A stretch of 64,000 nucleotides of DNA from a virus, in IMG/VR virus record IMGVR_UViG_3300031576_000026, positions 16,292 through 80,291 of that record. One strand, 5' to 3'. Below are positions 1-64,000 of this stretch, piece by piece (position 1 is the stretch's first letter; every line of letters starts with the position of its first letter). The translations under genes were made by a program, and so were the position numbers. The notes under the pieces were generated by a model. That model saw only the letters and a program-made list of their open reading frames with translations. It was not told the DNA's origin and made no database searches.

Positions 1-2
1 CT

Positions 3-443
3 GGTAGAATAAGAGTTGATACTGGCGCGACTATAATTGGTGGTGATCTTGAAGTTGCAATTGATCACACAGAAGACTCCATTCGACTAGGAGATGGAAC
101 TAGTTTTTTCACTTCCACTAGTGGTGGGGGTAAAGTTGGTTTAGATGTTAATGTTTTAGAGGCAAATACACCTCAAATATTTAACGTATCTATTCCTTTA
201 GCAAACACAGAAGTTTCACAGGCATTACCTACTGGAACTAAATATTTTTTAATAAGAGTGAGAGGAAGTTCTTCTCTTTTAAAATTGGCTTTTTCTGCGG
301 GAACTTCAGGAACTACATTTGTTGAAGTTAATAGAGGAACAGTATATTCCTCGCCCGTAGTAACAGCCGGATCAGTGACTTTATATTTTCAGACAACACA
401 AGCCAGTCAAACAGCTGAAATTTTAGTTTGGAAATTAGTTTAA
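3..443 (+). CDS. Virion structural protein, 5'-truncated (beta-rich)
   Basis: Frame 3 is open from the window edge (GRIRVDTGATIIGGDLEVAIDHTEDSIRLGDG...) to TAA at 443; the track's 258 start is internal. Confidence 0.6.
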   Translation, partial: GRIRVDTGATIIGGDLEVAIDHTEDSIRLGDGTSFFTSTSGGGKVGLDVNVLEANTPQIFNVSIPLANTEVSQALPTGTKYFLIRVRGSSSLLKLAFSAGTSGTTFVEVNRGTVYSSPVVTAGSVTLYFQTTQASQTAEILVWKLV

Positions 444-468
444 CATACAATGAGGAGATAAAATAATA

Positions 469-1398
469 ATGAGTGGTTTAACTAAAGATAAATTAATATT
501 AGATACAAGTAATCTAACAGAAAGCGATAACGTGGGTGCATATGTTAGATCATCTGATGGTACTTTAATTGATCACACCACTCTACTCGGCAAAGATGCT
601 TTAGATGTTCATCCAGTTGCTGATGGAGATAGTGGTGTTTTCACAGAAGATTCTGTTCATTCTTCTGGACACAGAGGTCAATTTGTGCTTTCTGTTCGCC
701 ATGATACTAATACAAGCCTGGTCGATGCTGATGGTGATTATGCACCTTTACAGGTTGATTCTGTCGGTAGACTTAAGGTTTCTGCTGATTTAGATGTCAC
801 AAGTTCATTCGAAAAAATTGAAGATAGTGCTCATGTATCAGGCGATACTGGTGCATATGTTTTAGCCGTTCGTCAAAATACTCTAACTTCTAGTGTTGAT
901 ATGGATGGTGATTATGCCTCCTTCAAATTAAATGATAGGGGAGCTTTATGGACTGTTCCTATTGGAACTGTTGCCGATGATGCTGTTGATACAGAAAATC
1001 CAGTTAAAGTTGGGTCTAGAGCATATTTTGGTGCTCCATTAGCAGCAATTTCAACTTCCGGAGACAGAGCTAACGTTCTTTCTGATAAATATCGAAGATT
1101 ATGGATAAATGATAGTTCTAATGTTCAGCTTAAAAGAGCACCAGTTACTGTCGGAACTTCTGCTGTTAATCTTGTTGCTTCTCCAATAGATAGTCGTAAG
1201 ATCTTTCTTGTACAAAATCTCGGAAATAAAGCAATTTTTATTGGTCATCATGTACCAATTACAGACGAATTAACAACATCTAATGGGTTTAGAATTGCAG
1301 CAGGTGCTACTATATCTTTAGAATTAGGACCAGATGTTTCTGCATACGCGATTTCTTCTGGTGCCGGACAAGATGTTAGATTATTAGAAGTTGGTTAA
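469..1398 (+). CDS. Virion structural protein (fibre/decoration-like) with internal duplication
   Basis: GAGGAG RBS; duplicated EDSxHxSG..G..VLxVR..DGDYA block; C-terminal beta domain shared with 1415-1726. Confidence 0.6.
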   Translation: MSGLTKDKLILDTSNLTESDNVGAYVRSSDGTLIDHTTLLGKDALDVHPVADGDSGVFTEDSVHSSGHRGQFVLSVRHDTNTSLVDADGDYAPLQVDSVGRLKVSADLDVTSSFEKIEDSAHVSGDTGAYVLAVRQNTLTSSVDMDGDYASFKLNDRGALWTVPIGTVADDAVDTENPVKVGSRAYFGAPLAAISTSGDRANVLSDKYRRLWINDSSNVQLKRAPVTVGTSAVNLVASPIDSRKIFLVQNLGNKAIFIGHHVPITDELTTSNGFRIAAGATISLELGPDVSAYAISSGAGQDVRLLEVG

Positions 1399-1414
1399 TT
1401 AAAGGTTATAATTT

Positions 1415-1726
1415 GTGGGCAATCTTTTCGAAAGTCCTGAATTTAGCGATGTTTTAAATGATTCTTATATTACAGGAACAGTCACTGCTACAACATCACA
1501 AATCGAACTTAAAGTTGGAGGAAGCCCCCTAGTGGGAAGAGAACTTTTAATTATTCATAATAATGGTTCTAAAGATATATGGATTGGTCCATCTGGAGTA
1601 ACAACATCCAATGGTATTCCTGTAGAAGATGGTGAAACTATCACTATTTCTGTTGGTCAAAATCTTAGTGTATATGCTATTACATCTAGTGGAACGGCAT
1701 CTGTTGTTGTACAAGAGTTGGGATAA
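1415..1726 (+). CDS. Small beta-rich virion protein, paralog of the C-terminal domain of 469-1398
   Basis: Shared NxGxKxIxIG...TTSNG...GxTI...YAIxS...ExG pattern. Confidence 0.55.
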   Translation: MGNLFESPEFSDVLNDSYITGTVTATTSQIELKVGGSPLVGRELLIIHNNGSKDIWIGPSGVTTSNGIPVEDGETITISVGQNLSVYAITSSGTASVVVQELG

Positions 1727-2292
1727 TGTTTAAAAAATTTATATCCAGATTTCGTATTAAGGGAGCAACGGATGGCACTTTAATAGGTAATGTCACTGAT
1801 CGCCTCAAAGTTGATACTGGATTAACTGGTCCATCTGGAAGTTTAACTTTAGCCACTTCCAAAAAACTCAGATATGTTGATATGAATGCTACCACTGGAG
1901 GTGTAGCCAGAGGTACTATATTAACTACTACAGAAACCACTTTGTTCGAATATATTGGTACTGGATTAGTTTTTGCATTTTTAGTAAATTTAGAAGAAAA
2001 GAAAGACTGGATAATAAGATTTAAAATAGATGGAGAAGCAATATTCACTTCTAGCGGTCTTCTGGTTAGTGATTTAGAAAGCAATAGAGCTTATGACTTA
2101 GATCATAATCATGACGAAGAAGCAGAATTAGTTGGAATAAGATTAGGTAAACACACCAAGTTTATTTGGTCAGGTCCATTGGAATTCCCAATACGATATG
2201 ACCAGTCTGTCAAAATAACTATTCAAAGAGTTTCTGGTAAACCGAATAAGAAATTTACTGGAGGATTTATTATTTTAACTCAGGAAACCTAA
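1726..2292 (+). CDS. Putative virion structural protein
   Basis: TAATG coupling, beta-rich composition, structural gene context. Confidence 0.45.
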   Translation: MFKKFISRFRIKGATDGTLIGNVTDRLKVDTGLTGPSGSLTLATSKKLRYVDMNATTGGVARGTILTTTETTLFEYIGTGLVFAFLVNLEEKKDWIIRFKIDGEAIFTSSGLLVSDLESNRAYDLDHNHDEEAELVGIRLGKHTKFIWSGPLEFPIRYDQSVKITIQRVSGKPNKKFTGGFIILTQET

Positions 2293-3197
2293 TGATTGTA
2301 TCATGGTCACAATTAAAAAGTTTTGTTGATAGTAAAAATCTTTCTATTCAATGGATTGATGTGGATGATTATTATCTTCTTTTGGCTTTTGATGGTATTT
2401 TTACTCTTGAGACAAGACTTGATAAATTTCCCACAGATAATACGAACCTAACTGATTTTGAAACTAATTACAAATCACTTGGTAATAAAAAGATACAAAC
2501 TCAAGATTCATCAATGAGATTTGGATATAAATCCACAACCAGTATTACAAAAACAGCTATTCAAGCAACTGCATATACTGAACAAACTACCAATGGCCGA
2601 CGTTCTTTTAAATCCACTTCAGCCAATGATATAACAGGTGGAACAGGAGCGAGAAACGTAAAACTTACTTATTATGATAGTAATGTTAATGGACCATTTA
2701 CTGAGACTATCACATTAAATGGTCTAACTGCTGTTAATACAGTAGCTACAAATATTTGTTTAATAGAAAAATTAGAAGTATTTGAAGTAGGTTCAACCGG
2801 AGGTAATGCTGGTGCAATTAATCTTTATACCGGAATTAATGGAACAGGAACTATTTTCGTTTCTATCGCTATTCAAGATAATATGACTTATTTTGCTCAT
2901 CACTATATTCCTAAAAATAAAACTATGTATCTCCTAACCATCGCCGGTTCTTCAAAAGGTAATAATTATTTACTGGACGGAGTAAAACGAGAGTTATCAC
3001 AACCAGTAAGTGCGATATCTTATGCATCTTATAATTCAACAGGAACTCTTAGGGTTTATAATACAGCCAGAGCGATGCAATATATATTAATAAATCCATT
3101 TTTAATTGTTGGTCCAGCAAAATTTACATTATTCGTAAAGGCAGATTCGACAACTGCTGGGACTATTCATGGAGATTTTACTTTTTATGAGGTTTAA
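2292..3197 (+). CDS. Putative virion structural protein (N-terminal module shared with 3839-4447)
   Basis: MIVSW..KSFV...LSIQWI...FDG...TDFETNYK..GNK N-terminus; T/G-rich C-terminus. Confidence 0.5.
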   Translation: MIVSWSQLKSFVDSKNLSIQWIDVDDYYLLLAFDGIFTLETRLDKFPTDNTNLTDFETNYKSLGNKKIQTQDSSMRFGYKSTTSITKTAIQATAYTEQTTNGRRSFKSTSANDITGGTGARNVKLTYYDSNVNGPFTETITLNGLTAVNTVATNICLIEKLEVFEVGSTGGNAGAINLYTGINGTGTIFVSIAIQDNMTYFAHHYIPKNKTMYLLTIAGSSKGNNYLLDGVKRELSQPVSAISYASYNSTGTLRVYNTARAMQYILINPFLIVGPAKFTLFVKADSTTAGTIHGDFTFYEV

Positions 3198-3199
3198 AA

Positions 3200-3835
3200 A
3201 TGGCTAATACATTTACGATGAGATCTGCCTTAGGTAGCGGAAGATATAGATTATATGACGCTATTTTACCTGTAGATACATTGTTAAATGTTTCTGCTAT
3301 TATTTTATCTTGTGGGGGAGCTGATCCTGAATGGGAAATATATTTTGATAAAATTGTAAATGATTTGGCCAAACCAAATCAACCTTCTTTAACTGCGGTA
3401 ACTACGGGTGGGACTATTCCCAGAAGCACGAAATTATTTGTTAGAATAACTACAGTGGATGTGAATGGGGCAGAAGGAATCCCTACTGACGGCCATAAAA
3501 CCATAACCACTGGTGCATCTACTGATACAAACAAAGTTACTGTATCATGGTCTTCTATATCTGGTTCTTCTAGTTATAATGTTTATGCTGGGGGTTTATC
3601 TGGAAGAGAGTCTTTTGTGGGCAATACAGTATCTACATCATTGGTAATAGTTGATATGCCCGGTGAAGCTCTACAGGCTATACCAACCACACCAGATATA
3701 CACATAATTGGTAAAAAGGGAGGGGTAGAGCCCATTCCTTTAAGCGGTTCTGGTCTTACGGTTAGTTCAAGACTGATTGTATATGTCACAATTTCTGCTG
3801 GGGGTGATCCAGCGGTTTCAATTTTGTCGGTATAA
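3200..3835 (+). CDS. Virion protein with fibronectin type III/Ig-like domain
   Basis: VRITTVDVNGAEG...VTVSWSSISGSSSYNVY, an FN3-like pattern. Confidence 0.55.
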   Translation: MANTFTMRSALGSGRYRLYDAILPVDTLLNVSAIILSCGGADPEWEIYFDKIVNDLAKPNQPSLTAVTTGGTIPRSTKLFVRITTVDVNGAEGIPTDGHKTITTGASTDTNKVTVSWSSISGSSSYNVYAGGLSGRESFVGNTVSTSLVIVDMPGEALQAIPTTPDIHIIGKKGGVEPIPLSGSGLTVSSRLIVYVTISAGGDPAVSILSV

Positions 3836-3838
3836 CTT

Positions 3839-4447
3839 ATGGTAGTATCTTGGAATGTTATTAAATCTTTCGTGATTAATAGAGCGCTTTCTATTCAATG
3901 GATCGAAATAGAAAATAAATATTGGCTTAAGGTATTCGATGGCCCGTTTTTCCTTGAGTGTATTTTAAATAAGGGTATAGAAGCAGAAAATGTAACTGAT
4001 TTTGAAACCAATTACAAACCATATGGTAACAAATCACCAACCACCAAAGTAATACAGCAATTGGGAAAGGATTCCTATAACTTAAATACAAGAGCATATG
4101 ATTTTATAGCAACAAAACAAACATCTACAACACATTATTTTTTATTAAGTTCTTCACAAACGATTGCAATTAAAGGAGGAGTTTTATTTTCTGATAATAG
4201 CGCCTGGAAAGATTATATTATCGTGGAGATTGAAGATAAGGATGGTGTATATTTTCCGGCAGGTACCGTGATTGCTGGATACATACAGAAATGGTTTGTA
4301 TTTAAAAGTGTGGTTAATGAAGTTGATGATATATCAATTGCTGAGATACCTGCAGGTTTATATTTAAAAGTCATTTATGTGTCTGATAATTCTGCAACAG
4401 AAGATGCTAAAATTTTATTAAATCTATATTCTTATACATTGGGATAA
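3839..4447 (+). CDS. Putative virion structural protein (paralogous N-terminus with 2292-3197)
   Basis: MVVSW..KSFV...LSIQWI...FDG...TDFETNYK..GNK. Confidence 0.5.
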   Translation: MVVSWNVIKSFVINRALSIQWIEIENKYWLKVFDGPFFLECILNKGIEAENVTDFETNYKPYGNKSPTTKVIQQLGKDSYNLNTRAYDFIATKQTSTTHYFLLSSSQTIAIKGGVLFSDNSAWKDYIIVEIEDKDGVYFPAGTVIAGYIQKWFVFKSVVNEVDDISIAEIPAGLYLKVIYVSDNSATEDAKILLNLYSYTLG

Positions 4448-4450
4448 ATT

Positions 4451-5266
4451 ATGAAAACAGCATTGATATTATCTGGGGGTGGTTCTAAGGGTTCTTTCCA
4501 ATTTGGCGTATTAAAATATCTAATAGAACGCGGATTTACTCCAAATGCCGTATATGGTACTTCAGTAGGTGCATTAAATGCTGCTGGATACGGATATCAA
4601 AATATAGGGGGATTAGAAGAGGTTTGGAATAATATTAAGGGGAAATCAGATATTCTTAAATTTAACTGGTCTAGTTTTATTTTACGATCAACTGGTCTTT
4701 ATAATACCAAGCCCCTAAGAAAAATCCTAGAAAAAAATATCATAGGTCAGCCCATTTGTGATGTTTATGCTTGTAAGGTTAATTTATTAACCGGAGATAT
4801 TGTTTACAGTAAACATACGGATTCTGATTTTATCAGTTCTGTTGAAGCTTCTGCTTCCATTCCTGGTATTATGTCACCCGTGGATGATGAATGGGTAGAT
4901 GGTGGGATTAGGGAACAAACACCTTTAAAACAAGCAATATTGGATGGAGCTAAAAAAATCATAGTCGTTCTATGTAATCCTTGGGAATATAATCCAGTAA
5001 AAACTAAGTGTGGTAATTGGTTGCAAAATTCTCTACGGGCTGTTGATATTTTATCACATGAAAATTTTCTTAGTGATATTTCTTTATGTTTAGAAAAAAA
5101 TAAAGATTCGGAATATGAGTATATTAAAATGGAGATTTATGCCCCACTGCAACATTTAAATGACGCTTTAGATTTTTCTCCAGATAAAATCAAAGAAAAC
5201 ATAAAACTCGGTTATGAAACCGCCCAACTTGGACCTCTTAAAACGGATAAAAATTATGCACTATAA
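4451..5266 (+). CDS. Patatin-like phospholipase
   Basis: GGGSKG glycine loop, GTSVG nucleophile elbow, DGG catalytic Asp motif. Confidence 0.92.
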   Translation: MKTALILSGGGSKGSFQFGVLKYLIERGFTPNAVYGTSVGALNAAGYGYQNIGGLEEVWNNIKGKSDILKFNWSSFILRSTGLYNTKPLRKILEKNIIGQPICDVYACKVNLLTGDIVYSKHTDSDFISSVEASASIPGIMSPVDDEWVDGGIREQTPLKQAILDGAKKIIVVLCNPWEYNPVKTKCGNWLQNSLRAVDILSHENFLSDISLCLEKNKDSEYEYIKMEIYAPLQHLNDALDFSPDKIKENIKLGYETAQLGPLKTDKNYAL

Positions 5267-5483
5267 TAAACAATCACTAGTTAATGCAGATAATCTTATT
5301 AAAATTATTAAAAGAGCTAAATTTGAATTGACAGGAATAGAAGCACTGGCTTTTGCTGAATCTTGTCGATGGTTTAATGAATTATATAAAGAAATAGAAT
5401 TTGAAGTGAATAAACCTAATTTACAAATGAATGAGGTCAAAGATCCTCTAAGCCAAGACAAAAAATCAAAGAAAAATAAATAG
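5256..5483 (+). CDS. Hypothetical protein
   Basis: ORF 5214-5483; likely start MHYNKQ overlapping the patatin end. Confidence 0.5.
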   Translation: MHYNKQSLVNADNLIKIIKRAKFELTGIEALAFAESCRWFNELYKEIEFEVNKPNLQMNEVKDPLSQDKKSKKNK

Positions 5484-5603
5484 TTATGAAACTAAAATTT
5501 AAACATCAAGAAAAATATAAACCATTCAAAAATACCAAACAACTATTATTGATGAGTAGTATTTTACACATATTATCACTTCTCACAATATTACACGTAT
5601 TTT

Positions 5604-6350
5604 ATGCTTAAAAAATGGCTAAAACATGGCATATTATACTTAACGATGGGATCTTTCCTATATTTTTATTTTAATCTACATCAATGGAAACACAATACAA
5701 CAAGAAATTATGCAGATAAAAGAATTGTCAAACTTTTATCAAAAAATAGGAACAGGGGCGGAACGGGTGTTCATATAAAATTACCAAGTGGAAAAACAGC
5801 AATTCTAACTAATAGTCATGTATGTGAGAGTTTATTAAAAAATGACGGGATTTTTGTTGAATATAGCCCCGAACGATTACTACCAAAGAGAATTATTGAA
5901 ATTTCCGATGATACCGATTTATGTTTAGTAGAGCCCGTAGAAGGAATTAAAGGTTTAAAATTAGCCTCAAATGCCTATAATGGGGAACTGGTCTCGGCTT
6001 TGGGATTTCCCAATCTAAACCCATTGACAATGGTTGAAGGAGAATTAGTCGAAAAAAAACCCATATTAGTTTTAGATCATATTATTGATGTTGATGACCC
6101 AGATGATACGTGTTCTCTACCCAAGAATAAAAAAGATAAGATAAATTATTGGTTTACGGAAGTAGAAGCGTGTTTTACTAACATAGATGCTTATTGGACA
6201 ACCCTTGTTGTTAGACCTGGTAACTCTGGGAGCCCCGTTTTAAATAAATGGGGAAATGTTGTGGGATTAATTTTTGCTGGAGATCAAAGAACTGGATGGG
6301 GAGCTGCTATTCCATTAGAACAAATAAAAGATTTTATTAAACCCTATTAA
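5604..6350 (+). CDS. Trypsin-like (S1) serine protease with N-terminal membrane anchor
   Basis: LTNSHV (His), DLCLV (Asp), PGNSGSPV (Ser); hydrophobic N-terminus. Confidence 0.9.
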   Translation: MLKKWLKHGILYLTMGSFLYFYFNLHQWKHNTTRNYADKRIVKLLSKNRNRGGTGVHIKLPSGKTAILTNSHVCESLLKNDGIFVEYSPERLLPKRIIEISDDTDLCLVEPVEGIKGLKLASNAYNGELVSALGFPNLNPLTMVEGELVEKKPILVLDHIIDVDDPDDTCSLPKNKKDKINYWFTEVEACFTNIDAYWTTLVVRPGNSGSPVLNKWGNVVGLIFAGDQRTGWGAAIPLEQIKDFIKPY

Positions 6351-6374
6351 GTATGCCTCAAATGGAGATATATA

Positions 6375-6698
6375 ATGGCTGATGAAGATGCTAAATTGAG
6401 AGAAATAATTAGGAAAAGACAAAAGATACAAGACGAACAATTAAGAAGACAAGCCTTAGAAGGATTAATGGATATAAGTGGAGTAACTGGAGAAAAATTA
6501 CCAGATCTCCCCCCTGCACAAGAGTTATATACAGATCCCTATAGGACACCAGATTCAGAATCTAGTGATATAGAAATAAGAAGATTGCGGGCTAGTCCAT
6601 GGAAATTTGTGCAAAAACGTTTAGTAGAGAGTGATGAAGAAAGAATAAAAAGACTGGTAAAACTAAGGGCTTTATTAAGAAAAGCCAGGGAAGAATAA
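6375..6698 (+). CDS. Hypothetical charged protein
   Basis: GGAG RBS, 107-aa ORF. Confidence 0.6.
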   Translation: MADEDAKLREIIRKRQKIQDEQLRRQALEGLMDISGVTGEKLPDLPPAQELYTDPYRTPDSESSDIEIRRLRASPWKFVQKRLVESDEERIKRLVKLRALLRKAREE

Positions 6699-6714
6699 TA
6701 AATTAACTTTAATT

Positions 6715-7014
6715 ATGCCTGATTTTAATAAAATAAAAAAATTTATAAAGATCCCCGTTCTGGATATACCAGAAACTTATTTAGAAGAGTATCTACAAAC
6801 TCTTTTTGATCCTAGATTAGGTTTCGAAAATGCAGATCCCTTTGTATCTCCTTTACATCTTGAAAAATTAGATAATCAATATATTTCTCCTCTTCCTAGG
6901 GTGTATCAAGAACCTGCAGGACCCGAAGATGAAGGTTATTTAAAATCTTACGAACCTACCCCAGAAGAAATGACTTTATTGCGATTGATAAAACAACGTA
7001 AAATAGAAATATAA
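6715..7014 (+). CDS. Hypothetical protein
   Basis: 99-aa ORF in operon context. Confidence 0.55.
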   Translation: MPDFNKIKKFIKIPVLDIPETYLEEYLQTLFDPRLGFENADPFVSPLHLEKLDNQYISPLPRVYQEPAGPEDEGYLKSYEPTPEEMTLLRLIKQRKIEI

Positions 7015-7015
7015 T

Positions 7016-7144
7016 ATGGCAATTGCTAATATATTCCAATCATTAAAACCACTTTTTAAAGAAACATATTCTAAATCTTTAACTTCTCCTATGAACTCTA
7101 ACTATTGGAAAAAGATAAAACAACTACTAAAACCTAAAAAATAG
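7016..7144 (+). CDS. 42-aa peptide not in ORF track (MAIANIFQSLKPLFKETYSK...WKKIKQLLKPKK)
   Basis: ATG 1 nt after upstream TAA; fills the gap; N-terminus resembles the MCP N-terminus. Confidence 0.6.
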   Translation: MAIANIFQSLKPLFKETYSKSLTSPMNSNYWKKIKQLLKPKK

Positions 7145-7148
7145 AAAT

Positions 7149-7158
7149 TTAACAACTA
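7149..7158 (+). promoter_or_regulatory. Candidate late promoter motif TTAACAACTA (copy 1)
   Basis: Exact 10-mer found in five + strand intergenic gaps. Confidence 0.6.
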
Positions 7159-7175
7159 ACTATAGAGGCTATTAT

Positions 7176-7346
7176 ATGGCTAAACCAAAATTAGGTTCTG
7201 GTGAGCGCTTTAAAAAGCTTAAAGAGAAGCTAGAAAAACGAGGAGCAAAAAGCCCTGGTGCTTTGGCCTCGTGGCTGGGACGTAAAAAATTTGGAAAGTC
7301 TCGCTTCCAAAAACTAGCAGCCGTTGGGAAAAAAAGAGCCAAATAA
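7176..7346 (+). CDS. 56-aa small basic protein not in ORF track (MAKPKLGSGERFKKLKEKL...GALASWLGRKKFGK)
   Basis: GAGG RBS, clean ORF, K/G/A-rich, typical of small head-associated phage proteins. Confidence 0.75.
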   Translation: MAKPKLGSGERFKKLKEKLEKRGAKSPGALASWLGRKKFGKSRFQKLAAVGKKRAK

Positions 7347-7357
7347 ATTAACCGAAA

Positions 7358-7418
7358 TGATTCTATCCGAAAGGACGAATCACTTTTAATATATCCCTAA
7401 CCGGACTATCTAAAGGAG
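7358..7418 (+). promoter_or_regulatory. Tandem hairpin leader upstream of scaffold gene
   Basis: TGATTC-TA-TCC-GAAA-GGA-C-GAATCA, ATA-TA-TCC-CTAACC-GGA-C-TAT, and a degenerate TA-TCT-AAA-GGA-G over the RBS. Confidence 0.45.
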
Positions 7419-7424
7419 AAAAAC

Positions 7425-8495
7425 ATGTCTGAAACTAATACCGCACCTTCGACAGTAGTTGAAGAATCTCCCCCTACACAACGAGAATCTCAATCAACAG
7501 AACAAGAATCTAAAGAAAGTTCTTCCACAGAGCAATTATCTCAAAAAATCCAAGATAATTCTAATCATGAACTCAGTACTGAAGAAATTTCTAGGGCTGA
7601 ATCCCTATTAAGCAAAGATGAAAAGGATTTAACATCTTCTGATGTTAAATATTTAGAAGATCTTGAAAAAAGAGTCACTGATACAGAAAAACAACAGAAA
7701 AGGCTTAAAAGGGTTAAGTTAAAAGTAGATCAAAAAGAGTTTGAGGAAGAACTTCCCTTTGAAATACCCGATGATCCAGAATCTTTAGATTACATAACAC
7801 GTAATTTACAACTAGCTAAAATGGGTCAATCTAGGGCACAACAATATAGCCAACTAGAAAAAGAAGTTAAAGCTTTTATAGAGGAATTAAAAAAAGATCC
7901 CGTAAAAATCCTATCAAGTCCTGAATTTGGGGTAGATGTTAAAAAACTAGCAGCTAAAGTTATTGAAGATGAAATCGCTGCTTCTCAAAAATCTCCAGAA
8001 CAATTAGAAAAAGAAAAGATAGAATCCGAATTAAAAGCTCTTAAAGAAGAGAGAGAAAAAGAAAAAAAGGTAAATGAGGAGAGAGATTTTGAACGGGCAA
8101 CAGAAAAAGCATATGAAGAATACGATAAGATGATTACAGACGCTTTGGGTAAATCCGATCTTCCGACTACTCCCTATACAATCAAAAAAATTGCTGATTA
8201 TATGCTTCTAGGACTACAAGAAGGTTATAGCATAGTTCCCGAAGATGTTATTCCTCTGGTTAAAGAAGAAATGCATAAAGATTTAAAGGATATGTTTAAT
8301 GTTATGCCCGATGATGTTATAGAGCAACTAGTTGGAAAAGATGTATTGAGTCGTATTAGGAAGAGGAATGTTGCTAAAGCTAAAGAAGCTCCACCCCAAC
8401 CAGCTAATAAAACTGTTCAAGATGTGGGAAAAGCCTCTGAAAAGAAGGTTGATGATGCCAGTAAAAAATCTTTTAGAGAGTTTTTTGGGGTATAA
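7425..8495 (+). CDS. Capsid scaffolding protein
   Basis: Disordered acidic N-terminus, E/K coiled coil, short aromatic C-terminal tail, upstream of MCP; AAGGAG RBS. Confidence 0.7.
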   Translation: MSETNTAPSTVVEESPPTQRESQSTEQESKESSSTEQLSQKIQDNSNHELSTEEISRAESLLSKDEKDLTSSDVKYLEDLEKRVTDTEKQQKRLKRVKLKVDQKEFEEELPFEIPDDPESLDYITRNLQLAKMGQSRAQQYSQLEKEVKAFIEELKKDPVKILSSPEFGVDVKKLAAKVIEDEIAASQKSPEQLEKEKIESELKALKEEREKEKKVNEERDFERATEKAYEEYDKMITDALGKSDLPTTPYTIKKIADYMLLGLQEGYSIVPEDVIPLVKEEMHKDLKDMFNVMPDDVIEQLVGKDVLSRIRKRNVAKAKEAPPQPANKTVQDVGKASEKKVDDASKKSFREFFGV

Positions 8496-8535
8496 GCTTC
8501 TGTATTTATTTTAGATTTTGATAAATAGTTTATTT

Positions 8536-8545
8536 TTAACAACTA
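8536..8545 (+). promoter_or_regulatory. Candidate late promoter motif TTAACAACTA (copy 2)
   Basis: Exact motif upstream of the capsid operon. Confidence 0.6.
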
Positions 8546-8560
8546 TTTAATGAAAGTTTA

Positions 8561-8664
8561 GCATTTATTATTCTATTAGACTCGGCATTACCTAAATTAG
8601 GGTGCTGATATCCAAGATAGAAAAGAATAATGCACATGACAGTAAGATAAATAGGTTATCTTAC
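8561..8664 (+). promoter_or_regulatory. Structured 5' leader of capsid operon
   Basis: Long interrupted hairpin 8561-8633 and perfect 9-bp hairpin GTAAGATAA/TTATCTTAC 8642-8664. Confidence 0.45.
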
Positions 8665-8694
8665 ATTAACAATCTATCTTGAGGATAATTAAAT

Positions 8695-9162
8695 ATGTCA
8701 TCCTACTATGGAAAACAAGAATTGGTAATGGGATCACAGCTTAAGGTTCAATCCCTATCTCTACACTTTTTCATTGATGGTGATGCGGTTGCGGCTAACG
8801 TAAAGCATCGACCTGATGAACCTGCGGTTCTGTTTCTTAAAACAGAGGGTGTAGATGATGTAACTAGCTCTACCGGAGCACTTGATTCTGGTGAAGCTTC
8901 TCCGACTTTTACAGCACCAAGTAATGCTATGGGCAAATTTGGCTGTCTTATTAAAGTTGGTGAAAAAATTAAAAGGGTAGTCTCTGCTATGGCAGTGAGA
9001 CAAGATTCACCTGAGGTGGTATCTTGCACTCTTGCTAATAGTACTGGCTTATCAGCAAATGGCGATAAAATCGTACTAAATGTTGATAGTGCTGCAGATC
9101 TTGCTGCTGGAGATTATCGTGGCGCAATTGAAATCCACTATGTTGTGGATGAACAAGCTTAA
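8695..9162 (+). CDS. Putative head decoration/minor capsid protein
   Basis: Between scaffold and MCP, beta-rich, GAGGA RBS. Confidence 0.5.
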   Translation: MSSYYGKQELVMGSQLKVQSLSLHFFIDGDAVAANVKHRPDEPAVLFLKTEGVDDVTSSTGALDSGEASPTFTAPSNAMGKFGCLIKVGEKIKRVVSAMAVRQDSPEVVSCTLANSTGLSANGDKIVLNVDSAADLAAGDYRGAIEIHYVVDEQA

Positions 9163-9174
9163 TGAGGGATTAAT

Positions 9175-10413
9175 ATGAGTGCTTCAAATCAATTATCTAC
9201 TCTTAACGGATTTTTTAAGGAAGCCTATGCAGATAAGCTTGGCGAACTTATTCCCGATGGAGTAAAACTTCTTAATAAAATTAAATTCATGTCTAAGGAT
9301 AAACAACCTGGTAATCTTTATCACCAGCCTGTTATTCTTGGAATGGAGCATGGTGTTACATTTGCTTCTTCAGACGAAGATGCATTTAATCTTAATGCTC
9401 CAGTGGCTGGCGTTATCAAAGATGCTCAAATCAAGGGTAATCCTATTCTAATGCGATCACTTCTTGGTTATGTATCTGCGAGCCGTGCAGCTCTTGGTGG
9501 ACAAAAAGCATTTATGGATGCTACTAAGTATTTAGTGGCTAACATGCTTCGATCAATGGCTAAAAAGCTTGAGATTGAATTGCTTTATGGTCAAGTTGGA
9601 TATGCTCGCATTTCAGCTGTGTCTGGTACTCTTTTGACAATTAAAACATCAGAGTGGGCACCCGGAATTTGGGCTGGTGCAGAAGGCATGCCAATTGAAA
9701 TTCGTAATTCAGCTGGAACGACTTCCAGGGGTGAATCTGTTGTTAAAAGTGTTGACATGGATGCTAGAACCGTTACTCTACAAACTGCGGTTCCTGGTAT
9801 TGATGTAACTCTTGGCGCAGAAGATATCATCTGGCATAAAGGGGCTTTCGGAAACGAATTTGCGGGAGTTCATAGAGTTCTCTCTATTTCTTCTGGAACG
9901 CTCTTTAATATCGATGTCGGGGCATTTAACCTCTTTAAGGGCAATGAGTTTAGTGCTGGTAGTGCTGCTCTCAGCTTTACCAAACTCAATCTCGCTGCTG
10001 CACGAGCGGTTGAAAAGGGTCTCGATAATCGAGTAGTTGCCTATGTTAATCCACGAGCTTGGGCAAATATGCTTTCAGATCAAGCTGCTCTTCGCAAGTA
10101 TGATCAAAGCTATAGTTCTAAAAAGGCAGAGAATGGTTCAGAATCTCTTCTTTTCCACTCACAAAATGGGGAAATTGAGATCGTGCCAAGTATCTACGTA
10201 AAAGAAGGTTACGCATATCTTCTTGATGAACAAGCTTGGTCAAGAGTCGGTTCTACCGATATGACCTTTAAGCGTCCAGGACAAGGTGAGGAATTCTTTA
10301 GGGATCTAGAGAATTCAGCTGCTTATGAGCTTCGTCTTTATTCAGACCAGGCTCTATTCTGTTACGCACCAGGTCGAAATACTCTTATCAAAGATATTGT
10401 TAACGTAACATAA
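9175..10413 (+). CDS. Major capsid protein (HK97-fold type)
   Basis: 412 aa, follows scaffold, FKExY N-arm, capsid-like C-terminus (YELRLYSDQALFCYAPGRNTLI), followed by a terminator. Confidence 0.8.
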   Translation: MSASNQLSTLNGFFKEAYADKLGELIPDGVKLLNKIKFMSKDKQPGNLYHQPVILGMEHGVTFASSDEDAFNLNAPVAGVIKDAQIKGNPILMRSLLGYVSASRAALGGQKAFMDATKYLVANMLRSMAKKLEIELLYGQVGYARISAVSGTLLTIKTSEWAPGIWAGAEGMPIEIRNSAGTTSRGESVVKSVDMDARTVTLQTAVPGIDVTLGAEDIIWHKGAFGNEFAGVHRVLSISSGTLFNIDVGAFNLFKGNEFSAGSAALSFTKLNLAAARAVEKGLDNRVVAYVNPRAWANMLSDQAALRKYDQSYSSKKAENGSESLLFHSQNGEIEIVPSIYVKEGYAYLLDEQAWSRVGSTDMTFKRPGQGEEFFRDLENSAAYELRLYSDQALFCYAPGRNTLIKDIVNVT

Positions 10414-10447
10414 TTAATAATATCATATAATTAAAAGTCTATTATAT

Positions 10448-10477
10448 AGAGGGAGCCTAAAAACTCCCTCTTTCTTT
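10448..10477 (+). terminator. Rho-independent terminator after MCP
   Basis: AGAGGGAG-8 nt-CTCCCTCT stem then TTCTTT. Confidence 0.8.
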
Positions 10478-10499
10478 ATCTAGACATTCTTCTTTACAT

Positions 10500-10509
10500 T
10501 TAACAACTA
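10500..10509 (+). promoter_or_regulatory. Candidate late promoter motif TTAACAACTA (copy 3)
   Basis: Just downstream of the MCP terminator, upstream of the tail block. Confidence 0.65.
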
Positions 10510-10545
10510 TTAATGTAATTATAATAACCACTATTTTCGATTTAT

Positions 10546-11034
10546 ATGGCTGTAACCGTTACGATTAGAGGAACCCCGATCCCCTTTCCTACTTCAGGAG
10601 AATCACCTAATTGGGCGGAAGCTGTAACAGAATTTGCTCAGGCCGTCGAGGATGCTCTTATAACGCTTGGATTAGGCATCGGGGATATAACCCCTCAAAT
10701 ATATAACATCGATGCTTTTAATGGCAATGTTATCCCTCAGGATGTGCAGAATCTAGCATTTTCAAATACTTTAGTACGTTCTAGTGTTATTAGATATGCC
10801 GTGACTAGAACAAGTTCCACCGAAACAGCCATTGAGGCCGGTCTTATATTAATAGCATATAATCCAAGTCTATCGGTTGGTAATAAATGGTATATAACCA
10901 CACAGAAAGTGGGGGATGGTAAAATATCATTTTCTATAACAGATGCTGGTCAAATTCAATTCACAACTACGGCATTGGGTGGTATCAATTATAGTGGTGA
11001 AATTAGTTTTGCTGCTGTGAGTTTATTACAATAA
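10546..11034 (+). CDS. Virion/tail structural protein
   Basis: FPxxGESPNW N-terminus plus beta-rich domain; context. Confidence 0.55.
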   Translation: MAVTVTIRGTPIPFPTSGESPNWAEAVTEFAQAVEDALITLGLGIGDITPQIYNIDAFNGNVIPQDVQNLAFSNTLVRSSVIRYAVTRTSSTETAIEAGLILIAYNPSLSVGNKWYITTQKVGDGKISFSITDAGQIQFTTTALGGINYSGEISFAAVSLLQ

Positions 11035-11035
11035 A

Positions 11036-12796
11036 ATGGCTAATAATATCTTCGAATTTTTAAATGGATTAAGGATTAAACCAGTCTCTTCTTCATCATC
11101 TTCAAGAGAAGGAGAATTTGAATTATTATCCACAGATAATAAACTTAGAATATTCGCTGGTGCTTCTAATAGAGCGGTTGTCACAGAAGATCAAACTCAA
11201 ACCTTAACTAATAAAACCCTAAGTGGTTCTTTAAATACCTTCTCAAATCTACCCTCATCTGCTTTCAATATTGATTCCGATATTAACTGGAATCAATTTA
11301 GCATAACTAATTTTAGAAGACTTGAATTTTTTGATCCAGCTGCCGTTATTGTTGGTTCTAATAAATTATATGTGAAAAGTGGCAATCTTTTTTACAATGA
11401 TGGTAGTGGAAATCAAATACAACTAACAATTAGCGGTATTGTTAATGCTAGTGAATCTATTACAGGATTAAGCCCAGATGATACTGTAGTTTTTAATGAT
11501 GCTGATAATACACTCTCTTTTAATGCAGATGGTGGGTCTGATAATATGGTGCTTCAAGCATCAGAATATCAAGCTTTTTCGAAATACACATTTGGTATAG
11601 CCGGAACTCCCAATTTAGATTTTTCGAGTAGTCAATTCAATTTTAATAATGGTGGAACTGGTAATGGTAATCTGAAAGCTGGAACTTATACTGGCACAGC
11701 CAGTATAAATGTTTTAGATATAACCGGAACAGCAGGAGGAGATGCAGTACAACTTATTGGAAGATTGACAACTTCTACTACTACAGATGGTCTAATTATT
11801 AGATCTAATACAGGAGCTGTTAGTAATAGAGTTGCGACTTCAGGTTCTGATACAAATGCAGGAGCAGCAATTAGATTAGTTCCGGATGGAGTTGCGACTA
11901 ATGGTGGAAGTATAGATTATTTTGCTCATTCTACATCAAATTCCATTGATAAAAATAAGCATAGATTCTTTATAAGAACTGGAGTTGGTACTTCTACAGA
12001 AGCTGTTAGAATTAGTAGTGTTGGATTAACTATAAATCCGGGCGCAGGTGGACCACGCTTTAGTGATGATGGTTTCGGTCGATTAGTTATTGAAACACCG
12101 TCTGAACCTGATGGTAGAGTTAGATTAGGACCAGCTGGTGGTGTCAATATATCAAATTCCGCTGGTGCTTTAGAAGTAACACCCGGAAGCGGAATAATAG
12201 GAATAATAGTTGCATCTGGTAGTGTTAGATTGGGATCGGTGTTTAGTGGTGTTAGTTTATCAAATTCCGCTGGTGCTTTAGAAGTAGCCGTTTTAAGTGG
12301 TGCAGTCGGATTAAAAGTAGTTGGAGGGGTTGAATCTCAGTTAGATGGAAGTATAAGATTAGGGGGAAGTGCGGCTCCTACCACATTTCTTGTTAAACAT
12401 CCTTCATCTACTGTCCCTGTTGTAAATGTGTCAGATGGAGCATCCTCTAGTAGAAGTATCGTTGTTGGTCCATTGGATAGTGAGTTATTTAGTAGTCTTA
12501 GAATTATTAGGGGAAGAATTAGTAAAACTGGCACTCTTTTATCTGGAGAAGGATTTACTGCCTCTCAACCAGGAGCAATAAATGGATTAGTGAGGGCCGA
12601 TTTTACAACAGTATTTTCAGCTACTCCTACTGTTGTTGCTTCAGTTGAATTAGTTCTTGAAAATACGGGGGCTCATTTTTCATGTACGCACACTTTAAGC
12701 ACGGGTGGAGTAGAATTTGATATTGTTGATGATACGGGGAGCCGGGACACCACAAACGTTCAAGCGCTTAATTTTATTGCAATTGGACCGAGGTAA
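11036..12796 (+). CDS. Tail fibre/receptor-binding protein
   Basis: QTLTNKTL motif, G/S/T-rich beta repeats, C-terminal FSATPTVVAS...NFIAIG tip domain; exact 29-bp repeat at 12150-12178 and 12258-12286. Confidence 0.75.
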   Translation: MANNIFEFLNGLRIKPVSSSSSSREGEFELLSTDNKLRIFAGASNRAVVTEDQTQTLTNKTLSGSLNTFSNLPSSAFNIDSDINWNQFSITNFRRLEFFDPAAVIVGSNKLYVKSGNLFYNDGSGNQIQLTISGIVNASESITGLSPDDTVVFNDADNTLSFNADGGSDNMVLQASEYQAFSKYTFGIAGTPNLDFSSSQFNFNNGGTGNGNLKAGTYTGTASINVLDITGTAGGDAVQLIGRLTTSTTTDGLIIRSNTGAVSNRVATSGSDTNAGAAIRLVPDGVATNGGSIDYFAHSTSNSIDKNKHRFFIRTGVGTSTEAVRISSVGLTINPGAGGPRFSDDGFGRLVIETPSEPDGRVRLGPAGGVNISNSAGALEVTPGSGIIGIIVASGSVRLGSVFSGVSLSNSAGALEVAVLSGAVGLKVVGGVESQLDGSIRLGGSAAPTTFLVKHPSSTVPVVNVSDGASSSRSIVVGPLDSELFSSLRIIRGRISKTGTLLSGEGFTASQPGAINGLVRADFTTVFSATPTVVASVELVLENTGAHFSCTHTLSTGGVEFDIVDDTGSRDTTNVQALNFIAIGPR

Positions 12797-12801
12797 TTCA
12801 T

Positions 12802-12987
12802 ATGGCTAAATTAAGTTCTAAAGCAAAAAAATGGATAAGTGATAAGATAAGTAAACTGGCTCATGAAGGTTATAAAGATCCCAATCAACGTTCAGCCATT
12901 GCTTATAGCATGGCGCGTAAGAAGAAATATGATGTTCCAGAATCACCTTCAAAATTCAAAAAAATTCGTAAAATGATGAAAAAATAA
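12802..12987 (+). CDS. Small basic protein (QxxAIAYSxARK motif, DUF6496-like)
   Basis: QRSAIAYSMARKK. Confidence 0.55.
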   Translation: MAKLSSKAKKWISDKISKLAHEGYKDPNQRSAIAYSMARKKKYDVPESPSKFKKIRKMMKK

Positions 12988-13406
12988 TGCAAAGACAAAT
13001 TACACATTTAGATAGTGATCAAATAAATAAAAGAATTTTTGATGAATCACAAGATGCTAATCGTGTGGTTATAGTGGGTGGTGTAGACTTTAATTTTGAA
13101 CATAAAGATCCTAAAGTTATTACTATAAAAGAACCCATCATTATTAGAGAAACAGAAATTAGAGAAATAGAAAAACCTATTATTATAAAAGAATTCGAAT
13201 TAAAGGAAATACATATACCAGTTATTGTGAAGGAATTAGAAATTAAGGAAGTTGAAAGAATTGTTTATAAAGATTCACCAAAAGATATACATTATGTAGA
13301 TAAAATAGTTAAAGAATTTCATACACCTAAAGCATTGCAGTATCTATTACTTTTACAGGGATTATTGATTGTTGGTTTACTAACAACTTTATTTATAAAG
13401 AGTTAA
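12987..13406 (+). CDS. Membrane-anchored protein with I/E/K/P repeats
   Basis: IKEPIIIRE/IEKPIIIKE repeats, C-terminal hydrophobic helix. Confidence 0.6.
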   Translation: MQRQITHLDSDQINKRIFDESQDANRVVIVGGVDFNFEHKDPKVITIKEPIIIRETEIREIEKPIIIKEFELKEIHIPVIVKELEIKEVERIVYKDSPKDIHYVDKIVKEFHTPKALQYLLLLQGLLIVGLLTTLFIKS

Positions 13407-13425
13407 GCCAAAAGGATTATAAATT

Positions 13426-14448
13426 ATGGCAACTACATTAGATTTTAGCCAGGTTCTACAAAGAGCTTTTGATGAATCAGCCCAGGCTCTTAAAGTTACA
13501 GTAAGTGGGGCTGTATTAGAGGTTAATCTAGATAATACCGATGATGATGTTTTAGTTTATGGGTTTGATGGAGTAGCGAATAAAAAGATTAAAACCGATG
13601 CAGCTGGAGAATTACAAATTGACGTATTATCTTCAGCACTTCCAGCAGGAGCAGCCACTGAAGCCACATTAGTTGGTATAGCAGTTGGGATTGGCTCTAT
13701 TGATTCAGATATAGATGTCTCTCTTTCTTCAAGAGCTAGTGAATTAACACTTTCATCCATAAACACCAAATTAACCGATGCTTCTCAAAAGACTCAAATC
13801 GTTGATGGTGTTGGTAGCGTTATTGGAAGTACATCCAACGCTTTAGATGTTAATATTAAATCTAGTGCTATAACATTAGAAGTTAATCTAGATAATGCTA
13901 ATGACGATGTTTTAATTTATGGATTTGATGGTGCGGTTAATAGGGCTATAAAAACTGATGCTGCTGGTGAATTACAAATAGATGTTCTATCTTCGGCACT
14001 ACCCGCTGGTGCTGCAACAGAAGCTACCTTATCCTCAATTAATGGTAAATTAAATTCTTTAGGCCAAAAAGTAATGACTGCATCTGTTCCAGTGGTTATT
14101 GCTTCTGATCAATCTACAGTTAAGCAAAGTCAAACTGGTAGAAGTGTTGTAACTACTACAAGAAATGATTACAGTTCTTCTAGTGTAACCACGGCAGCTT
14201 GGAGTCAATTAATTGCTTCTACAGCAGCTGATATTCATGAAATTGAAATTTTTGATAGTTCGGGTCAAACTTTAGAATTAGGAACTGGGGCAGCAGCCGC
14301 TGAAACAAGGTTACTTCTAGTGTTTCCAGGGGGAAATGGTCGTGTTCAATCTTTTGTTGTTTCAGGAACCAGGATTTCTATTAGAGCAGTTTCTGCTAAT
14401 GCCACAGTGGGCGAGAGTTCAATCAACTATTATGGAGCTGGAATCTAA
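13426..14448 (+). CDS. Fibre/spike-like virion protein with ~52-aa duplication
   Basis: LEVNLDNxxDDVLxYGFDG...IKTDAAGELQIDVLSSALPAGAATEATL occurs twice. Confidence 0.65.
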   Translation: MATTLDFSQVLQRAFDESAQALKVTVSGAVLEVNLDNTDDDVLVYGFDGVANKKIKTDAAGELQIDVLSSALPAGAATEATLVGIAVGIGSIDSDIDVSLSSRASELTLSSINTKLTDASQKTQIVDGVGSVIGSTSNALDVNIKSSAITLEVNLDNANDDVLIYGFDGAVNRAIKTDAAGELQIDVLSSALPAGAATEATLSSINGKLNSLGQKVMTASVPVVIASDQSTVKQSQTGRSVVTTTRNDYSSSSVTTAAWSQLIASTAADIHEIEIFDSSGQTLELGTGAAAAETRLLLVFPGGNGRVQSFVVSGTRISIRAVSANATVGESSINYYGAGI

Positions 14449-14497
14449 TTAACTATTATATACTGTCTAATTAAATAGACACTTAATTGGGATAATC

Positions 14498-16297
14498 ATG
14501 TCATCACCTTTTATATGGAATGGAAATTTTGCTAAATCATTAAAACAAAGATTAAATCTTAATGATAAAGCATATATTCTTCCGGAAACTACTGATCCTA
14601 CCGTATCAGCAACCGATGCACCTAGAAGTTCACTTGTTTTACAAGATACGGGCTCTGGTGGTAAATTATTCATAAAACAAGATACAGGTTCTTCTACTAA
14701 CTGGAATCAGTTATTAGATTCATCAGCTAGTGATGCTTTATATCTTCGTTTAAATGGATCTAATTCAATAACTTCTTTTATTGATTATACCCAAACTGCT
14801 ACACCAGCTAGTCCTGCAGCGTCCCACAATCGATACTATTTTAAGAGTAACAATCGTCCAGCTACTTTAGATAGCACGGGCCAAGAAGTTTTTCAAGTTT
14901 GGCAAAATACTGCTTTTAGTACATTTATTGGAACTGCAGCAACTACTACAACAGCAGTTGCAAATACGGCTGCCGGTTTTGATGCTGGACTTTCCCTAAC
15001 TACAGGAGCTGTAAATGCTTTATTTGGGACGAATGCAGGAAAAGCATTAACAACAGGATCTGCAAATGCTTATTTTGGAGTAGCAGCAGGAGAATTTACT
15101 ACAACAGGAGGGAACAATACATGTGTTGGAAGGAGTGCTGGAAATTCCCTTACTACGGCGGGGGATTGTACTTATGTTGGATCAGAAGCAGGAAAACTCG
15201 CTACAATAGGAACGAGAAATACATGTATTGGAATGAAAGCTGGAACTTCCCTTGTTACTGCGGAAGATTGTACTTATGTTGGCGGTTTTGCGGGTATATT
15301 CGCTACGGGAAGTCATAATACTGTTGTAGGATCATTAGCTTTTAATGGTCTTGCATCTACTGGCAGTTTTAACACAGCTATTGGTCGTGCTGCTATGAGC
15401 ACTGGCACTATAACAGGAACTCAAAATACTGCACTTGGGTACAACGCACTTCTGGAACTAACTACAGGAATTCAAAATACAGCTTGTGGTGCAGCAGCTT
15501 TACGTCAAGTTACGACTGGAAGCAACAATTCTGCTCTTGGTTTAGCTGCTGGTGTAAATGTGACCACAGGTAGCGATAACATCTTTCTTGGAGCTAACAA
15601 CCTTTCAGGTTCAGCTGTAACAGCTTCAAATGAATGGGTTGTTGGTAGTCAACTTAATCCAATTAATAATGCATATTTTGGTCGTGGATTTTCGTCTCCA
15701 ACTTTAGCTGACTTTACCATGGGAGTTGCTGGGGCAACAGGAACTGATATCTCGGCTAATGCTTCAGGCTTCAAAATAGCTGGCGCAAGAGGAACAGGAA
15801 CTGGCGCTGGTGGGCACATCTTTTTTCAGACTGCTCCTGCGGGTGCTACGGGATCTACACAAAATGCCCTTGTTAGCCGATGGGAGATCGAAGATGTTAG
15901 CGGACATCTTTTAGCTTCTACGGACAATGTCTCAGACATTGGCGGAGTTACCAGGCCAAGAGATTTATTTTTAGGACGGCATTTTTCTTTCGAAGGGAAA
16001 TTAAAAGGCCATAGAACTGCAGTAGCGGATGCAAATTATACTACAGTTGAAGGAGACTATATTGTTGCCTTTTCCTCTCTAACTCTTCCTAGGACTGTTA
16101 ACTTAGTTGCAGCTGCAACAGCGGGTAGTGGCACAGTTCTTTACATAAAAGACGAAGCTGGAACTGCAGGAACAAACAACATCACAGTTGATCCAGCAGG
16201 TGCAGAAACCGTAGACGGATCTACTACGATTCTTATTAGTGCAAATTTTGGAGTTGCAAGACTTTACTCAAATGGAGCTAATTGGTTTACTTTTTAA
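14498..16297 (+). CDS. Tail fibre with NTxxG beta-roll (autotransporter-head-like) repeats
   Basis: Many ~14-aa TTGxxNTxxGxxA repeats; C-terminal IKDE.G...NITV...ETVDG...SNGANW domain. Confidence 0.75.
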   Translation: MSSPFIWNGNFAKSLKQRLNLNDKAYILPETTDPTVSATDAPRSSLVLQDTGSGGKLFIKQDTGSSTNWNQLLDSSASDALYLRLNGSNSITSFIDYTQTATPASPAASHNRYYFKSNNRPATLDSTGQEVFQVWQNTAFSTFIGTAATTTTAVANTAAGFDAGLSLTTGAVNALFGTNAGKALTTGSANAYFGVAAGEFTTTGGNNTCVGRSAGNSLTTAGDCTYVGSEAGKLATIGTRNTCIGMKAGTSLVTAEDCTYVGGFAGIFATGSHNTVVGSLAFNGLASTGSFNTAIGRAAMSTGTITGTQNTALGYNALLELTTGIQNTACGAAALRQVTTGSNNSALGLAAGVNVTTGSDNIFLGANNLSGSAVTASNEWVVGSQLNPINNAYFGRGFSSPTLADFTMGVAGATGTDISANASGFKIAGARGTGTGAGGHIFFQTAPAGATGSTQNALVSRWEIEDVSGHLLASTDNVSDIGGVTRPRDLFLGRHFSFEGKLKGHRTAVADANYTTVEGDYIVAFSSLTLPRTVNLVAAATAGSGTVLYIKDEAGTAGTNNITVDPAGAETVDGSTTILISANFGVARLYSNGANWFTF

Positions 16298-16306
16298 GGA
16301 CTAAAT

Positions 16307-17533
16307 ATGTCTGACGTCAATTTTAATTCAAGCACTAAAAAGGCAGCAGTCTCAGGGGATGCGGGATCTTTTACCGATCTTTCTTTGACAAGCTTTACAG
16401 ATTTTACACAAATTGCAACTCCGGCTAATCCCACTGCTCTGCATGATCGTCTCTACTTTAAAAGTGATGACAAACTTTATAAGAAAACAAGTGCTGGAGT
16501 AGAATCAGAAGTAGGGGGCGCAGGAACTCCTGCGGGGGCAGATACTCAAATACAGTTTAACGATGCTGGGGCTTTCGGTGGAGATGCTGATTTCATTTGG
16601 AATAAAACAACTAATCTGTTAACAATAACAGGCAGGACAACTATTTCAGCGGGTACTTTAGCTAGTGCTACTTCTGCACTTCGCGCAACAGGTACTTTAG
16701 ACACAACTGGATTTGAAGTGCTAATCGATTCTTCGGCTACTTCTTCTGGCTCTGCCGCATCTCAAGAGCAGTTCTCTGTGTTCGGATCAATGGGAGCTGG
16801 TCATACCGGCGCTGGGCTTTTAGTTGGTGTGTTTGGAGGGAATACCGCGCTTGGAACCGGCAATTTGTTGTCTCTTGCTGGCAATTTTGGCGGAGTATTC
16901 AGCGCTGAAGTGGGAGCACCCACGGGAGTAAGAGTAGGAGCCTTAGGAAAAGCAACGGGCTCATCTAAGAATTATGGTTTAATAGGATTTGGTCTTGGTG
17001 GGACAATAGAAACTGTTGGTGTTTATGGATCAGCTAATGCTTTTGCTGGGAATGGCGCTGGTGGGTATTTTATATTTGACACTGATGGCAATCCTGGAGT
17101 TCGTCCAAATACCACAGGTGCTTTAATAGCAAACAATAATACTGCTGCTTTTTCTATTTTTAAAGCTCAAGATAATGGGAGCACCATCTTTGAAATTAAA
17201 GACGGGGGTGACGTTGTCATTTCCAAAGCTAATGTTCTCGGATCATCTTCAACTAGTTTAACGGCAGACAATCAAGTAGTTTCTCCTGCGAACACAAGCT
17301 ATATTCGTCTTAGCTCTGATAATGCAGTTGCAACGAATCGAACTTTCACTTTATCTGCTGGAACAGCAGGGCAGCAACTCCTTTTAGAATGGACTGGAAC
17401 AAATGCTGCTGAACTCCTAGCAGACGCAAATACGAAACTCTCGGTTACATGGCTTCCGACAGAATTTGATACTTTGTCTTTAATTTATAATGGAGCCGCT
17501 TGGCTCGAAGTTGCTAGGAGTACAAATGCCTAA
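16307..17533 (+). CDS. Tail fibre-like protein
   Basis: PAGADTQIQFNDAGAFGGD motif, Gly-rich GVxG repeats, C-terminal DTLSLIYNGAAWLEVAR. Confidence 0.7.
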   Translation: MSDVNFNSSTKKAAVSGDAGSFTDLSLTSFTDFTQIATPANPTALHDRLYFKSDDKLYKKTSAGVESEVGGAGTPAGADTQIQFNDAGAFGGDADFIWNKTTNLLTITGRTTISAGTLASATSALRATGTLDTTGFEVLIDSSATSSGSAASQEQFSVFGSMGAGHTGAGLLVGVFGGNTALGTGNLLSLAGNFGGVFSAEVGAPTGVRVGALGKATGSSKNYGLIGFGLGGTIETVGVYGSANAFAGNGAGGYFIFDTDGNPGVRPNTTGALIANNNTAAFSIFKAQDNGSTIFEIKDGGDVVISKANVLGSSSTSLTADNQVVSPANTSYIRLSSDNAVATNRTFTLSAGTAGQQLLLEWTGTNAAELLADANTKLSVTWLPTEFDTLSLIYNGAAWLEVARSTNA

Positions 17534-17744
17534 AAATTTAAAACGCATCCGTGAAATTAAATTAGTTCCGGATTCCTCGGGACTATCCTTTAGTCATATA
17601 CTAGTTGAATATGAATCTGGAGCATCAGAATATGCTGATGTTAGCATTTCAAAAAATTTAAAAGATGATCCCTCTGGACTGGATTTGACTAAAGCCCAAG
17701 ACGTGTTCAACTACGCTAAAGGGAAAGCTGAAGGTAATTTATAA
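17526..17744 (+). CDS. Small hypothetical protein (possible fibre chaperone)
   Basis: AGGAG RBS before MPKNLK; track ORF 17490-17744. Confidence 0.5.
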   Translation: MPKNLKRIREIKLVPDSSGLSFSHILVEYESGASEYADVSISKNLKDDPSGLDLTKAQDVFNYAKGKAEGNL

Positions 17745-17804
17745 CTTATTAGATTCTTTGAGAGATTCTATATATCATAGTGAGAATATTCTATAATATA
17801 TAAT

Positions 17805-17814
17805 TTAACAACTA
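17805..17814 (+). promoter_or_regulatory. Candidate late promoter motif TTAACAACTA (copy 4)
   Basis: Exact motif in the gap before 17856. Confidence 0.6.
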
Positions 17815-17855
17815 TATATAGATTTAATTCTTCTGTATAATTAAGGAGATAATCA

Positions 17856-19451
17856 ATGTCACAATTAGCATGGCGCAATCCGGCCAGAATGATGGATTCT
17901 GCATCTACGGTATTGCCTAGTGGTTCTGGTCCGGTTGTTGTTGATAGTGTTGTTGTTCAAAATCATGACCGTATTCTTTTTACACAATTAAGTGATCCGT
18001 TAAAAAATAATAGGATATTTAAACCCAATAATATTGGTGTTAGTGTTAACTGGGTCTTAGAAAAAGATGGATATGATGCTGTAAAAGCTGAATTTCATGG
18101 AGACCCTTCAGATGGTGAAATTCTTTATGTAAGAGAAGGGGCAATTCATAAAGACAAAATTTTTGCGTTTAGATCTGAATCTAATACATGGGATAATATT
18201 CTTCAAGGTGCTTCTGATATCGTAGCTATCCACAGGGATAATTCTCAACCTCCTAGTACAAATATTAGCTGGAATAATTTTAAATTAATGGATTTGGCTA
18301 ATGCAACTTTAGCAAATGATGCTATTAATAAAGGCCAATTAGATGCAGCAATTGCTAGTGTTTCTATGGCGGCAGATCCAAACGCCATTCGTAAAAATAA
18401 TACAAATCCTCCAATCACTGATATTTCTTGGGCTGGATTTCGTTTAATTAATTTGGGTAATGGTCTTGTTGCCGGTGATGCTGTTAATAAATCACAATTA
18501 GATCTTAAAGCTGATCTTAGTTATGTTAATTCGCAAAATGCTGCTCAGGATTTAGTAATAGCTGCTAAGGCAAATACAAGCTATGTTGATTCACAAAATG
18601 CTGCTCAAGATGCAGTAATCGCTCTTAAGGCTGATAAAACATATGTTGATTCACAAAATGCTGCTCAAGATGCAGTAATCGCTCTTAAGGCTGATAAAAC
18701 TTATGTAGATGCACAGGACACTCTTAAAGCTAATATTACATATGTTGATTCACAAAATGCTGCTCAAGATGCAGTAATCGCTCTTAAGGCTGATAAAACA
18801 TATGTTGATTTTCAAAATGCTGCTCAAGATGCACAAATTGCTATTAGATTAAGAACAGACGGTGGCAATCAAATGGCTGGTGATCTAAAATGGTCATCTG
18901 ATAATTTATTTGACATTGGAGCCTCTGGAGTTAACCGTCCAAGAAGTGGTTATTTTGGAACTTCTCTTGTTGTTGGCAATTCTTTCACTATTACATCTAA
19001 TAGTGTTGCTGGAGATGAGACTAGTCATCTTACTATTAAATCAAAGCCCTCTTCTACAGCACCTTATTTCTTTAAAGTACTTCCCTCTGATACCACAGGT
19101 AGATCAGAAAGAATAAGGGTTGGAAAAATAGATTTAGTGTATGGCGAAGCTGGAACCGGTGGATTTTTCGACAATGACGGCTTTGGTATAATGAATAACG
19201 TTAATGGTCAACCTATAGCAGAATTAACAATAGGTGGTGGAACTATTAGATTTAGAGGATCTGATGTTCTAATTCATGAAGGACTTAGGGTTATAGGTTT
19301 TGTTAATCTTTCTGGTGGTCATATGAATTTAGCCCCCAAAACCACAGCACAAAGAGATGCATTTGGTGCTACGGCTGGGGCCATTGTGTTTAATTCAACC
19401 GTTGGTAAACATCAAGGATTTGATGGAACTAACTGGAATGATATGTATTAA
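17856..19451 (+). CDS. Tail fibre protein with coiled-coil tandem repeats
   Basis: DRILFTQ..NRIF, DAxNKxQLD motifs, ALKADKTYVDSQNAAQDAVI repeats, C-terminal TTAQRDA..GAIVFNST. Confidence 0.8.
   Translation: MSQLAWRNPARMMDSASTVLPSGSGPVVVDSVVVQNHDRILFTQLSDPLKNNRIFKPNNIGVSVNWVLEKDGYDAVKAEFHGDPSDGEILYVREGAIHKDKIFAFRSESNTWDNILQGASDIVAIHRDNSQPPSTNISWNNFKLMDLANATLANDAINKGQLDAAIASVSMAADPNAIRKNNTNPPITDISWAGFRLINLGNGLVAGDAVNKSQLDLKADLSYVNSQNAAQDLVIAAKANTSYVDSQNAAQDAVIALKADKTYVDSQNAAQDAVIALKADKTYVDAQDTLKANITYVDSQNAAQDAVIALKADKTYVDFQNAAQDAQIAIRLRTDGGNQMAGDLKWSSDNLFDIGASGVNRPRSGYFGTSLVVGNSFTITSNSVAGDETSHLTIKSKPSSTAPYFFKVLPSDTTGRSERIRVGKIDLVYGEAGTGGFFDNDGFGIMNNVNGQPIAELTIGGGTIRFRGSDVLIHEGLRVIGFVNLSGGHMNLAPKTTAQRDAFGATAGAIVFNSTVGKHQGFDGTNWNDMY
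18505..18832 (+). repeat. ~60-bp tandem coding repeats in tail fibre
   Basis: Near-identical TATGTTGATTCACAAAATGCTGCTCAAGATGCAGTAATCGCTCTTAAGGCTGATAAAAC units, one truncated. Confidence 0.9.
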
Positions 19452-19462
19452 TAGGAGATAAA

Positions 19463-19699
19463 ATGGCAAGGATTGTATTAGTGATTAATAGTAGTAAAGA
19501 ATCTATAAATCAGTTAAACGAGAAGGTTATCAACGCTAGTGGTAATCCACACGAAGGTATTGTAAAATGTCGTAATTATTTAGATTCTCTTCTAGCTGGT
19601 GCTGTGGATGCTAGCGTTCAAGCAACGACTCGGGACACAGATCCAGCAGTTGCTACTTCTGGTTCGGGATCAGCTCAGAGAACATACGATTTATCATAA
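19463..19699 (+). CDS. Small virion-associated hypothetical protein
   Basis: AGGAG RBS, 78 aa. Confidence 0.6.
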   Translation: MARIVLVINSSKESINQLNEKVINASGNPHEGIVKCRNYLDSLLAGAVDASVQATTRDTDPAVATSGSGSAQRTYDLS

Positions 19700-19711
19700 T
19701 AAGAGGTAAGT

Positions 19712-20131
19712 ATGCCACATATGTATGAAAAAATGGCTAGAATGGCCTCTAAGAAAAAAAATAAAGAACCCATGTCTGATATGGAAAAGAAGGCTAAAAT
19801 GGGAGTTCTTGGTTCTCTTAGAGATGAAATGTCTGGCATGATGAGCGATAAACTTAAATCTCTAAAAAAGGTTAGTGTTGCTTCTGATACTAAAGAAGGA
19901 CTCAAAAAAGGTTTAGAAAAAGCAGAAGAGATGGTTGAAAGGGCTCCCGGTGATGAAGAAACAAAAGAAGAAGTGCCGATGGGTGAAGCGGGAGAATCAG
20001 AAGAAGAATATGAAGCCATGTCTAAAGAAGAGTTAGATTCTGAAATTAAAGAGATGGAAGCACACCTCGAAGGATTAAAAAAGCTAAGAGAGAAAAAATC
20101 CGATAATTCATCTCCTAAGATGAACTATTAA
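19712..20131 (+). CDS. Highly charged hypothetical protein
   Basis: GAGG RBS; K/E/M-rich. Confidence 0.6.
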   Translation: MPHMYEKMARMASKKKNKEPMSDMEKKAKMGVLGSLRDEMSGMMSDKLKSLKKVSVASDTKEGLKKGLEKAEEMVERAPGDEETKEEVPMGEAGESEEEYEAMSKEELDSEIKEMEAHLEGLKKLREKKSDNSSPKMNY

Positions 20132-20154
20132 AATTGCCATAGAAGGAGATTTTT

Positions 20155-21369
20155 ATGGCAACGCCTTGGATGACTAGTGATGATTTAGTCGCTGCAGTCA
20201 AAAGAAAAATATCATTTCCCTCATCTCAAAGTACCTTCACTGATACTGAAATATTAGCATTTGCTAATGAAGAAATGGCTATATCCCAAGTTCCTGCAGT
20301 AATGTCTTTTCATGAAGAATACTTCGTCACAACAACAAAAGTTACTATAGAATCCAATAAAAATCGATATCCCATCCCAGAAAGAGCTATTGGGATGAAG
20401 TTAAGAGACTTATTCTGGGAAGATGATAATGGCAATATATTCGAAATGACTAAAGTCTCTGAAGAAGATAGAGCATTTTTTCAAAGAAATATCGGTGCAA
20501 ATCAAGCCATTCATAAATATCTTATGGAAGGCAATGATATTATTTTAACTCCTCTTGTCCTATCTCAACCAACCGGCAAATTATTATTTGTTTATTTTTT
20601 GAGACCAAACCAATTAGTATCGAATAACAAAGCGGCTATTATATCTTCTTTTGGAAGAACTATAACCGTTGATAATACATCTTTAGTGGCTGGTAATACT
20701 GTAACTATAAATTCTACAGTTTTTACTGCTGTTGGTGCTGCTCCAACCGGGAATCAATTTTTAATAGGCGGGACTTCGGCGATTACAGCAACCAATTTAA
20801 ACACTGTAATTAATGTTAGTGGAGTGGTTGCCTCTGCTATTTCTGGTACAGTCCTTACCCTAACCTTTAGCAATAGAAACTTAGAGACAACTACTACTAA
20901 TAGTTCTGCTTTTGTAATATCTTCTCTGAAGATAAATTTTTCCAGCATTCCGATTAATATTACAAATGGATCAATAATTGACTTTCTACAAACTAGGCCG
21001 GGTCATAAAACCATGGCATTTTCGGTCTCTATCCCTAGTTCTGGAGTTTCTGGCAATACTATATCTTTCACAGAAAGTGATATACCAGCAGATTTAATAG
21101 TTGGTGATTACATTGCTTCAGAGAATGAATGTATTATACCACAAATTCCCAGTGATTTACACAATGGTCTTGCAGAAAGATCATCTGCTCGAATATTAGC
21201 TGCGTTAGGTGATAGAGAAGGGCTTCAAGTCAGTATAGCGAAAATACAGGAGATCGCTGCAGCAGAAGGACCATTGTTAGATAATAGAGTTGAAGGATCT
21301 CCTATTAAAATTACGAGTAGACATTCTCTATTGAGATATAATAAAAGTTCGGTTAAAAGACGTATATAA
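20155..21369 (+). CDS. Head-tail adaptor (tail tubular protein A-like) with inserted beta domain
   Basis: TSDDLVAAVKRKI...EILAFANE N-terminal helices, YPIP, IPxxLHxxL helical C-terminus; precedes nozzle-like gene. Confidence 0.6.
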   Translation: MATPWMTSDDLVAAVKRKISFPSSQSTFTDTEILAFANEEMAISQVPAVMSFHEEYFVTTTKVTIESNKNRYPIPERAIGMKLRDLFWEDDNGNIFEMTKVSEEDRAFFQRNIGANQAIHKYLMEGNDIILTPLVLSQPTGKLLFVYFLRPNQLVSNNKAAIISSFGRTITVDNTSLVAGNTVTINSTVFTAVGAAPTGNQFLIGGTSAITATNLNTVINVSGVVASAISGTVLTLTFSNRNLETTTTNSSAFVISSLKINFSSIPINITNGSIIDFLQTRPGHKTMAFSVSIPSSGVSGNTISFTESDIPADLIVGDYIASENECIIPQIPSDLHNGLAERSSARILAALGDREGLQVSIAKIQEIAAAEGPLLDNRVEGSPIKITSRHSLLRYNKSSVKRRI

Positions 21370-21391
21370 TGTATGTATTTGAGAGAACTTA

Positions 21392-24300
21392 ATGCCTTCT
21401 TCAATTCTAATAAAAGCTGCCGGATTAGACACATCGTCCAATTCTTTAAGCACCCCAGATGGAAGTCTATCTAAAGCTTCCAATGTTATTATTTTCAGAG
21501 ATAATGTAGTCGAATCTCGCAGGGGATTCAAAATTTACGGAAATAACTTCGGCACATCTACAGATAGAGCCAAGCAATTAGTCGTATATCGCGATAGAAT
21601 ATTAAGACATTATACTAATAAACTACAATTTGATAATGGTGGTGTTTTTACTGATTTTAGTGGAACCTTTAATGAAACTGAAACTGGGTTAAGAATAAAA
21701 AGTATACAAGCCAATGGTAATTTTTATTTCACAACAGATGAGGGAATTAAAAAAATATCAGCCACATCTGGATCTGAATTAACATCAAGTTCTGGGTATA
21801 TCATTGCTTCTGGTGGTGTAAAGGCTATTGATTTTCAAGCTAGAGTAAAAACCACTAGTGGTACACAGAGTGCTTTTTTTACACAAGATAGTACAGTGGC
21901 TTATAGGCATGTTTGGGGAATAATTGATGCCAATTCTAACCTTATATTAGGCTCTCCCAGTCAAAGAGTTGAAGTATTTAATACTCTATTAAATCTAATG
22001 CTCCGGGATCATATGAGGCTTTTGGGAGCTTTAGATGATATATCTGTTCAATCTGGAAGTATCATAAATGATGCAAATTATATAAGTTCTTTGGGATTAT
22101 CCAATACGGCATCTGCTTCTGATTTAAGAAGTAAATTAATAAGTTTAGCTGAGAAATTAGATAAAGAAAGGGGTACATTAGCTGGAACGGCTGATATAGA
22201 TACAGCAACTATTGCGAGTGGGGTTTGCACTATTGATTTCGCTGCGGCATTTTTTCCAAATAGACAATTTGAAGTTGGAGATAAAATATTTTTAAGTGGA
22301 TTTACTCCAGCTAGTGGTACTTTGGATGGAGTACAAACTGTTATTTCAGTGGATTTAGGATCGGGTGCTTCCGTCATCAAATTCAATACTACAGCTAGTG
22401 GTGCAGTAACTTTAAGTAGTGAAAGTATTGAATCTGGTTGGTTTAGATCAATAACTCAACCTTCAATTCCTAGTACAGTTCCCACAGATCAAGAATTAGT
22501 TTCACTACAAACTTATATTAGCAATATCATAATAGAACTACAATCTTCTCGACACTTGAGAAGAATAGCTAAAAATGATGGGTCTGCTACCGCTTCTCCT
22601 TTAGAATTAGATGAAGCCGGATCAAGTATTGCTGCAGCTAATGCTGTTACAATAGCTATTGTTGCTCCGGGTGATGTTGGAAATTTTTTATCCACTGGTG
22701 ATAAAATATTTTTAAGTGGAACCTGGAAAGACTCATTAGCTGTTTCATTTGCTGGAGTTCAAACTATAACCGGAACTACAGCAACAACATTTTCTTTTAC
22801 GCATCCAGGGTCTGCATTAGCTATAGGAGCAGTAGATTTAGATACTGATTCTACTACAGATCGTATATTACGTTTCACTTCTGCAACTAAATCTACTTAC
22901 ATCGATCCATTAGAAATTACAACAACAACAACTGTTCTATTAGATATTGCCATTCCTCAAGACATAACAACTAGTCATTTTCTTCAAATATATAGAACTG
23001 TAGTTAGCTCTGCTACTGGAGCTGTTATTTTATCAGATTTAAATGCTGGTGATGAAATGCGGCTCGTATATGAAGCATTTCCCACTCAAACGGAAATAGA
23101 TACTAAGTTAATGATAGTTGAGGATATTGTACCAGATACACTTCGTGATGGTGGAACTAATCTTTATACTAACTCTATTAGTGGAGAAGGCATTCTACAG
23201 GCTAATGATATACCACCTTTCGCTAAAGATATCAATCGTTTTAAAAATGTTTTATTCTATGCTAATACAAGAACAAGACATCGAAGAGATTTAGCACTAT
23301 TAGGCGTTTCCACTATGATTGATCTTTTTACTAGTGGAACTACGCCAAAAATTAATATAACGGATGGCTCTAATCATCATACTTATGATTTTGTAACTGG
23401 GATTAAAGAAGTTACATCATTAGCTTGTGGTGATTCTTCTATGTTATCAGGAGCGGGAGCTTCTTCATATTTTTTAATTAATTCAGCAAATAATATTAAT
23501 AAATATTACGTCTGGTATAAAAAAGATAGTTCAACAGATCCAGGAGTGGCTGGTAGAACAGGAATTCTAGTCGATTTAACCGATATTGATGGTAGTGGTA
23601 CGGCGTCTGCTTCAGTAATAGCCTCTAGAACGAGAGATAAAATCAATTCATTGGCTTTATTTGATTTCACTGCAACATCCAGTGGTTCTAATGTGACCAT
23701 TACAAATGTAGATGTTGGTTATACAGATGATTCTAATATAGGAACACTTCCAGGTTCTTTCACAATAACGACAACTACTCAAGGGAGAGGAGAAAGATCT
23801 ACACAGGAAATAACTAGTATTACCTGTGTAGCGGATGTTGCGGATAGCTTAAATGGTAAATATTTTAATATTAATACCGCATTCAATAGGGATTTATTTT
23901 ATGTCTTCTATAAGACAAGCGCCGCTTTAAGTGATCCAGCTCCAGCTGGAAGAACAGGCATACAAGTTAATATTGCAACAGGGGCTTCTGCAACTGCAGT
24001 CGCCACAGCCACAAAAGATGCTTTAAATGCATTATCTAATAAATTTATTGCTAGTAGTGTCGGAGCTATATTAACCGTAAAAAATTTCGACTTTGGGCCA
24101 GCAATTGATGCAACCCCTGAAACTAGCGGATTTACTATTTCTATTACTCAACAGGGAGCCTTAGAAGTTTTATTATCTTCTTTAGTATCCATAGCTCAAG
24201 CCATAGATGAAACAGCCAGAAGTCTTGTACGAATAGTAAATAGGAACGAACGTGAAGTATCTTATGGATTTTACTTATCTGGCCCTGCCGATACTCCAGG

Positions 24301-26398
24301 TAAAATGCTTCTAGAAAGAAAAACTCTTAGTTCTACACCTTTCTATCTTTTAGCTAATCATGCCACAACAGGATTTGCCTTTAGCCCAGATTTATCTCCA
24401 GAATCAGGTAAAACTATAACAGCCATCAGTGTTGCTAATCCTACTATGGTAACAATAGCTACTGTCCATGGCTTATTAGATGGTGATCAAGTAGTTATTA
24501 GTGGAAGTGACTCATTACCGAATATCGATGGCTTATATATAATATCTGAAGTCACACCCACAACTTTTAAAATTCAAGTAAATGTTAGAGTCGCTGGAAC
24601 TACGGGGGCAATTAGAAAAGCAACCTTAGCTGAAGTTTCAAATAATGAAATAAAGGTGAATAGAATATACTTTTCTAAATTCCAGCAACCAGAAGCAGTT
24701 CCTGTTGTAAATACTATGGATGTGGGTTCGGAAAATAAAGCAATTCTGCGCATATTTCCGTTAAGAGATAGTTTATTCGTTTTCAAAGAGGATGGGTTAT
24801 TTAGAATTTCGGGTGAAATTTCACCTTTTATAACTTCTTTATTTGATAGTTCTTATACTTTAATAGCATCAGATTCGGTTGATGTCTCAAATAATCAAGT
24901 ATATGGATGGACAGATCAAGGAATTAGTATGGTTTCCGAAGCAGGAACTAATATTATCTCAAGATCCATTGATGTTGATGTTCTTCCAAAGGCTCTTTTC
25001 CCCAATTTTGAAACAGCTACTTGGGGCGTGGGATATGAATCTGATAATGCTTATATCGTTTGGACTTTAGAAAAATCAACTGATACTGTGGCTAAATTTG
25101 GTTTTCGTTATAATACTTTAACAAATACTTGGACGACAATAGATAAAAGTAATACATGTGGGGTTGTAAATCTTACGGATGGTAAATTATATCTAGGGGC
25201 TGGTGATATTAATTTTATCGAACAAGAAAGAAAAGATTTTTTAAGAAGTGATTATGCAGATAGAGAATTCTCTTCTTCATTACTATCCAGTGGACACTAT
25301 ATTTCTGGGGGAGAAAAAATCCTATTAACAGATGTATCTAATTTTCAAAAAGGTGACGTATTATTCCAGGAGCAATTTTTAACAGTTTTTGAATTTAACT
25401 TACTTTTAAAGAAATTGGATTTGGATAGTTTGGGAGATAGTGATTATTTTAGTCTTTTGCAGGCATCGGGTGGTAGTGACTTGAGGGATAAATTAGCAAA
25501 TACCGATCCGACAAAAGGATTGGCTAAAAAGTTAGATGCTGATTCAGTTGTTTTCGATACAGATTATTTCTCTAAAATCGACACAAAGACAGGAATAGTC
25601 TCCAGTAATACCGCTACTAATCCAACAGTTATTACAACTGGTGCTCCACATGGGTTAATAAGTGATCGAATTGTTACTATTTCAGGAACGAACGCTGTTC
25701 CCTCTATTGATGGGACACATGTTGTGACGGTTATTAGTCCCACAACTTTTTCTATTCCAGTTAGCGTTTTGACACCTACATCTGTTGTGGGGGCATTTAC
25801 TACTATAGATAGTGATTTTAGGGATATAAAGGCTTGTTATAATTTCATAGCATCAAAACTTAATGGCGATACGGGTGTTACTTTTAGTAATTATTCTCAG
25901 GTTGATACCGTATCCATTCAAGAAGCAGTGATTACGAATGTGAATAAAAATACCAAAGAAATCACATTAGATGTAAAACTTCCATACATCGTTGGCCCAT
26001 TAACCATTTTTAAAGCCATAAAAACAGAGATTATTTATAATCCAAATACAATGGGAGATCCATTAGGATTAAAGCATTTAAGAGAAGCAACCTTAATGTT
26101 TGAAGATAGAACCTTTACTAATGCCACAATTAGCTTTGCCACAGATTTGTTTCCCTCTTTCGTTGATGTCGCTATAAATGGCCTTGGTGGGGGTTTATTT
26201 GGTCACCAGTCGTTTGGTGATAATTTTTTCGGTGGAAGGGGTAACTCAGCACCCTTTCGTACCTATATACCAAGAAATTGCCAAAGATGCCGATTTCTAT
26301 TAGTAAAATTCGTACATATGATAGCCAGAGAGAAATATTCTATTTTAGCACATTCTATTACGGGGGAGATTGGACAAAGTTCAAGAGCTTATCGCTAA
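21392..26398 (+). CDS. Large tail nozzle/stabilisation protein (tubular B / P22 gp10-like) with multiple inserted domains
   Basis: KASNV...SRRGF N-terminus, RIYFSK..PE...LFVFKEDG propeller motifs, repeated ANPTxVT..HGLxxGDxVxISG (FCCH-like) inserts. Confidence 0.7.
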   Translation: MPSSILIKAAGLDTSSNSLSTPDGSLSKASNVIIFRDNVVESRRGFKIYGNNFGTSTDRAKQLVVYRDRILRHYTNKLQFDNGGVFTDFSGTFNETETGLRIKSIQANGNFYFTTDEGIKKISATSGSELTSSSGYIIASGGVKAIDFQARVKTTSGTQSAFFTQDSTVAYRHVWGIIDANSNLILGSPSQRVEVFNTLLNLMLRDHMRLLGALDDISVQSGSIINDANYISSLGLSNTASASDLRSKLISLAEKLDKERGTLAGTADIDTATIASGVCTIDFAAAFFPNRQFEVGDKIFLSGFTPASGTLDGVQTVISVDLGSGASVIKFNTTASGAVTLSSESIESGWFRSITQPSIPSTVPTDQELVSLQTYISNIIIELQSSRHLRRIAKNDGSATASPLELDEAGSSIAAANAVTIAIVAPGDVGNFLSTGDKIFLSGTWKDSLAVSFAGVQTITGTTATTFSFTHPGSALAIGAVDLDTDSTTDRILRFTSATKSTYIDPLEITTTTTVLLDIAIPQDITTSHFLQIYRTVVSSATGAVILSDLNAGDEMRLVYEAFPTQTEIDTKLMIVEDIVPDTLRDGGTNLYTNSISGEGILQANDIPPFAKDINRFKNVLFYANTRTRHRRDLALLGVSTMIDLFTSGTTPKINITDGSNHHTYDFVTGIKEVTSLACGDSSMLSGAGASSYFLINSANNINKYYVWYKKDSSTDPGVAGRTGILVDLTDIDGSGTASASVIASRTRDKINSLALFDFTATSSGSNVTITNVDVGYTDDSNIGTLPGSFTITTTTQGRGERSTQEITSITCVADVADSLNGKYFNINTAFNRDLFYVFYKTSAALSDPAPAGRTGIQVNIATGASATAVATATKDALNALSNKFIASSVGAILTVKNFDFGPAIDATPETSGFTISITQQGALEVLLSSLVSIAQAIDETARSLVRIVNRNEREVSYGFYLSGPADTPGKMLLERKTLSSTPFYLLANHATTGFAFSPDLSPESGKTITAISVANPTMVTIATVHGLLDGDQVVISGSDSLPNIDGLYIISEVTPTTFKIQVNVRVAGTTGAIRKATLAEVSNNEIKVNRIYFSKFQQPEAVPVVNTMDVGSENKAILRIFPLRDSLFVFKEDGLFRISGEISPFITSLFDSSYTLIASDSVDVSNNQVYGWTDQGISMVSEAGTNIISRSIDVDVLPKALFPNFETATWGVGYESDNAYIVWTLEKSTDTVAKFGFRYNTLTNTWTTIDKSNTCGVVNLTDGKLYLGAGDINFIEQERKDFLRSDYADREFSSSLLSSGHYISGGEKILLTDVSNFQKGDVLFQEQFLTVFEFNLLLKKLDLDSLGDSDYFSLLQASGGSDLRDKLANTDPTKGLAKKLDADSVVFDTDYFSKIDTKTGIVSSNTATNPTVITTGAPHGLISDRIVTISGTNAVPSIDGTHVVTVISPTTFSIPVSVLTPTSVVGAFTTIDSDFRDIKACYNFIASKLNGDTGVTFSNYSQVDTVSIQEAVITNVNKNTKEITLDVKLPYIVGPLTIFKAIKTEIIYNPNTMGDPLGLKHLREATLMFEDRTFTNATISFATDLFPSFVDVAINGLGGGLFGHQSFGDNFFGGRGNSAPFRTYIPRNCQRCRFLLVKFVHMIAREKYSILAHSITGEIGQSSRAYR

Positions 26399-26413
26399 TA
26401 ATACCAATTATTT

Positions 26414-26827
26414 ATGTCTAAACTTCCCTCATTTAGAAGAATATTTAAAACAGACTTTCAGGCAGAATTTCAGAATATGATAGAAACCCTATCAAATAAT
26501 CTAAATAATGGTATAGAAGTCTTATATGATGCCCTTAATAAAAAGATTTCTTTAAGAGATAATATTCAGTGTGACGTTAAAGATATCGAAGTTACTGTTA
26601 GTAGTACGGGTATTCCGAAAATCGCAACGAGTTTTTTATTAACTAATATAACTAAAGCTGAAGGCTTATCGGTTATTAGAGCTATGAATTTAGATAATTC
26701 ATCCGGTTTTCCGACGAATGGTGTTTTTATCACGTTTACACAAAGCACAAATAATATAATTATTAATCATATTACAGGTTTAGTTTCTGATAATCGATAT
26801 AGCCTTAGGGTAGTGGCTTTTGGTTAA
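26414..26827 (+). CDS. Putative tail protein
   Basis: Follows nozzle; helical N-terminus plus beta C-terminus. Confidence 0.5.
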   Translation: MSKLPSFRRIFKTDFQAEFQNMIETLSNNLNNGIEVLYDALNKKISLRDNIQCDVKDIEVTVSSTGIPKIATSFLLTNITKAEGLSVIRAMNLDNSSGFPTNGVFITFTQSTNNIIINHITGLVSDNRYSLRVVAFG

Positions 26828-26829
26828 TA

Positions 26830-26839
26830 TTAACAACTA
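26830..26839 (+). promoter_or_regulatory. Candidate late promoter motif TTAACAACTA (copy 5)
   Basis: Exact motif in a 25-bp gap before the ejection-protein block. Confidence 0.6.
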
Positions 26840-26852
26840 TTAATGAATTATT

Positions 26853-28163
26853 ATGCCTAATGGACAAAAACAAGTAGTTGCTCCTCCAATTTTAAGGACC
26901 AGACCACGTACCACTGGCTATGTTCCACTTCAGAGATTATTACAGGTTTCTCAACCCGGTAGATTGGGAGCTGAACTTGGTGGAAGAGTTATAGGTGAAG
27001 CTGCTCAAGAAAGAGAAAGATTAGGTGAGGAAGAGAGAAAATTTAGAGAAAGTCTTGAAAAAGAAAGACTGGGAACTGGGGCACAAGTAGCTGAAAGAGA
27101 AAGAATAATCGGAACTGCATTACAACGTCCTGGTGAAGTTGGAGAAGAACAGCAAAAATTATTTGAAAGATTTCGTGGTGGTGAATATAAAGGTCCGACT
27201 GAGTTAGCTGGAAGTGAGGAAGCTAGATCTAGAGCACAAGCATTAGAAAGATTGGGTGGTGGAATCGGAACTGAAGCAGGCAGAAGAGGACTATTAGAAA
27301 GATATGCTGCTAGACCAGGATATACATCAGGTCAAAAAGCATTGGATGTATTATTGCTAGGCCAAGCTCCTGAATTAGCTAAAGCTAGAGAAGCCACACG
27401 TGGATTAGCCGGAGAGGTTGGAAGGGGCACAGAACTTGCTAGGGGTCAAGCGGGACTAGCGACTAGACAAGCTCAAGAATTTGGCGGGGAGACTGGAAGA
27501 TTATTAGGAGAAAGAATATCTCAAATTAGGGGTGGTGTTGGACAAAGATTAACTGAAGCACAAAAAGAACGATCAGAGTTTGAAGCACTTAAAGGAGCTT
27601 TGGGACAAAAACAATTAACTGCCGAACAGGCTCGAAGGTTAGGATTATCTCCAGAAGGGCCTATTTATACTTGGGGATTAAGACCAGAAGAATTAATTCC
27701 TACTGTAGGAGCACCGCCAACAGAAGCTGCTGTTACAACAAGAGAAGAAGCAGCTCGTTTGGGTGCATTGGGAAAATTGACAGGAAGAGAGTTGGCTATA
27801 CCGACTGAGGGGTTAGAAACCTATCAAAGGGCTGAAATTCCAAAAGATATACTAAGTAGAATAGAGGCAGCGCGTCAAAGAGAGACTTCTAATATAACAG
27901 AGGCATTTAGACCTCCTCAGGAAATGACAAATTTACTGGATAGTATTGATCGTGATCTTCGGCAGGCCATACCTTATGGTACAGATTCTATTCAAAAAGC
28001 AGTTGATTATGTAAATAGTAGAGCGGCTACATGGGCTCAATTAGATCCGGGTGGTAGACAAGCATTAAGATATGCAGATTTAGCCCAAAAATTAAAAGGT
28101 GGTCTTGCTGGTTTAATAGAGCAAAGACGAGCAGCTGGTGGTGGAATAACAGTGAGAGGATAA
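26853..28163 (+). CDS. Putative internal virion/DNA ejection protein
   Basis: A/E/R/G/L-rich helical protein after tail genes, podovirus gene order. Confidence 0.55.
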   Translation: MPNGQKQVVAPPILRTRPRTTGYVPLQRLLQVSQPGRLGAELGGRVIGEAAQERERLGEEERKFRESLEKERLGTGAQVAERERIIGTALQRPGEVGEEQQKLFERFRGGEYKGPTELAGSEEARSRAQALERLGGGIGTEAGRRGLLERYAARPGYTSGQKALDVLLLGQAPELAKAREATRGLAGEVGRGTELARGQAGLATRQAQEFGGETGRLLGERISQIRGGVGQRLTEAQKERSEFEALKGALGQKQLTAEQARRLGLSPEGPIYTWGLRPEELIPTVGAPPTEAAVTTREEAARLGALGKLTGRELAIPTEGLETYQRAEIPKDILSRIEAARQRETSNITEAFRPPQEMTNLLDSIDRDLRQAIPYGTDSIQKAVDYVNSRAATWAQLDPGGRQALRYADLAQKLKGGLAGLIEQRRAAGGGITVRG

Positions 28164-28164
28164 T

Positions 28165-29397
28165 GTGGAATTAACAAATCAAATATTAAATTTCTTTCAT
28201 ACATTTAATAATTTAGATATTCAGTTTGCTATCGTTCCATGGATTATAGCAGGAGGAATAGCTGCTAATCTAGCTGGTAGTTTGATTGGTCATTTTGCTT
28301 CTGCTGGAGATAAAAGAAAAGCCGAACAAGCAATGGAAGAGGCTTTTAAAGAAATTGAAAATATTCAAGCTCCTCCCGATGAGTCCAAAGAAATTATATT
28401 AGAAAAATTTAGACAAATAGGTCTTTATACTCCAAAATTAGAAGCAGAAGTTGAAAAACAAGTCTCTAGAGTAGCTACAATACCAGAAGACACAAAGCTA
28501 CAAGAAGCTCGAAGAGAAGCATTAGAAGCATTAAGAGAAAGAGCAGTCACGGGTATAACTCCAGAAGAAAGAGCCCAACTAGGTCAATTAAGAAGGGAAG
28601 CTGCAGGTGCTGCACAAGCTAGGCGTCAACAAATTCTACAACAATTTGCCATGAGAGGGGCTGCTACTCCCGGACTAGAATTAGCTACACAACTACAAGC
28701 TGCTCAAGCTGGTGCAGAGCAAGAAGCTCAAGCAGGTGAAAGATTGGGTGCAATGGCTTCACAAAGAGCATTAGAAGCAATTTTAGGAAGAAGTCAATTA
28801 GCAGGTCAAATAGCTGGAGAAGAATTTGGTAGGGAGAGAACTAGACGTGGAGCACAGGAAGAAATAGAAAGATTTAATATTCAACAACAAATAGAAAGAC
28901 AAAGAAGAAATGTTGAAAGAGAAAATCAAGCAGCCGCTGCTAATTTAACTGAAGCTCAAAGAGTCCTTGATGCTAATGTTAATATGGGTAATGCTGAAAA
29001 AATTAGACAATCTCAAGAAAGAGTTAATTTTTGGAAAAACCAATTAACACAAACACAGGCTAAAGTGGCTGGGTTACAAGCCAAAGGGGCAGAATATTCT
29101 AAAAGGACAGGAGAAACTGCACAATTTTATGGGAAATTGGGAACATCAGTTGGAGCAGGAGCAGGACAGGTAGCTGGATATTTAGGCGACCAGCAATTAT
29201 TACAATCTTTAGGTTCAAAGACAGTAGCTCCTCAAACACGAGCACAAATACCCCCAACAAGAGAAATTCTCCCAGCCCCTAGAGGGATGGGTGGAATTAA
29301 ATTACCAGGCGCCGAAGAACCAATTCCAGAAGAAGTTAGTGGTTATGAGCCTTATAGTGGAATTCCTTTGGCACCAAGATTTCTTCCAAGAAGGTAA
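28165..29397 (+). CDS. Putative DNA ejection (pilot) protein
   Basis: N-terminal hydrophobic IIAGGIAANLAGSLIG segment, A/Q/E coiled coil. Confidence 0.6.
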   Translation: MELTNQILNFFHTFNNLDIQFAIVPWIIAGGIAANLAGSLIGHFASAGDKRKAEQAMEEAFKEIENIQAPPDESKEIILEKFRQIGLYTPKLEAEVEKQVSRVATIPEDTKLQEARREALEALRERAVTGITPEERAQLGQLRREAAGAAQARRQQILQQFAMRGAATPGLELATQLQAAQAGAEQEAQAGERLGAMASQRALEAILGRSQLAGQIAGEEFGRERTRRGAQEEIERFNIQQQIERQRRNVERENQAAAANLTEAQRVLDANVNMGNAEKIRQSQERVNFWKNQLTQTQAKVAGLQAKGAEYSKRTGETAQFYGKLGTSVGAGAGQVAGYLGDQQLLQSLGSKTVAPQTRAQIPPTREILPAPRGMGGIKLPGAEEPIPEEVSGYEPYSGIPLAPRFLPRR

Positions 29398-29402
29398 ATT
29401 AC

Positions 29403-30749
29403 ATGGCTTTTTTTGATTTCCCAGAACAACTTCGCAAATTAGAAGAAGAAAAGGCTAAACAAGAGATTACACCACAGCCTTCTGTTGAATCTCAAATTCT
29501 TCCACAGGGTAGTATTCTAAGGGCTTTGACAATGGGAAGATCGGTTGGTCCTTTAGCTCCAGAAGCATTAGGATTATCTCCATTACCACCTCTAGAACCA
29601 ACAAGAACTGTGGATGAAATAGCATCAGCTGAAATCCCCCCAAAACCATCAAGGGAATTAAAAGAGCCTTCTGCTCCTATCACTCTACCAGAATTAGAAA
29701 TGGCAGAAGCTGGAATTCCAACTGAAGGAACTGTTGAGAATTTAAGAAAAGCACAGCAAGCTAGAAATCTTTTAAAATTAGGTGCTGGTCTTCAACAAGC
29801 AGTTGAATTAGCTGGAGAAGCATTAACTGGAAAAAAACCTCAATTAGAAATCTTTCAAAAACAGGCACAACAAGCTGAACAATTAGTTGAGGATTTTAAA
29901 GAAAGAGTTAAGCAAGAAAAGTTTGATCCACAAAGTGATGTGTCTAAACAACTTCGAGCATTCGCTAAAAGATTTAATATTACTATCCCAGACACTATGC
30001 CAGCTTCTACAGTAGAAACTATAATGCCTTCTATTTTAAGGGCATTCGAGGCAGAAGAATCCCGTAAACAACAGAAAGAATTACAAAAAGAAAGATTGGA
30101 AACCCAAAAAGAAATAAAAAGAGACACGGTACAAGCTAAACAAGAAGCTAATAAAGAAAAAGAAGAGATAAATAAAGAAAAAGATGACAATAGATGGGTT
30201 GAAAAAACTTCTGCGTTTTTAACAAAATCTAAACAATCCGATGCTTTATCAACAGTTAGAAAGGCTAAATCTCTAGTTGATCGTATAGATGCTAGCTCCC
30301 CAAATGCTATTAATGATATAACTGCACTTTATTCATTAATTAGAGCACTAGATCCTGGGTCTGTGGTAAGAGAAGGAGAAATAGCCTTAGCTCAAAGAGC
30401 CAGAGGACTATGGGGAACAGTAGACACTCAACTATCGCAATTAGGCAAAAATCCTCGTTTATTAAATAAAAAAGTTCTAATTGATATTAAAAATACGTTG
30501 ACTCAATTACATGATATAGGAGAAAAGGAATATAAATCCATGGTTGAGCCTTTTGCTAATCAGGCTAAAAGAAGATTTAAAGAGGGTTGGGAAGAACGGT
30601 GGATAGAAGTTGATCCTTTAAGTGCAAAAATGATAGAACAACCCAAAGAAATGAAAACTATTGTTAAAAGAGGATATAATCCAAAAACCAATCAAACTGA
30701 ATTGGTTTATTCTGATGGATCTAGAGAGCTTGTATCTGGAAGACAATAA
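29403..30749 (+). CDS. Putative internal virion/ejection protein
   Basis: Helical; ALDPGSVVREGE motif; context. Confidence 0.55.
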   Translation: MAFFDFPEQLRKLEEEKAKQEITPQPSVESQILPQGSILRALTMGRSVGPLAPEALGLSPLPPLEPTRTVDEIASAEIPPKPSRELKEPSAPITLPELEMAEAGIPTEGTVENLRKAQQARNLLKLGAGLQQAVELAGEALTGKKPQLEIFQKQAQQAEQLVEDFKERVKQEKFDPQSDVSKQLRAFAKRFNITIPDTMPASTVETIMPSILRAFEAEESRKQQKELQKERLETQKEIKRDTVQAKQEANKEKEEINKEKDDNRWVEKTSAFLTKSKQSDALSTVRKAKSLVDRIDASSPNAINDITALYSLIRALDPGSVVREGEIALAQRARGLWGTVDTQLSQLGKNPRLLNKKVLIDIKNTLTQLHDIGEKEYKSMVEPFANQAKRRFKEGWEERWIEVDPLSAKMIEQPKEMKTIVKRGYNPKTNQTELVYSDGSRELVSGRQ

Positions 30750-32731
30750 TGGCAGATAATAAAAAATTTGATTTGTCTCCGGGATTCGAGGAAATTCCAT
30801 TGGACACAGAATTATCCCCTGGATTTGAAGCAATTCCTTCTGTAAAACCACCCACAACAATCCCCCAATTATTAGAAAAAAAAGCAGCTGGGGTCACTGA
30901 GACTATTTCCGAGCAAATTCCTGGGGCTATTCAAACTGGGAAAGATATTGCTAAGGCTGTTGCTGAGGAAGCTTTACTTGGTGGTGGAGCCGAAGCTTAT
31001 GGAGCTTTAGCTGCCACAGGTGAAAAATTAAAATCTTATCTTGCCGGTCAACCAGGAAGAGATTGGTTAGAAATTTACAGACAATCTCAACAAGCTGCTG
31101 AAAAAGAATTAGAAGAAGCCAAAGAGCGAACACCAATTGGCTATCGAGTAGGTCAAGTGGCCGGTACTATCCTACCAGCTTTACTTACAGCCGGAGCTGG
31201 ATTAGGGGCTAAAGCAGCAGCCAGAGTCACACTTCCAGCATTGGAAAAAGCAATAGCAACTAAAACAATATCTTCTTTAGGAAAGGCAGCCACAACTAGC
31301 GCAGCTTTAGGAGCAACAGAGGCAACATTAAGATCTAAAGGTGAATTAGAAACTAGTCAAGGAAGACAAAAAATATTAGCCGATGCTATAGGTGGTGCTT
31401 TAATGGGAGGAGCAGTTGGCACGGCTTTTGCTGCAGCTGCCCCTAAATTGCGCGATATTTATGATTCTGCAAGACAAAGCGTTAGTTCTTACATAGCAGA
31501 TTCGCCAAAATTAAGACAATCTGTTTTAGCCTTTAAACAAGGTAAAGCTGGAACTCCAGTGACGGAAGGATTACGAGATACTATAAGAATAGGTCAACAA
31601 CAAACAAAAGATATAGCAGATGTAACTAATAGAATCTTAGATGCTGAAAGTGCTGTGGGAAGTAAAATTAGTAATACTATAAAAAGAGCAACGGATGAGG
31701 GGGTGCAAATTGGTGTAACTCCCGATATGCTTAAAGCAGCTAGAGATGCAAACAGATTCTTTAAACAAAATCCCCATTTTTTGAAAACAGATGATGCGGC
31801 TAGACTTAGAACTATGTTTCAAAAGATTCAAACTAACACAATGACTCCCCTAGAAGCCAATCAATGGAAAAAAGAGTTAGTTGAATTGGCTGGAAGAACT
31901 AATACACCAGAAATTGAATCCATTGCCAATAATTTTTATGGCGCTACCCGTAAAGCATTAACCGATCAAATTCCCGATTTAAATCCTTTATATAGTCAAT
32001 TTTATGATTTAAGAAAAGCAGTTAGTGAAACTATTGTTTCTAGAGGACTCCCAGTTGAATTGTCCGAAGTTTGGATGGGAGATATGATCAAAGGTCGTAG
32101 AAAGTTAACAGAAGGAGTTAGAGATTTATTGACATCAGCTACTACTCCAGGTGCTAAAAAACTACCCGCTGCCGGTGGATCATTTCCACAATTAATTACT
32201 AATTTAAATGAATTTGATGTTAAACATCCAGGTGTTCTAAAAGAAATAGGATTAGATTCAAAGGAATTTTTTGAGGATATTATATCTAAAGGTGATGAAT
32301 TTGCAATTGCAAAACAGAAATTAGGATTTGAGCCTCAAGCTGGGATAGGCAGAGAATTAAAAGCTATTCCTATTGGTGGGGCTACCACTGGTAAGGGAAG
32401 ATTGTTAAGCGTGGCTACTGTGGCGGGACAGGGAGTAAGAGCTATAAAACCTGTTGCTGGAAAAGTGGCTAATTTGAGTAGAAAACTTTATGATGCTCCA
32501 GCTCAACAACTTGGGGAATTATCCAAAGATTTATATGAATCTGGTGTTCCTGGTTTAGTTTCTTTAGGTAAGGCATTAGAAAAAGGATTAGCAGATAAAA
32601 ATACTGCAGCCAAGAATGCTGCATTATTTGCTATCCTACAAAATCCAAAATCTAGATTATTTATTTCTGGTGAAGAGGTAGAAGAAGAAACTCCAATAGA
32701 AAACGGGGAGGTTCCATCTTATGGACAATAA
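30749..32731 (+). CDS. Putative large ejection protein
   Basis: A/G-rich hydrophobic helices, LSPGFExIP N-terminal duplication, last in ejection block. Confidence 0.55.
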   Translation: MADNKKFDLSPGFEEIPLDTELSPGFEAIPSVKPPTTIPQLLEKKAAGVTETISEQIPGAIQTGKDIAKAVAEEALLGGGAEAYGALAATGEKLKSYLAGQPGRDWLEIYRQSQQAAEKELEEAKERTPIGYRVGQVAGTILPALLTAGAGLGAKAAARVTLPALEKAIATKTISSLGKAATTSAALGATEATLRSKGELETSQGRQKILADAIGGALMGGAVGTAFAAAAPKLRDIYDSARQSVSSYIADSPKLRQSVLAFKQGKAGTPVTEGLRDTIRIGQQQTKDIADVTNRILDAESAVGSKISNTIKRATDEGVQIGVTPDMLKAARDANRFFKQNPHFLKTDDAARLRTMFQKIQTNTMTPLEANQWKKELVELAGRTNTPEIESIANNFYGATRKALTDQIPDLNPLYSQFYDLRKAVSETIVSRGLPVELSEVWMGDMIKGRRKLTEGVRDLLTSATTPGAKKLPAAGGSFPQLITNLNEFDVKHPGVLKEIGLDSKEFFEDIISKGDEFAIAKQKLGFEPQAGIGRELKAIPIGGATTGKGRLLSVATVAGQGVRAIKPVAGKVANLSRKLYDAPAQQLGELSKDLYESGVPGLVSLGKALEKGLADKNTAAKNAALFAILQNPKSRLFISGEEVEEETPIENGEVPSYGQ

Positions 32732-32987
32732 TTGGGGAGAACAATTCGATAAGTTAGATATGCGTTTAGATTCCATAGATAAAACTCTTTGTAGGCAAGA
32801 GATTAGTCTTTCTGAACATCAAAGAAGAACCGAATTATTAGAAAAACAAAACGAGAAATGTTTTGAGGAATTAAAACCAATTCAAAGGCATATCTCCATG
32901 ATGGATGGAGCTATTAGATTCTTAGGACTTAGTAGCGTTGGTTTATCTTTGATTGCTGGATTATTAAAATTATTTGGGGTTTTATAA
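32721..32987 (+). CDS. Coiled-coil plus C-terminal TM protein (holin/XhlA-like)
   Basis: LDxRLDxIDK coiled coil and hydrophobic C-terminus. Confidence 0.45.
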   Translation: MDNNWGEQFDKLDMRLDSIDKTLCRQEISLSEHQRRTELLEKQNEKCFEELKPIQRHISMMDGAIRFLGLSSVGLSLIAGLLKLFGVL

Positions 32988-33410
32988 TTTTTTATCGAAC
33001 TTTTTAATAAGGCCCTCTTCCCCATTAAATACTAATTCATCCTGTCTAGTATCCTCAAAATGAACCTGTTTACCACAAGCCTTTGCTCTAGTTAATATAT
33101 CTCTGTTTCTAGCATTATTCCTAGAATAGATTTCTCTTCTTTGTTGTTTTGTTTTATGTATTTTTTTGCCAGGATGATTAAAATTAGCATGGGTATACTC
33201 TTCGGTAAACCGTGCTAGCCAATCTTTTTCTTCATCAGTCAACTTATCTAAATAATCATAATCTAATTCTTCATATCTAGTTTTCAGATTATAATGTGGT
33301 TTTAAAGCAGAGAATTTATCCTGATTCCTTCTATTAATTTTTGCTCTATGTTTTTTCTTATTATTCTTTACTTTCTTGTTTTTTCTGGTAATTTTTACTG
33401 CCTTTTTCAT
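32982..33410 (-). CDS. Hypothetical basic protein
   Basis: 142 aa ORF, last gene of the - arm. Confidence 0.6.
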   Translation of the reverse strand: MKKAVKITRKNKKVKNNKKKHRAKINRRNQDKFSALKPHYNLKTRYEELDYDYLDKLTDEEKDWLARFTEEYTHANFNHPGKKIHKTKQQRREIYSRNNARNRDILTRAKACGKQVHFEDTRQDELVFNGEEGLIKKFDKKL

Positions 33411-34098
33411 AGCGTGCTTCTCTTAGTTGTTGAATCTCAGTTGTTGTTATATGTTGTGTGATATTCTTAGACACTCTAAAAAACATTACACGACTAACCG
33501 ATTTTCGTTTGTAATCAAAATATAGTTTACAGAAATTAAAAAATTGTATTTCTCCTAATGGATTGTTCTTTCGTATCTTATAAGACCACATATCGTAGAT
33601 ATAATATAATCCATATGAAGGAATCCAATAATTTCCACTAGTTATATTATAATATTTCAAAAAATTCTCAAAATGTTGCTTATATCTAGGGGATTTAGTC
33701 TTATCCATAGAAGATTGCTGAATTAGTTTTAATGCCTCCTCTTTTAGCTTAAAAGCCTTTATATTGAGTCGGTAGTATTGGACTGGACCCTTCTGGTGGA
33801 CTAGGAGGTACTGGCTCAACTCACGCGAAAATTGACGACTTAGGAGGGGATTAGGGGACCATTTGGAGTATAGATTATAGACCAATCGTCTAGTTATTAG
33901 ATTTTTGCCTGGTTTAATGTTATAAATAGAAAGAAAGGGAATAATATCGTTATTAGTTAATGCATAAGCTTGTAATGCATCAGGGGCAGTTTGTAGAAGT
34001 TCTATTAATTGTTCATTAGATAGGCTATTTGGTAGTGATTTCTTTAACGGCATAGATGGCGAATCCAGTTGCAATAATACCCAATGTAAACCAACCAA
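33361..34098 (-). CDS. Putative DNA-binding protein with two related domains (winged-helix-like)
   Basis: Repeated FLxxYNIxxG...YxxWS...PL...QF pattern; real start probably MPLKKS. Confidence 0.4.
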   Translation of the reverse strand: MVGLHWVLLQLDSPSMPLKKSLPNSLSNEQLIELLQTAPDALQAYALTNNDIIPFLSIYNIKPGKNLITRRLVYNLYSKWSPNPLLSRQFSRELSQYLLVHQKGPVQYYRLNIKAFKLKEEALKLIQQSSMDKTKSPRYKQHFENFLKYYNITSGNYWIPSYGLYYIYDMWSYKIRKNNPLGEIQFFNFCKLYFDYKRKSVSRVMFFRVSKNITQHITTTEIQQLREARYEKGSKNYQKKQESKE

Positions 34099-34426
34099 CT
34101 CGTTCCCAATTGGTCATTGTGCGTTCATCGTAAAGTGATTTAGCGAGTTTTTCGTTTTGTCCAATTAATAAATTAACCTTATTATCCTGAGAATTTATAA
34201 TATTCTCTTGTAATTTGAGGCTATTCTGAAAAGAATCATTAAGTAATTTATATCCATCTCTTTCTTGGGCTAATACTTTAATATTATTGGCATGTTGTTG
34301 TGTAATAACAAACCCATCTATTGGAGATGGATCATTCTTTTTAATAGGTACTACTTCATCAGCCAGTACCCAATTATTAGATATTGAACTAGTTAAGAAT
34401 AGTATTAAGATCTTCCGCAGTAGCAT
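34025..34426 (-). CDS. Signal peptide + coiled coil + C-terminal TM (spanin-like/lysis-associated)
   Basis: Hydrophobic N- and C-termini; cluster of membrane genes. Confidence 0.4.
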   Translation of the reverse strand: MLLRKILILFLTSSISNNWVLADEVVPIKKNDPSPIDGFVITQQHANNIKVLAQERDGYKLLNDSFQNSLKLQENIINSQDNKVNLLIGQNEKLAKSLYDERTMTNWERVGWFTLGIIATGFAIYAVKEITTK

Positions 34427-34640
34427 CTTTGCCTTTCTTTTTCATCTCTTCCTCTATTTGTTTTCTCTTAGCTTCTTCTGCTTGAAGTAGTCCACTATCT
34501 CTTGCAATCGCTTTATCTTGTTCGTTAAGTTTTTTATTGGTCTCATTATTTTCCAATAAAGCTTCGGCTGAACGTCTCTTAACAAAATTATATCCAAGAA
34601 GTCCTAACAAAATACCAATAACACTTAATATTAATTCCAT
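34389..34640 (-). CDS. N-terminal TM + coiled coil (i-spanin-like)
   Basis: MELILSVIGILLGLLGY then charged helix. Confidence 0.4.
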   Translation of the reverse strand: MELILSVIGILLGLLGYNFVKRRSAEALLENNETNKKLNEQDKAIARDSGLLQAEEAKRKQIEEEMKKKGKDATAEDLNTILN

Positions 34641-34825
34641 AAATTTGTTCCAAATAAATAAATCAAACCAGTTGCCACGATTAGACTAAACAAACTAAAA
34701 AGAATACCAGAGACAACCATACCTAAAAACAAAGCAACTCCGAACTTAAATGATTGCACAAAATTCATATTAACATTGACCAATTCTCGTTCTTCTGGTA
34801 ATGTTACTGCATTTCTCATACTCAT
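34631..34825 (-). CDS. Small membrane protein
   Basis: Long hydrophobic C-terminal half. Confidence 0.55.
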   Translation of the reverse strand: MSMRNAVTLPEERELVNVNMNFVQSFKFGVALFLGMVVSGILFSLFSLIVATGLIYLFGTNLWN

Positions 34826-35121
34826 TCATTCTCCTTTTTAGGTTCACTTAATGAATCTTTATTAGATTCCTTGAGTGTATCTGTGTTAATTAAACTTCCC
34901 ATAGTTTTTGATTTCTTATTAGTAGTGAATTTTCTACCCCAATATAAACTAGCCGAGAGACCAAAGTATTCAACCGCTAGGCTTGTATCTTTTGTTAGAC
35001 CACCCAAATATAAACCTCCGGCAATGAGCAGAAATAATACCGACAATACAAAATTGGTTAAACTAACACTGGCTTCTCTACTTTTCGGATCAACTACCCA
35101 TGGTAAATTAAGTCTTGGCAT
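34822..35121 (-). CDS. Two-TM holin-like protein
   Basis: Two hydrophobic segments, charged C-terminal tail. Confidence 0.5.
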   Translation of the reverse strand: MPRLNLPWVVDPKSREASVSLTNFVLSVLFLLIAGGLYLGGLTKDTSLAVEYFGLSASLYWGRKFTTNKKSKTMGSLINTDTLKESNKDSLSEPKKENE

Positions 35122-35123
35122 AT

Positions 35124-35501
35124 CTAAATACCTCTTTTCTTTCTTTTCTTCCTATAAAATTTTCTCATACTATTTTCCAATTCTGTTTTATTCGAATGAC
35201 ATTGCTGACATAAAATCTGCAGCCCACTAACATCAACAAACAATCTTTTAATATATTCATCCCAATTTGTAAAATAGCCAGACATTGGAATCACTGCTTC
35301 AATATGATCAACATGAACTTGATTAGCTTTAAATTTTCCTTTACATGTAGAACATTGATAAATTCCACGTTCTATTCTACTTTTCCTCAATGCTTCGGTT
35401 CTAGCTGGCCACTGAAGTGATATTCTTCTTAATTTAATTCTAAGCCAAGATTCTATTTTAGGAAGTTTAAACTCCTTCTTTATTTTTCCATCTTTTTCCA
35501 T
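35124..35501 (-). CDS. HNH endonuclease
   Basis: CxxC...VHVDHI...LQILCxxCHxxKT. Confidence 0.85.
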   Translation of the reverse strand: MEKDGKIKKEFKLPKIESWLRIKLRRISLQWPARTEALRKSRIERGIYQCSTCKGKFKANQVHVDHIEAVIPMSGYFTNWDEYIKRLFVDVSGLQILCQQCHSNKTELENSMRKFYRKKRKKRGI

Positions 35502-35815
35502 GTTCCGTCAAGTTGTAGTATTTTAACCTTTGTTCTATTATTGCAAACATTGCATTCTCTAAATCTTCTGTTTAAGATGAGCTTTAATTCTAGAACTCCA
35601 CGTTCACACTCAAAGCAAACCTTTTCAGGTTCTTTTTTTACTTTTGGATCTTTTATTTCATCAATAGGTTCTGAATCTAGATAATGCCTATATCCTTTAG
35701 TAATTCTCTTTAACCTTTTATGTAGATGCCTATTCTCCGATTTAAGTCTTCTTACTTGCTCTTCCAAACGTTCTTGATCATTGGCTTTACGCTCAAAATG
35801 AGTTCTTCTTGGCAT
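35480..35815 (-). CDS. Coiled-coil plus zinc-ribbon protein
   Basis: CFEC...CNVC. Confidence 0.6.
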   Translation of the reverse strand: MPRRTHFERKANDQERLEEQVRRLKSENRHLHKRLKRITKGYRHYLDSEPIDEIKDPKVKKEPEKVCFECERGVLELKLILNRRFRECNVCNNRTKVKILQLDGTWKKMEK

Positions 35816-35819
35816 TTAT

Positions 35820-36167
35820 TCATACTTCTCGATTAATAGATCTATCTTCACTAAACCCATCCGGATATCTTTTGCGAAGTTTTTCTACATTAGCTTTCTT
35901 AATGTCATCCTCCTCAAATCCAAACATTTCGGAAAGAACTTCAAGATACCAGTAGCAATCTCCCATTTCACCCATCAATTGTTCTTTCATTTTATCATTA
36001 ACATCATGGCCGTGAAACATAATTTTTTTAATCACGTTTGCCAGTTCCCCTGCTTCGCCTGTTAATCCTAGAGTTGCGTTTACTACTATTTCGTCTGGGT
36101 TTAGTTTTTGATTTAGAGTTCTTAGAACTTCGTCTCGGTAATTCATCATGTCCTTTCCATAGGTCAT
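35820..36167 (-). CDS. mazG: MazG-like nucleotide pyrophosphohydrolase
   Basis: LGLTGEAGEL..IKK...EMGDCYWY...NVEKLRKRYPDGFS. Confidence 0.9.
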   Translation of the reverse strand: MTYGKDMMNYRDEVLRTLNQKLNPDEIVVNATLGLTGEAGELANVIKKIMFHGHDVNDKMKEQLMGEMGDCYWYLEVLSEMFGFEEDDIKKANVEKLRKRYPDGFSEDRSINREV

Positions 36168-36459
36168 CTTTCCCTATATTATTTTTTTCAAACTCCAGTA
36201 AAAAAAGCAAATTACATGCCGCATGCGCTAAGTGTGTTAAACCAGATTCCTTATCTATTCTGGTCATCCCACTAGAATTATATTTATAGAGGTGCCTAAA
36301 TGTTGCATCTAAAATGCGACTCCAATCAAATCCTTCTCTCCAATTTTGCGCTGTATATTTACTTTCACCGTAGGTTAGAACTTCGGCTACTAATAATAAT
36401 GCATCAGAAGGTAGAAGAGAACATCTGGGTTTTCCCTTATCAAACTTTACCCCACCCAT
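36028..36459 (-). CDS. dATP/dGTP diphosphohydrolase-like protein (DUF5664 type)
   Basis: KFDKGKPR.SLLP...VLTYG..KY...NW..G...RH...DKESGLTHLAHAACNLLFL. Confidence 0.85.
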   Translation of the reverse strand: MGGVKFDKGKPRCSLLPSDALLLVAEVLTYGESKYTAQNWREGFDWSRILDATFRHLYKYNSSGMTRIDKESGLTHLAHAACNLLFLLEFEKNNIGKDDLWKGHDELPRRSSKNSKSKTKPRRNSSKRNSRINRRSRGTGKRD

Positions 36460-36472
36460 ATTTCACACGATA

Positions 36473-36721
36473 TTAAGCTGCTGTTGGTTCTGCACTTTCT
36501 TCACTAACCGAAACTACTTCAGATTCTGTGTTTTCTTCTTTTACCGGAACGTCTGGGGTGGTTTGTGCATTAAGAGCCCTAACAGCAGAAAACTTCTGTA
36601 ACAGTGGATAAACTTCTTTAGCTGGCCTATTCCCAAGATATGCTAAAATCTCATTCAATAAACCTTCCTCCATTACAAATTGTTGGCTTGGTTTTGTTTC
36701 TTGTGTATTAGTTGTTGACAT
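36473..36721 (-). CDS. Hypothetical protein
   Basis: AGGAG RBS; ILAYLGNRPAKEV motif. Confidence 0.65.
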   Translation of the reverse strand: MSTTNTQETKPSQQFVMEEGLLNEILAYLGNRPAKEVYPLLQKFSAVRALNAQTTPDVPVKEENTESEVVSVSEESAEPTAA

Positions 36722-36936
36722 TTTTTACTCCTATTTTAAGTTTAAGGTTGAAGCAGAAACATATGTACTATTATTCAAACTATTAAATAATCCTGATGTA
36801 GAAAGATTTGTAGTACTATCGGTAGTATATGTTGCGTATACTGGTTGCTGACTACCCAGTGAGTTAATGGAAATAGATTTGGGCTTATTATACTCTTTTG
36901 AAGGAGAGGAAACTCGCTCCTCGTTAACTCTCCCTC

Positions 36937-37137
36937 TTAAAAAGGACGAACTGCAACTTCTACTTGATCTAGTCGATTTAGAAAATTCTCTGGGATTTCT
37001 CTTCCAGCGATTAACATAGCCGTCTTCTCATCGTTTGTTAAAATTGTCTTTGGACCCACTAAAATTTTAGCAGATTCACTTTGTTTCTTTACATCGGTTT
37101 TTGGATTAAAAAAAACAACATATTCATATAGTCTCAT
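36937..37137 (-). CDS. Small protein ending VRPF; candidate -1 frameshift extension to 36731
   Basis: AAGGA RBS before MRLYEY; ends CGT CCT TTT TAA; -1 frame open 69 codons. Confidence 0.7.
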   Translation of the reverse strand: MRLYEYVVFFNPKTDVKKQSESAKILVGPKTILTNDEKTAMLIAGREIPENFLNRLDQVEVAVRPF

Positions 37138-37191
37138 TATTTTCCTTTCCAACTATCCGGAATTTCCAGATAGTTCCAATTTATAGACATA

Positions 37192-37220
37192 ATTATATCA
37201 AACTTGATAAATTTTGTCAA
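37192..37220 (-). promoter_or_regulatory. Consensus sigma70 promoter
   Basis: TTGACA-17 bp-TATAAT with TG extension; leader hairpin AACTATCTGGA/TCCGGATAGTT at 37151-37175. Confidence 0.85.
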
Positions 37221-37969
37221 TCTATTTTATAAAGTTTTCCAGAAACAACACAAGTTCCATTAACGATAGGAACGGGTTGAAGATAAACACAGCCCGTTTT
37301 AGAATCTAGAAATCCAATTCCAAAACCAAGACTCCAGTCTCGTAAAGCTTTGATTCTGTGCATATAATCAATTTCATTAATATCACCAAGCCAACCGAAG
37401 CTTGCTCCAACGTGTGTATCACCATGGGCACTTCCTTGGACTACATAAGATGTTCGGTGTATATGTCCTATGACAATATTCTTTTGGAATGTATCTAATG
37501 CTTTATAAACAGCATATTGACCAGCATTGCCAGTGTCATGAGTTATATAAAGTTTACCCAATTTATAATGTTTCTTGTAAGGTACATATTTAAAGCCAAA
37601 TTTCTCAAGTTCTAGAATTTTTTCAGTTGATATGAAATTAAACAACTCTGGAGCATGATCCTGTAAGTATCGTTCCAATCTATCGCAATGATTACCTGAG
37701 ATAAAGACTTTATTCTTAGCTCCAAGATCACTTAATTGCTTCAATAGCTTCTTGGCCTCTTCAACTTCATAATCCAACTTTAACGCTCTGTTTGGATCTT
37801 TGCTATGGGAACTAACTGAGAAATTATCAATAAAATCTCCCATGATTATGACATGATCTGGCTTAAAATCCTTCATGACTTTTAGCATTAAATTAAATGC
37901 TTTTTTATCATGATATGGTATGTGTGCATCAGAGACAAAAAGAATTTTTTCTAGTTTATGATTTTTCAT
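37217..37969 (-). CDS. Calcineurin-like metallophosphoesterase
   Basis: SDAH, GDFID, GNH, GHIHR motifs. Confidence 0.9.
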   Translation of the reverse strand: MKNHKLEKILFVSDAHIPYHDKKAFNLMLKVMKDFKPDHVIIMGDFIDNFSVSSHSKDPNRALKLDYEVEEAKKLLKQLSDLGAKNKVFISGNHCDRLERYLQDHAPELFNFISTEKILELEKFGFKYVPYKKHYKLGKLYITHDTGNAGQYAVYKALDTFQKNIVIGHIHRTSYVVQGSAHGDTHVGASFGWLGDINEIDYMHRIKALRDWSLGFGIGFLDSKTGCVYLQPVPIVNGTCVVSGKLYKID

Positions 37970-38423
37970 AATTAATACCTGCTACTTTGTAGATGATTTG
38001 TTTTTCCTTGTTTTTATTTTTCCTGGTAATACCAGAAAGAGAACAATTTATGGAATTTGTAACCCATTCCATATTATCTAAAGTATATCCTTCTTTAGGA
38101 TTAATTCTATTAATAGATGGAGTTAATTTAATATCATAGTTATTTATAACCCAGTGCTTATATAATCTAAGAAAATCCTCATTTGTTTTAGACCATGTAT
38201 AAAAATCTTCTTTTTTTAATAAAGATTTACCCTTATATAGATGTGGGCTCCTGGTTGCTTTACCTTTGGTTCTTCTTTTCATGCCTCTATAACATATCAT
38301 TATAAACCCATTTATTGTTTTTTTATATATTTTTCGTCTGATATACTCACAATCAGAACAATAATTTGCAAGATTTACAACACAAGGATGCATCCGATGT
38401 TTACAATTTATACATTCTTTCAT
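37956..38423 (-). CDS. HNH-type (homing) endonuclease-like protein
   Basis: MKRR...FYTWS...PSINRINPKEGYTLDNMEWVT..IN. Confidence 0.65.
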   Translation of the reverse strand: MKECINCKHRMHPCVVNLANYCSDCEYIRRKIYKKTINGFIMICYRGMKRRTKGKATRSPHLYKGKSLLKKEDFYTWSKTNEDFLRLYKHWVINNYDIKLTPSINRINPKEGYTLDNMEWVTNSINCSLSGITRKNKNKEKQIIYKVAGINYEKS

Positions 38424-38749
38424 TTAAATAAATTTCTATGTTTTAAAATATAATAAAATCCTGCCTCGCTAGACAAAATTTGTCTTTCTGTTAATCCCAT
38501 TGAATATTCATTAGAAAAAGCATGCATACATTCATGTAGAAATGTTGTAACTGTTTCTTTATCAGACATATCTAATCTCAATAATATTTGTCTATTTTGA
38601 AAATCGGTTTCTCCAAATCTATCATTAGGATAAAACTCTCTAACCCAAACAACTTTATAGAAAACACTAGAAGCTATTTGTACTCGTGATGGAATCTTAT
38701 TTCTTAATTTCCTCCAGTTCACTTTCACTAATATTCCCTCTATTTTCAA
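38420..38749 (-). CDS. HExxH metallopeptidase-like protein
   Basis: FGET...TFLHECMHA. Confidence 0.7.
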   Translation of the reverse strand: MKIEGILVKVNWRKLRNKIPSRVQIASSVFYKVVWVREFYPNDRFGETDFQNRQILLRLDMSDKETVTTFLHECMHAFSNEYSMGLTERQILSSEAGFYYILKHRNLFK

Positions 38750-38960
38750 TAATTCTTTTGTATTTTTCTAAATGAATTTCTAGTATTGATTGATTATTAA
38801 TTATGCATTTATAAACGTCTTTTACCGGCACATACTTAAAATAACCAATCAACGCTTTTTTATTGGCATTGAATACATCTAAAATCTTTTCTAGATCTCT
38901 AACAATTATTTTAGCTTTCTTATAATTTTTTAGGTCAAAAATCATCATCATCCACATCAA
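38697..38960 (-). CDS. Hypothetical protein
   Basis: ORF in operon. Confidence 0.5.
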   Translation of the reverse strand: MMWMMMIFDLKNYKKAKIIVRDLEKILDVFNANKKALIGYFKYVPVKDVYKCIINNQSILEIHLEKYKRIIENRGNISESELEEIKK

Positions 38961-39933
38961 ATCCTTGTTTAATACCTAATTGTTGCTTTTTTGTTTGAAA
39001 TTCCTTTTTGAAATATGATATTTCTTTCATAATACTATCTATTGCTTCTTGTGGAGTTATTTCATAAATTGCAGATCTAATTACAATCTCATGTAGATGG
39101 GCTGCTGTCAATTCACTATATTTTTTTTGCTTAATAATCTGTAAAGTTTCGTCTGGTATTTCTCCTTTACTGAAAAATTTAAAAAGTTCGTATCTGGCAT
39201 TGGAATCCGGATAGTCCATTTTTATCTTATCATCAAATCTTCCCGGTCTATTGGTTATATTAGCCAAAAGATTTTCTGGGAAATTAGTAGTTGCTATGAT
39301 GAATATTGGAATTTGGAATATTTTTTCTTTATTGTCTAATAAAGATAAAAGACTGCTCGTACTTTTTATTTTAGCATTTTCAGCTTCAACACCACCTATG
39401 TCTTCAGCCACTAAGATAATTTTTTTAACTCCTTCCACATATTGAAAGCTCTTAAAGAAGTCTTTAACTTCAGACGGATCAATTTTATCAGTTGACCATA
39501 AAATAATAGCAGTTTTATTGTCTTTTGAATATTGTTGACAAACTTTAATTAAAGCTGTGGTTTTCCCCGTACCTGCGCTACCCCATAATAATACAGCCCG
39601 CCTTGGAATTTCTATCCCTAATCTCTTATAAACATGAAGATTACGGAAAAAGCAATCTATTTTTTTAGTTAATTCTGTTACATTTACGAAATTTTCTAAA
39701 ATAGAATCTGTAACAAACGAAGTAGATTCTAATTTTAAACCCTTTAACGTTTTTTGGATTGACCATACTCCAGGTTTAACCTGATATGGTTCTGGTTTAT
39801 ATTCCTCTTCGTGATAAATAAATTGAACAAAATCTCCTTCTGGTGTGACTGTACAAAAATCGCTTTCTTCAATCTTTTCATTTTCCTTTATGTCTAGTAA
39901 TTTTTGTTTTCTGAGTAAAGTGAAATAACCCAT
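38935..39933 (-). CDS. AAA+ ATPase
   Basis: GSAGTGKT Walker A, LVAEDI Walker B, IATTN, RPGRFD. Confidence 0.92.
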   Translation of the reverse strand: MGYFTLLRKQKLLDIKENEKIEESDFCTVTPEGDFVQFIYHEEEYKPEPYQVKPGVWSIQKTLKGLKLESTSFVTDSILENFVNVTELTKKIDCFFRNLHVYKRLGIEIPRRAVLLWGSAGTGKTTALIKVCQQYSKDNKTAIILWSTDKIDPSEVKDFFKSFQYVEGVKKIILVAEDIGGVEAENAKIKSTSSLLSLLDNKEKIFQIPIFIIATTNFPENLLANITNRPGRFDDKIKMDYPDSNARYELFKFFSKGEIPDETLQIIKQKKYSELTAAHLHEIVIRSAIYEITPQEAIDSIMKEISYFKKEFQTKKQQLGIKQGFDVDDDDF

Positions 39934-39935
39934 TA

Positions 39936-40112
39936 TTATTCTCTTCGATATTCTAGATATAGGTTAGCATCAATCACAACTTCTTCTCCGGTATCTTCTG
40001 ATGTAAACTTAATCCATATACATTCTTTATCATGGTATAATACCAACATTCCTCCCCAACCAAATCCTGGCCATTGGCCATATAGATCATAATATCGTTT
40101 CTGGACTTCCAT
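39936..40112 (-). CDS. 58-aa hypothetical protein not in ORF track (MEVQKRYYDLYGQWPGFGWGG...)
   Basis: TAATG coupling to RNA ligase; exactly fills the gap. Confidence 0.6.
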   Translation of the reverse strand: MEVQKRYYDLYGQWPGFGWGGMLVLYHDKECIWIKFTSEDTGEEVVIDANLYLEYRRE

Positions 40113-41224
40113 TAATGAAATTCCGTTCCATTTTTTAATAAATAATAATCGGGATTTATCATCTTAACGATTTTTCTTCCTATTGGAGATATCTTCTCAT
40201 TAATAGATTTAATAACTAATCCTTCATTCGTTTCATTTGATAATGGGTTTTGTCCAACTAAAATATTAGCCTGATTAATGTTAAAAGGCCCCACATATAC
40301 AATTGGAACTACGGGTAATTCCATGCGTTCTGCCATATCAATAAAATCCCAATGATCTAAATATTTATGTGTTCCATCTTCATCCACAAACATTATATCA
40401 AAGATATATAATTTGTATTCTCCTCTAGCACATCCATAATTAAAATTCTTCTGTATTCCGTCTCCGACTATTTCTCCATATACCACATATCCTTCTGGGA
40501 TTTTAGCATCAAGATTATACTGTCTAAATATTTTACTATATACATCCTCTTCATAAAATCCCTTATGTTCTGATTTATCATGTATTTGAACATTATGGCT
40601 ACCCCAAACAAATTGCCATTTAGGTAAAAAACCAAAGAACTTTAGGATTTTTCTATATAGGGTATTTGCATCAAAAGGAACCCAGCCATATCTGGCATTG
40701 GTACCATGTAGTTTAGTAGTCATGACTACTGGTTCATTCTCAGTGAATAGATTGTTATACCACTTAATATTTTCTATATCGGTATATTTGCAAAAATATC
40801 TATTTGATTGTTTTTTAGATTTTTTTACATTGAGTTTACTTGGTAAGGATTCTTTAGCTGGTTCATATTTTTTTACTTGAAGAATTGAGGATACATCTTC
40901 TTCTAATTTACAATTTTTATCGATAACTAATCCGGTATGATGCAAATCAACAATCATTCCTTGTGAGATAGCCCCTCTTATTTTTATTGATTTTACTCTA
41001 GATTTGGTTAATTTGATTTTAGAATCCGGAGGAAATAGTTTTTCTTCTAGATCCACAGGTAGAATAGAATCCACTGGAATATAGATAATAGGTTGACCCA
41101 CCTTGTATAAATCCTTCTGTATTACTACCATCCAATCATATATTTTGGCAACAGATAAACGATCTGCATTTGGATGTGGTAAGATATCCTGAATTGTGGT
41201 TACTGGTACTTTAAACGTACTCAC
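40112..41224 (-). CDS. RNA ligase (DRB0094/Rnl2-like) with N-terminal tRNA-binding-type OB fold
   Basis: PHPNADRL, YIPVDSILP, IRGAISQG; KLHGTN adenylation motif, YGE, FD, EGLVIK. Confidence 0.9.
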   Translation of the reverse strand: MSTFKVPVTTIQDILPHPNADRLSVAKIYDWMVVIQKDLYKVGQPIIYIPVDSILPVDLEEKLFPPDSKIKLTKSRVKSIKIRGAISQGMIVDLHHTGLVIDKNCKLEEDVSSILQVKKYEPAKESLPSKLNVKKSKKQSNRYFCKYTDIENIKWYNNLFTENEPVVMTTKLHGTNARYGWVPFDANTLYRKILKFFGFLPKWQFVWGSHNVQIHDKSEHKGFYEEDVYSKIFRQYNLDAKIPEGYVVYGEIVGDGIQKNFNYGCARGEYKLYIFDIMFVDEDGTHKYLDHWDFIDMAERMELPVVPIVYVGPFNINQANILVGQNPLSNETNEGLVIKSINEKISPIGRKIVKMINPDYYLLKNGTEFH

Positions 41225-41589
41225 GCAGTCTCCTTATTGAAACCATTGGAATTTGAGTAATAAATATTCTTAATGCCGACATCTTTTATGAGCTGAAAAC
41301 AAAAGGAGCAAGGCTTAGCTAAAGCCATCTGACTTGTTTTAGTTTCTCGGTAAACATATATATCACATCCATTCAGATCTTCTCTTCCAGCATTAAGAAT
41401 TGCGTCTAATTCAGCATGCAGCGTTTTCCATTTATTATTACTGCGCCTGTGTGTTCTATTCTTATTGAACCCCATTCCTATGATCTTATTCCCTTTAACT
41501 ATAATAGCCCCCAATTTATGGGGTTTATAATTGCTCTTATAACTTAATTTTCTGGCTACATCAAAAAATCTAACCTTCATAATATCCAA
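41221..41589 (-). CDS. Cytidine/dCMP deaminase-family protein
   Basis: HAE...PCxxC zinc motif. Confidence 0.88.
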   Translation of the reverse strand: MDIMKVRFFDVARKLSYKSNYKPHKLGAIIVKGNKIIGMGFNKNRTHRRSNNKWKTLHAELDAILNAGREDLNGCDIYVYRETKTSQMALAKPCSFCFQLIKDVGIKNIYYSNSNGFNKETA

Positions 41590-44345
41590 TCAATCGGTTT
41601 TACTTTATGCTTTGCAAGCCAATCATTGGTTTTTGAGAAATACTTTCCGCCTAGAAATCCTCCAGATTGATTTAAAGGAGAAGGATGATTTCCAGTTAAT
41701 ACCATTATTTTATCATGAATGGCTAATTTTGTCAATTTATCTTTAGCATATTTTCCCCAACATATAATAACTATAGGTTTTTTCAAGTTAACTAATTTCT
41801 TTAAAACACAATCAGTGTATTGTTCCCAACCAATATTTGAATGTGACAAAGACTTTTCCTCTTCTATAGTTAAAATACTATTTAATAATAATACTCCTTG
41901 ACTTGCCCATGGACTAAGATCTCCACTAGAAGGAAAATTAATGTTTAGATCGGCTTGAAGTTCTTTAAATACATTTTTTAATGAGGCTGGAATTTTAGAA
42001 TGACTAACAGAAAATGCTAACCCACAAGCATCTTTCTTGTTGGGATAAGGATCTTGACCTATAATAACCACTTTGGTTTTATCTGGGTTAAAATACTCAA
42101 ATGCTTTAAAAATTTTATCCTTTCCCGGTAATATTGATTTTCCTGAAGATTCTTCTTTTTGAATAAAATCCAATGCTTTGGTTTTATACAAGCTCATTTC
42201 AAATTTAAGTAATTGATTTTGATGTTTTTTTAATGAATAATTAGGAAAAATTTTAGTGTCTAAAATAGTTGAAAATCTTTGTGCTGTTTTATGAAGCTTT
42301 TCCAAGAATTTAGATTTACTATGATCACCATCGAAATCTTCTATTAGTGCTAAACTATTATCTGTTTTAAAATAACAATAAATCCTATCTCCTTCCACAT
42401 AATCTGTTTCTTCTATTGCATCTCTAACTTTTGACTCATTGGTTCTTTCGGATGTTAAAGTTTTATCTGAAATAGTCATCCGTTTAACCCAGCGCTTAAT
42501 ATCTTTAATATCAAGTATTTCTTTAACATAATCTTCATAAATTTTCAAATAGCCATGTGTTTCTTTTATAATACCACCAACGATTTTCTCTAGAAATTCT
42601 CTGAGGGCTGGTTCTAGAGTGGGGCTTTTTAAAGCAGATCCTTTATATTTAATATCTCCATTTTCTTTATGAAGAACATAATTTTTACTTTTGATAACAA
42701 TAAATTTCGGATAAAATCCATCATCGTCCCATCTAATTGTCTGAGGAAAATTCCCAGATAGTTCATCTTTTAATAATATTCTTTGTTCCTTATGTATAAA
42801 AGATCCATCCATATGGCCAAAAGATATACTATCTGTATCAACATTTGCTATGAGCATATTTCTAGAATTTACCCAGTCAATTCCCCTTTGTAATATCTCT
42901 CTGCCGTAACGAGTAACCGTGGCTGCTCCTTCTCCATAATTAAAAGCCAATCCCGGAGCACCCATAAATCCATATAAAGAATTAATAAATATCTTTTCAG
43001 ATTGCTCTAGATGTTTATAATAATCTTCTCCGGTATCTTGGGCAAGCCCTTTGTTTTTTAATCTCTCAGTTCTAAAATATTCTACTAAGTTTAAAAAATA
43101 TTTATCGGGATCTTTTTTCTCCGGATAGATTTTATATTCCATCATAATAGACGGATAAAGAGAAGCTATGTCAAGTTTTAAAATATTATTAAATATTCCC
43201 GGATTACCCCAAGAAATTGCTCCTTCAAATTCTGGTATAATATCAGCTTTGGGAATAGAGTGATCTTTCTGTAAATAAGATCTTAACATTATAGAATTTA
43301 ATTGACTTCCGCTCGCACTCTGCATTGTGGCTTGGAAAGATTTGGGTATACTTTGAGCCATATAGAAATATGGAGGTATAAATTTATCAAAAAGAGTAAG
43401 AGAATCATCTGCATCGTGTATACAATAATCTTTAATTTTATCCCATTCTTGGGTTATTTTATAATTATCCCTTATTCGGGATGCATCATAAAAGACACGA
43501 TCTTTATTTTCCCAGCCTTCTTGTTTAATAATTGCTTTTAATCCATAACTATCATATTTTTTTTCAACACTGTCGGCTTTGATAGCCAAAAACATTGTAT
43601 CTATTATATTTCTGCCATATATATAACAATCATGATAATGTAAATCTCTATTTCCGTCTACACGAAAATCTGATTGATATTTATCATTTATTTTCAGGCT
43701 GCTGCCATCCCTACCTATATCTAAACTTATATCGTATTTAGAAGCTATATAATTTAAATAAGGTAAATCATATCCAAAACAATTATGACCGAGAAGAATC
43801 GAAGGATCTATTTTTCTAACCCAGGAGCACCAATCCTGTATCATGACTCCTTCATCTTCATAATCATCATATGCAAATAGTTTTCTGGTTATTGTATTAC
43901 ATCTCCTGAATGTATTTGAAATTAATAGAAGTTTTGCGTCTTCAGTGTGTTTTAATGTCGTTGCTTCAATGTCAAAGGCCAATACGCCTATATCTGAAGG
44001 CTTCATATCTTTAAAATAACCGTAGCCTTCCTTAATCATTAAAGATTCTTTTGAATTATATATAGAAAAAGTATCTTGGCCTTTGTAGTGACGACGACAA
44101 TCTAGAAATTTTCTTTTATTATCATAGTATTGGATAAATCCATAATGTAAATCTCCATTTAATCTTTTCCATTTACCCTCTAATGACTTTGAGGACAATA
44201 TCCAATATGTATTAGGAAAAAATTCACTGGTTACGGAACCATCCGGATTTTCTCTAAAAATTTCTACGCTATTATCTTTTGGTTCAATGGCCACGATATA
44301 GTTTATTGGTGATTTGCCAAAGATTAATGAATTGATATTATTCAT
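41577..44345 (-). CDS. Family B DNA polymerase fused to C-terminal family-1 uracil-DNA glycosylase
   Basis: Exo FDIE, GHN..YDLPY, YCIHD; pol DIASLYPS, KIFINSLYG, DTDS; UNG GQDPY, GLAFS, GVLLLN, HPSPL. Confidence 0.93.
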   Translation of the reverse strand: MNNINSLIFGKSPINYIVAIEPKDNSVEIFRENPDGSVTSEFFPNTYWILSSKSLEGKWKRLNGDLHYGFIQYYDNKRKFLDCRRHYKGQDTFSIYNSKESLMIKEGYGYFKDMKPSDIGVLAFDIEATTLKHTEDAKLLLISNTFRRCNTITRKLFAYDDYEDEGVMIQDWCSWVRKIDPSILLGHNCFGYDLPYLNYIASKYDISLDIGRDGSSLKINDKYQSDFRVDGNRDLHYHDCYIYGRNIIDTMFLAIKADSVEKKYDSYGLKAIIKQEGWENKDRVFYDASRIRDNYKITQEWDKIKDYCIHDADDSLTLFDKFIPPYFYMAQSIPKSFQATMQSASGSQLNSIMLRSYLQKDHSIPKADIIPEFEGAISWGNPGIFNNILKLDIASLYPSIMMEYKIYPEKKDPDKYFLNLVEYFRTERLKNKGLAQDTGEDYYKHLEQSEKIFINSLYGFMGAPGLAFNYGEGAATVTRYGREILQRGIDWVNSRNMLIANVDTDSISFGHMDGSFIHKEQRILLKDELSGNFPQTIRWDDDGFYPKFIVIKSKNYVLHKENGDIKYKGSALKSPTLEPALREFLEKIVGGIIKETHGYLKIYEDYVKEILDIKDIKRWVKRMTISDKTLTSERTNESKVRDAIEETDYVEGDRIYCYFKTDNSLALIEDFDGDHSKSKFLEKLHKTAQRFSTILDTKIFPNYSLKKHQNQLLKFEMSLYKTKALDFIQKEESSGKSILPGKDKIFKAFEYFNPDKTKVVIIGQDPYPNKKDACGLAFSVSHSKIPASLKNVFKELQADLNINFPSSGDLSPWASQGVLLLNSILTIEEEKSLSHSNIGWEQYTDCVLKKLVNLKKPIVIICWGKYAKDKLTKLAIHDKIMVLTGNHPSPLNQSGGFLGGKYFSKTNDWLAKHKVKPIDWIL

Positions 44346-46342
44346 TAACTACTCCAATGACTATCTGTGTTATTTTTATTTTCTGATTCCTTTTTTCTTC
44401 TTTTCAAGTCGTCTAATTTCTTTCTTTGTTCTTCCGTTTCAATGCTACTTATAATACCTCTAACTCCATCCCATAAAAAATCACCTTGCCATAAAGATCC
44501 AAATCTATTTTTAACAACAGAGATAGAAGCGAATTTGTCTTCACGGACCGTTGCTGGATTATATCCTTCTCTCCATAATCCTAAAATTAGAGAACAGCTT
44601 TGTTCTATTAAACTAGATCCTTTAACTGCTCTTAGAGTTAAGATTGGATCTGAGATATTGGGAGTAGCATGCTTCTGGGTTTGTAATAACAGTAAAACAC
44701 AGGCAGACATTTCATTAGCTAAATCTTTTAATTGGTTAGCAATAATCCCAGTATTTGCGATTGGATCACTATATGGTCCAGCTATGCATTCTAGATAGTC
44801 TACTATGATTAATTTTACCTTTTGACTTGTACTTTCCTCGTGTTTTAAAATAATATTTCTCATGTCTGGTATAGTTAATCCAGATTTAAAGTTAAATCCA
44901 ACATTTTTATATTCTTCCTGGATTTGTTTAATAATTTTCTCTTTCTCTTTGGTATTATTCTTAAATACATCTAATACATGTTTAAAACTATGTCCGGTTA
45001 ATTTTTGAACTAACTTTGCGTAAATAATAGGAAGCCCCATATCTAAGCTAAAAAATACAGAACTTATACCGGATAGTGAAGCATTTCTTAAATAATTAAG
45101 AGATAGTGATGTTTTACCACTTCCCGGAGCACCGACTAGTCCTACTAGGTTATACGCTAATAGCATTGCATTATCATCAAGTTCTTTAAGTCCAGTTTTA
45201 ATTATATTTTGCTCATGGTTAACTGCAAAATTCGCAAACTGTTGATTAAATCTATCGAATGTAACACAAGGAGTTTCTTCCTCTTCGTCTGGACATTTAT
45301 GATTGTCCAAGCTCTGGCAGTAATCTTTTAACCATCTATTAGATGGTGTATCATCTTTTTTACAACTATGTTGCCCTCCTCTCCAAGTATCTTTAAAGAC
45401 GGCCCCTTCGATAATATTATTCCACAGTTCTTCTTTCGAGAACTTATTCTCTCCAGTTCTTTCAACATGTCTTTCAATAGCATCTTTACATAATCTATAA
45501 GTTGCGGTATTAGAAAACCCCATAGTCCGATAGGTAGATGCTAAAATCATTAAAGCTATATCTCTGCTACCTTCTTGAAAGTAACCTTGCGATAAAGCCC
45601 ACTTACAGCTTCTCCAATGCTTAGGTTTTTGTAACCAATCAAGCCCTTCAGTTTTTAGTTGGATGGATCGAACCACGGGAACTATTTGCCCATGTTCAAG
45701 CAAAGCTTTATTAATTATAAAAGGATGGTACCATTTAATAATATCATCTATTTCTACATCACAATTAGTTTTAGCCAATTCTCTAACTTGATTTGCATCC
45801 CAACTATTTAATTCTGTTAATGTTATTGGAATTTTGTAAAGACCCGAAGCGGCGTGTTTAGAAAATGGAATGCGGAATACTCTTTGATTATCATAAATTT
45901 TACTATCAAATGTTCGTAACTCTTTCCCTAAATTAGTACAAATTAATCCTACAATATTAACAGGAAGATCTTTATTAAGATCAACCATGACACTGATGCC
46001 TTTATGTCCCGAAAAACATATTTGAATATTCTGTTCTATCATTCCCAAATCAAGCAATTTTTTACAGAGTAGTCTAGCATCATCTATTGCATTTTGAAGA
46101 TTATCAACACTATCAAAATCAAACCAAAGTCTATCTGTTTTACTATCGGTTATTCCAGATAAAGTATGTGTTTTTTGCCATTGCTCATATTGTTCTTGGG
46201 TATATTTAGCCATGGAGATAAACCATGGGTTATTTAGATCTTTAATATGCTTATATGGAGATTCATCGGTGGGAATAAGCCAGTGATATTTTAAATCGGA
46301 TGTAAGCTTTCGGTATTCCATAATATATATACATATATACAA
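44345..46342 (-). CDS. AEP-type primase fused to DnaB-like SF4 helicase
   Basis: FDFD, SGHKG, RVFRIP; GAPGSGKT, IIVDYL, KNRFG; likely start MEYRK at 46321. Confidence 0.85.
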   Translation of the reverse strand: MYICIYIMEYRKLTSDLKYHWLIPTDESPYKHIKDLNNPWFISMAKYTQEQYEQWQKTHTLSGITDSKTDRLWFDFDSVDNLQNAIDDARLLCKKLLDLGMIEQNIQICFSGHKGISVMVDLNKDLPVNIVGLICTNLGKELRTFDSKIYDNQRVFRIPFSKHAASGLYKIPITLTELNSWDANQVRELAKTNCDVEIDDIIKWYHPFIINKALLEHGQIVPVVRSIQLKTEGLDWLQKPKHWRSCKWALSQGYFQEGSRDIALMILASTYRTMGFSNTATYRLCKDAIERHVERTGENKFSKEELWNNIIEGAVFKDTWRGGQHSCKKDDTPSNRWLKDYCQSLDNHKCPDEEEETPCVTFDRFNQQFANFAVNHEQNIIKTGLKELDDNAMLLAYNLVGLVGAPGSGKTSLSLNYLRNASLSGISSVFFSLDMGLPIIYAKLVQKLTGHSFKHVLDVFKNNTKEKEKIIKQIQEEYKNVGFNFKSGLTIPDMRNIILKHEESTSQKVKLIIVDYLECIAGPYSDPIANTGIIANQLKDLANEMSACVLLLLQTQKHATPNISDPILTLRAVKGSSLIEQSCSLILGLWREGYNPATVREDKFASISVVKNRFGSLWQGDFLWDGVRGIISSIETEEQRKKLDDLKRRKKESENKNNTDSHWSS

Positions 46343-46343
46343 G

Positions 46344-46376
46344 GGACTGGTGGAGGAATTAAATATACCAGCCCCG
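46344..46376 (-). terminator. Hairpin/attenuator-like element upstream of primase-helicase
   Basis: GGGGCTGGT...ACCAGTCCC stem followed by TTGTATATGT on - strand. Confidence 0.4.
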
Positions 46377-46396
46377 ACTACTGAAAAGTTTAGTTA

Positions 46397-46723
46397 CTAT
46401 GGATTAGGAAGAACTATTTCAAATCTTACGAATTCTGGTAGATTATTAACTCTTTCTTTTTGTTTAATTACATAATCTTCGGTTAGTGTTCCTTGAGAAA
46501 GATTATAATCTAGTTTAGCTAATTGTGTTTCTCTGGTTTCCAAACGTAGAAGAAGACCGTTTTCATCCATATTCTGAATGGCTGTTAATAGGAATGCCTG
46601 TGTCTGCTTATCACCCTTTAGACGTATATAATCCATTTTTTTAAATGAATCTGAATTAGTCCCGTTTTTGTCTTTAGGTGGTTTTAGAATACTCCCCACT
46701 GTCCATTGCTTTAGTTTCGACAT
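46397..46723 (-). CDS. Hypothetical protein (replication module)
   Basis: AAGGAG RBS, 108 aa. Confidence 0.6.
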   Translation of the reverse strand: MSKLKQWTVGSILKPPKDKNGTNSDSFKKMDYIRLKGDKQTQAFLLTAIQNMDENGLLLRLETRETQLAKLDYNLSQGTLTEDYVIKQKERVNNLPEFVRFEIVLPNP

Positions 46724-47078
46724 TGTTTATCTCCTTATTTTTTTCATTCGAATCAAGTTTTTGAATTTCTTCTTGTTTACTATATAATAGATGTAAAACT
46801 AAGGTTGTTTTAGCTTCATATAAATGTTGCCCTAATATATAAGCATTTTTTTCATTTTCCGATTTAAGATTCGGAAAATATTCTTCTAACGGATTTGCTA
46901 TCAAAGCTCTAATTAATCTTCTTAATGCTTTATTAGACAACTTATCAACTGCCACACAAAATTTGGGAAAAAGATGACCGAATATTCCGCTTGCCGATGT
47001 TACTGGATCAAATTCTGGTGTTGGATTAACTTGAGAATCTACTGTGTTTAATTTTGCTGTTGTTTCTTCAGAAGTCAT
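46674..47078 (-). CDS. Hypothetical protein
   Basis: 134 aa ORF in operon. Confidence 0.55.
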   Translation of the reverse strand: MTSEETTAKLNTVDSQVNPTPEFDPVTSASGIFGHLFPKFCVAVDKLSNKALRRLIRALIANPLEEYFPNLKSENEKNAYILGQHLYEAKTTLVLHLLYSKQEEIQKLDSNEKNKEINNVETKAMDSGEYSKTT

Positions 47079-47615
47079 TTAATCATCCCACCCATTATTA
47101 GAGGCTGAAGCAACATCAGCCACTACGGGCACTTCCGGTGTTGGGGCAGTGACTGACTTTCTTTTTCTAAAAGAAGTTTCTATTGTGGTTGTTTTATTTT
47201 CTGGAGAACTTTTGGGAACTGGGGATGCTGATTTTGTATTAGTTACGGGACTGTCTGCCAATCTTTCTCCTTCTTCCAAGTCGCTTATCGCAAATTGAGT
47301 ACCATATCCAAGTAAAGCCAAAGCTCTTCCAATAGCTGAAGTTTCTGCCTTTTCAGTGTGATCCGGAAAATCCTTCAGTGTTTCTCGTTTAGTTGCTGTT
47401 GCTTTTTTCACAACTTTACCTTCATCATTATAAACCGTTACTGTGGCTTTAGCAACGGTTTGTTCATTATCTAATGATAGAAATTCAGTTGCAATATCAA
47501 ATCTGGTTTCTTTCTCATTAAACCAAACAAGGCGATGAGCAACTTGAAGATAGTCCTTACCTCTTAGAGAAAGAAGTGGTAGTACTGTCCCTTTTTCTGT
47601 TTTAACTGTGTTCAT
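47079..47615 (-). CDS. Rad52/Sak-like single-strand annealing protein
   Basis: GKDYLQVAHRL..F...EKAETSAIGRALALLGYG; disordered tail. Confidence 0.7.
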   Translation of the reverse strand: MNTVKTEKGTVLPLLSLRGKDYLQVAHRLVWFNEKETRFDIATEFLSLDNEQTVAKATVTVYNDEGKVVKKATATKRETLKDFPDHTEKAETSAIGRALALLGYGTQFAISDLEEGERLADSPVTNTKSASPVPKSSPENKTTTIETSFRKRKSVTAPTPEVPVVADVASASNNGWDD

Positions 47616-47646
47616 TTAATACCTCTTATTTCTTACCCATATTTAA

Positions 47647-47952
47647 TCACCCAAACAAAATATTACCAACTTCGATGCGAAAAGCTTCCATTGCAAATTC
47701 TTTATGTGATCCGATGTATTTTTTTTGAATCTGACCACTTTCTCCTGTTTTAGCATTAAAGCCAATTTCTACTAAATACCATCCCGCTTCATCCTGATAA
47801 ATACTATATGCTTTATGTGTATATGGAATGGTGACATCAGATCTCACATTTTCTTTTACGGTTTCTTGCATAGAGTTACTCTCTTGTTTATTTGTTTCTT
47901 TTTTATACCTTCTGGGCATAAATTTTTCCTTTATTCTGCTTAATAATAACAT
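47647..47952 (-). CDS. Hypothetical protein
   Basis: Likely start MPRRYK downstream of promoter. Confidence 0.55.
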   Translation of the reverse strand: MLLLSRIKEKFMPRRYKKETNKQESNSMQETVKENVRSDVTIPYTHKAYSIYQDEAGWYLVEIGFNAKTGESGQIQKKYIGSHKEFAMEAFRIEVGNILFG

Positions 47953-47971
47953 AATTCAGGATAAAAGTCAA
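47943..47971 (-). promoter_or_regulatory. sigma70-like promoter
   Basis: TTGACT-17 bp-TATTAT with TG extension. Confidence 0.65.
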
Positions 47972-47981
47972 CAATGAATTT

Positions 47982-48668
47982 TTAAATTACCCAATTATTT
48001 CTTTCCAACGCATTAATAGATACAGGAGCGATTTTTGCTTTCTTTACCTCTTGAAGCATTAATTGAGCAACTCGTCTAATTTCAATTTGAGCTTGATTGG
48101 AATTGCGCAATTTTTGATAATTTGCAAAAGAGCGTAAATTAAATATAGATGTTCTTTCAACCATATTAGCCAATGGTAATTGTGCTCTTAATATTTCTCT
48201 AATTCTTTTAAATTCCATATTAGTTATTTTATTTTCTTTTTCTGCTTGCTTAATAACTGCCATTGATATTGAATAATTATTATTAGCTATTTCACAAGAT
48301 TCTAGATATTTTTCAATGAGTAAAAAATCTCCAACTTTATCTTCTAATAACATATGAACATCATCTGGCAAATCAAAATAATCTCTAGACATAGTTCGAT
48401 ATCTAGATGATGAACCGTTGTGTGAAGCAATTCTATGTGTCATATGTTGTCTATCAATAAAAATTGGCATCCTTATCCAAAATCTAAAAATAACAGATTC
48501 AAATGGAGTTGAGTGTTTTAGATCAGCAAGTATATTAACAATTCTTTCAACATCCATATCAGATCTAAGTTTCTTTTTAGCTAAATCTAGGGAGCTAGTC
48601 CAAGCAGATTCGGCTATACTACGATCTGAACCCATCCATTCTTGTAGTTCTACTTTAATTTGATCCAT
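47982..48668 (-). CDS. thyX: FAD-dependent thymidylate synthase
   Basis: HSTPFE, RQHMTHRIASHNGSSSRY, NLRS, AQIEIR. Confidence 0.88.
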   Translation of the reverse strand: MDQIKVELQEWMGSDRSIAESAWTSSLDLAKKKLRSDMDVERIVNILADLKHSTPFESVIFRFWIRMPIFIDRQHMTHRIASHNGSSSRYRTMSRDYFDLPDDVHMLLEDKVGDFLLIEKYLESCEIANNNYSISMAVIKQAEKENKITNMEFKRIREILRAQLPLANMVERTSIFNLRSFANYQKLRNSNQAQIEIRRVAQLMLQEVKKAKIAPVSINALERNNWVI

Positions 48669-49758
48669 CAGTTATTACCAATTTAGTTAAATCTTCAAGA
48701 TTATTAAAATAACACAAATTATAATACGGACATTTACCATAAGGTTTAACACAAGAACTGAAGTTTCTATGGAATATACCATTTTTAATGGATTGGTTTA
48801 TATAATCATAGTTTTGTATAACTATGTTTTCTGTTTGCTGGGGTATATCATCAACAATTATTTGTTTATACACCTCTTTATCAATCTTCACTTTCCATTC
48901 TCCATTGCATCTTTTACCGTTAATTTCAACATCACATGTTTTGTGTCTTTTACCACTTCCATCATTATTACACACAACACATATCTTTGTTTTATTTTTC
49001 CTAATATGTTTATTTAATACAATAAATCCAGCTTTCCTTGTATTGAATTGATCTCCTAAATCATAAACATAAAGAGTTAATTGAGGTGAAGTTAAAACAC
49101 TATCTTTTTGGTATTCTCTACTCGATGTTTTCCAATCAAAAATAATAGGAGAATCATATCCTTTATATTTACAAACTAAATCTGCATAACCAATGATAAC
49201 ATCACCGGAGCCATTGGTTAATTTTACTTGGACCTGAACTCCTAAAACTTCTTCTATATTAGGCAATATATCACTTTGAATTGTCTGTAGCATTAATAAG
49301 CCTTTTCTATAAAGGCAATGCCAATTAAGAACATTTAAAAGTTCTTTTTTATCTTTCGATAAATTATTAAACCCCTTTTCTTCTTTCTCCTCATATAGGT
49401 TATCTATTACTGTCTTTAAATCTTCTATTTGATATTTCGTATTTATACTGGTAATATCCTCATCTTCTAATAGGTCTATATCAAAATCAGCATTGGCATA
49501 AACAATATCCGTGCTATTTGTTAAATAAGTACTTACACCATTGATATCTTGAAATCTCCAAAAGTAAGAGAAAATTTCTTTTGGATCTTTATCTTTATTC
49601 TTTAACATAGATGTTATAGAATGATCAAGAGCTGATCCAAATAATAAAGCTGCTGATTGAAATCTGGGTCTTAATTTATCTTTATAATGATAAACCCATG
49701 CCTGAGGGCATTCTTGGAATTTGGAGCAAGATGAATGGCTTAACCTATTATTCATCAT
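48655..49758 (-). CDS. PD-(D/E)XK exonuclease (Cas4/AddB-like) with Cys-rich insert
   Basis: LSHS...CP, GYADL, DWKT, QLTLY, C-terminal C..CPYYNLC. Confidence 0.85.
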   Translation of the reverse strand: MMNNRLSHSSCSKFQECPQAWVYHYKDKLRPRFQSAALLFGSALDHSITSMLKNKDKDPKEIFSYFWRFQDINGVSTYLTNSTDIVYANADFDIDLLEDEDITSINTKYQIEDLKTVIDNLYEEKEEKGFNNLSKDKKELLNVLNWHCLYRKGLLMLQTIQSDILPNIEEVLGVQVQVKLTNGSGDVIIGYADLVCKYKGYDSPIIFDWKTSSREYQKDSVLTSPQLTLYVYDLGDQFNTRKAGFIVLNKHIRKNKTKICVVCNNDGSGKRHKTCDVEINGKRCNGEWKVKIDKEVYKQIIVDDIPQQTENIVIQNYDYINQSIKNGIFHRNFSSCVKPYGKCPYYNLCYFNNLEDLTKLVITDGSN

Positions 49759-50015
49759 TATTTAAGACCATCATATATGATTTGTGTGGATTTAGAACAA
49801 TATTCACATTCATATCTATCACCCAAATTATTCCAAGTATGACCATTTTGAGAACATCTATCCTCAGTCGATCTTGTTTTATTAGATTTAGAAATGAAAT
49901 TTTCTAGAAAATCGACTCTTTCCTTTAGTTGAAGAACAGTCTGCTGTAGTACTTCTACATCTATTTGTAAATCCTCGATTTTTTCTATACTATTAGGATT
50001 CTCCTTATAGTTCAT
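49758..50015 (-). CDS. Coiled-coil plus zinc-finger small protein
   Basis: C...H.W...CEYC. Confidence 0.5.
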   Translation of the reverse strand: MNYKENPNSIEKIEDLQIDVEVLQQTVLQLKERVDFLENFISKSNKTRSTEDRCSQNGHTWNNLGDRYECEYCSKSTQIIYDGLK

Positions 50016-50041
50016 AGTATTCTCCTTATGGACTTAGTATA

Positions 50042-50296
50042 TCAATTTTCACTTTCTTTGTCAATTAGATCTTCAAATATCCATTTAGAATCAGATCTAT
50101 ATTCTTTAGAAGATTTATATTTACCTATTCTATCAGCAACTTTTCTTAAAAAATCAGCTATTTCTGATGGATGTTCGAATGCTATTAATCCGGTTGTTTC
50201 CCATTTATCCTCATTACCAAAATCAATAGAAACCCAATTATTTCCAATCTTTTTTATCTTATTTTGATCTGACATAGATTCTCCTTTAAACTTCAC
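50042..50296 (-). CDS. Hypothetical protein
   Basis: AAGGAG RBS before MSDQNK. Confidence 0.55.
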   Translation of the reverse strand: MKFKGESMSDQNKIKKIGNNWVSIDFGNEDKWETTGLIAFEHPSEIADFLRKVADRIGKYKSSKEYRSDSKWIFEDLIDKESEN

Positions 50297-52055
50297 AAAT
50301 TCCTGTTATACAATCATTTATTGATTCTGCTCCTTCTTTTGAATTACTTTTGAATAGTTTTTTTGCGTCTTTCAACGATATTGAAACTAGTGGGGGTTCT
50401 TTAATATTACCCTCTTCATCAGCATATCCTCTTGTATTTTCTCTAAAGAAAGTAGTTCCTTTTAATACAGGAAGATAATCTAACCATATTTGTGACATTT
50501 TATCAAGTTCATATTTTTCTGGTAAATTTATGGTTTTAGATACGGCATTGTCTATGTGTTTTTGTACTATTCTTTGCACTTCTAAGTGTTGTTCTACTGT
50601 CAACTCATGGGAACCGATAAAATGATTTACATCTTTTCCCTCTTTCATATATTTAGCAAATAGCGGATGAAATACTAATTCGGTCTTCCTAGTATTCTTA
50701 TCCCAGTATCGGCGTTCATAAGCAGGAGCAAACATAGGTTCAATTCCAGAAGAACAATTTCCTGATAATATGGAAACCGTGCCGGTTGGGGCTTGGGTTA
50801 ATAATGCACAATTTCTTATTCCGTGTTCTTCTATAAGTGATTTTATCTTATCTGGCATTCTTTTTATAAATCCAGATTCTATGTGTCTAGAAGGATTACA
50901 TAAAGGAAATGGTCCCTTTTCTATGGCTAGCATAATAGAAGCTTCGTATGCTTGTTTACTTATGAATCTAAATAATTTATCAATAAATTTATTCCCATCT
51001 TCTGAACCATATTTATAATTTAATAAAGCTAGTATATCGCCCAATCCAGTAGTTCCTAAACCTATTCTTCTAAGTTTTGAAGATGTTTCCTTCATCTCAA
51101 GTAAAGGATAATGGTTAACTGTTAATACATTATCAAGAAATCTCACTCCCAATCTAATAACATCCCCCAATCTTGCCCAATTAATATCATCATTCTCTAC
51201 AAATCGAGGCAAAACTAAATGCCCCAAACAACAACAATCATAAGAAGACAATGCTATTTCACCACAGGGATTTGTGGTAGTCAGATCACTTATATACCAA
51301 ATATTACTTTCTGAAAGTGCGAGTTCCCAATTTAGGAAACCCGGTTCAGCACTATTGTAAGCATTTTTTACTATTTTATTCCATATTTCACTAGCATTGA
51401 TAAATTTTTTATATTTATTCTTCCAACTTAATTCCCAATCAAGATTTTTTTTGACGGCATTTATAAAATCAAAAACATTTTTACATCTAACAGAAACATT
51501 GGCATGTGTCAATTCACCCTTTGTTAATTTTGCATCTAGAAATTCTTCTAGATCTGGATGATTTAGATCCAACGAAAACATTAATGCAACTCTTCTTTGA
51601 CCTCCGGCTTTAACTGGTTTTGCATTTCCATCTATCAATCTCATTAAATCAACTGCCCCTGGACATTCTCCCCTTTGACTATTAATTGAAGCTCCCCTAG
51701 GTCTAACATCTGAAAAATCTATACCACATCCTCCTCCAGTCATAGATGTAATTATCATTTCTTTAGAAATATTACCCCAACCCTCTTTTGAGTCTAATTG
51801 ATTCGACAATACAAAGCAATTCAATAATTGTGGATTATTCCTTCCGGAATTATACCAAATTCTTCCCCCAGGAACAAATAAATTTTCTAGTAAAATATTA
51901 TAGAACTTCTCATTATATATTTTAAATTTATCGGGTAATTCAGCTAATGAAACTTGATTAGCCACTCTCGAACATGCTTCTTGCCAAGTTTCCTCGGGAG
52001 TAAAAGCGTATCTAGATTTGAATATTAGTTCAGAAAAGCCCTTTGGAATGTACAT
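50286..52055 (-). CDS. nrdJ: Ribonucleotide reductase, probably class II (B12-dependent)
   Basis: PGGRI..N, NCFV, GGGCG, TNPCGE, IGLG, APTGT, SAVSKT-type NAVSKTIN, C-terminal CxxxxC; no beta subunit in window. Confidence 0.85.
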   Translation of the reverse strand: MYIPKGFSELIFKSRYAFTPEETWQEACSRVANQVSLAELPDKFKIYNEKFYNILLENLFVPGGRIWYNSGRNNPQLLNCFVLSNQLDSKEGWGNISKEMIITSMTGGGCGIDFSDVRPRGASINSQRGECPGAVDLMRLIDGNAKPVKAGGQRRVALMFSLDLNHPDLEEFLDAKLTKGELTHANVSVRCKNVFDFINAVKKNLDWELSWKNKYKKFINASEIWNKIVKNAYNSAEPGFLNWELALSESNIWYISDLTTTNPCGEIALSSYDCCCLGHLVLPRFVENDDINWARLGDVIRLGVRFLDNVLTVNHYPLLEMKETSSKLRRIGLGTTGLGDILALLNYKYGSEDGNKFIDKLFRFISKQAYEASIMLAIEKGPFPLCNPSRHIESGFIKRMPDKIKSLIEEHGIRNCALLTQAPTGTVSILSGNCSSGIEPMFAPAYERRYWDKNTRKTELVFHPLFAKYMKEGKDVNHFIGSHELTVEQHLEVQRIVQKHIDNAVSKTINLPEKYELDKMSQIWLDYLPVLKGTTFFRENTRGYADEEGNIKEPPLVSISLKDAKKLFKSNSKEGAESINDCITGICEV

Positions 52056-52062
52056 TTTGTTC

Positions 52063-52140
52063 TTATTTTATAATTGGTTGTTGGAGGAGGGGGAGAAGGA
52101 GTGAATAAAAATGGGGATCTAAATAATACTTATAGATCAT
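52063..52140 (-). CDS. 25-aa upstream ORF (MIYKYYLDPHFYSLLLPLLQQPIIK) in RNR leader
   Basis: AAGGAGG 8 nt before ATG; stop 7 nt before RNR ATG. Confidence 0.45.
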   Translation of the reverse strand: MIYKYYLDPHFYSLLLPLLQQPIIK

Positions 52141-52223
52141 AATCCACTCCTCCTTTAACATACAATCAAGAGTTATGGTCAATGATGAATTATCAAGATG
52201 ATATAATCATAACTACTTAGCTA

Positions 52224-52252
52224 AGTATAACACAATAAAATCAATATGTCAA
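52224..52252 (-). promoter_or_regulatory. sigma70 promoter for RNR operon
   Basis: TTGACA-17 bp-TATACT with TG extension. Confidence 0.8.
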
Positions 52253-52348
52253 TTATCTTTTTTTTTCTTCTGCAATCATGACAAAGAGTTCTGTTCCGAA
52301 TAGAAAGAAAAATCTTTTGACACTCTCTACATATCCTCCAAATAAACA

Positions 52349-53275
52349 TTAAGATTCTTCATTCTCATGAATCTCCATTCCATCATGCCAAGAATTCTTA
52401 TGTGCTTCTTTATAATCATCTAAAGCTTCTTTATCATTGGGAATTATGCTATCAGAAACTATAATAAATTCACCCGAATTTGAAATATTGGTTATATGAT
52501 TCTTATCAACACTTAACTTCGATACTATACCAAATCCAAACTGACTACCCTTAGATATAGCCTTTAACGTCCTAGCTTTCTTTGTACGGATCACTAATGA
52601 AGATGCGAGATAGATACCATCTCCTCCATAAGGAACGAGCGTTGTGGGGGCTCCTGGGAACTGTGGGGGTTGTCTGTAAGCATGGTTAACAAATGTTAAT
52701 CCCACATAATAAGGACTTGATACCTTCCTTGTATTATTAATCTTATGGCTAAATATTCTCATATTTTCTCTAATAACCCTAGCCGCCTTCATCATAGCAC
52801 TCCCAACTTCAAACGTGCCATCCTTATTTTCCTTTACAGAATCAACACTTACAGCATTACCAATAGAATCAACAAATATCATAACATTGGTTGGAAGTCT
52901 TCCACTATTAACATCTGACACTATTCTATCGATTTTCTTGAATATTTCTTCTAAATATGATACATATTCAACAATACAATCATTCTCATCAATTCCCATC
53001 ATCTTAGCTCTATCCCAAGATATCTTACCTTCACTAATAATAAATACTGGTAATATGTCTTGTTTCTGGGCTTGGGCTGCTGCGTGAAATAATATGCTGG
53101 TTTTACCGCTATCACTTAATCCAAAAATCTGTGTTACATGGCCTAGGGGTAGTCCTGGGAGTCCTAAAACGGCTTGTATGGCATCATTAAGAGCAATGAA
53201 TTTATCTTCCTTTAAGGGAGTATCAGATGATTTTATTGTCTTTTTATATTCTTGTAGATTGAATTTACGAGTCAT
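52349..53275 (-). CDS. recA: RecA/UvsX-like recombinase
   Basis: GLPLGHVTQIFGLSDSGKT, IFVDSI, GG...ASS, KN. Confidence 0.85.
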   Translation of the reverse strand: MTRKFNLQEYKKTIKSSDTPLKEDKFIALNDAIQAVLGLPGLPLGHVTQIFGLSDSGKTSILFHAAAQAQKQDILPVFIISEGKISWDRAKMMGIDENDCIVEYVSYLEEIFKKIDRIVSDVNSGRLPTNVMIFVDSIGNAVSVDSVKENKDGTFEVGSAMMKAARVIRENMRIFSHKINNTRKVSSPYYVGLTFVNHAYRQPPQFPGAPTTLVPYGGDGIYLASSLVIRTKKARTLKAISKGSQFGFGIVSKLSVDKNHITNISNSGEFIIVSDSIIPNDKEALDDYKEAHKNSWHDGMEIHENEES

Positions 53276-53432
53276 GCTTATCCTTTAAATATTCTAATCT
53301 GGAAATTCTATAAATCATCATAGTTCTATCTTTTAAGATTATATCTACTTGTTCTTCCACTCGAAAAATCCAATTAATAATTAGGTTGAATAGAACCATA
53401 AAAAAATGCTTGAAATTATATATAATAACATA

Positions 53433-54095
53433 TTAATCCTTTTTTACTTGATTCTCCACTTGATTTCTCACTTGATTCCTCACTTGATTCCATACTTGAT
53501 TTCTCACTTGATTCCCCACTTGATCCCCTACTTGATTCCACACTTGATCCCTCACTTGATTCTCCACTTGCTTATACACTTGATCCCTCACTTGATCCCT
53601 CACTTGATTCCACACTTGATTCCCCACTTGATTCGACACTTGATTCCACACTTGATTCTTCACTTGATTCCCCACTTGATCCCACACTTGATTCCCCACT
53701 TGATTCTTCACTTGATTCCCCACTTGATCCCACACTTGATTCCCCACTTGATCCCACACTTGATTCCCCACTTGATTCCCCACTTGATTCGACACTTGAT
53801 CCCTCACTTGATTATATACTTGCTCCTTCACTTGATTCCACACTTGATCCCTCACTTGATCCCTCACTTGATCCCTCACTTGATTCCACACTTGATTCCC
53901 CACTTGATTCGACACTTGATTCCACACTTGATTCCACACTTGATCCCTCACTTGATTCCTCACTTGATTCCACACTTGATTCCCCACTTGATTCCTCACT
54001 TGATTCCCCACTTGATTCCACACTTGATTCCACACTTGATTCCTCATTACTTTATTTAACACTTTATTCAATACTGGTTGTTTTTCTAATTTCAT
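53433..54095 (-). CDS. Tetrapeptide-repeat protein ([N/D]QVx)50
   Basis: ATGA coupling to upstream gene, co-oriented with neighbours, 18-aa leader then 50 units. Confidence 0.7.
   Translation of the reverse strand: MKLEKQPVLNKVLNKVMRNQVWNQVWNQVGNQVRNQVGNQVWNQVRNQVRDQVWNQVWNQVSNQVGNQVWNQVRDQVRDQVRDQVWNQVKEQVYNQVRDQVSNQVGNQVGNQVWDQVGNQVWDQVGNQVKNQVGNQVWDQVGNQVKNQVWNQVSNQVGNQVWNQVRDQVRDQVYKQVENQVRDQVWNQVGDQVGNQVRNQVWNQVRNQVRNQVENQVKKD
53442..54041. repeat. 12-bp tandem repeat array A (50 units, core CACTTGAT)
   Basis: Directly visible. Confidence 0.98.
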
Positions 54096-54400
54096 TCAAA
54101 TAATCCGAAATCTGTGCTAAAAAATAATAGGCTGGGCATTCCCATGCCTATCATATTATAGCCAAAATTTTCTTCATTAAAATCATGATAAAGCAATGTT
54201 TGAGCAAAAGTTGATGCAACTATAGTCATGGCCCAACTAAACGCTAAAGATTGTGCTGGAGAAGCATTAGCTTGATATCTAGCTATTAAATATGTATGAC
54301 TCTGCACATAGGCCGCTCCCATTATATTTAATGTATGGTCTATTGCAAAAATCTTACTGGTGAAAAATAATATAAACAGAACTATTAATAGTCTTTTCAT
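54092..54400 (-). CDS. Membrane/exported hypothetical protein
   Basis: Signal peptide and hydrophobic segments. Confidence 0.6.
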   Translation of the reverse strand: MKRLLIVLFILFFTSKIFAIDHTLNIMGAAYVQSHTYLIARYQANASPAQSLAFSWAMTIVASTFAQTLLYHDFNEENFGYNMIGMGMPSLLFFSTDFGLFE

Positions 54401-54607
54401 TTATTTACCCCCACATTTACATCCTGCTTGCAACAATAAGTTAATATCACAATGACACTTCCTTTCTAATTCTGGCATAGCTAATTTTTTCAATTCTTCT
54501 TGATGTTTATCATAAGTTGATTTGCATTTTTCACTACAAAAATTAAAAGATCCAGGTTTTCCACACCATATACAATCTCGTATACAGTATTCATTTTCTA
54601 AATTCAT
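54401..54607 (-). CDS. Small Cys-rich zinc-binding protein
   Basis: CIWC..FCSEKC and CHC..GCKC. Confidence 0.6.
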   Translation of the reverse strand: MNLENEYCIRDCIWCGKPGSFNFCSEKCKSTYDKHQEELKKLAMPELERKCHCDINLLLQAGCKCGGK

Positions 54608-54923
54608 AGTCTACACAAAAAGAAAAGCTTTTATTTAAATTAACAAATGAACTTCTAATTTTATGGTCTTTCCTTTTATTATTTACTTTGATCCAATAAG
54701 ACTTTAATCTTTTGGATTCTTTTAATAAGTTTTCAATTTCGCTTATTTTAATGTGTAAAAAACTATATTGCTCAGTTTGATGTAATCTACTTACATCTTT
54801 AGTCAGTACGTAAGTTCCAGAATCATCAATTGTGACTCTTTTTTTCATTGAAATCTCCTTCCATTCATTAGTAAAAATATTTTAAAATTGAAAATTTATT
54901 CTTTCTAATCATCTTGCGCTTTA

Positions 54924-55115
54924 TTACTTATTTCTTCTCCTTATATTGGGGATGGGCGAATAATAATTCGCACAGAACTCTTTGTAGATTCTATATATAT
55001 TTTTCTCTGTTTTAAGAAAGAGATATTCGTTCGAGAGTCCGACAACTCGGCCAGTCATTACAGGACCGTCAAACTCAATAGCACAGACCAAAAGCATGCC
55101 AATTGTAAAAGTCAT
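54924..55115 (-). CDS. Small hypothetical protein, paralog of 58983-59156
   Basis: IGMLLVCAIE.D....TGRVVGLS.E.LFLKTEK.IYRI.KE.C shared. Confidence 0.65.
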   Translation of the reverse strand: MTFTIGMLLVCAIEFDGPVMTGRVVGLSNEYLFLKTEKNIYRIYKEFCANYYSPIPNIRRRNK

Positions 55116-58100
55116 TTTTTTTCCTCCGTTGGCTCAATTGATTGTATATCAACTATTCTAGCTACGTGAGTGTGTGTCATAGTAGGCATGCCATACCATT
55201 CCATTTCATAAGACCAATGAGGATGGTCTGGACATAAACCTGATATACGGGGCTGTTCGGCAAGCCAAGCATTAAAAAGTTCTTGGGCTTTTTTAGCCGT
55301 CCTCTCAGCAGCTATCCAAGCAACGCTATATTCTAAATCTGAAGTATTCAAAAAATCTTCGGTCTTAAATTTTAAAAGTTTGTACATTAATCAACCTCTT
55401 CTATAATTTTAAAAAAAGGATGGTAAATACCAGTTAACTCAAAAACTTCTCCTTCTGGATATGACATAGCAGCCATTTGGCTATCAAAAAATACTTCTGT
55501 GGGAATATGGCCATTCTCTTCGCTGCCTACAATTAGAGGAATATAAACCATAAATATTCTAAATTTGCTTTCTTCTTGTTTATATTCCATGATTTAGCTC
55601 TTTTTTCGGGAAATCTATTTCGTAACTTTTTGTTCTCCACAATAAATAAATTTCCTTAAAGTTTCCCAAGTAATTTCGGGGAAACAGGGCATTTGAAATT
55701 TTCCTTTATAAAATTCCTCTACAATCCAAATACCTTTTTTATTTTTTTCACTTGGTTGTTTCCTTTCTTGAATTCTAATTAATCCGGGTTTTCCACAGTT
55801 TATGTAATAAGTAAAATATTTATATCCCATATTATTTCCTTTTTTGGAAATCACACCAAGAACTATGAGTTCCTGCTTTAATTGCATTAGATCCACAAGT
55901 ACATTTAGCTTTAGAAATCATGTCGATATTTGTAGTATTTTCTTTCATAATTGGGGCTGCACAAATATGTATTGTGTTTGCTTGTCCAACTCTATTACAA
56001 AAGCAGCATTTCTCTTCAACAGTTTCTTTTTTTATAGCATCCCAATCAGGTTCTTCTTTACCATCTTCTACTTCAAAACGCTCCGCTGCACAATTATCAC
56101 AGAAGCCGAATGCCTGATGTGTGTCCTGAACGACAATGTTATGCTTTTCGCAAAGAAGCACTTCCCAATTTTCAGCTACCATATCCTTCGGACTTGCCCG
56201 TAAAATATTTCCAAGTAAACGTCCAGCTCCCACTTTTGATTGCTTCTTGAATTTTCACATTACTCCCTTTCTAGACCTCTTTCTATTCTTTAATATATTC
56301 CATACTTTTGCTAGTTTAATTCCACGGTTCTTCATTAGGATTTTCATCAAAAAGTAAAGCTACTCTATCGCAAAGCATTTTAGCAAATATTGGCCCAGCA
56401 TTTTTCAAATTAAAAGCTTTTCCGTAAATTTCCCCAATTCTTCCCCAAGTACAGCCAGCAGAAACACGCATCATACGAACAATCATAGCTCTTGCTTCAT
56501 ATTTATCTTTAAGTTTATTGTAAAATTTGCTCATCTAACTTCTCTCCATTCCTTAGTATACTCTAAAGTCCACTCATCTTCAATAGGATTTGAAAGAAAA
56601 AGTCTTTTTTGAGAGATTAAGTTCACCCACATAAAGCGTACTTTCACAGGTTTTTTGCTCTTTGGAAAATATCGGCACCCTAAAACATAGATGCCTGCAT
56701 CTCTTCCTCGTGAGTGTTTATAAATTTTATATATATTTAATAGGGCCATTTGTTCTCATAGTTAAACATAGTTGCCCATCAATCTCACAGTAATAATTTA
56801 AGCAATAATATATCATATATTTAAGTCTGCTCTAGTTCATTAAATTTATCCATAATAATTTTATATTTTTTTATTTCTGCAAAATCTTTCTGTAGTTTTT
56901 TGTGTGCTGTTAAAAGATTGGCAAAAGCTTTTTCTAGACGTAGGGCTTTGCTAAATTTTTCTTGTCTACCATCACATGAAATATCAAATGATGCGTCTTG
57001 GCCATTGGGGGAGCGCCACGTCCAATTTTCCTTATTTCTAGAATCAATCCAAATAACTCTATCATTTGTAACCGCGATTATTGTTCCTACAATTAAACCA
57101 TCATAGAAATCACTAAAAACAAATTTCTTGCCAATTAAGCTCTTGTCAAAAGGGCGAATAAAAACTTTGCGATGTTTTAGCCAATTTTTCTTTTTTATAT
57201 TCATAATTCCTCTATTTTTTATCCAATAATTCTATTAATACATCCCCATGACAACTTAATGGTTTACAGTAACATCCTAAAACTTTATCCTTTAGTTCGG
57301 GTAACTTTTTTAACAAATCTTCGTTGGTTAATATCCATTTTTTATAGTTAGTTATTGCTTCTTCTCTGGTTGTGACTTTATATTCAGCTAAAGTGTTAGC
57401 CAGATGACTATAGGGATTACCCCAAATACTCGGTCTACCAATGTAAATGTCATAATTTTTCGTTACTTTAATATTAACTATTGTCGTTTTCTGTATTTGT
57501 ATCTTGCTCATTCTCAATACTCATTCTTTCGCGAATAACCCTAAACAAGTTTTTTAGATCTTCCCTATTACTTCCTTCTGGCGTCACATAAATCGCCACC
57601 AATGGATTCTTAGAGTTCTCAGAGTAAATAATTTCTTGGGCATTCCTATGATGTTTTAAAAATGCATTGTTGAATGCTGCCTCTTTCCATCGCTCTGGGA
57701 TGTCCTTTGCAAATCTAGCAAACTTTGTCCACGATTGCTTACTCATTCGAATCCTCTATTACTATATGTAATCGCCTTAAAGCTTGTTGCAAATAAACCT
57801 CACCAGCGGTTAACAAATTGGCTTTATCTTCCGGTGCATCCACACACCACAAAGCCTCATCTTCGGCTTGCTCATCTACGACCTTCTGAATTTTTGTAAG
57901 CTTTAGCATTAGTTTCCCATAAGCAATACGAAGTTTTGTATTTTCTGACTCGTGATCTATGAAGTTTGAAGAAATTATGGGCACGCAATTGGGTTTATCA
58001 AGTTCTATTAACCTTAATATTTGATTATGATGTTTCTCACATGAATATCTCACGTATTTTTCATCTGTAAATTTTCTATCGGCAAGCGCATCACACCATT

Positions 58101-58813
58101 CACACTTTTCTGCAGTTGTTCTGGATTTATTCATTCAGAATCCTTTCGATTTCAACAAACGCCTCGTTGGCTTTTTGAGGAACATCCTGGACATATTTGT
58201 CACTCCATTTGCTTTGCTATGTCTTCGTCTTTCATTCTCACTCATCCGTCATACACCTAGGACATTCCTGGGGTGATAATTGGCAATCAGCTTTATCGGT
58301 CCCATCTCCATTTTCCCTCATCCCATCTTGTGCCACATTTACAGCTTCCATCTGATAAATACCATAGATAGACGTGACCAAAGAAGAATCCATGAAGGAA
58401 AATGCATATTTTTTTCATTATCCATTTTTTTTGTTTCTCTTTGGCTTCACTTATCTTTATCCAAATCCAACCGATCAACAACCCGAGGGCAAAGCCTAAA
58501 ATATGAAGCGATAGCCAGTCCTGAAGACTCAAGTTCATTTCCTTCCCTCCGTAAAAGCCAGTGCATCTAAGTCATCTTTATTCAACTCTTTCCGAATCCT
58601 CTACTCTCTCCACATTGAAGTTTCATAATTACTACGTTTACAAATTGAACAGGTCACTGAACCTCCCTGCCAGCCACGAGGCCAATCGGATAACTTCATT
58701 GCTTCGCTTTCAAGCATCATTTCTCCATTAGTTTTAAAGACGATACTAGGTCCATCACTATTACATTTATGGTCTTTTGGTAGTCCACATATTAATAATT
58801 GTACATCAGCCAT
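55112..58813 (-). other. Dense cluster of small early hypothetical genes
   Basis: More than ten short co-oriented ORFs with overlapping start/stop codons. Confidence 0.7.
57212..57517 (-). CDS. DUF4326-family protein
   Basis: YDIYIGRPSIWGNPY...REEAI..Y...L.DKVLGCYCKP..CHGDVL. Confidence 0.85.
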   Translation of the reverse strand: MRMSKIQIQKTTIVNIKVTKNYDIYIGRPSIWGNPYSHLANTLAEYKVTTREEAITNYKKWILTNEDLLKKLPELKDKVLGCYCKPLSCHGDVLIELLDKK

Positions 58814-58982
58814 TTTAACTTCAATTCCTCATAACGCTGCTTTAAGGGACCGAGAACCAAACCGAGAACTTCATTAAGCTCTTTTTGATGTTCTTGTGTT
58901 AACTTAACAGGAAAACTAAAATCTGGAGAAGACAAGATTATTTCCATGTAAGTAGTGTATATTCTTTCAGCATATTCTTGGG

Positions 58983-59156
58983 TCACTTCATCTCCTTTGG
59001 CTTGTACTCTACACAAAGTTCCTTCCAGATCCTATAGATCTTTTTCTCTGTTTTAAGAAAAAGCCATTCTTCAGAGAGCCCAACAACTCGGCCAGTTACC
59101 ACAAGGCTATCAAGTTCAATCGCACAGACTAGAAGCATACCAATTACAAAGTTTAT
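58983..59156 (-). CDS. Paralog of 54924-55115 not in ORF track; homologous start is ATA (next ATG at 59138)
   Basis: INFVIGMLLVCAIELDSLVVTGRVVGLSEEWLFLKTEKKIYRIWKELCVEYKPKEMK. Confidence 0.6.
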   Translation of the reverse strand: MNFVIGMLLVCAIELDSLVVTGRVVGLSEEWLFLKTEKKIYRIWKELCVEYKPKEMK

Positions 59157-59503
59157 GTATGGCTCTCTAAGAAATTACCTTCGATCAAATATGCTTTCCA
59201 TTCTATGCTTTCAATAAATGCTTTAGCCTCTTCTTCTGAGCCAAAAGATTCACGTCTTAAATCATTTTCATCTAGATAGACAACTAAATAATTTGTCTTT
59301 TGCATATCGGGAGGTGATTTAAGTGAATACGCCTCATCATACCAATTTGAATTAGAAAATATACCAGAAACTTTATGTTGCTTTAAAAGCCACTCATTAA
59401 ATTTCTGATTAGACCAGCGAGCCATGATTTCTGTCTCGGGAATATTCTCTTCAATGGCTTGTTCATAATAGCCCATAAAGTCTTTTGATTCAAATATATT
59501 CAT
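59153..59503 (-). CDS. Hypothetical protein, weakly similar to 55112-55387
   Basis: F...DF ... FNxWLxxQxxxSG shared. Confidence 0.55.
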   Translation of the reverse strand: MNIFESKDFMGYYEQAIEENIPETEIMARWSNQKFNEWLLKQHKVSGIFSNSNWYDEAYSLKSPPDMQKTNYLVVYLDENDLRRESFGSEEEAKAFIESIEWKAYLIEGNFLESHT

Positions 59504-60088
59504 TCATCTATACTTGTTTGATTGGGACAAGGACACCTCCCATAATCATGCCTATCCCATGATACTCTAATCCACCCACAGTCAAGACAGACAACTCCCA
59601 TTCGTTTATCTTTTAAACTTTTAAGGTTATATAGCAGGTATCTAGATTTCTGGCTTGCTTTAGCTTTAGCTAATTCTTTTTCTAATTTTTCGATTTTTTG
59701 CCATTGTCTTTTAGATTTAGCCTTCATTTGCCTATATCTTTCTCGTGTTATAGGAAATCCCAATTTATCCAATGCTCCTTTTTTGGGAAATTTTATCATA
59801 GTCCTTACCCCCTTAAAAGTTTGTGTATTTCTTCGGGGTTCTCTTTAACAACATAAACTGTTTTATTAATATCATCTCTAACTTCAGTTTTACTTCCTTC
59901 TACTTCATAGAAAGAAGAAATACTATTTGCTTTAATATAAATAGGAAATCCATTATTATAAAGAGTTAATTTAATATATGGATTCGATATATTCATTAGT
60001 TTCCGAATCATCCTCATCTAACCATTCCCAATCTTTTATATCTTCTATAATTATAATTTTAGTTGGAGATGCTTTTGGCTCATTATCC

Positions 60089-60397
60089 CTAATCTGATTT
60101 TTTTTTTATTTGAACTCCAATAATATATAAACCATTTCTTTCATTCGTAGAGAATATTTCTACTCCTCTGAGAGAAACATGAGATTTAGTTTTAATATCT
60201 TCACTGAATGATATTTTTTTATTCCTTCTCTTAATTAGGGAATTAGAATCAACATCTACTTTAATTGATTTGCCTAGGTTAGCTAAAGCATTATTATAAG
60301 CGTCCTGATATGTTTCACCTTTACCGAATTCTTTATGATATTCTATAGATGCTGCATTAATGCAGCAAAATAAAATTATATGAATGGTTAGTTTCAT
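60089..60397 (-). CDS. Exported protein, LPP20-like
   Basis: Signal peptide; G.G.T..DA..NAL.NL..SIKVDVDS...L.GVEI. Confidence 0.55.
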   Translation of the reverse strand: MKLTIHIILFCCINAASIEYHKEFGKGETYQDAYNNALANLGKSIKVDVDSNSLIKRRNKKISFSEDIKTKSHVSLRGVEIFSTNERNGLYIIGVQIKKKSD

Positions 60398-60398
60398 A

Positions 60399-60965
60399 TT
60401 ACTTTCTATTAAAAAATTTAGGCATCGCCTGATCTTTTAGAAACATATTCAGATTATCTCTATCTAAGAATTTTCTATATTCTTGCACGTAGGATTTATC
60501 AATTGCTACTTTAACTAAACAAAAGAGTTTGAGCGAATAATCATCTCTTTTATCAAAAACTTGCTGTTTTTCCCAATATCTTTCAATGACCTTTACCGAA
60601 GATAAAGCCCCAAATGAAGTCAGCATTAGTTTATGCTCAATTTCAACTGGACTATTTTTATTATTTCTTTGAATATATTTTTCTGAAATCAGAACATCAT
60701 TTAAATATTTAACTATCTGTTCTCTTGCCTTGCTTTCTGTGATATCGAAGCATACATCAATACCTAGCTCAAATGGAATTACCTGGGATTCAACAAACAA
60801 AATAGATGACTCATTTTCAGTAAAAGGGGAGCTTTGAGATTGTGATTTTATAGAATCATCATCTTTACTTCTATCTAAAATATTAGTTCTACTTAAATCA
60901 GATGATGCACATTTAATCAATATAAAAATTGCGAGTAGTCTTAAAAATCTAGCTATCATATCCAA
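60399..60965 (-). CDS. Putative lipoprotein
   Basis: Hydrophobic leader ending in CAS; ERYWEK. Confidence 0.55.
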   Translation of the reverse strand: MDMIARFLRLLAIFILIKCASSDLSRTNILDRSKDDDSIKSQSQSSPFTENESSILFVESQVIPFELGIDVCFDITESKAREQIVKYLNDVLISEKYIQRNNKNSPVEIEHKLMLTSFGALSSVKVIERYWEKQQVFDKRDDYSLKLFCLVKVAIDKSYVQEYRKFLDRDNLNMFLKDQAMPKFFNRK

Positions 60966-62027
60966 ACCTTTTACTTAGAGAATCTATTATATCTAAAGCA
61001 TGCTTAAAAGCAAGATGGCAATATTTTTGTTCAGAGAAAATTATATTATTGGTATACTTATTACATAAATTATAATGTAACTCATTAATTTCATTCTTTA
61101 TTTCTACTAATGGGATTTTTTCTTGCATTAAAAGAGTGATTTGATTTAGGGTATCAATATAAACGATACGATGTTTAAGATTTTGTATCCTAGAACCTAC
61201 ATATCGATTTGTAGATTCTAGTAATGTTTTAACCAGATCATGCATCAAAATCATTCCTGTTTTCGTTGATCTCGAATGGTTCTACTTCCACTACAAATTC
61301 TTCTCCTAGCTGTTCGTTTAGCTCTTCACAGTGAAGAAGAGCTGATTCTTTATGCGCAAAAATCGAATCAATATACTCAGAATTAAAAACCTTTTTAATT
61401 ATTACAACCGCATATACAGTCATACAAAAAAGCTTTCTAAATTCAAATTTTCAATAGTCATTATAACACAATCAACAGGCAAAGTCAATTCTTTAGAAAT
61501 TTCTTCTATTAATACTTTCCTTACTAAATCATCATATTGCTTGTTGATATCATCTTTAAAAGTCCTCACATACTCACTGTCTTGATTAAAAAGATTCTCC
61601 TTTTGTTCTCTTAAAGGTTTTATTAATTCCTTAAGTTTCCATTGATTATGAATTAAATAGAGAAAAATAGCTTCTTCTATCATAGATTGATTATAAAAGT
61701 CCATTATATCTTCCTAATACCATTAAAAACACTACAAAGAAAATAAAAATTGCATATTCTAATTGATAAAGTTTTCTGGGGATTTTTTTCATAGTTTTTT
61801 AGTTTCGGTCATTGTTGGGGCTTTATATAAGGATATATTATTATCATTACTCCAATCTAAATACAAGGTAATTGACATTAGGTTAGATGGAGATAACTTG
61901 ATAGACTTATAGAATTCCCCTCCTGGTAGAGAAACTTCATCACTAGCTGAGATAGAGATATGTGTGACATTTTTTAACTTCAACTCATTTAAAGCTTTTT
62001 CCATGTCTATTATTTTAAATCCAACCA

Positions 62028-62765
62028 TTATTTTATACTCTGTAAAAGTTTACCAGTCCAAATAGCTGTAGAAACAGAAGTTCCAGATAAAATTGAATTA
62101 CTTACTTTAATATTACATCCCGGTTCATATAGATCAACTGGGCCATTTCTATTAGAAAAATAAGCAATTTTTTTATCCCTACATAAAGAACCGACTACGT
62201 AAAAATTAGGATTAGTTAAAGCATAGCAAGCTGGATAATAATTACAAGAAGTCTTTGAAAAATCCTTACTTTCATTTCCCGCTGAAACATTAACAATTAT
62301 ACCATGATTAAGAGCTTTAATAAGTAAATCTTTTTCCCATAAAGAGAATGTCGGACCTCCTGCACTAATGTTGATAATATAAGAATTTAATTCTATGGCC
62401 CTCTCAATGCCTTTACCATAATTACTTATACTACCTTTACCATTACTAGTAACTTTTATTATTAGTATACATTGTTTTTTATGATTCATATAAGCTGAAA
62501 TCAGATTGGCTAGATGCGTTCCATGTCCTAAAGAATCGTGATGGTTAGTATTGGTTAAATCTAGTATTGGATTTTTACATATAAATTTTTCGATTCCATT
62601 TGGGTTTACTCCAGTATCTAACAAAGCTACTTTAGTTCTAGTCTCATCATTTGTTATTGCAATTTCTCTCTCATTAGCAAAACATAAAGCAATATTAATA
62701 ATAAATAAAAGAGCAAAAAAGAATATAAACACTGTTAAAAATTTCTTGTAGTCAGAATCACTCAT
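62028..62765 (-). CDS. Subtilisin-like (S8) serine protease, exported
   Basis: LLDTG, GHGTH, INIS.G, SAGN, SGTS; N-terminal TM/signal. Confidence 0.92.
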   Translation of the reverse strand: MSDSDYKKFLTVFIFFFALLFIINIALCFANEREIAITNDETRTKVALLDTGVNPNGIEKFICKNPILDLTNTNHHDSLGHGTHLANLISAYMNHKKQCILIIKVTSNGKGSISNYGKGIERAIELNSYIINISAGGPTFSLWEKDLLIKALNHGIIVNVSAGNESKDFSKTSCNYYPACYALTNPNFYVVGSLCRDKKIAYFSNRNGPVDLYEPGCNIKVSNSILSGTSVSTAIWTGKLLQSIK

Positions 62766-62956
62766 TTTTTTACCTTACATACAAACATTGGATTAATTGA
62801 TTTTCCTACTGTTCTGATGTAGGATTCATGAAATGATCGCATGGCTTCGTAGTTATTTTTATAAAGATGTAAGTCTATTATGAGATTAACTATACAATAA
62901 ATTAAAAATCCAGTCAAGACAAAATATAACAGATGAAGTAATTTTAATAGATTCAT
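62762..62956 (-). CDS. Small membrane protein
   Basis: N-terminal hydrophobic helix. Confidence 0.5.
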   Translation of the reverse strand: MNLLKLLHLLYFVLTGFLIYCIVNLIIDLHLYKNNYEAMRSFHESYIRTVGKSINPMFVCKVKK

Positions 62957-63675
62957 ATATTTATATCCAAATTAAATCGCCATTTGAGATCTTTGAGAAA
63001 AAGTAAATTCTTTTCTTCACCTAAATTCACATAATAAGAAAGTTGTTCTTTAGTTGTTTGGCTGCCAGCGTGAGTTATTCCTATTACTTCCTCTTTGTCA
63101 TTAAAAAGTGGTCCTCCGCTGTCACCAAAACAAGAAGCTGCTCTATTGTAAGGACCAAAAATAGAACGCAAAGGAGTTGATAAAACTATATATCCATCGT
63201 TATCGATATCTAAAATAACATTTGTTCCTGTTCTTTTTATATTTGAACCTTGGCGAGTATTAATATCATTGCATCCATATCCAACCAACCTAACGTTAAA
63301 GGTTAAATCAAATCCTATTTTAGAAATATGGTCAGATATGTCATAATTGAATATGAGCATAGCTAAATCATTCGGGCTAAAAAGTATATCTGTGTTAGTA
63401 TAAATTTTATTAGTTACATAACTATTAGCTAAATAATGGACAACCGCCGCAATATTCTTATTAACACAATGAGCTGCAGTTAGAATTGAGTTAGGACTTA
63501 TGAATACACCGCTGCATAATCCACCGGAAGAACTTTTAACTCGAATCACAGAAAGGTAATCAGTTGTTTGTATTACTTTTTCAGATGATGGGTTTGGTGG
63601 GCTGGGTACGGTAGAGCCGCAGCTAATAACTAATGTTATTAGTATAATTTCTCCTGTTACACATAGAAAATTCAT
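62953..63675 (-). CDS. Trypsin-family (S1) serine protease, probable lipoprotein
   Basis: CSG...LTAAHC, DLAML, CFGDSGGPL; LVISC lipobox-like. Confidence 0.92.
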   Translation of the reverse strand: MNFLCVTGEIILITLVISCGSTVPSPPNPSSEKVIQTTDYLSVIRVKSSSGGLCSGVFISPNSILTAAHCVNKNIAAVVHYLANSYVTNKIYTNTDILFSPNDLAMLIFNYDISDHISKIGFDLTFNVRLVGYGCNDINTRQGSNIKRTGTNVILDIDNDGYIVLSTPLRSIFGPYNRAASCFGDSGGPLFNDKEEVIGITHAGSQTTKEQLSYYVNLGEEKNLLFLKDLKWRFNLDINI

Positions 63676-64000
63676 TAAACTTTACCCACTTTTGCTATTT
63701 GATTTAATACTTTCCCCACTTGATTCCTCACTTGATCCCACACTTGATCCCTCACTTGATCCTCCACTTGATTATACACTTGATCCCCCACTTGATTCCA
63801 CACTTGATTATACACTTGATTCAATACTTGATTCCCCACTTGATTCCACACTTGATCCCTCACTTGATCCCTCACTTGATCCCTCACTTGATTCCCCACT
63901 TGATCCCCCACTTGATCCCCCACTTGATCCCTCACTTGATCCTCCACTTGATTATACACTTGATCCCCCACTTGATTCCACACTTGATCCCCCACTTGAT
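63675..64000 (-). CDS. Second [N/D]QVx tetrapeptide-repeat protein, 5'-truncated
   Basis: Open to window edge; TAATG-coupled to the trypsin gene. Confidence 0.7.
   Translation of the reverse strand, partial: QVGDQVWNQVGDQVYNQVEDQVRDQVGDQVGDQVGNQVRDQVRDQVRDQVWNQVGNQVLNQVYNQVWNQVGDQVYNQVEDQVRDQVWDQVRNQVGKVLNQIAKVGKV
63714..64000. repeat. 12-bp tandem repeat array B (at least 23 full units)
   Basis: Same CACTTGAT core as array A. Confidence 0.98.

Follow-up and report, generated by a model that had tools for sequence, protein, structure and literature searches.

To our knowledge, and in the literature searched, the conserved programmed frameshifts known from tailed phages mostly concern virion genes, those encoding tail chaperones, capsid proteins and tail proteins. 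The λ G/GT frameshift takes place on the heptamer G_GGA_AAG. In phage T7 (10A/10B) and Lactobacillus phage A2 (5A/5B), a -1 shift in the last codons extends a minority of the molecules, and in A2 the shift is stimulated by a stem-loop. The frameshift of the λ G/GT tail assembly chaperone is referred to as conserved in tailed phages (Levin 1993 and Xu 2004, as cited in PMC5009743), and that of the major head protein of phage A2 is attributed to Garcia 2004 (as cited in PMC5009743 and PMC10885494). In Escherichia coli, the replication-associated gene dnaX gives rise to the tau and gamma isoforms by -1 slippage on the heptamer A_AAA_AAG, assisted by a 3′ stem-loop and by a Shine-Dalgarno stimulator located 10 nt upstream; a C-terminal partner-binding region distinguishes the two isoforms, so that the recoding sets the subunit stoichiometry. 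A slippery motif is defined as a Z_ZZN tetramer or an X_XXZ_ZZN heptamer (PMC4066793), and according to Sharma et al., H_HH.U_UU.Y belongs to the most efficient heptamers in E. coli, U_UU.C and U_UU.U being the second and third best tetramers (PMC4066793). The frameshift site of West Nile virus NS1′ is C_CCU_UUU with a stimulatory downstream structure (PMC11797035).

The window, that is, the whole stretch of 64,000 nucleotides analysed here, belongs to an IMG/VR viral record of 80 kb with an estimated completeness of 92% and a GC content of about 33%. Sequencing runs of a cave metagenome contain its DNA. The structural genes of the window occupy the plus strand at 1-33 kb. The minus-strand arm (33-64 kb) encodes ribonucleotide reductase, primase-helicase, DNA polymerase, RNA ligase, HNH proteins, metallophosphoesterase and a MazG-like pyrophosphohydrolase. 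The candidate frameshift gene sits in this replication arm, and its features are as follows.

37192 to 37220, minus strand: sigma-70-type promoter, TTGACA-17-TATAAT with TG before the -10 hexamer, 12/12 matches
36940 to 37137, minus strand: zero-frame coding sequence of the predicted 66-aa short isoform (N-domain), with ATG at 37137 and the ending CGT CCT TTT TAA
36940 to 36946, minus strand: putative slip site T_CCT_TTT, by family comparison a degenerate form of the family consensus C_CCT_TTY
36937 to 36939, minus strand: zero-frame stop TAA immediately 3′ of the slip site; a stop is found here in 52/53 relatives
36900 to 36936, minus strand: putative 3′ stimulatory stem-loop with a 9-bp stem, beginning 3 nt past the heptamer
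36734 to 36940, minus strand: -1 frame extension of 69 codons, Ser/Thr/Asn-rich and predicted to be disordered, with the stop TAG at 36733-36731
36743 to 36769, minus strand: conserved C-terminal tail motif STYVSASTL, which aligns across about 50 tails

An earlier note on this DNA had claimed that the gene follows a perfect TTGACA-17-TATAAT promoter and ends with CGT CCT TTT TAA. Both statements are correct: the promoter at 37220-37192 matches at 12 of 12 positions and is the sole perfect match within 33000-40000, a ribosome-binding site and the ATG at 37137 follow downstream of it, and the gene end was found on the minus strand as described. The -1 frame begins at the last T of TTT (36940) and remains open for 69 codons, with no in-frame ATG or GTG and a single TTG, at codon 55; its stop TAG (36733-36731) is part of the sequence TAGGAG, the ribosome-binding site of the gene that follows with its ATG at 36721. 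The translated peptide is identical to that quoted in the earlier note, which had described this frame in the same terms. The N-domain and the -1 tail together make up a predicted trans-frame product of 135 aa with the predicted junction ...AVRPF-LRGRVNE, for which the Glu-C junction peptide is VAVRPFLRGRVNE. The probability of 69 open codons arising by chance is 0.002 when calculated from base composition and 0.04 when estimated empirically from the antisense frames of the arm. The open frame by itself is only suggestive, and it is the comparative data that are decisive.

The zero frame past the stop is also open in the window (36778-36936, 53 codons) and in one relative, L001 (3202-3339, 46 codons). 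This opening is absent in distant relatives (median 12 codons) and is probably due to chance or a by-product of composition.

A profile (HMM) search over 1.8 billion representatives, with clusters at 50% identity, assigned 731 clusters to the gene family at E ≤ 1e-3 and 209 at E ≤ 1e-10, the median length of the matching proteins being 69 aa. Among the best 150 of the 731 clusters, 122 end in RPF and 129 in PF. Comparison with Pfam and PHROGs revealed no match for the N-domain, the tail of the window or long tails, with the exception of a collagen repeat in a megaphage tail. The blastn search of the locus against GenBank phages gave no match, and the sole tblastn matches of three family members in the same phages were the uncultured 735-kb phage records LR756501 and LR756503. 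The signal has probably been overlooked so far because GenBank phages hold a member of the family only in this uncultured phage. A word-based protein homology search returned 3 proteins only and a metagenome scan 2 loci only; matches in Hymenobacter genome contigs turned out to be spurious antisense fragments.

Viral contigs were also scanned with a DNA pattern for I-P-x10-E-[VI]-x-x-R-P-F, in which all third positions and the next codon were left free. The family HMM filter kept 72 of the 80 pattern loci, L001, L006 and L008 were added, and clustering below 80% identity resulted in 53 non-redundant loci with a GC content of 28-68%. The negative control consisted of 41 matches of an out-of-register DNA pattern. 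The endings and -1 frames of five relatives are given below.

L001, 85% protein identity to the window: ending CGT TCT TTT TAA, -1 frame of 59 codons
L002, 42% protein identity to the window: ending CGC CCT TTT TAG, -1 frame of 84 codons
L004, 35% protein identity to the window, GC-rich: ending CGC CCT TTC TAG, -1 frame of 93 codons
L006, megaphage LR756501: ending CGC CCT TTT TAA, -1 frame of 188 open codons
L008, metagenome: ending CGC CCT TTT TAA, -1 frame of 152 open codons

The sole member found in a cultured organism is located in the isolate genome of Spirosoma sordidisoli TY50 (L194:3799-4326).

The end of the gene is conserved, also at synonymous sites. A stop codon stands directly after the final Phe codon in 52 of the 53 loci (TAG in 27, TAA in 16 and TGA in 9). 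The Pro codon is CCT in 50/53 loci, compared with 32/168 (19%) of the other Pro codons in the same genes (p = 6e-24), and the Arg codon is CGC in 43/53 loci (81%), compared with 28/70 (40%) of the other CGN codons (p = 7e-6). The 41 out-of-register control matches contain no adjacent stops, 4 CCT and 5 CGC. Since these positions are synonymous, the constraints on CGC and CCT act on the RNA and not on the protein. The resulting heptamer C_CCT_TTY was found in 43 of the 53 relatives, and T_CCT_TTY in 4 further relatives besides the window itself. A stretch of 40 or more open codons is found in the -1 frame of 49 of 51 loci, compared with 8 loci for the +1 frame and 4 for the zero frame past the stop. 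The relatives thus combine an open, selected -1 frame with synonymous constraint at the slip site. The conserved CCN TTT T ending and the open -1 frame, both of which the earlier note had proposed to look for in homologues, are therefore present. Readthrough of the stop codon was considered and rejected, as the zero frame past the stop soon closes (median of 12 codons among relatives), and it is the -1 frame that encodes the conserved tail.

It seems very probable from these comparisons that the gene is decoded in two ways by a -1 frameshift, giving products of 66 aa and 135 aa, and this is the best explanation of the data as a whole. The same two products had been predicted in the earlier note, and the slip site, the stem and the open -1 frame of the relatives support them. 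Most ribosomes would stop at TAA and release the 66-aa folded domain, and a fraction would slip back by one base on U_CCU_UUU. On the consensus C_CCU_UUY, tRNA-Pro, paired with CCU, would shift to CCC, and tRNA-Phe would shift from UUY to UUU. In the window, the new pairing of tRNA-Phe would be perfect, and that of tRNA-Pro, on UCC, would include a G-U pair at codon position 1. The stem-loop a few bases downstream would pause the ribosome over the slip site, as in the general -1 mechanism, and the shifted ribosomes would read UUA AGA GGG onward into the 69-residue disordered Ser/Thr/Asn-rich tail. The slip site of the window contains the tetramer U_UU.U with near-cognate P-site re-pairing and thus agrees with the bacterial -1 slippery motif. 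Because its heptamer is imperfect, with U and not C at position 1, the efficiency of the frameshift in the window may be low. Among the family loci, no conserved GGAGG was found at positions -24 to -15, where an upstream Shine-Dalgarno-like stimulator was looked for.

The codon choice at Glu codon 60 of the N-domain (36958-36960 in the window) is also biased: GAG is used in 36/51 loci (71%), compared with 45% elsewhere in the same genes (p = 8e-4). This codon precedes the stop by 7 codons and the heptamer by 12-14 nt, and no clear Shine-Dalgarno sequence is seen there.

The preference for C at heptamer position 1 points to tandem slippage of tRNA-Pro and tRNA-Phe. The earlier note had explained the shift by re-pairing of tRNA-Phe on the U run; the frameshift itself is supported, but the family-wide signal is the tandem-slippage heptamer C_CCU_UUY and not tRNA-Phe alone. 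A related explanation, in which tRNA-Phe alone slips, sitting on U_UUY in the P site while slow termination at a stop in the A site leaves it time to do so, seems unlikely, yet it draws on several observations. T_TTY with the following stop is the most invariant element (52/53 loci), the perfect heptamer is missing in the window, in L001 and in about eight others, and the relatives ending in CCC TTT TGA (described below) look prfB-type, so that the stop can take part in recoding within the family. The bias in the third base of the Arg codon, C in 81% against the 40% expected (p = 7e-6), speaks against slippage of tRNA-Phe alone, because this base matters only if the P-site tRNA-Pro re-pairs; moreover, stems that start 2-7 nt past the heptamer fit UUY in the A site better than a stop there. 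For tandem slippage the near-universal stop after the heptamer is superfluous. It may provide a second chance for a stop-dependent slip, or the short isoform may have to end at Phe.

The CCT TTC ending, with a T run of only three, occurs in 18 of the 53 relatives without any change in architecture. The earlier note had held that the use of TTC by homologues would refute the frameshift. TTC does occur, yet C_CCU_UUC is a valid heptamer and the -1 frame is open, so TTC in relatives does not count against slippage. The same relatives bear on transcriptional slippage, in which RNA polymerase would add a U on the T run and thus produce transcripts for the fused protein. The T5 run of the window would lend itself to this, and a single extra U would bring translation into the -1 frame. 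For productive transcriptional slippage, however, a run has to be about 8 or longer, the 18 relatives retain the same architecture with only three T, and both the conserved 3′ stem and the constraint on C at heptamer position 1 are typical of a ribosomal signal. This makes transcriptional slippage very improbable.

Even less probability can be given to an artefact or gene decay, that is, to a continuous 135-aa frame that a homopolymer assembly error or a recent mutation has interrupted, or to a -1 frame that is open by chance over a non-coding spacer. Homopolymer runs are error-prone, and 69 open codons occur empirically in about 4% of cases in such AT-rich DNA; but the same break, at the same codon, is found in more than 50 independently assembled and highly divergent genomes, and the tail motif is conserved at the protein level. 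The T5 run is also found in independent contigs of a cave metagenome that may be the source sample, and the TTC variants have only T3. A single-T assembly error, which the earlier note had named as a possible refutation, is thereby excluded.

The downstream stem is formed in the window by GAGGGAGAG (36936-36928) and CTCTCCTTC (36908-36900), with 9 pairs including one G-U. No U-tract follows the stem at 36900-36936, and a terminator scan finds nothing at this place, which bears out the earlier assertion of a 9-bp stem that is not an intrinsic terminator. The 66-nt fold has an energy of -19.2 kcal/mol (z = -2.67 compared with shuffles), and the 45 nt past the stop are the stablest of all sampled 45-nt segments within 1.5 kb (percentile 0.00). 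In the family, the 45 nt past the stop were compared with the local background, defined as 45-nt segments within 1.5 kb of each locus. The median percentile was 0.14, and 42% of the loci fell in the lowest decile (KS p = 6e-11). The stability of control segments taken 60 nt upstream or downstream in the family loci was not unusual. Compared with dinucleotide shuffles, the mean z of the 50 nt past the stop is -0.87, which indicates only mild structure. From locus to locus the predicted stems are unrelated in sequence, and most of them begin 2-7 nt past the heptamer. The stem thus recurs at the same place in homologues, as the earlier note had proposed to check, and the downstream element is a structure conserved without sequence conservation. 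Both the window and the family carry a stimulatory structure of the kind expected for a bacterial -1 frameshift signal.

The window and L001 share the stem apart from one exchanged pair (G-C to A-U), which is weak evidence alone given the protein conservation there. All 8 loci that appear to slip -1 on an imperfect heptamer, the window included, are at or below the 7th percentile of stability, and the percentiles of the 3 loci that do not use the -1 slip are 0.35-0.73. It is likely that a strong hairpin compensates for an imperfect heptamer.

Across the relatives, Ser, Ala, Thr, Gly and Asn are frequent in the tails. Their dN/dS values are mostly 0.3-0.6 (range 0.26-0.80) and below 1 in every pair, compared with mostly 0.05-0.2 for the N-domain; the value for the tails of the window and L001 is 0.33. 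The tails therefore evolve faster than the N-domain. The Ser/Thr/Asn-rich composition given in the earlier note is correct, and it needs to be refined insofar as the tail is not merely of low complexity and has a conserved short motif at its end. This motif, approximately (T/S)-Y-x-(S/N)-A-(A/S)-x-(L/V/I), lies 0-12 residues from the C-terminus in nearly all tails. Its Ala is almost invariant in about 50 aligned tails, and the motif is neutral, not acidic. The tails end in ...YVSASTLNL in the window, ...YASANSLNL in L001, ...IYTSAANLM in L002 and ...VYNAAAVLR in L004. AlphaFold2 applied to the tail alignment predicted no regular structure except a helical turn in the motif, where the confidence peaks.

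The domain and the tail are also found joined in other ways. Five database proteins (P0039, P0056, P0139, P0142 and P0144) are in-frame fusions of the domain and a tail with the motif, and domain and tail are likewise in one frame in L068. L066 and L057 have the ending CCC TTT TGA and a tail with the motif in the +1 frame (L066:7060-7180 and L057:215-385, both on the plus strand). L153, on the minus strand, has the ending CCC TTT TGC TAG and a long Thr/Gly-rich tail in the +1 frame with no recognisable motif. These +1 endings suggest a prfB-like forward slip of tRNA-Phe at the stop. In the prfB (RF2) gene, the +1 shifty stop is CUU UGA, which L066 and L057 resemble in sequence, as tRNA-Phe could slip forward on U_UUU with UGA in the A site; for the window, where a -1 shift is needed, this type of slip is not relevant. 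Since the same tail would be joined to the N-domain by -1 recoding, +1 recoding or fusion, it is difficult to see the N-domain and the tail as anything but parts of one polypeptide.

These fusions are difficult to reconcile with a separate downstream gene, which would use its own non-canonical start or termination-reinitiation and give a product unjoined to the 66-aa protein. The two frames are adjacent, and in the 9 of 53 loci with a TGA stop the first -1 codon after Phe TTT is TTG, a possible start. With TAA and TAG stops, however, the first -1 codon becomes TTA or CTA. No start is conserved, as the first in-frame ATG, GTG or TTG of the tails is located anywhere from codon 1 to codon 58 or is absent, and the window has only the TTG at codon 55. 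A separate gene is also at odds with the five natural proteins that fuse domain and tail in frame, and it leaves the synonymous constraint on CGC-CCT without explanation. The probability of such a gene is very low. Assembly error, independent start, readthrough and transcriptional slippage are each effectively excluded.

Some of the long tails deviate from the common type. In the 188-codon tail of the megaphage (L006:1692-2255), Pfam PF01391, the collagen triple-helix repeat, is matched with E = 8e-9; with this repeat, the long isoform of the megaphage would be trimeric or fibrous. In L194 and L061, the -1 frame of 176 codons contains a motif-like TTIYAKARM near its start, followed by about 150 residues that are not of low complexity and have no family match; this frame either runs into the next gene or has an extra domain added.

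The AlphaFold2 model of the N-domain has a beta-beta-alpha-alpha-beta topology with a mean pLDDT of 91.4. Foldseek searches of the PDB and BFVD and a wide VIA-align search with this model gave only weak generic alpha/beta matches, none of them above noise. The candidates within the noise, namely PurS (the best one, Z 6.5), a ribosomal protein, PaaB and phi29 p6 (TM 0.52), were rejected. The search of the ESM Atlas with the N-domain resulted in viral clusters without names only. The fold searches of the N-domain listed no OB-fold protein, an absence that does not exclude one. A complex prediction for the N-domain and the tail scored 0.21 compared with a mark of 0.32, which is evidence neither way.

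In the relatives, the two nearest genes on each side encode mainly DNA polymerase, helicase, primase, clamp loader and exonuclease; recombination neighbours include UvsX-, Sak4-, Bet-, RecT- and gp2.5-like proteins. No constant partner gene was found beside the family in the relatives. These neighbours confirm that the context is outside the tail-chaperone and capsid recoding, as the earlier note had pointed out. Judging by the neighbourhood and the architecture, the folded domain might tentatively be assigned an accessory role in the replication or recombination of phage DNA. The tail would act as a flexible tether, with the terminal motif recruiting a partner, and the proportion of subunits with and without a tail would be set by the frameshift efficiency, as is the case in other recoding systems with two isoforms. 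It is possible, but rather doubtful, that the family is a widespread, hitherto unrecognised replication or recombination accessory factor whose activity depends on an isoform ratio set by recoding, and in which the tail motif is a new short linear motif docking onto a conserved component of the replisome or of the host. If this is true, the same two-isoform design has been reached by -1 slippage, by +1 stop-dependent slippage and by fusion, which would constitute a natural series for the evolution of recoding signals. The SSB hub shares with the family only a three-part layout of a folded domain, a variable disordered linker and a terminal motif. The DNA-binding domain of SSB has an OB fold, from which the predicted fold of the N-domain seems to differ; the SSB tip is acidic and ends in Pro-Phe, and the tail motif described here is neutral.

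Among the known systems, λ G/GT is similar in that a small phage gene yields, by a -1 slip close to its 3′ end, a short and a C-terminally extended protein in a fixed ratio, and in that the signal is conserved across very divergent phages while the protein sequence is poorly conserved. Unlike the T domain of λ, which is folded, the added part here is a disordered tail with a terminal motif. The λ genes lie between the major tail and tape-measure genes, and the family described here lies in replication and recombination modules, away from the tail-chaperone position; searches of Pfam and PHROGs gave no match of the gene to a tail-chaperone family. With E. coli dnaX, the family shares the association with replication and the production of two isoforms, for which the ribosome slips by -1 on a heptamer followed by a stem-loop. 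The shifted product is shorter in dnaX and longer here, the upstream stimulator of dnaX is not conserved here, and no relation in sequence or fold exists between the two; the locus is thus not of the dnaX type. The T7 and A2 proteins are capsid proteins of the structural module, with other heptamers and with extensions that decorate the virion, and have in common with the family a C-terminal extension added by a -1 shift in the last codons. The heptamer of West Nile virus NS1′ is identical to the family consensus, a likeness of mechanism only: this is a eukaryotic RNA virus with a pseudoknot, and its site is inside a polyprotein without an adjacent stop.

No prior description of the family or of its frameshift was found in the searched literature. 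The mechanism itself is textbook; the gene family and the non-structural context are new. The context of phage recoding is extended to a non-structural family of the replication module, in phages with a GC content of 28-68% that include a 735-kb megaphage. As gene callers give a hypothetical protein of 66-70 aa and an 'empty' gap, hundreds of genomes are mis-annotated at this place. The signal is clean and short, comprising a heptamer, an adjacent stop and a hairpin, and its natural variants make up a comparative series for the mechanism, from perfect and imperfect heptamers with compensating hairpin strength to +1 versions and in-frame fusions. The conserved motif at the tail end provides a handle for finding the binding partner, and hence the function, of a large phage protein family.

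Another place in the same arm of the window deserves mention. At 36028-36167 on the minus strand, an ORF of 143 aa (36459-36028) and a MazG-domain ORF of 115 aa (36167-35820) overlap by 140 nt, the latter being in the +1 frame relative to the former. The 143-aa ORF has a dATP/dGTP diphosphohydrolase N-terminal domain, its last ~40 residues resemble out-of-frame basic junk, and PHROG 801 covers fused two-domain proteins. Possible readings are two separate genes, a genuine overlap or a second site of recoding.

What the first reader, a model, noticed from the sequence alone, without database searches (positions are those of the whole stretch)
41221..44345. PolB-UNG fusion overlapping a cytidine/dCMP deaminase gene
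Seen: one 922-aa ORF with intact exonuclease and PolB motifs plus a complete family-1 UNG (GQDPY, HPSPL; about 41577-42197). A HAE/PCxxC deaminase overlaps its 3' end. Known: poxvirus UNG D4 is part of the polymerase processivity factor, and SPO1-like PolA enzymes carry a different UDG family at the N-terminus. Inference: replication-coupled uracil excision, fitting a dUMP-generating route (deaminase, ThyX, RNR) with no recognisable trimeric dUTPase; or a processivity role, as no clamp is visible; or protection against host dCTP-deaminase defence. A deaminase-UNG-polymerase mutator is a more remote option.
Basis: partly seen in the sequence, partly recalled or inferred. Interest (0 to 1): 0.7.

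Follow-up and report, generated by a model that had tools for sequence, protein, structure and literature searches.

The report
Phage DNA polymerase fused to uracil glycosylase
An uncultured 80-kb cave phage makes its family B replicative DNA polymerase with a complete uracil-removing repair enzyme on its tail, a rare but recurring design that is the family B counterpart of the uracil-repairing family A phage polymerases described in 2026.

Summary
ORF 41577-44345 (-) is one 922-aa protein. It has intact family B exonuclease and polymerase motifs, then a canonical family-1 UNG from M717 (E 1.6e-50 to solved UNGs). A dCMP-deaminase gene starts in an ATGA overlap with its stop codon.

The fusion is not an artefact. 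A second assembly of the same sample spans it without differences. Twelve other divergent proteins carry the same thumb-to-UNG join: two full-length, nine on the C-terminal half of a split PolB, and one with an extra domain between. All keep the catalytic Asp, Tyr, Phe, Asn, His and Leu. In other relatives UNG is a separate gene directly after PolB, so the fusion arose from neighbouring genes. More than 1000 homologous PolBs lack it.

A MazG-like pyrophosphatase sits where relatives have dUTPase. Three other UNG-bearing relatives also encode dUTPase. The deaminase also occurs beside an unfused PolB.

The most likely function is replication-coupled uracil excision. I found no paper describing a PolB with a family-1 UNG. 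The concept is established for UDG-PolA (NAR 2026) and for poxvirus polymerase with UNG in trans, so this is a new variant of a known kind. This scan earlier noted N-terminal family-4 UDG-PolB fusions on other DNA.

The parts
41577..44345 (-). PolB-UNG fusion gene, 922 aa including the stop codon at 41577-41579
   Evidence: Single ORF. Pfam PolB exo, PolB and UDG domains. AF2 model with mean pLDDT 91.4 and pTM 0.75.
42210..44345 (-). Family B DNA polymerase core, residues 1-712: N-terminal and 3'-5' exonuclease domains, palm, fingers and thumb
   Evidence: Exo I-III and motifs A, B and C are present and invariant. Foldseek best hits are archaeal PolB enzymes (KOD, 9N, Tgo) at E 2e-34 and TM about 0.73. 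More than 1000 homologues of about 715 aa exist.
42147..42230 (-). Junction, residues 706-733. M717 (ATG at 42195-42197) is probably the relic start codon of a once-separate UNG gene. There is no Shine-Dalgarno sequence upstream of it.
   Evidence: DNA read. In L031 the PolB C-half ends ...LLQELK* and UNG starts with M in an ATGA overlap. AF2 predicts one helix across residues 706-733, with junction pLDDT of 65-76.
41580..42197 (-). Family-1 uracil-DNA glycosylase domain, residues 717-922, with catalytic D765, Y767, F778, N822, H887 and L891
   Evidence: phmmer against PDB: 3tr7 at E 1.6e-50 and 46 UNG chains in all. Motif positions. The same residues are conserved in the 12 sequences of the PolB-to-UNG fusion family examined.
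41221..41580 (-). Small dCMP-deaminase-type gene. The probable start is ATG at 41580, overlapping the PolB-UNG stop as ATGA; an alternative TTG start lies at 41589.
   Evidence: PF00383 at E 2e-16. Best solved matches are dCMP deaminases 2w4l, 4p9c and 1vq2. Sequence read.
40112..41224 (-). Rnl5/Rnl2-type ATP-dependent ligase annotated as RNA ligase. It tends to accompany UNG in this phage group.
   Evidence: PF09414 and PF21189. Best PDB matches are Naegleria RNA ligase and T4 Rnl2. It follows UNG in L032, L048 and L051. It is absent from five UNG-less relatives and from G008.
44345..46342 (-). Primase-helicase (AEP/PrimPol-like N-terminus plus DnaB-like C-terminus), immediately upstream of the polymerase gene
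   Evidence: Pfam DnaB_C at E 1e-23; PHROG primase and helicase families. The synteny is conserved in relatives.
35820..36167 (-). MazG-like NTP pyrophosphohydrolase at the position where relatives carry trimeric dUTPase (context for uracil metabolism)
   Evidence: PF03819 at E 7e-8. phrog_229 at E 7e-34. Synteny. Absent from G001-G004.

Best explanation
The gene encodes the phage's replicative family B DNA polymerase with a catalytically competent family-1 uracil-DNA glycosylase joined to the end of its thumb domain.

Origin. In this phage group a UNG gene sits directly downstream of PolB. In one sub-lineage the PolB stop codon was lost, so the former UNG start codon became M717.

Function (inferred). 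The glycosylase is carried by the replisome and excises uracil from phage DNA at the fork. The uracil could be misincorporated dUMP or deaminated cytosine. This starts base excision repair coupled to replication. Completion would need an AP endonuclease, presumably from the host, and a ligase, possibly the Rnl5-type ligase encoded two genes downstream.

What is shown and what is inferred. Shown: the architecture, its recurrence, its origin from adjacent genes, and conservation of the catalytic residues. Inferred: enzymatic activity, which strand is scanned (template ahead of the fork or nascent duplex behind it), and any role of the ligase.
For: - One ORF with all PolB and UNG motifs. A second assembly agrees with the sequence.
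- The same PolB-thumb-to-UNG join occurs in 12 other distinct sequences, 45-57% identical to this one in the parts compared by BLAST. These are P0002 and P0003 (full length), P0242 and P0382-P0389 (the C-terminal half of a split PolB plus UNG, on contigs up to 89 kb), and L064.
- The catalytic Asp, Tyr, Phe, Asn, His and the intercalating Leu are kept in all of them. This argues for selection on glycosylase chemistry.
- In L031, L032, L048 and L051, a UNG of a different lineage is a separate gene right after PolB. In the UNG tree it lies far from the fused UNGs. This suggests that UNG was recruited to this position more than once.
- A nick-sealing ligase accompanies UNG in 3 of 4 UNG-bearing lineages and in 0 of 5 UNG-less genomes. 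This parallels the UDG plus ligase co-occurrence reported for SP15-like UDG-PolA phages (PMC13697223).
- For those UDG-PolA enzymes, uracil excision ahead of the fork and repair on the fly were shown biochemically and structurally. The authors expect the same to hold for B-family polymerases (PMC13697223).
Against: - No activity data exist.
- Five relatives with PolBs up to about 52% identical to this one encode no UNG at all, so the function is accessory, not essential.
- No AP endonuclease of the Xth type (PF03372) is encoded in this genome. Nfo and EndoIII were not tested.
- The ligase is of an RNA-ligase type whose solved relatives need a 3' ribonucleotide (plus general knowledge of NgrRnl). 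G008, with a fused UNG, lacks this ligase.
- The water-activating loop reads GQDPYP rather than GQDPYH.
- The spacer between thumb and UNG varies (spacing of 61-96 residues), and L064 has a DUF4326 domain inserted there. This fits a flexible tether better than a fixed channel to one strand.
Confidence: 0.58

Rival explanations
1. The UNG domain mainly acts as a DNA-binding processivity or tethering module for the polymerase, as poxvirus D4/E4 does with A20/A22. Catalysis would be secondary or dispensable.
For: - UNG is attached at the C-terminus of the thumb. In other B-family polymerases that is where processivity factors bind (general knowledge of T4/RB69 gp43-gp45 and herpesvirus UL30-UL42).
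- No beta-clamp N domain or PCNA was detected in the record.
- The neighbouring AAA ATPase resembles Cdc48/FtsH-type AAA proteins, not an RFC clamp loader.
- The loop reads DPYP. From memory, poxvirus D4 also reads DPYP; this was not tested here.
Against: - Relatives with PolBs up to about 52% identical to this one have no UNG anywhere in near-complete genomes, so this polymerase family does not need UNG for processive replication.
- Every catalytic residue is conserved in all 13 fused sequences.
- gp45-type and divergent clamps were not excluded. Clamp content of the relatives was not compared.
Confidence: 0.2
2. The fused UNG is mainly a counter-defence. It would remove uracil put into phage DNA by host systems (dCTP-deaminase defence, DNA cytosine deaminase toxins). 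Being in cis might also shield it from Ugi-like inhibitors.
For: - The patchy distribution (a few lineages among more than 1000 PolB homologues) and the apparently repeated acquisition resemble accessory arms-race genes.
- The cis-versus-trans Ugi idea is raised for UDG-PolA in PMC13697223.
Against: No host, host defence system or inhibitor is identified here. Excising dense uracil without full repair would fragment the genome. The reading is not exclusive of the best explanation.
Confidence: 0.12
3. The fusion is an artefact: an assembly or sequencing error merged two adjacent genes. Alternatively it is a neutral recent stop-codon loss with no functional meaning.
For: - Adjacent, separate PolB and UNG genes exist in relatives.
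- M717 looks like a former start codon, and an A7 run lies about 30 nt upstream.
- Only contigs of the same sample could be laid, not raw reads.
Against: - Twelve other sequences from independent samples share the in-frame join at 45-57% identity in the parts compared by BLAST, so the fusion is old and has been maintained.
- The protein alignment is continuous on both sides of the A7 run.
- A second assembler gives the identical sequence.
Confidence: 0.05
4. Deaminase, UNG and polymerase form a targeted mutator: the deaminase makes U in DNA, UNG makes abasic sites, and the polymerase bypasses them with errors.
For: The genes are translationally coupled by an ATGA overlap.
Against: - The deaminase's only solved relatives are dCMP deaminases, which act on the nucleotide pool.
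- Homologues occur next to an unfused PolB without UNG (L006) and in the UNG-less genome G004.
- ThyX and RNR nearby fit a dTMP-synthesis role.
- The polymerase keeps a complete proofreading exonuclease.
Confidence: 0.03

Closest known systems
UDG-PolA fusions of phages (SP15-like YerA41 and phiLo, SPO1-like, N4-like, PaBG); PMC13697223, PMC10201439, PMC7412058
   Same: A replicative phage polymerase carries a uracil-DNA-glycosylase-superfamily domain in the same polypeptide. In SP15-like enzymes the domain is active, excises dU from the template ahead of the fork, and co-occurs with a phage ligase.
   Different: Those are family A polymerases with a family-4 UDG at the N-terminus, packed between the exo and pol domains, and several belong to phages with modified thymine. 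Here the polymerase is family B, the glycosylase is a canonical family-1 UNG, and it sits at the C-terminus after the thumb with a variable spacer. The phage encodes ThyX, and no base-modification genes were noticed.
Poxvirus replicase holoenzyme (vaccinia E9-A20-D4; mpox F8-A22-E4), and the herpesvirus and ASFV polymerase-UNG contacts
   Same: A family B replicative polymerase is physically coupled to a UNG-type glycosylase, linking uracil surveillance to replication (as summarised in PMC13697223 and PMC4889955).
   Different: In those viruses UNG is a separate protein, held by a bridging subunit in poxviruses, and it acts as part of the processivity factor. Here the link is covalent, no A20/A22-like protein is known, and a processivity role is untested.
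Stand-alone bacterial and phage family-1 UNG (E. coli Ung, Coxiella 3tr7)
   Same: Full-length similarity (E 1.6e-50, 40-50% identity) with all catalytic motifs.
   Different: It is fused to a polymerase. The subfamily signature is GQDPYP...DACGLAFS rather than GQDPYH...QAHGLAFS.
N-terminal family-4 UDG fused to phage PolB
   Same: A family B phage polymerase with a UDG-superfamily domain in cis.
   Different: A different UDG family, at the opposite end of the protein, in other phage lineages. I did not re-test those notes.

Membership tests
Family-1 uracil-DNA glycosylase (UNG) | Water-activating loop GQDPYH with the catalytic Asp and the Tyr that excludes thymine | tested here: met
   GQDPYP at 763-768 (D765, Y767); the final His is replaced by Pro. 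The Asp and Tyr are kept in all 13 fused sequences.
Family-1 uracil-DNA glycosylase (UNG) | Uracil-stacking Phe (GLxFS) and uracil-specific Asn (LLLN) | tested here: met
   GLAFS at 775 (F778) and LLLN at 819 (N822). F and N are invariant in alignment A3 of 37 UNGs.
Family-1 uracil-DNA glycosylase (UNG) | Leu-intercalation loop HPSPLS with the catalytic His | tested here: met
   HPSPL at 887-891.
Family-1 uracil-DNA glycosylase (UNG) | Full-length sequence similarity to solved UNGs | tested here: met
   46 PDB UNG sequences matched; the best is 3tr7 at E 1.6e-50 over residues 19-223 of the 223-residue query.
Family-1 uracil-DNA glycosylase (UNG) | Uracil excision activity | not testable with these tools
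   Needs an enzyme assay.
Family B DNA polymerase (RNA/DNA-primed, proofreading) | Exo I (DxE), Exo II and Exo III motifs | tested here: met
   FDIEA at 124, GYDL at 191 and HDADD at 310. D125, E127, D193, Y307 and D311 are invariant.
Family B DNA polymerase (RNA/DNA-primed, proofreading) | Motif A (DxxSLYPS), motif B (KxxxNSxYG) and motif C (DTDS) | tested here: met
   SLYPS at 395, INSLYG at 454 and DTDS at 503, all invariant. Pfam PF00136 and PF03104.
Family B DNA polymerase (RNA/DNA-primed, proofreading) | PolB fold | tested here: met
   AF2 model with pLDDT 91. Foldseek top hits are KOD, 9N and Tgo PolB at E 2e-34 and TM about 0.73.
UDG-PolA fusion family (SPO1, SP15, N4 types) | Family A polymerase core | tested here: not met
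   The core is family B.
UDG-PolA fusion family (SPO1, SP15, N4 types) | Family-4 UDG domain at the N-terminus | tested here: not met
   The domain is family 1 and C-terminal.
Poxvirus-type polymerase/UNG processivity complex | UNG held on the polymerase by an A20/A22-like bridge and conferring processivity | not testable with these tools
   The link here is covalent. No A20-like protein was searched for. Processivity needs an assay. The docking prediction gave no verdict.
dCMP deaminase (neighbouring gene) | Zinc motifs HAE and PCxxC, and similarity to dCMP deaminases rather than CDA or TadA | tested here: met
   LHAELDAI and KPCSFCFQ. PF00383 at E 2e-16. The only PDB matches are dCMP deaminases 2w4l, 4p9c, 1vq2 and 2hvv. 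The substrate was not testable.

The most novel reading that the evidence does not exclude
The C-terminal UNG has two jobs. It is the uracil scanner of the fork, and it is a DNA-gripping processivity element that lets this clamp-less phage PolB replicate 80 kb. That would make it an independently evolved, covalent bacteriophage version of the poxvirus polymerase-UNG holoenzyme. UNG together with the co-acquired Rnl5-type ligase would then form a portable replication-coupled repair cassette that has been recruited to PolB more than once.
Probability: 0.2. Interest if true: 0.72.

Novelty: new variant of a known kind. Interest (0 to 1): 0.55.

Why it matters
Coupling of uracil repair to the replicative polymerase was demonstrated structurally only in 2026, for family A phage polymerases with a family-4 UDG. 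For family B polymerases it is known only through non-covalent complexes in poxviruses and herpesviruses.

A natural covalent PolB plus family-1 UNG enzyme has several uses:
- It is a compact, tractable model for asking how a B-family replisome handles uracil: on which strand, before or after synthesis, and with or without a gain in processivity.
- Relatives provide ready-made comparisons, because UNG is fused, adjacent as a separate gene, or absent in different lineages.
- It shows convergent evolution of the same solution with a different glycosylase family, at the other end of a different polymerase family.
- A proofreading PolB with built-in UNG could be of practical interest for carry-over control in amplification.

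Tried and rejected
The 83-kb contig of P0002 and the Logan contigs of P0003, P0242 and P0382-P0389 could therefore not be read. P0002's contig was also not found by the search for related loci in viral or metagenome collections.
- The first call for UNG-domain loci used a wrong frame. The single-protein scan of viral contigs found nothing, and P0242 as query found nothing.
- Complex prediction with the PolB core against the UNG domain gave no verdict (ipSAE 0.00 and 0.02, controls not run). It is neither support nor counter-evidence for a fixed docking.
- The look-up of sequencing runs listed no RNA holder. Only Logan contigs from one sample could be laid, so the junction is not confirmed in raw reads.
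- The hypothesis 'UNG compensates for a lost dUTPase' looked attractive at first. The window has UNG and no dUTPase, while five relatives have dUTPase and no UNG. I rejected it as a general rule. G006, G007 and G008 have both, and the window has a MazG-like enzyme in the dUTPase slot.
- The idea that the fused proteins form one clade of the PolB tree was not met. They lie inside one 19-tip clade (support 0.99) but are interspersed with unfused PolBs. Trees of the separate halves gave the same picture.
- The deaminase-UNG fusions P0477 and P0483 turned out to be bacterial TadA-like plus Ung proteins, unrelated to this locus.
- A Z-genome reading of the DUF5664/MazG pair: no PurZ (PF00709) is present.
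- Literature searches for a PolB-UNG or PolB-UDG fusion found nothing. The library lacks most subscription journals.

Full report
WHAT IS THERE

The window is part of an 80,291-bp IMG/VR virus record that CheckV rates 92% complete. It was assembled from a cave metagenome. The phage is tailed: terminase, portal, major head and tail proteins lie on the + strand, and a replication and nucleotide-metabolism arm lies on the - strand.

On that arm the gene order, in the direction of transcription, is as follows:
- RecA/UvsX-like recombinase
- class I/II-type RNR large subunit
- PD-(D/E)XK exonuclease
- ThyX
- four small ORFs
- AEP-type primase fused to a DnaB-like helicase (44345-46342)
- the 922-aa ORF (41577-44345)
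- a 119/122-aa deaminase
- an Rnl5-type ligase
- a 58-aa ORF
- a classical AAA ATPase
- an endonuclease VII/HNH-like gene and a metallophosphoesterase
- a DUF5664 (dATP/dGTP diphosphohydrolase-N) gene
- a MazG-like pyrophosphatase

The 922-aa ORF is uninterrupted. Residues 1-712 are a complete proofreading family B polymerase. Exo I, II and III and motifs A, B and C are all present, and they are invariant among eight homologues. The AlphaFold2 model (mean pLDDT 91.4, pTM 0.75) superposes best on archaeal PolBs such as KOD, 9N and Tgo, with Foldseek E 2e-34 and TM about 0.73.

Residues 717-922 are a canonical family-1 UNG. They match 46 solved UNG sequences, up to E 1.6e-50, over the full length of those enzymes. 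They carry the water-activating loop (GQDPYP), the stacking Phe (GLAFS), the specificity Asn (LLLN) and the His/Leu loop (HPSPL).

The join is in frame (...LLKFE-MSLYK...) and has no ribosome-binding site before M717. The model predicts a single helix across residues 706-733 at reduced confidence (pLDDT 65-76) and no disordered linker.

The deaminase gene most likely starts at the ATG at 41580, which forms an ATGA overlap with the polymerase stop. That is a translational-coupling arrangement.

IS THE FUSION REAL?

A Logan contig of 19.7 kb from the probable source run reproduces 41200-44400 without a single difference. This is a second assembler on the same sample, not independent DNA.

The stronger evidence is comparative.
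- Among the 120 best of more than 1000 PolB homologues (about 715 aa, about 50% identity, on 80-95 kb contigs), two others carry the same C-terminal UNG: P0002 (929 aa) and P0003 (934 aa).
- An exhaustive profile search with the UNG domain also found P0242. This is the C-terminal half of a split PolB, starting just before DTDS, fused to UNG.
- A search around that length found eight more of the same kind, P0382-P0389, on contigs up to 89 kb.
- IMG/VR contig L064 (89 kb, direct terminal repeats, 100% complete) has a further variant: the end of the PolB thumb, then DUF4326, then UNG, in one 456-aa ORF.

That makes 13 distinct sequences from different samples. The relatives are 45-57% identical to the window's protein in the parts compared by BLAST (whole protein, C-terminal half, or the UNG and thumb segments separately). 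All 13 have the catalytic Asp, Tyr, Phe, Asn, His and Leu intact. An assembly artefact or a recent neutral read-through is therefore very unlikely.

HOW IT AROSE

In L031, the C-terminal PolB gene ends ...LLQELK* and a UNG gene begins in an ATGA overlap. In L032 and in L048/L051, a 64-72-aa ORF lies between the two genes. The window's M717 sits exactly where that start codon would be. The fusion is thus a gene fusion of neighbouring genes.

The UNGs of the fused proteins form a small clade (9 tips, support 0.64) with a few stand-alone phage UNGs and a DUF4326-UNG protein. They share the signature GQDPYP...DACGLAFS. The separate UNGs of L031 and L032 are of the usual GQDPYH...QANGLAFS type and lie elsewhere in the tree. 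Support values are modest, but this suggests that UNG was recruited to the position after PolB at least twice.

In the PolB tree the three full-length fusions fall inside one 19-tip clade (support 0.99). They are interspersed with unfused enzymes, so there have been losses, gains or cassette exchange.

Five relatives have no UNG anywhere, and three of them are at least 90% complete. The domain is an accessory, not a requirement of this polymerase family.

(a) 'No trimeric dUTPase' is true for this record, but the inference drawn from it does not hold.
- In relatives the dUTPase gene lies between homologues of window genes 36028-36459 and 35480-35815/35124-35501. In the window that slot holds a MazG-like NTP pyrophosphatase. 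MazG is absent from the four relatives tested. This looks like a non-orthologous replacement, and the MazG-like enzyme may still clear dUTP.
- G006, G007 (UNG as a separate gene) and G008 (UNG fused) all encode dUTPase. UNG and dUTPase are therefore not alternatives in this lineage.

(b) The deaminase is of the dCMP-deaminase type. It occurs directly after an unfused PolB in L006 and in the UNG-less genome G004. Its adjacency to PolB is therefore independent of UNG. With ThyX and RNR it fits dTMP supply, and a DNA-mutator role is improbable.

(c) 'No clamp': neither the beta-clamp N domain nor PCNA is detectable. The conserved AAA ATPase downstream resembles Cdc48/FtsH-type AAA proteins, not RFC. 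gp45-type or divergent clamps were not excluded, and the relatives were not compared for clamps.

(d) A new contextual point concerns the ligase. An Rnl5/Rnl2-type ligase follows UNG in the window, in L032 and in G006/G007. It is absent from five UNG-less genomes. It is also absent from G008, which has the fused UNG. The association is suggestive but not strict.

MECHANISM

The most economical reading is that the glycosylase rides on the polymerase and removes uracil at the fork.

For family A phage polymerases with an N-terminal family-4 UDG this has now been shown. YerA41 and phiLo enzymes excise dU from the template ahead of the active site and bypass the abasic site with dA. Phage PolX and ligase then finish the repair. 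The authors note the analogous position of E4 UNG on the mpox B-family polymerase and expect the principle to extend to B-family enzymes (PMC13697223). See also PMC10201439 for the UDG-PolA families.

The present protein differs in three ways: the UNG is family 1, it hangs from the thumb C-terminus, and its spacer varies and can even accept another domain. I therefore favour a tethered scanner over a fixed template channel.

A poxvirus-D4-like processivity role and a counter-defence role remain possible and are not exclusive. I put about 0.58 on catalytic replication-coupled excision as the main function, 0.20 on a mainly structural processivity role, 0.12 on counter-defence as the main selective reason, 0.05 on artefact or neutral fusion, and 0.03 on a mutator.

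NOVELTY

Four full-text searches found no description of a PolB fused to a family-1 UNG. A global survey of viral replication proteins mentions UNG only for poxvirus D4 (PMC4889955).

The database shows that family-1 UNG is otherwise fused to EndoIII, PIF1-type helicases, YqaJ nucleases and Fpg. The PolB combination is confined to the small group described here.

Earlier notes of this scan report family-4 UDG domains at the N-terminus of other phage PolBs (I did not re-test them).

Taken together this is a new variant of a known kind (polymerase-coupled uracil glycosylase), not a new principle. It is rare, conserved and experimentally attractive.

Noticed in passing
L030:2-1809; L004:10001-12675; L048:8123-10663; L064:5642-11314: The PolB gene of this phage group is often broken just before motif C (DTDS) into two or three genes, with small ORFs between the pieces. 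In L064 the N-terminal part also carries an intein (Intein_splicing plus LAGLIDADG), and a GIY-YIG/NUMOD homing endonuclease gene sits between two pieces. The window's own PolB is uninterrupted.
   Followed up: partly
window 35820-36459 (-): A DUF5664 (dATP/dGTP diphosphohydrolase N-terminal; PF18909 4e-30; phrog_801) ORF at 36028-36459 and a MazG-like ORF at 35820-36167 overlap by 140 nt in different frames. The MazG-like gene sits where relatives have trimeric dUTPase. No PurZ is present, so this is not a 2-aminoadenine pathway. The substrate is unknown.
   Followed up: partly
window 40112-41224 (-); L032:1606-2766; L048:12150-13271: An Rnl5-type ligase (N-terminal OB domain like Naegleria RNA ligase) accompanies UNG in three lineages. 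It is missing from five UNG-less relatives and from G008. Whether it seals DNA nicks is unknown.
   Followed up: partly
L064:9944-11314; protein P0239: A DUF4326 domain lies between the PolB thumb and UNG in L064. P0239 (329 aa) has a different N-terminal domain, not identified here, fused to a UNG 63% identical to the window's. UNG of this subfamily seems prone to fusions.
   Followed up: partly
proteins (P0121-P0237): Family-1 UNG is widely fused to other repair and replication modules in metagenomes: EndoIII (HhH-GPD), PIF1-type helicase with or without an RNase H1-like N-terminus, YqaJ exonuclease and Fpg. Some proteins carry two UNG domains in tandem (P0238, P0241, P0246, P0256).
   Followed up: no
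window 38935-39933 (-): A 332-aa classical AAA ATPase is conserved just downstream of PolB in many relatives: L004, L005, L006, L012, L048 and L064. Its best solved matches are Cdc48, VAT and FtsH. It does not look like a clamp loader, and its role at the replication locus is unknown.
   Followed up: partly
L032:1025-1618: The separate UNG of L032 has GSDPYH and, in place of HPSPL, the sequence GDPSSI. The catalytic His and the intercalating Leu are both lost. In L031 the Leu is replaced by Ile. Some PolB-adjacent UNGs may be inactive.
   Followed up: no
window 42213-42219 (-): An A7 homopolymer lies about 30 nt upstream of the PolB/UNG junction. The protein alignment is continuous across it, so it is not a hidden frameshift, but it is the place to check in raw reads.
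   Followed up: partly
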